Positions 1 to 25,477 of a DNA stretch of 25,477 bases are shown here, piece by piece. Under the pieces are notes generated by a model. That model did no database searches. It was not told the origin of the DNA and saw only the letters and a list, made by a program, of their open reading frames with translations. Numbering within the stretch: position 1 is the first letter of the stretch; every line of letters begins with the position of its first letter. The stretch comes from a virus (Duplodnaviria; Caudoviricetes), in IMG/VR virus record IMGVR_UViG_3300046805_000080, positions 1 to 25,477 of that record; one strand, 5' to 3'. The translations under genes were made by a program, and so were the position numbers.

Positions 1-218
1 GATGCTGACAAAGCCATTATTGGTAACATATAATACAATGTATAATCCAGCAACAATGCTGATGTAATTAATGAAATCCAAAACGATAAACAAGTAACAC
101 AACTAAACGGCTTTTTACGCATCATTGACATTTTGTAAAACCATCTTGGTAACACATTATAATGTGCTACGGCTAATGCACATAAAGCACTAATCAAGGG
201 ATAAATTATCAATTCCAT
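1..218 (-). CDS. Small membrane protein with KPFxCxxCxSFW motif (DUF1360-like), 3'-truncated at window edge
   Basis: Manual translation from ATG at 218: MELIIYPLISALCALAVAHYNVLPRWFYKMSMMRKKPFSCVTCLSFWISLITSALLLDY...; open to the window edge; start overlaps the end of the sigma-like gene; not in the ORF track. Confidence 0.75.
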   Translation of the reverse strand, partial: MELIIYPLISALCALAVAHYNVLPRWFYKMSMMRKKPFSCVTCLSFWISLITSALLLDYTLYYMLPIMALSA

Positions 219-735
219 TATTGTTAAACATTGTTTTTAATTTCTTTTTGATTTCATCCATTGTATAACAAATGCTACGATATGGAATTTTAGTCAATCT
301 GTTCATTTCTCGCATATTGTTTGTTTTCATAAACAACTTTAACATTTCTTTTTCATACGGAAAGCCTCCGTTTTTTGTCCAAGAATCAATTTCTTTTTCC
401 GCTAATGCCCATAACACATCTATATTATCGTTGTAAAATTCTTCTGCCGTTTCATAATTTGCATCCAAATATTCATCGTTTTTGTTGTGTCTGTATTTAG
501 TTGCAAATGGTGTTGTTGTGCAATTGTACAATGTCATTACCATTTTAACAACAAAAAATTTGAAATAACCTTTATTGTAAATGTCAATTATTTTGGCTTC
601 TGGCTTTTCCAAAAGGTATAACACAACTTCGTGTTCCAAATCTTTTGTCAATTGGTTGTTACCAGTTATGGTGGAACAAATTCTTTTAAGTTCCCCAGAA
701 CGATAAAAATCCAATATGATTTCAGATGCCTTCAT
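190..735 (-). CDS. Phage sigma-70/ECF-like transcription factor
   Basis: Likely start MKASEII (ATG 735, just after the upstream stop at 741). Region-2-like 'TKDLEHEVVLYLLEK...FKFFVVKMVM' and a C-terminal region-4 HTH 'NMREMNRLTKIPYRSICYTMDEIKKKL'. Confidence 0.7.
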   Translation of the reverse strand: MKASEIILDFYRSGELKRICSTITGNNQLTKDLEHEVVLYLLEKPEAKIIDIYNKGYFKFFVVKMVMTLYNCTTTPFATKYRHNKNDEYLDANYETAEEFYNDNIDVLWALAEKEIDSWTKNGGFPYEKEMLKLFMKTNNMREMNRLTKIPYRSICYTMDEIKKKLKTMFNNNGIDNLSLD

Positions 736-740
736 TGTTA

Positions 741-1082
741 TTATTTGGTAAGCACTTCCATTTGCAATGCAGTATAATTGTTTATTGTCAATGATTCCAA
801 ATGCTTTATTTCCGTATAACATTCGTTTAATTGGTGTTTAATTGCTGGGTTTAGAAATAATTCATTATCTATTACTTGGTAATTTTTAACACAAGTTGAA
901 TGATGCCTATTTAATGCGTTACCTAATGCCTTAAATGTGTGACCATATTTCCGTCCAATTATGACAATATAGGCTCTGGCATAACATAGTTCTTTGGTTC
1001 TTGCTTTTGACAAAATAGCCTTTTCTGGCAATCCAGTTACTTTGGCAACAACCATTGTTATAGTGTCAATTGTGATGTACAT
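741..1082 (-). CDS. Stand-alone DnaA C-terminal (domain IV) HTH protein
   Basis: 'ILSKARTKELCYARAYIVII...TFKALGNALNRHHSTCV' matches the DnaA domain IV pattern (S..R...+..ARQ+AMY....S+..IG..F.RDH+TV). Confidence 0.8.
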   Translation of the reverse strand: MYITIDTITMVVAKVTGLPEKAILSKARTKELCYARAYIVIIGRKYGHTFKALGNALNRHHSTCVKNYQVIDNELFLNPAIKHQLNECYTEIKHLESLTINNYTALQMEVLTK

Positions 1083-1101
1083 AGTTCGTAATGTTAATGC
1101 A

Positions 1102-1109
1102 CAAACATA
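1102..1109 (-). promoter_or_regulatory. Bacteroidota-type -7 promoter element (TATGTTTG) for the leftward operon
   Basis: Matches TAnnTTTG about 20 nt upstream of the ATG at 1082. Confidence 0.5.
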
Positions 1110-1129
1110 TGCACAAATTATACATTGTT

Positions 1130-1371
1130 ATATTCTCTTTTTATATTATTTTATTTTATCTGTTCTTATCTTATCTATATAGTTACACTATCTTATAAGT
1201 GTGTTTAACACAACTTATAACTACCTTATAACTGGGTTAAAACTTGGCTATAACCATTTATAACACAAGTTTTTTATGCCTTATTGTAGGTTATAAAAGT
1301 GTTCAATAAAGTGTACATATACACAAAAAACCTTGTTTTTAGCCTTATTTAAGGCTTTTTTATGTGTATAA
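1130..1371. other. Putative replication origin: AT-rich tract, 11-bp phased iteron-like repeats, DnaA-box inverted repeat
   Basis: TTATC/TTATT runs 1141-1180; TATAAC-like units at 1192, 1203, 1214, 1225, 1236, 1247, 1257; TGTGTATAA (reverse complement TTATACACA) at 1363-1371 and ATATACACA at 1317-1325; lies at the divergence point of transcription. Confidence 0.55.
1192..1264. repeat. Degenerate ~11-bp tandem repeat, consensus about (C/G)TTATAAC
   Basis: cttataagtgt|gtttaacacaa|cttataactac|cttataactgg|gttaaaacttg|gctataacca|tttataac. Confidence 0.75.
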
Positions 1372-1386
1372 CTTTTTTGCTTATCC

Positions 1387-1402
1387 TTTGTCAATTGACA
1401 AA
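1387..1402. promoter_or_regulatory. Perfect 16-bp palindrome TTTGTCAATTGACAAA, candidate operator/promoter element
   Basis: Exact palindrome just upstream of the structured RNA and early operon. Confidence 0.4.
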
Positions 1403-1448
1403 TTGTTTGTATTATTACATACGCATTTATGATATGCGTTTGTTCTTT

Positions 1449-1815
1449 AATCATTGTTATATGATTGCTCCCTTGGAGGGGAGGGTAAAAATACTAACAC
1501 ATTACTGATGCGAATCAGCATAGTGAACCGAATGGTAACTATTGTTCTTATGTTACAGATAGCCAGATGTCTAAAAATTCTGGAAGCGGTAGTTGCGAAT
1601 TCCCAGATATTCGCTCACAATTTGTTAGGTGGACAAATAACAACCAATCCAGCCGCCTAATGGTGATTAAGGTAATAGTTTAAATGCATTACCGAGATAT
1701 GGGATAAGACCCATACGCATACTTTATTTTTTAGGCTGAACCATACCCAACACATTACAGACAATGTGTAGGTATGCGGACGCTGGTTGTTATGTGTTAC
1801 GGCATTATCCGTAAC
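1449..1815 (+). ncRNA. Putative large structured non-coding RNA or 5' leader (unknown family)
   Basis: GC-richer island with about 10 hairpins, a GCGA tetraloop and a perfect 10-bp long-range helix (1637-1646/1784-1793); no credible ORF; ends in a hairpin plus T-rich tract. Confidence 0.65.
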
Positions 1816-1830
1816 TATTTTATTTTATTC
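1796..1830 (+). terminator. Hairpin GTTACGG-cattat-CCGTAAC followed by a T-rich run
   Basis: 7-bp stem 1796-1802/1809-1815, then tattttattttatt. Confidence 0.5.
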
Positions 1831-1885
1831 ATTATTCCTTTTTTTACTTTATTCATATTTCAATTAACCTTTTCAATTTACAATT

Positions 1886-2353
1886 ATGAACTTTAATCAA
1901 ATGAATTCAGTAGTAGCAAAACTTGGTTTTAACTACGAAACTTTGCCAGATGTAATGGCACTCAAAACTGCAACCTTTCACTTGGTGTTACGGCAACACA
2001 CTTGGAAAGTATCTGACAATTTGTACATTGATGCTGACAATGAGTATTGGAACAAAACCACTATGGTTAATTCCACCCAAACTTATGCGTCATTTGTTAC
2101 AATTATTACTGGCATTTCTGCTCTTGGTATTTTAGGTGCTGGTATGAAAATTCGTAATGTTAATGTAAAATCTTTGCGTCTTACATTCGCTCAAATTGGA
2201 ATCTTCTTTGCTACCAAAGACCCAAAAGAAATGCGTAAAGAATTAAAGCAATTCTATGAATATGTTAAAATTGAATGGACTGATTGTAACACAATTCAAG
2301 ATAGAATTGAAAAAATTGCTAACCTTTATTACAAAGGGTTATTAACCGCTTAA
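1886..2353 (+). CDS. Hypothetical early protein
   Basis: 155-aa ORF with an A-rich TAACC-containing start region; first gene after the ncRNA. Confidence 0.8.
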   Translation: MNFNQMNSVVAKLGFNYETLPDVMALKTATFHLVLRQHTWKVSDNLYIDADNEYWNKTTMVNSTQTYASFVTIITGISALGILGAGMKIRNVNVKSLRLTFAQIGIFFATKDPKEMRKELKQFYEYVKIEWTDCNTIQDRIEKIANLYYKGLLTA

Positions 2354-2376
2354 TCATTTTATCAATCATTTGTTAC

Positions 2377-2406
2377 GGCACTACCTTAATTGGTAGTGCC
2401 TTTTTA
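2377..2406 (+). terminator. Intrinsic terminator (copy 1 of repeated element)
   Basis: GGCACTACC-ttaatt-GGTAGTGCC then TTTTT. Confidence 0.85.
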
Positions 2407-2429
2407 TTTAACCTTAAATTATTTCAATC

Positions 2430-2648
2430 GTGATTACTATTCCAACAACCTATGCTCACAAGTATTGCAAATCAATTGCAAGTGCTGAACGCTTTCAAGC
2501 CAAGTTATACAAACGATATGATGCCGTTAAATTGGTTGAATATCCGTATAACACAGAATCTGGTTTTTATACATTCGCTTGTAGTGGTTCACACGGCTAC
2601 AAGGCATTGCAACAACAATTGCTTGACGGCACATATCAATCCAAATAA
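2430..2648 (+). CDS. Hypothetical early protein (GTG start)
   Basis: 72 aa; fills the gap between intergenic modules. Confidence 0.7.
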   Translation: MITIPTTYAHKYCKSIASAERFQAKLYKRYDAVKLVEYPYNTESGFYTFACSGSHGYKALQQQLLDGTYQSK

Positions 2649-2698
2649 CACAACACAACAATTTAACCTTTCAAACCACAATTTAAAACTTTTCAATT

Positions 2699-2998
2699 AT
2701 GAATACTGATTTAATTCTCTTCAACATTAACCAAAATTATATTGGTCACAATGTAGCACAAGGCATTGCCAAATGTTTTCAAGCCTATGCCGACAATTGT
2801 CCAGCCGCAGATATTATGGAATGCGGACTCAATCGTAATACTGGATTTGTTTACATTGCGTTAGAAAACGGCATACAAATTGCATCTGCATTTGGGCAAG
2901 ATTGCGTATTCTTTGTTACTGATTTTGATAACGGCTCTGAACACGAATTTGATTCATACCAAGAAGCCGTTGATTTTAATCATCCAATGTCCCATTAA
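2699..2998 (+). CDS. Hypothetical phage protein
   Basis: 99-aa acidic ORF with 'GFVYIALENGIQIAS'; good start context. Confidence 0.8.
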   Translation: MNTDLILFNINQNYIGHNVAQGIAKCFQAYADNCPAADIMECGLNRNTGFVYIALENGIQIASAFGQDCVFFVTDFDNGSEHEFDSYQEAVDFNHPMSH

Positions 2999-3052
2999 TA
3001 ACACAACTTTATTATTTAACCTTTCAACCCACAATTTAAATTAAAAACCATT

Positions 3053-3598
3053 ATGAAAACTTTTGAAAAAATTGCCAATGACAATTCAATTTATGAAATT
3101 GATTTTACCAAATTTCCTAACATTGCTAAATACATTAATGTAGTTAGCGAAGATACTGGTGAGCCTTTTGAACATTCCAAAAAGGCATTGTTGTTTTTTG
3201 TTCGTGAACAATTTCTAAATTGGCTCAATGACCAATGCGAATTTTATTTGTCATACTTTGAAATAGAAAAAGAAATATTTAAACTGCAAGATGAAAAAGT
3301 CATAACAAATAATTTAATTAATGATTTCATTGCTAATGCACCAACAAGATATTTGGAATACAAAAAAATTGATGAGCGTAATTTAACCAATCTAATTAAA
3401 TATATGTTACGCACTCACGATTTATACCAGTTGCCATATGATTTTATTTGGATTACAAGAACCACAGATGAATTGCTAAAATGCATCCGCATTTGTCATA
3501 AAGAAGTTAAAGGTGCAGAAGATTATGTGCAACCGAGTTATTCCGAATGCGGAGATTTAGCAGTTTGGGAGTGTTTGTTTAATGCACCACATTTATAA
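3053..3598 (+). CDS. Hypothetical protein
   Basis: 181-aa ORF with good start context. Confidence 0.8.
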   Translation: MKTFEKIANDNSIYEIDFTKFPNIAKYINVVSEDTGEPFEHSKKALLFFVREQFLNWLNDQCEFYLSYFEIEKEIFKLQDEKVITNNLINDFIANAPTRYLEYKKIDERNLTNLIKYMLRTHDLYQLPYDFIWITRTTDELLKCIRICHKEVKGAEDYVQPSYSECGDLAVWECLFNAPHL

Positions 3599-3618
3599 TT
3601 TGTATCATCTGTTGTTAC

Positions 3619-3649
3619 GGCACTACCAGTTTTTGGTAGTGCCTTTTTA
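3619..3649 (+). terminator. Intrinsic terminator (copy 2 of repeated element)
   Basis: GGCACTACCA-gtttt-TGGTAGTGCC then TTTTT. Confidence 0.85.
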
Positions 3650-3672
3650 TTTAACCTTTAATTTAAATCAAA

Positions 3673-3792
3673 GTGAAAAACCAAACCAAACAAAAGTTCA
3701 CAACATCCGACTGGTGCTTGATTGCATTCGGATTATTAGGTGTAGTTTATTTCTACATCCGTTTTTTTATTTCAATTTTCTTTAACCTTTAA
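3673..3792 (+). CDS. 39-aa single-TM microprotein (GTG start)
   Basis: Manual translation MKNQTKQKFTTSDWCLIAFGLLGVVYFYIRFFISIFFNL; fills the gap after terminator copy 2. Confidence 0.6.
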   Translation: MKNQTKQKFTTSDWCLIAFGLLGVVYFYIRFFISIFFNL

Positions 3793-3804
3793 TCAATCAA
3801 TGTT

Positions 3805-4200
3805 ATGAAAACTCACAAATTAATTACCACATTAGACCTTATCTATGATGCCACAGATTGGGCAATGCGTAAAACAAAAATGGATTGCAGTTATTTTAAT
3901 TCGTATATGGAACAAGACAATATTACAACAAATGTGTTATGTACCATAGAATTTACGATTGAAAACGATGGCATTGGTCATTATGAATTTTGGGGAAGCA
4001 AAGGTTATGATGCTGGTGTAGATTATGCCGTTATTAATTCTATTCGTTGGAATAGAATAGCATTCCCAATTTTAATTAATACTTTGCTTGATGTTTACAT
4101 TAATGAGTGTATTGACGAAATAACTGATAAACTGCAAGATGAATTAATAAATAGCATTAGTGCTAATGATGAACCAGACCCAGATTCAAATCGTAATTAA
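3805..4200 (+). CDS. Hypothetical acidic protein
   Basis: 131 aa with 'GIGHYEFWGSKGYDAG' motif. Confidence 0.8.
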   Translation: MKTHKLITTLDLIYDATDWAMRKTKMDCSYFNSYMEQDNITTNVLCTIEFTIENDGIGHYEFWGSKGYDAGVDYAVINSIRWNRIAFPILINTLLDVYINECIDEITDKLQDELINSISANDEPDPDSNRN

Positions 4201-4224
4201 TAAACCATTTAAACCAAAAACAAA

Positions 4225-4491
4225 ATGAAAAACCTAACACCAAAACAATTTCCAAACCACAGACCCATTAAATTAATTGCCCAAGATATAGAAATGGATT
4301 GGGGCAATATGAGTCCATATGCCAAACCATATTGGGAGGCAATGCGTGAATTAACTTGGATTACGGATTCATATTATTATGATTCCGCAGAATCTGTCTT
4401 GCGTTATTTCTTATCCAATGCACAAAGTTGGAAAGGCGAAATTGCAAAACAAATTAAATCTGAAATCAAAGACATTCTTAAAACTTGCTAA
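4225..4491 (+). CDS. Conserved hypothetical phage protein
   Basis: 'IAQDIEMDW...YAKPYWEAM...DSAESVLRYFLSNAQSWKGEIAKQIKSE' resembles a widespread small phage family. Confidence 0.85.
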   Translation: MKNLTPKQFPNHRPIKLIAQDIEMDWGNMSPYAKPYWEAMRELTWITDSYYYDSAESVLRYFLSNAQSWKGEIAKQIKSEIKDILKTC

Positions 4492-4500
4492 TAATTTGTT

Positions 4501-4734
4501 ATGAAAAACAGACCACATAGTGTGACTCACATTACGGATTCAGAATCCATTGATGTCAATTTGATATTCAAATATTACAAACTTGCCGTTGCTGAATTTC
4601 CACCCAAGCAATTATCAACTGGCAAATGGTTGCATTGCTTTCGTGTAACACCATACGCAAGTTATGATACATTTTCCGATGGTACAGACCCAGATGTTGA
4701 ATGCCAAGCGTATTATTCCGAGATATACGGCTAA
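4501..4734 (+). CDS. Hypothetical protein
   Basis: 77 aa, tightly packed after the previous gene. Confidence 0.7.
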   Translation: MKNRPHSVTHITDSESIDVNLIFKYYKLAVAEFPPKQLSTGKWLHCFRVTPYASYDTFSDGTDPDVECQAYYSEIYG

Positions 4735-4800
4735 CACAATTTAAACCATATGAAAGAGCGAATTATACCACTATTTGCGGAATGCCCATAGAACGCATTT

Positions 4801-4878
4801 TAAGGCATTTTAACGGACTCTGTGCATTAAATGATATTTCTATATCATTTGTGGCTTTGGATTCGTTAGGATGCCTTA
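4801..4878 (+). other. Long imperfect RNA hairpin (processing or regulatory site)
   Basis: 17 contiguous basal pairs (3 G-U) plus a 9-bp apical stem AAATGATAT/ATATCATTT. Confidence 0.65.
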
Positions 4879-4936
4879 TTTTCCGTTATACGCACATTAC
4901 CCTTTTCACATTTATCCAAACCTATAAACTTTTATT

Positions 4937-5143
4937 ATGTACAATATGACAATTACCGACACCTATGGATTAACCGATTACTGCGTTGAAATGGGATACA
5001 AATTTCAATATGTGGATGGTAACAATGGTTACGAAGATGAATTAGAAATCCTTGTACCATTTGCACCAACAACACAAAATGTATTTCAATTTGCCATTGA
5101 TTATTCCAGATGGTTTTTCGTATCAGATTTAAATGACAATTAA
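4937..5143 (+). CDS. Hypothetical acidic protein
   Basis: 68-aa ORF with good start context. Confidence 0.7.
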   Translation: MYNMTITDTYGLTDYCVEMGYKFQYVDGNNGYEDELEILVPFAPTTQNVFQFAIDYSRWFFVSDLNDN

Positions 5144-5163
5144 CCCTTAAAAACAATTAAACA

Positions 5164-5682
5164 ATGAAACACAAATTTAGAACCACAAACATCAAAGGCA
5201 AAGAATATGTAATGGTTGCCGACAAACTTGCTTTCTTCCGTAACAATGAACAATACAATGGTTGGTCTATTGAAACGGAATTTGTTGATTTAACCCCAGA
5301 CCATTGCACCATTAAAGCGTTTGTCAAAGACCAAAATGGTCGCACCATTGCGACTGGTCACGCTCACGAAATCCAAGCGTCATCAATGATTAATAAAACA
5401 TCATATGTTGAGAATTGCGAAACATCGGCAATTGGTAGAGCATTAACCATTTGCGGAATTGCAATAGAAGATTTTAGCATTGCAAGTGCCGAAGATGTTA
5501 CCAATGCAATTGCAAAGCAAGAATTAATTCAAGCAAATGAAACATATCAATCATTGTTAGCAAAACTTGACCCAGAAACCGCAAGACAATTTAGCAATGT
5601 TACTGGGTTTACACTTGAAAGATACCAAAAAGGTATTGCGTATTTAACTAACTTAATTGACCTACAATCTAAAATCAAATAA
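5164..5682 (+). CDS. Single-strand annealing protein, Rad52/Sak-like
   Basis: 'IKGKEYVMVADK...IATGHAHE...INKTSYVENCETSAIGRAL' motif set. Confidence 0.75.
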   Translation: MKHKFRTTNIKGKEYVMVADKLAFFRNNEQYNGWSIETEFVDLTPDHCTIKAFVKDQNGRTIATGHAHEIQASSMINKTSYVENCETSAIGRALTICGIAIEDFSIASAEDVTNAIAKQELIQANETYQSLLAKLDPETARQFSNVTGFTLERYQKGIAYLTNLIDLQSKIK

Positions 5683-5684
5683 TT

Positions 5685-6143
5685 ATGTTTAATCAAAATT
5701 CAATTGAATTACATTCAATCGTTCTTCCTACAAAAAAGGAAATAGAACAATACGCAGATTCTGTAACACAACAAGTATTAGATGGCAATTTGTCTCCCAT
5801 TGAAATACATTGCAAGGCAAAAGCCATTATCAAAATGATGGAATTAATTATTGCAGAAACAGAAGCAAGTGTTGTTGATGAAATACAAATTTTTGGTCAT
5901 AACAATGAATTAGATTTTGGCAATGCTACGGCTAAATTGCGTGATTCATTTGCTACACCTAATTACGAATCTGACCCAACATATTGTGCATTAAAGTTGA
6001 AATTGAAAGAACGAGAATTGTTGTTAAAATTGGCATTTCAAAACCCAAGTGTTGAATGTACAGATACAAATGGTGGAGAAATTGTACCAGTTGTTTCAGC
6101 AAAAATTACTAAACAATCAATTGCAATTACCTTTAAAAAATAA
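5685..6143 (+). CDS. Conserved hypothetical protein of the recombination module
   Basis: 152 aa, 2 nt after the annealase; 'VLDGNLSPIE' motif. Confidence 0.8.
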   Translation: MFNQNSIELHSIVLPTKKEIEQYADSVTQQVLDGNLSPIEIHCKAKAIIKMMELIIAETEASVVDEIQIFGHNNELDFGNATAKLRDSFATPNYESDPTYCALKLKLKERELLLKLAFQNPSVECTDTNGGEIVPVVSAKITKQSIAITFKK

Positions 6144-6147
6144 ACTT

Positions 6148-6378
6148 ATGTTACACAAAGCAGAACAAAAACGAAAAACGGCAAAGGCTCAATACATTCA
6201 AGAACTTGCCAGTCAACCATTGCACATCCGAGAAATAGCAAAACGGCTGGGCATCAATTGGCGGACGGCATACCGAATGATACACGAATTAAAAAAAGAT
6301 GGATGGGCAATTGCAACAACCAAAGACCATTTGTATTATTCTGTAACATTAAACGATAAAATCAAAAATGAATTTTAA
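6148..6378 (+). CDS. HTH DNA-binding protein
   Basis: ATG 6148; 'LHIREIAKRLGINWRTAYRMIHELKKDGWAI' winged-HTH pattern. Confidence 0.8.
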   Translation: MLHKAEQKRKTAKAQYIQELASQPLHIREIAKRLGINWRTAYRMIHELKKDGWAIATTKDHLYYSVTLNDKIKNEF

Positions 6379-7189
6379 TGATTTTACGCATCCATACAAA
6401 ATGGATTTATTAAGAGGCAACAAGGTTGCATCTGAATTTATAGCGTTATGCGAAAAGCAAATGTATCGTTCCCACATTCGTGAACCAACAACAGAACAAG
6501 ACATCCAAGACCATATTGATGTTTTCATTGATAACATTGGTTACGAAATCAAGGCACAGAAAACAAACCCAGACAAACCAGAATTTTATGTTGAAGATTG
6601 CTTTACGATTGAATACAAAAACAACGCTGGTTATAATGGATGGATTTTTGGCAAAGCCAAATACATTGCCCAAGAATTTAATTCTGTTTTCTTGTGTTAC
6701 GATAGGCAACAATTACTAAATTGGTTTATTCCACGCATTGACAATTACAAACCATATACAAAGCCAATGAACCAATCTGTGGTTTATTATTTGCCTATTA
6801 AAGATTGCATTGACAATTTAACAACATTTACAATTTTCAAATCCAAATTTTTATCTCAATTTAATTTAAACCCATACAAAACAAATCTAAATCTAATTTC
6901 TATGAACACTCCATTTGTACAAAAACCAAACACAATTATTCTTCATAACAACACTCGCAAAACTGACAAACATCCGCATTTAAGGGGAACAATTGTCATT
7001 GAAATTGATGGTGTCCAACACACCAAAGACATTGCGTTGTGGGAAAAGCAGTCGGCTTCTGGCAATACTTATTTTAGCGGATTGGTCAGCGAACCATCCA
7101 CAAAAGATAATGCACCACAAACCGCTAAAAGCGTTCCTACAAATGCATTTAATGACAATGTTGTTGTCAAAGGTGATTTGCCGTTTTAA
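6368..7189 (+). CDS. PD-(D/E)XK nuclease-like domain in frame with an SSB-like (DUF736-like) C-terminal domain
   Basis: 'HIDVFIDNIGYEIKAQK...FTIEY' nuclease motif; C-terminal 'KHPHLRGTI...IALWEKQSASGNTYFSG...DLPF'. Confidence 0.7.
   Translation: MNFNDFTHPYKMDLLRGNKVASEFIALCEKQMYRSHIREPTTEQDIQDHIDVFIDNIGYEIKAQKTNPDKPEFYVEDCFTIEYKNNAGYNGWIFGKAKYIAQEFNSVFLCYDRQQLLNWFIPRIDNYKPYTKPMNQSVVYYLPIKDCIDNLTTFTIFKSKFLSQFNLNPYKTNLNLISMNTPFVQKPNTIILHNNTRKTDKHPHLRGTIVIEIDGVQHTKDIALWEKQSASGNTYFSGLVSEPSTKDNAPQTAKSVPTNAFNDNVVVKGDLPF
6902..7189 (+). CDS. Probable separately initiated ssDNA-binding protein (in-frame internal start)
   Basis: MNTPFVQK... preceded by an intergenic-like A-rich tract; ends in the SSB tail DLPF. 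Confidence 0.6.
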   Translation: MNTPFVQKPNTIILHNNTRKTDKHPHLRGTIVIEIDGVQHTKDIALWEKQSASGNTYFSGLVSEPSTKDNAPQTAKSVPTNAFNDNVVVKGDLPF

Positions 7190-7210
7190 TTTATGTTATA
7201 TTAGTCGGCT

Positions 7211-7834
7211 ATGAAATCATTAACTTGGTTTAAATTCTGCCCATCGGATTGGATGATGGGCAGAATTAGCCGTCAAAGTTCAGATGTTCAAATTGCTTTC
7301 TTGCGTTTATGTTGCATTTACTGGAACAATGAATGCAGAATGACAATTGCACACGCTGAACTGGAAACGGACGGACATTTTCCAACATTGGTTAAACTAA
7401 ATATGGTTGAAACAAATGATGATTGTATTGTTATAAAATTCTTGGACATTCAAATCCAAGAAATTTATTCTGTCAAAGAACGGCTATCGTATGGTGGTAA
7501 AAAATCTGCTGAAAAACGATGGAACAAACAACCAGAAGAAAAACCTAAAAAGTCAAAACCTATTGTTACGGAAATTGATACTACATTGTTTGATTCTTTT
7601 TGGGAATGGTACCCAAAGAAACAAAACAAAGCAATGGCAAATAAATTGTTTATGCGTTTACCCATAGATGAACAACAACTTGCCATTAGTAACATTAAAC
7701 GATTGTTTGCTAATACACCCATTCAATATGTGCCAATGCCATCAACATACATTAATAACAAAAGATGGAATGATGAAATTAACACCAACCCTTTAAACCA
7801 AAAACCACAAGATGAAGAACCATATATTTATTGA
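7211..7834 (+). CDS. Replication initiator / replisome organizer (DUF1376/YdaU-like N-terminus)
   Basis: 'WFKFCPSDWMMGRI...AFLRLCCIYW', 'GGKKSAEKRW', C-terminal 'FDSFWEWYPKK...PSTYINNKRWNDE'; directly upstream of the helicase. Confidence 0.8.
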   Translation: MKSLTWFKFCPSDWMMGRISRQSSDVQIAFLRLCCIYWNNECRMTIAHAELETDGHFPTLVKLNMVETNDDCIVIKFLDIQIQEIYSVKERLSYGGKKSAEKRWNKQPEEKPKKSKPIVTEIDTTLFDSFWEWYPKKQNKAMANKLFMRLPIDEQQLAISNIKRLFANTPIQYVPMPSTYINNKRWNDEINTNPLNQKPQDEEPYIY

Positions 7835-9089
7835 AGAACGATTGCTTGGAATCATATTATCTGATTTGCCCAACACAGATGGCATTGTTCCAATGTTACA
7901 CGAAAACTTGTTTACAGATGAACGAGCCAAATTATTTCAAATAATCAAGCAAGTTTATAACAACAATTTGCCCATCAACATTGCTACCATTGGCAAACAA
8001 ATCATTGACAACAAAAGCAATATTGATTTAGCCGCAATGATTAGTTATACGGATGGTGTTTACTACGGACACGAATGGAAAGTTTATGCAAATGATTTAA
8101 ACGATTTGTACAAACAAAGAGAAATACATAAACTGAAACAAAAATTAGTTACTGGGGAATTGGATATTAGTGGTGCATTTAATGAGATGACCGAACTTAA
8201 TAACAAATCTCTTGAACCATCCGATATTACGGCACATAAATTGTCTGTCAATTATTTGGTCAATTTATCGTATCAAATGTCTGGACAAAGACCAACACAA
8301 ACTTACCAAACATTTATTCGTCCAATTGATTATGTTGTTACTGGTTTTAGGCAAAGTGAATTTATATTGTTAGGAGGCAGACCAGCAATGGGCAAAACAT
8401 TATTGGCTTTGCAATGGGCATTAAATCAATGTATGCAAGACATACCTATTGCTTTCTTTACAATGGAAATGTCCACAGATGAATTGATGCAACGCATTTG
8501 TTCTAACCTTTGTGATATAAATGGTCACGCATTTCTTGACCCATATAACAGAATAACACAAGAACAATTTACGCATATGGGCATAACCATTGACCAATTA
8601 AAAGACAAACCATTGCACATTGTGGATTTGCCTTCGGCTAACATTGAACGCATTGAATCCGAAATTGTAAGATTAAAAGCAAGGTATGGCATTGTTGGTT
8701 TTTATTTGGATTATTTTCAATTGATATCCCCAATGCCTCACGATTTGATAAAAGGCAAAACAGAACAATACACAAACATAAGCAAAGCCATTAAAGCAAT
8801 GTGCAAACGGCATAATGTGTTTGGTGTTGTTGTTTCATCATTGTCAAGGCAAACAGAACAAAGACCAGACCACAGACCACAATTATCGGATTTGCGTGAA
8901 ACTGGGCAATTAGAATTTGATGCTAACAAAGTTGTGTTTGTTTACAGACCTTCGGAATATATGACTGGTCAAGAAAAAATTGACAACATTAACACAATGG
9001 AAGTTTTGATACGCAAAAACAGAAATGGTTCATTAGGTAACACAAAAATTGTTTGTCAATTAGAATACACCAAAGCATTTGCACAATGA
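7812..9089 (+). CDS. dnaB: Replicative DnaB-family helicase
   Basis: Walker A GRPAMGKT, FTMEM, LDYFQLI, RPQLSDLRETG, KNRNG. Confidence 0.95.
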   Translation: MKNHIFIEERLLGIILSDLPNTDGIVPMLHENLFTDERAKLFQIIKQVYNNNLPINIATIGKQIIDNKSNIDLAAMISYTDGVYYGHEWKVYANDLNDLYKQREIHKLKQKLVTGELDISGAFNEMTELNNKSLEPSDITAHKLSVNYLVNLSYQMSGQRPTQTYQTFIRPIDYVVTGFRQSEFILLGGRPAMGKTLLALQWALNQCMQDIPIAFFTMEMSTDELMQRICSNLCDINGHAFLDPYNRITQEQFTHMGITIDQLKDKPLHIVDLPSANIERIESEIVRLKARYGIVGFYLDYFQLISPMPHDLIKGKTEQYTNISKAIKAMCKRHNVFGVVVSSLSRQTEQRPDHRPQLSDLRETGQLEFDANKVVFVYRPSEYMTGQEKIDNINTMEVLIRKNRNGSLGNTKIVCQLEYTKAFAQ

Positions 9090-9418
9090 CCAAAGAATAT
9101 TTACTACAAAAAGAATGTGTTAGGTTATTCAACCTATTGTACCCAAATTGTTATGGGTTGTTGTTTTTGAATTATAACAATCCACGCAATGCAAAAAACG
9201 GCTATTATTTAAAAGGCATTGGATTAATTTCTGGTGTTGCTGATATGACATTGCTAACAAAAAGTGGTGCAGTATTTATTGAATTTAAAACCATCAAAGG
9301 CAAACAATCTGATTTGCAAAAACAATGGGAACAAACCATAACATCATATGGCTACACTTATGTTATTATCCGAACACCACAACAATTCTTAAACCTTTTA
9401 AAAACTTATCCTTTATGA
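9086..9418 (+). CDS. VRR-NUC domain nuclease
   Basis: ATGA overlap with dnaB; 'EYLLQ...GLISGVADM...FIEFKTIKGKQSDLQKQW'. Confidence 0.9.
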   Translation: MTKEYLLQKECVRLFNLLYPNCYGLLFLNYNNPRNAKNGYYLKGIGLISGVADMTLLTKSGAVFIEFKTIKGKQSDLQKQWEQTITSYGYTYVIIRTPQQFLNLLKTYPL

Positions 9419-9579
9419 AACACGAAATACAACCAAACAATTTTAGACAATGGCAATTACACATACGCAAGATTTGTGTTCAATGTATTAAGCCAGATTA
9501 TTCGGAAACAATTAAACCATTTACCATCAATTGGGAATTATATGGCAGAATTGTTATGGCAAAAAATATAAACAACTAA
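9415..9579 (+). CDS. Hypothetical protein (54 aa)
   Basis: ATGA overlap; MKHEIQPNNFRQWQLHI... Confidence 0.7.
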   Translation: MKHEIQPNNFRQWQLHIRKICVQCIKPDYSETIKPFTINWELYGRIVMAKNINN

Positions 9580-9582
9580 ACA

Positions 9583-9792
9583 ATGAATGACACAAAATAT
9601 TTACAATTGTTATTGATGTTAATGAACGCAATAACACAAAAAGATTTAAACAATAACAACGAATTGTTATGTGTTTTCCGTAAATGCCAAAACAATTTGG
9701 GTTTTAATCCGCACAAAAACAATATTAATATTGCTAATTATCTTGATAGAAAAACGGACTATTATTTTGCTATGTTAAATCCAGAAGAATGA
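9583..9792 (+). CDS. Hypothetical protein
   Basis: 69 aa, tightly packed. Confidence 0.65.
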   Translation: MNDTKYLQLLLMLMNAITQKDLNNNNELLCVFRKCQNNLGFNPHKNNINIANYLDRKTDYYFAMLNPEE

Positions 9793-9950
9793 ACCATCAT
9801 ATTTACAAACACTTTATTGTCAATCGTGTATTTACTAATAACAATAATGAACAAATGGAAACAAATATTAATGCACAAGCAATTATTATTTTTTTGTTAG
9901 TTGTTGGATTGTTTTGGCTATACCATAAATTAAATGATAATGAATCGTAA
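9789..9950 (+). CDS. Small single-TM protein (53 aa)
   Basis: ATGA overlap; ...METNINAQAIIIFLLVVGLFWLYHKLNDNES; stop overlaps the endolysin start. Confidence 0.5.
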   Translation: MNHHIYKHFIVNRVFTNNNNEQMETNINAQAIIIFLLVVGLFWLYHKLNDNES

Positions 9951-10365
9951 CATCAAATATCTTGTTTGCCATTGTACGGCTACACCAGTAAACACCAAAG
10001 TTGAATCCATTAAACGATATTGGAAAAACGAATTAAAATGGAAATCTGTTGGTTATCATAAAATAATTGAATCCAATGGTAACATTGTTACATTGGCTAA
10101 TGATGATGCTATAACAAATGGTGTTAAAGGCTACAACGCAGAATCATTGCATTGTTCATATGTTGGCGGTCAATTCAAAGACAATAGAACCATCCAACAA
10201 AGACAAGCAATTGCTGGTTTGCTATTGCATTGGTTAACATTATACCCAAACGCAAAAATTATTGGACATAAGGATTTCCCTAATGCCAAAAAAGATTGCC
10301 CACAATTTGATGCAGAAAAAGAATATGGTTATTTGTATGATGTTATAAAACAACAAACAACTTAA
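9934..10365 (+). CDS. Endolysin, N-acetylmuramoyl-L-alanine amidase (Amidase_2, T7 lysozyme-like)
   Basis: HCTAT, GYH, GVKGYN, YVGG, GHKDF and KDCPQFD zinc-amidase motifs; start may be 9940. Confidence 0.93.
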   Translation: MIMNRNIKYLVCHCTATPVNTKVESIKRYWKNELKWKSVGYHKIIESNGNIVTLANDDAITNGVKGYNAESLHCSYVGGQFKDNRTIQQRQAIAGLLLHWLTLYPNAKIIGHKDFPNAKKDCPQFDAEKEYGYLYDVIKQQTT

Positions 10366-10634
10366 CCATTATCTTTTTTTAGCCGTTGATTTTCAACTTC
10401 AAGTTTAGTAATATGCTTTTGCATTTCAACAACCTTTTTGTTGAGTTCAACCAATTGGTTTTTTAATTCAGCAATTTCTTTTTCTTGTGATTTAGCCGTT
10501 GTTTCCCACATTTCCAAAACGGCTTTCGCTTGTTTGACATTGACAGAATCTTTGTCAATCCAGCCTTTTGCCATCCAAGTTATAATATTGGATAACGCAA
10601 CCGCTAACACAATTAAAATGTCATTACTGGGCAT
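10362..10634 (-). CDS. N-terminal TM plus coiled-coil protein (lysis-associated, holin- or spanin-like)
   Basis: Hydrophobic N-terminus followed by heptad coiled coil; next to the holin-like gene. Confidence 0.6.
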   Translation of the reverse strand: MPSNDILIVLAVALSNIITWMAKGWIDKDSVNVKQAKAVLEMWETTAKSQEKEIAELKNQLVELNKKVVEMQKHITKLEVENQRLKKDNG

Positions 10635-10860
10635 CTTCGTCTTTGCCTTTAATTTTTGTTAGGAACATCCAACCAGTTGATAACAATGTCAATAATCCAC
10701 CAACCAATTCCAGCATAAGTTGTTCTGAAATCAATCCTTTGGCTACAATTGTTCCACCAATAAATGTCAAAATGTGCCGTAACAAGGCAATAATTGCTGA
10801 TTGCATAATTGTCAATTTAGGTTTGTTTGTTTGTTGTTTGCGTTTGAATAGTCTAAACAT
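10624..10860 (-). CDS. Putative two-TM holin
   Basis: 'LLRHILTFIGGTIVAKG...VGGLLTLLSTGW' followed by a basic tail; alternative start at 10806. Confidence 0.7.
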   Translation of the reverse strand: MFRLFKRKQQTNKPKLTIMQSAIIALLRHILTFIGGTIVAKGLISEQLMLELVGGLLTLLSTGWMFLTKIKGKDEDAQ

Positions 10861-10894
10861 AGATATTGTTTTTTAAATAATGTTGCAAATTGTG

Positions 10895-11446
10895 TTATGG
10901 TTCTGGCAAAATTGGCGGTGGCAAAGGTATTGATGGGCAAGTATCCGATGGGGACAAACCACCAATAACATTTGGATAAGGCACATTCAATGTTATGGTA
11001 AAATTCCAACCGCCAGTAATATCTTCCCCACTTTCAACAAATCTTTGACCATTGCTGGATTCCAAAAATTCCCAATTATATGTTGGCTCATTGCGTAATG
11101 CACTAATAATATCCAAGCCAATAAACAATGTATCGTTTAACACTTCATCTTCACTATTCATCCAAGCATTAACTGCACCAGTAACAATGTCATTTACAAT
11201 TTTGCCAGATTCCACTTTATCGGAAATAAACATATTAAATGTGAATGCAATCATTTCTTCATTGTCCACATTAACATTTTGTACATCAATAAATAACAAT
11301 GGATATTGCAACCTTTCTCTGGTTATTGTTCGTAAATTAATTGTGTTATGCGTTCCGATGTCTATTGGACTGCCAGTTCCGAATGCGTTTATTTGCGGAT
11401 GATTTATTGCTATTTGCATTAACGCATTCTTGATTTGATTCCACAT
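10895..11446 (-). CDS. Tail terminator / tail completion protein (putative)
   Basis: 'HPQINAFGTG...YPLLFID...EVLNDTL...RF.....TGGW' pattern and position after the adaptor. Confidence 0.6.
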   Translation of the reverse strand: MWNQIKNALMQIAINHPQINAFGTGSPIDIGTHNTINLRTITRERLQYPLLFIDVQNVNVDNEEMIAFTFNMFISDKVESGKIVNDIVTGAVNAWMNSEDEVLNDTLFIGLDIISALRNEPTYNWEFLESSNGQRFVESGEDITGGWNFTITLNVPYPNVIGGLSPSDTCPSIPLPPPILPEP

Positions 11447-11489
11447 ATTTCTTTAATTTAATGATGTTGGTTTTGTGTATGCCCATTTG

Positions 11490-12077
11490 TTAGCATTCTT
11501 TACAAATTGTGTTACCATAATTGTATGGGTAATCCAATCCCCAATTGCCTCGTCTTGTGTTACGATTTAATACCATTCCAGTATTGTAATTGTTCATATT
11601 TGGGTAAATAGTATCCAATGCGGCTGGTGGATTATTCCACAATGGATATAGTGTTCTATTTTCCATCAAATGCCTTGTAATGCGTTCAGAATACCATTCA
11701 GCATCTGTTAATGCTTTGTCCGTTAATCTAACAATTTCATCAACGGACATTGGTGTTGTGTTATCACTTGTTTGCCGTACCATTCCCCTATTGACAAAAC
11801 GGAATGACAACACAGATGGCAATTCATAATACAACCATTGGATAATACAAGGTTGTATATGGTCTTGTAACAATGTTACATTTTGTGCTGATATTACTTG
11901 TGGTGTTGTTTTAACTTGTGTTACAATTTCATTGTACAACGCAGAACCTAAAATTGGTTGTATCCGCATTTCTTGAACCTTAACAATGGTTGGTCTAATC
12001 ATTGTATAAGATACATTCTCATTAATGACTGAATTCTCAATCAATGTTTGTTCTGTTATAAATAATGCCTTGTTCAT
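11490..12077 (-). CDS. Head-tail adaptor / connector (putative)
   Basis: 'ALFITEQTL...IQPILGSALYNEI...AEWYSER...YPLW'; directly downstream of the portal. Confidence 0.65.
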   Translation of the reverse strand: MNKALFITEQTLIENSVINENVSYTMIRPTIVKVQEMRIQPILGSALYNEIVTQVKTTPQVISAQNVTLLQDHIQPCIIQWLYYELPSVLSFRFVNRGMVRQTSDNTTPMSVDEIVRLTDKALTDAEWYSERITRHLMENRTLYPLWNNPPAALDTIYPNMNNYNTGMVLNRNTRRGNWGLDYPYNYGNTICKEC

Positions 12078-14350
12078 AGTGAAATTAATTTTTTGCCTTT
12101 CCTAATTACCAATTGTTGTTGCCAAATATGTCTGCAACTTGGTGACCTAACACCATCTGATTCCGTGTACCAGCCACCACGCTTATTCCAAACACTATAA
12201 CCCATAACATCAGAAATAGCATTGATGTCTTTTCTGGTGTACACTTTGCCAGACCGACTCAAATTCATCATTGTTCTGCAAAATGCTCTTGATGTTACCA
12301 AATCGGAATCATCAAATTCGCCACTTCGCCATTCGTATTTATACATTACCTCAATTACTTTTTCTTCTTCTGGTTGTGTTTTGTTTTTAATTTTCCTTTC
12401 AACTTCTTCTTGATATGGAAACTTATTGTTATCAACCAAATAAGCAATGCGTTTTGTTACTTTTGTTTCGCTAACACCTAATGCATTAGCCATTTGTTTT
12501 GCACCATCATTTGGATATTTTTTGTGATGTGCTAAAATTCGCTTATCCAAATCTTTATCTTCAACTGACATTTCAGCAAAGGCATATAAACGATAACTAT
12601 CCAATGTCATATCAATGTCTTGCATTTCAGTTATAATTGGCAAATGCTTTGTGTGTAACACAATATAATCTTCTGCATTTTTGCCCAATTTTAAACCAAG
12701 TTGATTTAACACTTGGTATTCCTTTTCCCCCCAAACACATTCTATTTCACCACCTTTAATAACACTAAATTGTTGTTCTTCACGAACACCCAATATTGTG
12801 TTAATTTCATCTTCGCTCAATCCAAATCCAGCCGTTAGCATTGTCTTTGCAATGTCTAATGTTATTTTATTTTGGGTATATTGTCTAACAATTCTCATAA
12901 GATTTTGGTATTCCCTACCACTTAATTTTCTTAAATGTTCATTTGAAATTAAACCTTGTTCTTTTGTTGGCTCTGGACTAACTTGTGTTGTAACATCAAT
13001 GTCTGAAATTACTTCGCCTTCTGGTTTTGGTGGCAATGATACCAATGCCCTAATTTCATTTGGGGACATTGATTCCAATACTTTGTTAGCAACCAATGGG
13101 GATAGCGAATTGATGGCTTCAATAACATCTTTTACAGATGATTCTTGCTTTGTTTCCAATTCTGGCAATCCAGCCTTTTCACGCAATTCTTCTTTGGTCA
13201 TTGCTTGTAACAATGCCGTTTCGGAAAGTTGTTGTGTTATAGGGTCTTTTGGAATTAATTCCAATGTTGTAACACCATTAAAAGATGCTAAATAATTAAT
13301 CATCCTTTCAATTTTTTGCACTCTATCATCTACATAAACAGATTTAAAAATTTCATACGATGAAACCAATTCTGTGTTACCACCCAATTGACCTTCTGTT
13401 TTAACACCAAATAATAATGGATTTGTGCAACGATGCCCAATAAAAATTTCTTGTTGTACGGCATCATTTAACATTGAAAATTGTTTGTCCATATCCGATG
13501 GTGTCAATGGTAACAATGATGGTGCTTTACTTGCATCATCATTAAATGTTACAACAAACCTACCAGCGTTATCTGTACCAGAAAACTTGTTTTTTATTTG
13601 CCGTTCAATTTCATCTTGTTCTTCTGGTGTTGGTATGCCGTTATTAAAATTAATTAAATACCCACCCCAAAAATTGTTACGCAAATTGTTGTTATGAAAA
13701 TTTGCAATTTCAACATCTGCTTCAATCCAAGCCAATGCACCCAAATATTCTGGCAATGGATAATGTTTAACACCAGCCGAATAAACACGATAATAAAATA
13801 ATTGCCTACCAATTCTATTGTTAGCATCAAAGCATTCAATTTTTTCTATATCCTTATCGTGTGGAAATATTTGATTGCCTAATTCATCATACCAAGTTGC
13901 TATCTGAAATCCTTTGTTATCACGATTTACCCTAATCTTTTCAAATGGAATGTGTTCGTAACTATGAATTGTGCCAATCTTACTCCATTGAACTGCAATA
14001 GCAAAGCCATTAAACAATTCTAAATCCAATATTAGTTTTTCCGTAACATCATTTAAATCTTCATCATTGAATGCGTTTTTAAAAAACTTGTTATAAATGG
14101 CTTCATCTTCCAATGTGGATTCTTGTGTTACCCTCCAACCTTTTCCAAATATGTAATTTGTTTTGCCGTTTACAATTGCGTTATGCTTTGAACTGCGTCT
14201 GTACATATCCAGCAAATAATATGGGTATTCATTGTTAAGACCATATGTTATGTATTTGCCAGTTCTGTTATCCAACATAATCGGCACTTTGTGTTCAATG
14301 CCAGACCATTGCATAAATTGTTGAGCAATTTGTTTTTTATCAATTTGCAT
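12074..14350 (-). CDS. Portal protein with a long C-terminal extension
   Basis: 'YGLNNEYPYYLLDMYRRSSKHNAIV', 'YPLPEYLGA', 'KFSGTDNAGRF', 'IFIGHRCTNPLLFGV' portal motifs in the first ~400 aa. Confidence 0.88.
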   Translation of the reverse strand: MQIDKKQIAQQFMQWSGIEHKVPIMLDNRTGKYITYGLNNEYPYYLLDMYRRSSKHNAIVNGKTNYIFGKGWRVTQESTLEDEAIYNKFFKNAFNDEDLNDVTEKLILDLELFNGFAIAVQWSKIGTIHSYEHIPFEKIRVNRDNKGFQIATWYDELGNQIFPHDKDIEKIECFDANNRIGRQLFYYRVYSAGVKHYPLPEYLGALAWIEADVEIANFHNNNLRNNFWGGYLINFNNGIPTPEEQDEIERQIKNKFSGTDNAGRFVVTFNDDASKAPSLLPLTPSDMDKQFSMLNDAVQQEIFIGHRCTNPLLFGVKTEGQLGGNTELVSSYEIFKSVYVDDRVQKIERMINYLASFNGVTTLELIPKDPITQQLSETALLQAMTKEELREKAGLPELETKQESSVKDVIEAINSLSPLVANKVLESMSPNEIRALVSLPPKPEGEVISDIDVTTQVSPEPTKEQGLISNEHLRKLSGREYQNLMRIVRQYTQNKITLDIAKTMLTAGFGLSEDEINTILGVREEQQFSVIKGGEIECVWGEKEYQVLNQLGLKLGKNAEDYIVLHTKHLPIITEMQDIDMTLDSYRLYAFAEMSVEDKDLDKRILAHHKKYPNDGAKQMANALGVSETKVTKRIAYLVDNNKFPYQEEVERKIKNKTQPEEEKVIEVMYKYEWRSGEFDDSDLVTSRAFCRTMMNLSRSGKVYTRKDINAISDVMGYSVWNKRGGWYTESDGVRSPSCRHIWQQQLVIRKGKKLISL

Positions 14351-14693
14351 ATTCTTTGTAGTTTATATCTGAATGATATGTTTTTGTATTTGCTTCTTGT
14401 AATTGAATATAAGCAATGCCAGTTTCAACAACACCAGTTGCATTTGCAATTCCGCTTGTGCAATCATATACAATGTAACTATATGTTCCTTCATTTAAAT
14501 CTGGAATTGTAATTGTAAATAGGTCATATCTGTCTTTAATAACAGATTGATTATTGCTCTTGGTAATCAAAATATTTGTTGTTTCGTTTGATGATAAACT
14601 GCGTAATTGTAACAAATATCTTGTTCCAGATTTTTGCCTTTCAGACCAAGTAACTTCTATTGTGTTACTACTATTTGTGGTAAAGTATAACAT
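14340..14693 (-). CDS. Hypothetical structural protein (beta-rich)
   Basis: 117 aa; 'GTYSYIVY...VVETGIAY'; overlaps the portal start. Confidence 0.75.
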   Translation of the reverse strand: MLYFTTNSSNTIEVTWSERQKSGTRYLLQLRSLSSNETTNILITKSNNQSVIKDRYDLFTITIPDLNEGTYSYIVYDCTSGIANATGVVETGIAYIQLQEANTKTYHSDINYKEYAN

Positions 14694-14728
14694 CGTTTTA
14701 TTATAAATACTTAATTGACAAAATGTTA

Positions 14729-15802
14729 CTATTTTTTTGTCAATTGTTGGTACAATTCATAGCGTTTTTGACCAGTTTTCTTAATGTCAAATAATTTCTT
14801 TATGTCTTGTGTTAAATTATTAGCCAATTCAATACGCATATCTTTGTCATTAATCAAGGTTTTTATTGCTTTATGCCATCCGTTTTTCTTGTTTTGTGGT
14901 ATCAATATGCCGTTTTTGTTATGCGTTATAACATCAGAATATGGAATAATATCAGATGTAATTATGGCTTTGTTCATCCATCCAGCCTCAACAATTTTCA
15001 ATTCAGATTTTAATTTGTTAAACTTTGTGTCTTTTAATGGTGCAAGTGCAACATTTACAAAGTTGTATCCGCTAACATAAGAATAAATATCTGCGGCTTT
15101 TATGCGTCCATAATTTGGGTTTTTATTGTTGTTACTAAACACTTGCTCATAACCTTTGTAAATTGGATTAGGCTCATTCCAACCAGCCAAATAAATCCTA
15201 TATCGGTCATTTAATGTGTTATCATAACACAATGTTTGCATTGAATCACGCAACAATTCAATATCTTCTGTATGTTGTGCCGCACCAAACCAACCAAATT
15301 TTGTCAATTCTTTTTCTTGTTCTTGGTCTAAATCTGGAACAAATTGTTGGTATTTGTCATATGGTTCATTGGGCAATATTGTTATGTTTTTGTTCAATGG
15401 TGTAATGGCTTCGGCTAAATATGTGGTTGTTGTTATAATATGGTCTGCCAACCTCATTTGATGCCTTAACTTTTCAGCCGTTTTGTTTTTGACATAATCA
15501 ACATACATTGGATGCCCAGATTCCAAAACCCAATAATCATCCATATCTAACACAACTTTTGCCCCTAATTGCTTTAATCCATTGTACATCGTTTCTATAT
15601 CTTCATTGCTCCCTAACAACCAGTACCGATTAAACAAAAAAATGTCAATGTCTGCTAATTGTTCTTTTGTCAAATCCAGCAAACTATTTGTGCTAACAAA
15701 ATCTACATCTGGGTAATTATCAGCAATATACGCATTAGGCATTTCCAGCCGATAATAACTGCAACCAGTTGGATGCACATTGTAACAAATACATACTTTC
15801 AT
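14729..15802 (-). CDS. Glycosyltransferase, GT-B fold (GT4-like)
   Basis: Start MKVCICY at 15802; 'GCSYYRL..P', 'VLDMDDYW', 'ADHIITTT..LA', 'GWFGAAQH', 'ALAPLKDTKFNKLKSELKIVEAG'. Confidence 0.9.
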   Translation of the reverse strand: MKVCICYNVHPTGCSYYRLEMPNAYIADNYPDVDFVSTNSLLDLTKEQLADIDIFLFNRYWLLGSNEDIETMYNGLKQLGAKVVLDMDDYWVLESGHPMYVDYVKNKTAEKLRHQMRLADHIITTTTYLAEAITPLNKNITILPNEPYDKYQQFVPDLDQEQEKELTKFGWFGAAQHTEDIELLRDSMQTLCYDNTLNDRYRIYLAGWNEPNPIYKGYEQVFSNNNKNPNYGRIKAADIYSYVSGYNFVNVALAPLKDTKFNKLKSELKIVEAGWMNKAIITSDIIPYSDVITHNKNGILIPQNKKNGWHKAIKTLINDKDMRIELANNLTQDIKKLFDIKKTGQKRYELYQQLTKK

Positions 15803-15817
15803 TTTATAACAAATTTT

Positions 15818-15828
15818 GACAAATATAA
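15818..15828 (-). promoter_or_regulatory. Bacteroidota -7 element TATATTTG upstream of the glycosyltransferase (second copy near 15888-15895)
   Basis: Minus strand reads gttatatttgtc at this site and gttatatttgta upstream. Confidence 0.45.
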
Positions 15829-15855
15829 CAAAGCCCCACCATTTCTGGTGAGGCT
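15826..15855 (-). terminator. Intrinsic terminator after the capsid/tail-tube genes
   Basis: Minus strand AGCCTCACCA-GAAA-TGGTGGGGCT then TTGTT. Confidence 0.8.
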
Positions 15856-15910
15856 CTGTCAACCCTTTAATTATGAATGAAAACCTTACAAATATAACAA
15901 CAAATTAGTG

Positions 15911-16465
15911 TTATGCACCAACCATTGTTGTTGGGCTTGTAATTGTTGCTAACAATGACCCAGATACTTCTAACATAGGTCTGCTTTCCATTCCGTTTAA
16001 TGTGAATGCATAGCCGTTCCTATCCCCAAATGCCGTACCAGAATCTTGTGAACCAGTAAGCATATCCAAAGCATTGTCAATTCCTAACAACCAATATCTT
16101 CCATTTCTATCTTCTGCAATTGCAACCAATTGACCTTGTGCCATTAAAGCCATTTGGTTTCGTACTTGCGTTTGCAATTTGTTAATAACAAATGTTGCTT
16201 CTGGTTGGTAAAATGTTGTGCCGTTTTCTAAACTACCAACAATTGCTTCCTTAAACATTGAAGTTGATTTTGTCAAATTGTAGGTGTAAAACGCATTGTT
16301 ACCACCAGTACCAGCACTTGCATACCCAGTAAATGCAGTAACAACATTCGCAGTTGTTACGGCAACAGAGCCAGTTGTGTTAAAATTAGCAACACGAATT
16401 GACCGCATACCTCCGACATTGTTCCTTGAACAACCCAGAGAATAACCACTTGTTAGAGTACACAT
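15911..16465 (-). CDS. Major tail tube protein (putative)
   Basis: 'CTLTSG...C....GG', 'SLENGTTFYQ', 'EDRNGRYWLLG', 'GTAFGDRNGYAFTL.GME'. Confidence 0.7.
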   Translation of the reverse strand: MCTLTSGYSLGCSRNNVGGMRSIRVANFNTTGSVAVTTANVVTAFTGYASAGTGGNNAFYTYNLTKSTSMFKEAIVGSLENGTTFYQPEATFVINKLQTQVRNQMALMAQGQLVAIAEDRNGRYWLLGIDNALDMLTGSQDSGTAFGDRNGYAFTLNGMESRPMLEVSGSLLATITSPTTMVGA

Positions 16466-16478
16466 ATGTTATAACAAT

Positions 16479-17411
16479 TTAGGCTTGTGTCCAACGGACG
16501 ATTTCTTCTCCATAGGCGAATTGTACACCAGCCTTCCAAACGGCTTGCGTTCTAACTTCATCGTTGTCTTTGGAATACCAAATATTAAATTGTTCTTCGT
16601 CAGACAGCAAATCTGTTCCATAAAACAAATTTGTAGTATGTGTTGCAACAATATGTCTTTTGGAAGCAATGTTACCATTTAGACCATTGACTGCAATTAC
16701 TTTCATCGTTGTTCCAGGGAATGTTATTTCGCCATTTGCAAGTGCATTGGGGTCTTGATACCAATTAAAATAATTCTTATCAACTACGGCATTTGTTAGC
16801 GTTCGGAAAGTATCCCAACCACAGAATGCAACCAAGTTATCCTTACCAATAATTGCGGCTGGAACATTTTCGTAAATTGTGTTAAAGATGCCAATAATGT
16901 TACCAGTTGTAATGGTTGATGTATTGGCGGTGTTTGCACTAACAACAGAACCAGTTGCATCAGAAGCAGTTAGCAAACTAATTATACCAGAAAAATATGC
17001 GTTACCAGACCAAATTGCCGTTTCCATTGCTTGGGCAATTTTCTTAACTTTCAATTCAGCAAATTGTTGCTCAAATGGAACGGATTCAGCACCAGCGTTA
17101 CTACCAGCCAACAATTGAGTTTGAATCCAATATTGTTCTAATTCCCTTGGACACAATGTTTCTTGTGTTTTCATTCGTCCAACGGTCAATACCCTATTAT
17201 TTAATGTTGTAGTACCAGATGGACTATAACCACAAGCACCACCACTTGATAATGTTAGGGTTGTGTCCATCAAGTTCAAAGCGGCTGAACTTTTAATACC
17301 AACTTGTGGTGTAAAAAGTTTAGCACTTCGTGCATCAAAGATTGCTTTGGTAATCAGAGGCAATCTGTTTTGTTCGGTGTAAACCGAAAGGTTTCCAAAA
17401 TTGTATGCCAT
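16479..17411 (-). CDS. Major capsid protein
   Basis: 310 aa after scaffold and protease; 'GIKSSAALN', 'ETLCPRELEQYW', 'NLFYGTDLLSD', 'KAGVQFA'. Confidence 0.85.
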   Translation of the reverse strand: MAYNFGNLSVYTEQNRLPLITKAIFDARSAKLFTPQVGIKSSAALNLMDTTLTLSSGGACGYSPSGTTTLNNRVLTVGRMKTQETLCPRELEQYWIQTQLLAGSNAGAESVPFEQQFAELKVKKIAQAMETAIWSGNAYFSGIISLLTASDATGSVVSANTANTSTITTGNIIGIFNTIYENVPAAIIGKDNLVAFCGWDTFRTLTNAVVDKNYFNWYQDPNALANGEITFPGTTMKVIAVNGLNGNIASKRHIVATHTTNLFYGTDLLSDEEQFNIWYSKDNDEVRTQAVWKAGVQFAYGEEIVRWTQA

Positions 17412-17431
17412 TTTGTTTTTTGTTTAAATTG

Positions 17432-18049
17432 TTATTTGTTTTTAAGTTTTTTAAGTGTTTCTGCTACTTGTGAAAAGTTGTGTTCTTGTATTGTCTTTTT
17501 GTTTTCAATAATTGCGTTTGTTGTTATTGTATTTGGCTTTGATGGTTCATTACCAATTGTTTCAACAATATCAACCATTGAATTAATTTGTGTTGCAAAC
17601 AATGACATTTTCTCTTTCATTGTTCCCATTTCGGCATATGCAAGTTTTAATTCTTCCATAATTGCAACCAAATGTTTTTTGACAATTTCTTCAACTACAT
17701 CTGGTGTTAGTTCTGGATAACCACCAGCAATTTCTTCTGTAACATCACTTGCAATCTCTGGTGTAATTTCCATTTGTTCTTCAACAATTGGTTCTTGTGT
17801 TGCAACAATTTCTGAAATTCTGCCATTCAATGTTTTAACAACACCAACACCTTCAATGGTGTGTTCGCCATCTGGTGCTGGTAAAACTTCCGTATCTGTA
17901 ACAACAAATACTTCTGCACCATTGACCAAATCCCCATTAATGCGGATTGTAGTTCCATCTGCTAATTTGTAATCAGCAAATTTTTGTTGTGTTGTGAAAC
18001 TGCGTAATGCTAAACGCATTGCTTCAATTGATTCTTTTAAGTTCATCAT
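17432..18049 (-). CDS. Capsid scaffolding protein
   Basis: Acidic and coiled-coil; 'LADGT', 'PAPDGEH'; between protease and capsid. Confidence 0.75.
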   Translation of the reverse strand: MMNLKESIEAMRLALRSFTTQQKFADYKLADGTTIRINGDLVNGAEVFVVTDTEVLPAPDGEHTIEGVGVVKTLNGRISEIVATQEPIVEEQMEITPEIASDVTEEIAGGYPELTPDVVEEIVKKHLVAIMEELKLAYAEMGTMKEKMSLFATQINSMVDIVETIGNEPSKPNTITTNAIIENKKTIQEHNFSQVAETLKKLKNK

Positions 18050-18645
18050 TTGTTATAATTATTTGTTTTGTTTAAATGTTGCAAAAAATATGTCAAATCT
18101 TCAATTAATGCGTTAAATGACAATTCTAATTCTGTTGTTGTTGGTTTCATCCCAAACAAACCTTCAACTGAAAAACCAGTAAATGCTTTTCTGTTTTCCC
18201 AAACTTGCTCATTTTCAACTTTAAATGAACCAAACCAAGAACCATCCGTAACATCTTCATAGCCAATTGGTGGGTTAATGCCTCTGGATTTGTCAATTAT
18301 GTAAGATTCAAACATAAAAACACCATCCAATTCTGTGTTATGAAAAGCGTTTACATTGTGTTGGTTACCTTGTTTAAAGTATTTCTGGACAATTTTACGA
18401 ATTGTGTCTTTGTCAAACACAACATAATATTGACCATAGGTAGCATCTTCACGATAAATCGGAACATCCGCTAACATTAGAGGTCCAGATAAAACCCTTT
18501 GTTCTGGTGTTTCTTTAAACCTTTGTAACACTTTATTGTCAAAGGCTTGGAATGGCTTTTCAATGGCTGGTAAATCCACCAAACTAACATATTGAACACC
18601 TTCTGTTAGTTCGTCAATTGTCATTTTATAAACTGGGAAATCCAT
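18046..18645 (-). CDS. Prohead protease, XkdF-like putative serine protease
   Basis: 'VSLVDLPAIE', 'GPLMLADVPIYR', 'GSWFGSFKV', 'GFSVEG'. Confidence 0.88.
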   Translation of the reverse strand: MDFPVYKMTIDELTEGVQYVSLVDLPAIEKPFQAFDNKVLQRFKETPEQRVLSGPLMLADVPIYREDATYGQYYVVFDKDTIRKIVQKYFKQGNQHNVNAFHNTELDGVFMFESYIIDKSRGINPPIGYEDVTDGSWFGSFKVENEQVWENRKAFTGFSVEGLFGMKPTTTELELSFNALIEDLTYFLQHLNKTNNYNK

Positions 18646-18660
18646 ATAACATAAATAACA

Positions 18661-20904
18661 TTAATTGCCTAATGTTGCAAATTCTTCTAACCGCCTAATC
18701 CTTTGTCCAGTTGTTGTAACATCACGCTCAACAACATAGGCTCTAATTGGTTGTGTTGTGCTTTGTCCATTTGACATATTAAAATTTGGGTTGTTTGCAT
18801 TTGGGTTTGACAAATTGCCCAATGATGGATTTGGATTTAATGCACCACCACCAAAATTTGGGGATTGCATTCCACCAGTAACACTACCAGTTGAACCAGA
18901 GCCAGACATTGATGCTGATTCAAATTGTGTTTGCTGAATTTTGACAAACCTACCAAGACCAGCAACAATTGCTGAACCAGCCGCAATTGCCGCTCTAATT
19001 GGGGAATCTGGTAACAAATTTAATTGCGACTGATAGGCTTTTTGGGCAGACGCATATGTGCTAATTATTGTTTCTGCCAATGCGAATTTCTTGGATTGCT
19101 CAAAGGCTTTGCGTTGTGCGGCTTCTGATTTACCAGCCGTTGATGTTATAACATCATCTATTGCCCCAAATACAGATGTTGTTGCATCTTGTAATAAATC
19201 AAATGTGTTTTCTTTTGATGTTGCTACTAATTGTTTGGATTTTGTTATCCATTCCCCAATCCAATCCCCAAGTGCGTCTAATGATTTATCAAAATTTTTA
19301 CTATCTTCAATTGCTTGTTTATCGGCATATTCTTTGCGTATTGCGGCTAACCTTTGTTGTAACAATAATTCTAACGCTATTCGTTCATCACTACCAATTT
19401 TAAATTGATTTAACAATTCTTCAAATTGCGTTTCAACATCAATAATGGATTGTTCTAATTCTGTTTTGTTGGCTTTCCTTAATGCAATATTTTGTTGTTT
19501 TAAGAACTCAATATATTTCTCATTTTGTTCTTTGTTATACTTATCCCTTACGGCTTGTTTTTCTTTTTCTTTTAATTCAATTAATTGCTTTTCTTCATCT
19601 GAACCTTTAATGATTTTTAATGCTATTTGTTTGTACCTATCATCAATAGCATTTAATTCTTGTTGTTGTTGTGTTTCGTTTGCATCCCTAATGGTTTGTC
19701 TTGCTTGTTCAATAAATTCCCTAACATCTTCTAAATTCTTTTTTGCCGAATCTGTTGTTGTTTTACCAGCATTTTTTATTGCTTGATTAATTCCTAATTG
19801 TCCTTCTTGTGTTAAGATGGTAATGCTTTGTTTTAATTGAATTGTTTCTGTTGTTAGTTTGTCAATTATGGCTTGTGTTTCGGCAAAGTTTTTTTCTTCT
19901 CCACTTAAATCTTGCACCATTCTGGCAAATGGATTAACATTAAATCCACCACCACCAGTTAAATTACCACCAATGCCAGTTGTTTTATTTTCGTTATTCC
20001 ATTGTTGTGCTTTTTTTCTGTATTCATTGTTTTGGTCAATTACTTCTTTTTGCTTTGCTTGTAATTTATTTAACCTATCAATTTCAGATTGATTTGCATT
20101 TATGATTTGTTGGGATTCTATGTTACGCAATCTAATCCGTTCAGCAATTGTTTTAGCAATTACCAATTCGGATGCGTTTCTAATTTTTAAATTATTAACA
20201 ATAATTGTTGTTTCATTGTCAAATTCTTTTATTCTGTTTTCAGAATTACTTTTTACGCTTTCATAATTCAATTTGGCTTTTTCTGCATCTTTTGTTGCTT
20301 TGGTTGTTTTCGCCATCCCTTCGGCAAGGTATGCTAACGCAACAACAACCGCACCAATACCAGTTGTGGCTAATGCAATTTTAAATGCTCGTAATGATAT
20401 TGTAGCCGTTGTTGTGGTAACACCAAACACTCGCATAGCATTGTTATACAACCCAAGTGCTATTGCATTTGCTCTAATCATTATTTGGCTTTCGGCTTGT
20501 AACAAATTTGTTATTTCCGTAACACCATTTAACAATGCCATTGCACCTTGAACTTGCACCAAGGTCTTTTGCAATTCTTCATTTTCTTCCCCAAACAATG
20601 CCGTAGCACCTTGGGCAATAGCAAATCCAGCCGCTATGCCTCTAACCGCTTCGCTAAAAACTTCAATTTGTTTTGTATCACTCCCAACATTTTTTATTGT
20701 TTGGCTAACATCAGCCATTGTATCATTTAGGTTTCCAGCCTCTTGTGATAATGCCCTAAATTGTTCTGTGTTCGCTTTTCCAGCCAAAGCAAGTGCAGTC
20801 ATTTCTTGCTTTAATTCTTTCAGCCTTGCTTTTGCCGACTGAATAGCATTATTGCTTTTATCTTCTGCACCAAATTCTGCTATTACTTCATTTTTTTTAG
20901 CCAT
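18661..20904 (-). CDS. Tail tape measure protein
   Basis: Start MAKKNEV at 20904; long helical Ala/Gln/Lys-rich protein; 'ALATTGIGAVVVAL'; C-terminal 'PIRAYVVERDVT'. Confidence 0.85.
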   Translation of the reverse strand: MAKKNEVIAEFGAEDKSNNAIQSAKARLKELKQEMTALALAGKANTEQFRALSQEAGNLNDTMADVSQTIKNVGSDTKQIEVFSEAVRGIAAGFAIAQGATALFGEENEELQKTLVQVQGAMALLNGVTEITNLLQAESQIMIRANAIALGLYNNAMRVFGVTTTTATISLRAFKIALATTGIGAVVVALAYLAEGMAKTTKATKDAEKAKLNYESVKSNSENRIKEFDNETTIIVNNLKIRNASELVIAKTIAERIRLRNIESQQIINANQSEIDRLNKLQAKQKEVIDQNNEYRKKAQQWNNENKTTGIGGNLTGGGGFNVNPFARMVQDLSGEEKNFAETQAIIDKLTTETIQLKQSITILTQEGQLGINQAIKNAGKTTTDSAKKNLEDVREFIEQARQTIRDANETQQQQELNAIDDRYKQIALKIIKGSDEEKQLIELKEKEKQAVRDKYNKEQNEKYIEFLKQQNIALRKANKTELEQSIIDVETQFEELLNQFKIGSDERIALELLLQQRLAAIRKEYADKQAIEDSKNFDKSLDALGDWIGEWITKSKQLVATSKENTFDLLQDATTSVFGAIDDVITSTAGKSEAAQRKAFEQSKKFALAETIISTYASAQKAYQSQLNLLPDSPIRAAIAAGSAIVAGLGRFVKIQQTQFESASMSGSGSTGSVTGGMQSPNFGGGALNPNPSLGNLSNPNANNPNFNMSNGQSTTQPIRAYVVERDVTTTGQRIRRLEEFATLGN

Positions 20905-20947
20905 TGTTATTGATGTTTGTGTAATGTTATTGTTTGTGTATTTCGTG

Positions 20948-23839
20948 TTAAGTTGGACCAATGCCCATTGCAACAAATGAAAAACTATAAACTTTTGTGT
21001 TTTGTGGATTGTTAGCAGAATATTGATGTGTTACATCCAACCTCCAATAACTACCTTCATCTGTTATTGCCGTAACAAGATATAAAGCCTTTTGGCTTGG
21101 GTCTTGCACACCAGTTACTTGCAAATAAACATATACTGGAAAATTAACAAATGTTTCCATTATTTGGAAATATGTGGTAAAATCAGATTGTGTTGCAAAT
21201 TCTTTTTCATCTATGTAAATTATTGTTATAGAATCAAAATTATCGTTATCACTTGTCCATTCTGTTGTTCCAGCACTTGGTGTGGAATTATTATCGTTAA
21301 ATTTCCAGCGTCCACTTATTGCACCATCAACACCATCCGCTCCATTTGTTCCGTTTGTTCCGTTTGTTCCGTTTGCACCTTTATCGGCTACCAATGTCCA
21401 ATAATCTGGTGCAGTTACGGCTGGTGTTATTCCAGTAACAAAATCTTTTGCTATCCAAGATGCACCATTGTATTGAACAATTTCTGTTGGTGCATACAAT
21501 GTTGAAGAAACATATGTGCCTTCCCAAGTTGCACCAACCAAACCTTGTGTTATGGGTATTACTTTGCCTCCTAATACTGGATTATATTCTTTTACGGCAT
21601 TTGCTGATTCTGATGTTTTTATTGCTGGTGGGTCATTTGTTACTGGTATCAAAGATGTAGGAACAAAATTTGGCAAATCCAATACTCTACGCAATGTTAC
21701 TTTGGCTAACATTTGTTTACCCAAAATATAATCTTCAATGCTAATTAATCTAAACAATATGTTTTTGTAGAATATTAATTTGTTAAAATTCAAATTGTTT
21801 ATATCCCTTGGTGTTAGCAAAGCATATGCCGTTAATGTCATTGCATCAACGGACATAATTTCCTCAATGTACTTTTTCCAATAAGCGTTGTACAAATTGT
21901 TATTAGTGTACAATATGTTTCCGCTAACATTTGGTGCATTATAAAATATGCGTTTGGGCATACCAAATGCTAAATCTATTGTTGGGTTATTTGGGTTGTT
22001 TATATGGGATATAAACGGCAAATATTCCAATGAAACATCTGTTGGATTATACAAATATTCAAATTGATATGCCGATAAGAAATTGTATTGGGCAATTCGG
22101 TATCCACATTCCAATGGTCTTATGTTAGCAGAAACGGCTGACCCATCATAATCCCAAGTTCTACCAATTGGCAATGCACCTTGAAATGTTGCTGGAATTA
22201 TTGTAGCACATTTAAGTTCTGTTATACGGCTTCCTTTTCCGTAATAATTCTGCAAATCTGCATCTATGCCACCATAACCACTTTCGTCTGTTGGGTACAA
22301 TTGCTTATATGATTTGTGCAAATAATCATTTGTTTGCCTATATTTAAATATAACATTTTTAATGTTATTAGACATTCCATTTGTTATGGTTTGGTCTGCA
22401 CCTTCATCTATTTTTTCTGTCCAATCCAATGCGTTGTTGCCAACATCATAAAAATCTTTCCAAGGTTCAATGTATAATTTTTTGCTATTTTGTCTATCTT
22501 GCGTTATGTACAAGTTAAACATCTTTTGCAAATCTTGAATTAAATCAACTTGTGTTACATCTTTTGGAACTACTTTTTTGAAATCGTATTGGTCAAAAAC
22601 TTCAACACCTTTTATGACCAATGCCGTCTTTGGCGCACCACTAATAATTCTTCCATCAAGACCTACAATTGCAGTTAAGTTTTGTGTTGGTTGGAATCCA
22701 ACAACAAACTCATAAGATGTGTTAGGCTCTAATGTTATGTTAGACCAATTGACATAAAACGCAGAATCTCCTTGTTGTGATGTTTGCGTTCTTGAATACA
22801 ATGTATTTGGTACAACTGGATTGCTTTGTGTTGAACCAATTACTTTTTGTATTGCAATGTATAAATTAATTGTGGTTGTGTTTAATGTAAACAATGGTGT
22901 TATACTGGCATTAAAATCCCAAACACTATTTACACCATTGTTAGGAGTTGTAAAAACATTTGTTGTTGCATCCCAATAACCAGAATTATCATAAAAAATT
23001 CCACTATTGTCTAAATTAAATGGAATGCGTTTCTTTTGATTTATTGTTCCAGTAACACACGCTTGGCTTGTATAATTTGGAAATGAAATACTACCAGTTG
23101 CGGCTATGTACGAATTAAATCCAGATGTTGGTGTTCCAGCCTTATCCAAAGAATACGGCACAACCAATGACCTAAATAAATAGGAATTAAAAAATGTAGA
23201 TTCATATGTGTAACCGCTTTCTTTAAATATTAAATCAATCAAATGTTTTACATATACTGATGGTGTGAATTTATACCAAGGTATTCTTGGTGTAATGTTT
23301 TGTTGTAACACATCATTAGCACCATAATTGTCTACTAAACCATAAACAAATCCGCTTAAATATCCATTAACCCAACTATTTTCTACAATGCCACTTGTTG
23401 GTGCGTGAGCCATTGCAGTTAATCCAGACAAATCGGATAACAATTTATTGTTTATTGTTTGGTAAAAATCTATTTCTTCGGAAAAGATTGAGCATTCATA
23501 AGTAACATTATTATTGGTTTTTGATACCGATAACAATTGTAATACACCTTGAAATATTTCTAATCCATCTTGAACAACAATACACCTAATTTTTTTGTTA
23601 GGTGTAAAACCACCAGCAAAAGATTGAATGTTATAAGCGAATTTAAACGCTTTGGCATTTTCTGATGTGTTGGGAATTGTTATTGTTTTACTAAACGATG
23701 CTTTGCGTTTTGTTATATCTTCTAAATCATCAATAGCATATGTTACGGCAATATCTAATTCACTATTTAAATCCAATAAGTATTGTACTTCTTGGTTGGA
23801 ATCATTTAATGGGAATATTTTTATACGAATGTTGCTCAT
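20948..23839 (-). CDS. Large tail/baseplate hub protein with C-terminal receptor-binding-like region
   Basis: 'KASFSKTITIPNT..N', 'DLQKMFNLY', 'DWTEKID', 'LYNAYWKKYI'; C-terminal aromatic CBM-like motif and G-X-X repeats. Confidence 0.8.
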   Translation of the reverse strand: MSNIRIKIFPLNDSNQEVQYLLDLNSELDIAVTYAIDDLEDITKRKASFSKTITIPNTSENAKAFKFAYNIQSFAGGFTPNKKIRCIVVQDGLEIFQGVLQLLSVSKTNNNVTYECSIFSEEIDFYQTINNKLLSDLSGLTAMAHAPTSGIVENSWVNGYLSGFVYGLVDNYGANDVLQQNITPRIPWYKFTPSVYVKHLIDLIFKESGYTYESTFFNSYLFRSLVVPYSLDKAGTPTSGFNSYIAATGSISFPNYTSQACVTGTINQKKRIPFNLDNSGIFYDNSGYWDATTNVFTTPNNGVNSVWDFNASITPLFTLNTTTINLYIAIQKVIGSTQSNPVVPNTLYSRTQTSQQGDSAFYVNWSNITLEPNTSYEFVVGFQPTQNLTAIVGLDGRIISGAPKTALVIKGVEVFDQYDFKKVVPKDVTQVDLIQDLQKMFNLYITQDRQNSKKLYIEPWKDFYDVGNNALDWTEKIDEGADQTITNGMSNNIKNVIFKYRQTNDYLHKSYKQLYPTDESGYGGIDADLQNYYGKGSRITELKCATIIPATFQGALPIGRTWDYDGSAVSANIRPLECGYRIAQYNFLSAYQFEYLYNPTDVSLEYLPFISHINNPNNPTIDLAFGMPKRIFYNAPNVSGNILYTNNNLYNAYWKKYIEEIMSVDAMTLTAYALLTPRDINNLNFNKLIFYKNILFRLISIEDYILGKQMLAKVTLRRVLDLPNFVPTSLIPVTNDPPAIKTSESANAVKEYNPVLGGKVIPITQGLVGATWEGTYVSSTLYAPTEIVQYNGASWIAKDFVTGITPAVTAPDYWTLVADKGANGTNGTNGTNGADGVDGAISGRWKFNDNNSTPSAGTTEWTSDNDNFDSITIIYIDEKEFATQSDFTTYFQIMETFVNFPVYVYLQVTGVQDPSQKALYLVTAITDEGSYWRLDVTHQYSANNPQNTKVYSFSFVAMGIGPT
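21332..21379 (-). repeat. 9-bp repeat encoding collagen-like GANGTNGTNGTNGADG
   Basis: Plus strand ccatttgtt/ccgtttgtt/ccgtttgtt/ccgtttgca. Confidence 0.8.
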
Positions 23840-25143
23840 AATATGTTATTAATATAACTTTCATCCACTTGAATGTTCAATGATTTTTGTTTGTCATTTG
23901 CCCTTTTTACTATGTTATAACTTGATGTGGCAATAACACATTCTACTAATGTTGTTGAGCCAGTTATTTGTGATAAATCCAAAAAACAAATTGGGGAATA
24001 TAACATTTCTTGCAACCAATCATATTCTGATTCTGTTAGGATATGTGAATTTAAATTCCAACTTGGTTTTTGATTTCCAGAATAAACTTGCGTTGCCGTT
24101 GTTTCATAGACTCTTGTAGTACTTCCACCGCCAGATTGAAGAACAAATGAAAGCATATTTCTTAAAAATGTGTTTCTATTTATCTCTAATGTTTTTCGGT
24201 TTTTGTAGGCAAAATAAAACGATTCAATAACACCAAATTTATTAACAAACCATAACCCTATTTTCTTGTATGGTGTACATTGTTTCATAACATACCTTAC
24301 GGCTATTGTTGGCGAACTTGATGCAGTAACAAATTGTATTGTATAACTTCCATTTTCATAATCTGGAAACAAAACACTACCAGCAGAACCATCTGAACAT
24401 TGACCAGATGTTAATGCTTTAATATTCATTGGACCAGATGCAAATCTTTTAATAACTGCGGTATTTGTAGTCCCACCAGCCGTAACATTAAATCCTCGTA
24501 ACAATGTATTTTGTGCATTAAAATATTCTACCCTTGCTGATGTTATAACATTGCCACTTGTTATGTTTTGTCCCATAAACAACCAATCATATGTGTCTGA
24601 ATAAACATATTTTGTTAGCCAACTGACCAATGGCAAATATGATGTTAGCGTTGCACCACTACCAGTCGGATATCTTGTGGTCATTAAATCTGGTGTGTTG
24701 TTTATAAAATCCAATTGAGGCAATCCATTATAAACTGCGTATTTATCGGATTGTGTTACCAAACCAGTTGTAACAACAGATGGTGGATTTGTTGTGTTGT
24801 CAATATATTGTTCACCAAGAATAACACTATATTTAGATGTCAAACCATTTGGTGTTGCAAGATTGAGAAATCCAGCCGTTGTTATAGGCAATTTTGCTGG
24901 AACAATCAATGTCCTAACAATACTTGAAACATCAAAATATCCAATGCCACTTGGAACTGCTACATTTGCAATTACATCTTTATCTGCTTTTAATCGTGTT
25001 ACAACATTATTGCTTGAATCCCTAACATCACAAATAAAACGAAATTGGTTTGCAGTTGCGGCTATTGAACTACTAACAATATATCTTTCTGGATTGTAAC
25101 ATTGTGTTACATCATTTGGGGAATTTAATACCGATATTGCCAT
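23836..25143 (-). CDS. Tail structural protein (distal tail-like)
   Basis: 435 aa, S/T-rich; 'FVNKFGVIESFYF', 'WLQEMLYSP'; stop overlaps the next tail gene. Confidence 0.75.
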   Translation of the reverse strand: MAISVLNSPNDVTQCYNPERYIVSSSIAATANQFRFICDVRDSSNNVVTRLKADKDVIANVAVPSGIGYFDVSSIVRTLIVPAKLPITTAGFLNLATPNGLTSKYSVILGEQYIDNTTNPPSVVTTGLVTQSDKYAVYNGLPQLDFINNTPDLMTTRYPTGSGATLTSYLPLVSWLTKYVYSDTYDWLFMGQNITSGNVITSARVEYFNAQNTLLRGFNVTAGGTTNTAVIKRFASGPMNIKALTSGQCSDGSAGSVLFPDYENGSYTIQFVTASSSPTIAVRYVMKQCTPYKKIGLWFVNKFGVIESFYFAYKNRKTLEINRNTFLRNMLSFVLQSGGGSTTRVYETTATQVYSGNQKPSWNLNSHILTESEYDWLQEMLYSPICFLDLSQITGSTTLVECVIATSSYNIVKRANDKQKSLNIQVDESYINNIL

Positions 25144-25144
25144 T

Positions 25145-25477
25145 TTAATTTATTTTTATTGTTACTCGTTTTTGAAATCTTTCCATCATTATTTGTTCAA
25201 ATTCTTCTATGAATTGTGGTGTCAATGTGTTATTAACAAAATGCGTTCCCCTAATACCATTTGCTTGGATGCTTCTGCTCAATGCGTATGCGGCTCGTTT
25301 TGTTTGCTTTGTTATATCTCGCTTTGTTACTTTCAATTCCCTACCGCTTTTGTTTTTTCTTGGTGTAACATCAATTTGCAATGGTTTTGCTTTGATGTAT
25401 TGTAACATTGCTTTTAATGGTGGTGGCTTGTCCTTGAATTGATATGGGGAATTTTCAGCACCACTTTTAACACTATC
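25145..25477 (-). CDS. Neck/tail morphogenesis protein (HK97 gp10-like), 5'-truncated
   Basis: Basic; 'KPPL' and 'AYALSRSIQANGIRGTHF'; frame appears open to the window edge. Confidence 0.55.
   Translation of the reverse strand, partial: DSVKSGAENSPYQFKDKPPPLKAMLQYIKAKPLQIDVTPRKNKSGRELKVTKRDITKQTKRAAYALSRSIQANGIRGTHFVNNTLTPQFIEEFEQIMMERFQKRVTIKIN

What the first reader, a model, noticed from the sequence alone, without database searches (positions are those of the whole stretch)
1449..1815. Unrecognised ~370-nt multi-domain structured RNA between the origin and the early operon
Seen: a GC-richer non-coding island that folds into nested domains. Domain 1 is closed by CTAACA 1494-1499/TGTTAG 1623-1628. 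It contains CTGAT-GCGA-ATCAG (GNRA loop, 1505-1518), GTGA/TCAC, ACCG/CGGT enclosing the GTAAC/GTTAC and CCAGA/TCTGG hairpins, and GCGAAT/ATTCGC. Domain 2 is closed by a perfect 10-bp helix ATAACAACCA 1637-1646/TGGTTGTTAT 1784-1793. It contains CAGC..CCTAA/TTAGGCTG, GGTAAT/ATTACC, TATGGG/CCCATA and CATACC-ACACATT/AATGTGT-GGTATG. Further hairpins flank both domains. An alternative pairing (TTAGGTGG 1625-1632 with CCGCCTAA 1653-1660) is mutually exclusive with these and could make it a switch. I do not recognise tRNA, tmRNA, RNase P, group I/II intron or hammerhead cores. Inference: a new phage large ncRNA, possibly an antiterminator leader, replication primer RNA, ribozyme or protein scaffold.
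Basis: partly seen in the sequence, partly recalled or inferred. Interest (0 to 1): 0.85.

Follow-up and report, generated by a model that had tools for sequence, protein, structure and literature searches.

The report
Phage leader RNA matching its terminators
A freshwater phage carries an uncatalogued, structurally conserved RNA of about 400 bases ahead of its early genes; it contains a short stretch complementary to the near-identical stop signals between those genes and changing in step with them, so it likely rides on RNA polymerase and would block those stop signals by base pairing.

Summary
The RNA is real. A homolog about 60% alike, in the same place in a second phage lineage, rebuilds nearly every helix with other letters. 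No Rfam family matches. Five metatranscriptome runs hold contigs inside it (a hint, because the runs were found with this stretch).

An origin is not shown.

New: junction 1588-1596 is complementary to the 5' arm of the family of terminators in the early operon. Each lineage's junction pairs unbroken with its own three terminators and breaks at the same position with the other lineage's three (shuffle P about 0.003, post hoc, only two lineages).

Best reading: a boxA-tethered, cis-acting antiterminator leader (0.5). Main rival: a stand-alone ROOL/GOLLD-like RNA (0.25). The function is untested.

The parts
1387..1418 (+). Predicted Bacteroidota-type promoter (TTTG at 1387-1390, -7 box at 1410-1418), overlapped by a perfect 14-bp palindrome at 1388-1401; start inferred near 1421
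   Evidence: Same pattern at the same place in L002; strains X14/X18 match from 1387 onward. The pattern finds a site in 12 of 21 rRNA leaders used as control. Start site not mapped.
1421..1439 (+). 5' hairpin (boxB position)
   Evidence: 6 bp here; 7 bp with other letters in L005
1442..1449 (+). boxA-like element GTTCTTTA
   Evidence: Kept in L005 and unchanged in X14/X18. GTTCTTT is the commonest 7-mer in leaders of 16S loci from the phylum of a Ferruginibacter genome (19 of 30) and is present in 23 of 30 spacers
1450..1499 (+). Variable 5' segment; 1494-1499 can pair with 1623-1628 (possible folding intermediate or switch state)
   Evidence: 7 substitutions and 3 indels in X14/X18; the pairing is rebuilt with 2 double changes in L005 but weakened in X14/X18
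1505..1518 (+). 5-bp hairpin with GNRA loop
   Evidence: 3 compensatory pairs in X14/X18 and a loop change that keeps GNRA; other stem with GNRA loop in L005
1523..1618 (+). Conserved core domain: helices 1523-1526/1615-1618, 1535-1539/1552-1556, 1563-1567/1579-1583 (loop with GUCUAAAA), 1595-1600/1609-1614 (loop UCCCAGAU)
   Evidence: No change in X14/X18; 4 double changes in the last two helices against L005
1588..1596 (+). Candidate guide: junction complementary to the 5' arm of the early-operon terminators, with one bulged U
   Evidence: Best site in the RNA for the T2 and T3 arms; lineage-matched register; joint shuffle 10 of 3000
1622..1663 (+).
   Evidence: Strongest helix in the region; 10-bp counterpart in L005; 2 compensatory pairs and 1 break in X14/X18
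1637..1793 (+). Long-range helix 1637-1646/1784-1793; its 5' strand lies in the loop of the central helix, so the two form a predicted pseudoknot
   Evidence: 7-bp counterpart with other letters in L005; unchanged in X14/X18
1671..1776 (+). Domain 2 hairpins 1671-1693 (loop takes a 65-nt insertion in L005), 1698-1715 (loop AURAGA), 1742-1776 (loop ACAGAC)
   Evidence: Double changes against L005; 1673/1691 compensatory in X18
1555..1763 (+). Three copies of the motif MCAGAYA (1555-1561, 1603-1609, 1757-1763) in a junction and two loops
   Evidence: all three kept in L005 while the stems differ. Partner unknown
1796..1825 (+). First terminator T1 (7-bp stem and U tract); keeps the family's 5'-arm sequence in stem and loop
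   Evidence: L005 has a 13-bp family terminator at the equivalent place
2377..2409 (+). Family terminator T2
   Evidence: -16.6 kcal/mol hairpin with U tract
3619..3652 (+). Family terminator T3
   Evidence: -16.8 kcal/mol hairpin with U tract

Best explanation
The stretch is a conserved, folded leader RNA of about 400 bases at the head of the phage's early operon that likely acts in cis as a processive antiterminator: its boxA would recruit the host Nus factors and hold it at the RNA exit of polymerase, and its junction 1588-1596 would pair with the 5' arm of each family terminator as it emerges, so that the stop hairpin forms too late. Shown: the conserved fold (two lineages, two strains), the boxA-like sequence and its match to host rRNA leaders, one terminator family in the operon, and the lineage-matched complementarity. 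Inferred: transcription start and strand, Nus binding, tethering, pairing in the cell and read-through. The guide duplex (about -12 kcal/mol) is weaker than the finished hairpin (about -17), which would let the hairpin release the guide for the next terminator. Transcripts that stop at T1 would leave the leader as a free, stable RNA.
For: Layout: promoter, hairpin, boxA, as described for rRNA leaders (PMC13753749 and PMC8632103, passages); the latter says Nus factors fix the boxA end of the RNA at the exit channel. GTTCTTT is the top 7-mer in 19 of 30 host-phylum 16S leaders. Need: no two-box promoter pattern on + between 1470 and 5400, yet two terminators of about -17 kcal/mol lie there. All terminator-like hairpins at or below -16 belong to one family (2 of 2 in the window, 3 of 3 in L002). 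An X17 RNA contig runs 1807-2805 across T2. No NusG-, N- or Q-type family among the proteins scanned (29, 17 and 45 proteins, partly overlapping). Guide: in one fixed register the window's junction pairs 8 of 8 with its own T1, T2 and T3; the L005 junction pairs 12, 12 and 10 in a row with its own three; all 6 cross combinations break at the 4th pair. Own-lineage energies are -11.7 and -11.8 (window T2, T3; T1 -9.2) and -10.9 to -11.6 (L005), against -6.5 to -10.0 across lineages. Joint column shuffle: 10 of 3000 as good. Precedent for size and place: conAn2, 260-600 bp, acting in cis (PMC8191782, passages).
Against: Only two lineages, so the coupled change is essentially one event, found after looking at many features. 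With 10-nt arms the L005 junction (-8.5) is not the best site in its RNA; three others score -9.1 to -9.8. The window's T1 arm pairs no better with its own junction (-9.2) than with L005's (-10.0), and better with the L005 insertion (-13.9). In the window the guide is predicted partly paired (GGU 23-28% free) under the conserved helices and almost fully paired in a free fold of domain 1. G001 has a -12.7 terminator in the same operon that the L005-type guide does not match (-3.8). The promoter pattern misses 9 of 21 control leaders, L002 has one internal candidate, and a sigma-like phage protein might use other promoters. Shared terminator stems could come from copying of a gene cassette. A contig across genes shows no single transcript. 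The guide uses 9 of about 400 bases; the three CAGAY loops and the pseudoknot are not explained.
Confidence: 0.5

Rival explanations
1. A stand-alone, abundant, ornate phage RNA that works like ROOL or GOLLD: boxA only protects and chaperones its synthesis, T1 is its true end, and the conserved loops (one GUCU, three CAGAY) make tertiary or intermolecular contacts, possibly an oligomer.
For: Own promoter and terminator in both lineages. All 5 RNA contigs laid lie within 1433-1779, while DNA contigs cross both ends. In X11 and X12 it is the only long contig at 99% or more in 20 kb. X17 depth is 55 against 7.6 next door, though the tool warns that contig depth cannot rank genes. The core is far more conserved than a 9-base guide needs. 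ROOL and GOLLD are phage RNAs held together by kissing loops (PMC12286853, passages).
Against: Does not explain the lineage-matched complementarity to the terminators or how the early genes are reached. No tRNA genes nearby. No loop-loop pairing with double changes was found. Found in one small clade only.
Confidence: 0.25
2. A conventional attenuator: the two folds (1494-1499/1623-1628 plus 1650-1654/1734-1738, against 1622-1632/1653-1663) switch on a ligand or protein and decide read-through of T1 only.
For: Both folds exist in both lineages with other letters and similar predicted energy once the pseudoknot helix is added.
Against: Neither fold overlaps T1. The first fold is weakened in X14/X18 while the second is compensated. 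T2 and T3 would remain closed.
Confidence: 0.1
3. A decoy RNA made first after infection that soaks up a host RNA-binding protein through its three CAGAY loops.
For: Motif three times in exposed places and kept in both lineages; early position.
Against: No candidate protein; no match to CRISPR repeats or antitoxin RNAs in Rfam; the motif is also somewhat frequent in the whole contig (16 against 9 expected).
Confidence: 0.08
4. A ribozyme, a replication primer RNA or a packaging RNA.
For: Size and pseudoknot; a DnaA box 50 bases upstream.
Against: No Rfam ribozyme match. The CUGAUG hexamer at 1505 changes in both strains. The phage has a DnaB helicase and an initiator-like protein, and relative G001 has both terminase subunits. 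No reverse transcriptase, IscB or TnpB among the proteins scanned.
Confidence: 0.05

Closest known systems
conAn2 RNA antiterminator of pLS20-type conjugative elements (PMC8191782; passages read)
   Same: Large RNA (260-600 bp) at the head of an operon with many intrinsic terminators, closed by a long-range helix, acting in cis; transient pairing with terminator 5' stems is one of three models the authors offer, untested there.
   Different: conAn2 works on unrelated terminators and needs the protein ConAn1; the word boxA does not occur in that paper. Here the terminators are one family matched to the RNA, and no partner protein was identified. Sequence or fold likeness to conAn2 was not tested.
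rRNA operon antitermination leader (boxB-boxA-boxC with Nus factors; PMC13753749, PMC8632103, passages)
   Same: 5' hairpin followed directly by boxA; the boxA letters equal those of host-phylum rRNA leaders.
   Different: Followed by a 370-nt uncatalogued RNA and protein genes, not rRNA; boxC not identified.
HK022 put RNA (PMC9378689; abstract only) and Bacillus EAR (as cited in PMC8191782)
   Same: Protein-free RNA element that lets phage early genes be read through terminators (put).
   Different: put binds polymerase directly, and put and EAR are much smaller than conAn2-sized RNAs. No Rfam match here.
ROOL and GOLLD (PMC12286853; passages)
   Same: Large, many-stem, pseudoknotted phage RNA of unknown function; apparently abundant.
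   Different: No Rfam match, shorter, no tRNA island, narrow distribution; oligomer formation untested.

Membership tests
Any Rfam 15 family (ROOL, GOLLD, OLE, raiA, ribozymes, riboswitches, introns) | Covariance-model score above the family cut-off | tested here: not met
   0 matches at gathering score in the whole window; best E 1.2 in 1100-1950; best E 0.11 for the L005 homolog, at its terminator
tRNA / tmRNA | ARAGORN gene | tested here: not met
   0 genes
rRNA-type antitermination leader | boxA matching the host consensus | tested here: met
   GTTCTTT in 19 of 30 leaders and 23 of 30 spacers; 14 of 21 long leaders have it in the last 200 bases; kept in L005, X14, X18. The 7-mer also occurs 6 more times in the window
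rRNA-type antitermination leader | Hairpin directly 5' of boxA, just after the promoter | tested here: met
   1421-1439, rebuilt in L005
rRNA-type antitermination leader | NusB-S10 binding and read-through | not testable with these tools
   Needs binding and reporter assays
conAn | conAn1 gene directly upstream of the RNA | tested here: not met
   No co-oriented gene upstream; the neighbour is a divergent Bac_DnaA_C gene. No direct search with ConAn1 was run
conAn | Cis-only antitermination on many terminators | not testable with these tools
   Needs reporters
ROOL/GOLLD-like ornate RNA | Neighbouring tRNA island | tested here: not met
ROOL/GOLLD-like ornate RNA | High abundance as a discrete RNA | tested here: inconclusive
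   5 of 5 RNA contigs inside the unit, but the runs were chosen by this stretch and contigs give no level or ends
ROOL/GOLLD-like ornate RNA | Homo-oligomer through kissing loops | not testable with these tools
   Needs SEC or cryo-EM
Retron msr-msd / omega RNA | Linked reverse transcriptase, IscB or TnpB | tested here: not met
   None among the proteins scanned; the window is 81% complete and G001 97%
Hammerhead ribozyme | Invariant CUGANGA...GAAA core (motif recalled) | tested here: not met
   The CUGAUG at 1505 changes in both strains; no Rfam match
Candidate structured RNAs of Fremin et al. 2023 (PMC10690425) | Listed among the 10,006 motifs | tested here: inconclusive
   Their motifs are at most 151 nt. 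0 hits for 6 terms, but 3 of 6 held files were not searched and three more files cannot be read

The most novel reading that the evidence does not exclude
A natural, reusable guide-RNA antiterminator: a phage leader RNA parked on polymerase by host Nus factors that disarms a bespoke family of terminators by base pairing, RNA and terminators evolving together as lock and key, with no phage protein needed.
Probability: 0.38. Interest if true: 0.9.

Novelty: new variant of a known kind. Interest (0 to 1): 0.75.

Why it matters
PMC8191782 (2021) names only put, EAR and conAn2 as RNA-based processive antiterminators, and offers pairing with terminator stems only as an untested model. This element gives a natural case with a ready compensatory-change test. 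It would also show an rRNA-type boxA used by a phage of a phylum whose phage transcription control is little studied, and could serve as an orthogonal terminator-and-key pair. If the rival holds, it is still a new class of large phage RNA for structure work.

Tried and rejected
Homolog hunt: four RNA or leader pattern scans of viral contigs and one terminator scan gave only the window type and the L002/L005 type (plus G001 for the terminator). The rest were chance hits, mostly in coding DNA (1 of 3, 0 of 2, 66 of 68, 55 of 57, 11 of 15 loci). The metagenome scan gave 5 of 5 chance hits. No homolog in 174 loci around related proteins by nhmmer and a hairpin descriptor, in 99 other loci by covariance model, in 150 host-phylum genomes by model, in 301 genomes by BLAST (8 short weak hits, not followed), or in named phages. 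These searches are samples and show no absence. G001 is cut about 1.4 kb before the expected place. G005 has the sigma-like gene in another order. L251 is a spurious protein match, used only as an entry to host-phylum genomes. Three other boxA-like sites in phage spacers fold no better than shuffles. Rejected pairings: the 15-bp boxA/1658-1672 helix (broken in X14/X18, partial in L005); pairing of the RNA with the TGTTAC part of the terminator cassette (L005 only); second copies of the 1595-1600 strand as a switch (too few sequences). Group I intron and RNase P resemblances (motifs recalled) lie in letters that are not conserved. X17 shows no contig over 1629-1806; a hole proves nothing. TGTTACGG as a host Chi-like word: no marked enrichment over the control in 121 genomes. 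Script slips: ACCG/CGGT and one L005 stem were indexed one base off; no changed position falls in the first, and the second was refolded.

Full report
Context. The window is a whole virus record of 25,477 bases, estimated 81% complete, found in freshwater runs. It has portal, tape-measure, lysis, DnaB and initiator-like genes. Its presumed capsid protein has no match among 50,697 named phage records. A Bacteroidota host is inferred from promoter and boxA patterns, not shown. The flagged stretch lies between a leftward Bac_DnaA_C gene (741-1082) and the rightward early genes from 1886.

Observation. The helices are present and the stretch is richer in G+C. Folding z is -3.2, but 4 of 33 other windows of the contig also fall below -3, so energy is not decisive. 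No Rfam family matches either homolog, and there is no tRNA or tmRNA.

Conservation. One second lineage (L002/L005) carries a homolog at the same place, with a different gene downstream. It is 60% identical over 292 aligned columns and has a 65-nt insertion in one loop. Twelve of the window's helices have a counterpart there with other letters. In the 20 pairs that a plain alignment lines up, 40 of 40 cells pair and 5 pairs change on both sides (the structure was drawn from these two sequences). An independent test came from DNA runs X14 and X18, about 92% alike. The GNRA loop survives a change and G-U pairs recur, which points to the + strand.

Corrected fold. Its loop holds the strand that pairs with 1784-1793, so the pair is a predicted pseudoknot. 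It is weakened in X14/X18. A transient fold during transcription or a switch are both open.

Expression. Of 20 runs that hold the stretch, 6 are RNA; 5 were laid. Their contigs span 1476-1732, 1488-1745, 1546-1779, 1433-1628 and 1478-1653, all inside the unit, while DNA contigs cross both ends. In X11 and X12 no other long contig at 99% lies in 20 kb; X15 has two others; X17 covers 28 of 30 bins. These runs were found with this stretch, four may be one river campaign, and contigs give no strand, ends or level. This is a hint, not proof.

Leader. Both lineages share a promoter pattern, a palindrome over it, a hairpin and then GTTCTTTA. In 30 16S loci from the phylum of a Ferruginibacter genome, GTTCTTT is the commonest 7-mer of the leaders (19 of 30) and is in 23 of 30 spacers. 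Hairpin then boxA is the rRNA leader layout (PMC13753749, passages), and Nus factors fix that end of the RNA at the exit channel (PMC8632103, passages).

Terminators. The early operon holds hairpins of -17 to -22 kcal/mol with U tracts: 2 in the window and 3 in L002, all of one family. The window's weaker T1 keeps the family's 5' arm. The family was found only in this clade (4 of 15 loci). No two-box promoter pattern lies on + in 1470-5400; L002 has one candidate, and the pattern finds only 12 of 21 control promoters.

Guide. The junction between the two invariant-loop hairpins repeats the 3' arm of these terminators with one extra U. It is the best site in the window RNA for T2 and T3 (-11.7, -12.0). 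In one register each lineage's junction pairs without a break with its own three arms (8, 8, 8 and 12, 12, 10 pairs), and all six cross combinations break at the fourth pair. Shuffling the arm columns jointly gave a sum as good in 10 of 3000 trials. Against this: two lineages are one event, found post hoc; with 10-nt arms three other L005 sites score better; the window's T1 shows no own-lineage preference in energy; the window guide is predicted partly or wholly paired; and G001 has an unmatched -12.7 terminator.

Mechanism and comparison. The reading that joins boxA, terminators and guide is a cis-acting processive antiterminator leader (0.5; the pairing step itself about 0.38). It works like conAn2, whose authors list pairing with terminator 5' stems as an untested model (PMC8191782, passages), but it is not a member: there is no co-oriented gene upstream, it has a boxA, and its terminators are matched. 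put (PMC9378689, abstract) binds polymerase directly. The main rival is a stand-alone ornate RNA like ROOL or GOLLD (PMC12286853, passages), which better explains the conserved loops. The two could both hold.

Novelty. Not in Rfam 15. Nine answered literature searches bearing on phage or large RNAs, boxA and antitermination and one search listed no description of this RNA; I saw listings only, except for the six papers cited. The supplements of PMC10690425 could be searched only in part (3 of 6 held files), so a sub-domain may be listed there. Earlier notes of this scan hold nothing like the sequence.

Verdict. A real, new, narrowly distributed structured RNA with a specific and cheaply testable mechanism; function unproven. 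Interest 0.75.

Noticed in passing
window, 14 sites on both strands (1795, 1986, 2371, 3613, 5238, 7564, 10777, 14041, 16355, 18246, 20517, 21070, 23741, 24480): The 8-mer TGTTACGG occurs 14 times against 0.44 expected, inside genes too, several at homologous places in relative G001, and heads the terminator cassettes. It is not markedly enriched in 121 host-phylum genomes. Unexplained; possibly the site of a phage DNA-binding protein.
   Followed up: partly
window 1363-1371 (-): The only DnaA box in the contig (1 found, 10.9 expected); a perfect box lies at the same place in L002, next to a gene for a DnaA C-terminal HTH domain. Suggests an operator or origin.
   Followed up: partly
window 1864, 2408, 2663, 3016, 3651, 3782 (+): TTAACCTT six times, all on +, 15-30 bases before early start codons; likely a translation-start signal of a reused gene cassette.
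   Followed up: no
window 190-732 (-): 180-aa protein with 672 relatives at E 0.001 or better; 1 of 14 relatives scanned has a weak Sigma70_r2 match. A possible phage sigma-like factor without a family.
   Followed up: partly
L160:983-3435 (G001) and L002: The second lineage carries QueC, QueD, a radical-SAM gene and FolE, a likely 7-deazaguanine DNA-modification cluster.
   Followed up: no
window 3660-3800 (+): Spacer with two further hairpins (about 3706-3735 and 3739-3759, the second before a U tract) that do not match the guide.
   Followed up: no
L005:3122-3195: The insertion in the homolog forms its own stem, carries a fourth ACAGAC and is complementary to terminator arms (-9.6 with its own, -13.9 with the window's T1).
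   Followed up: no
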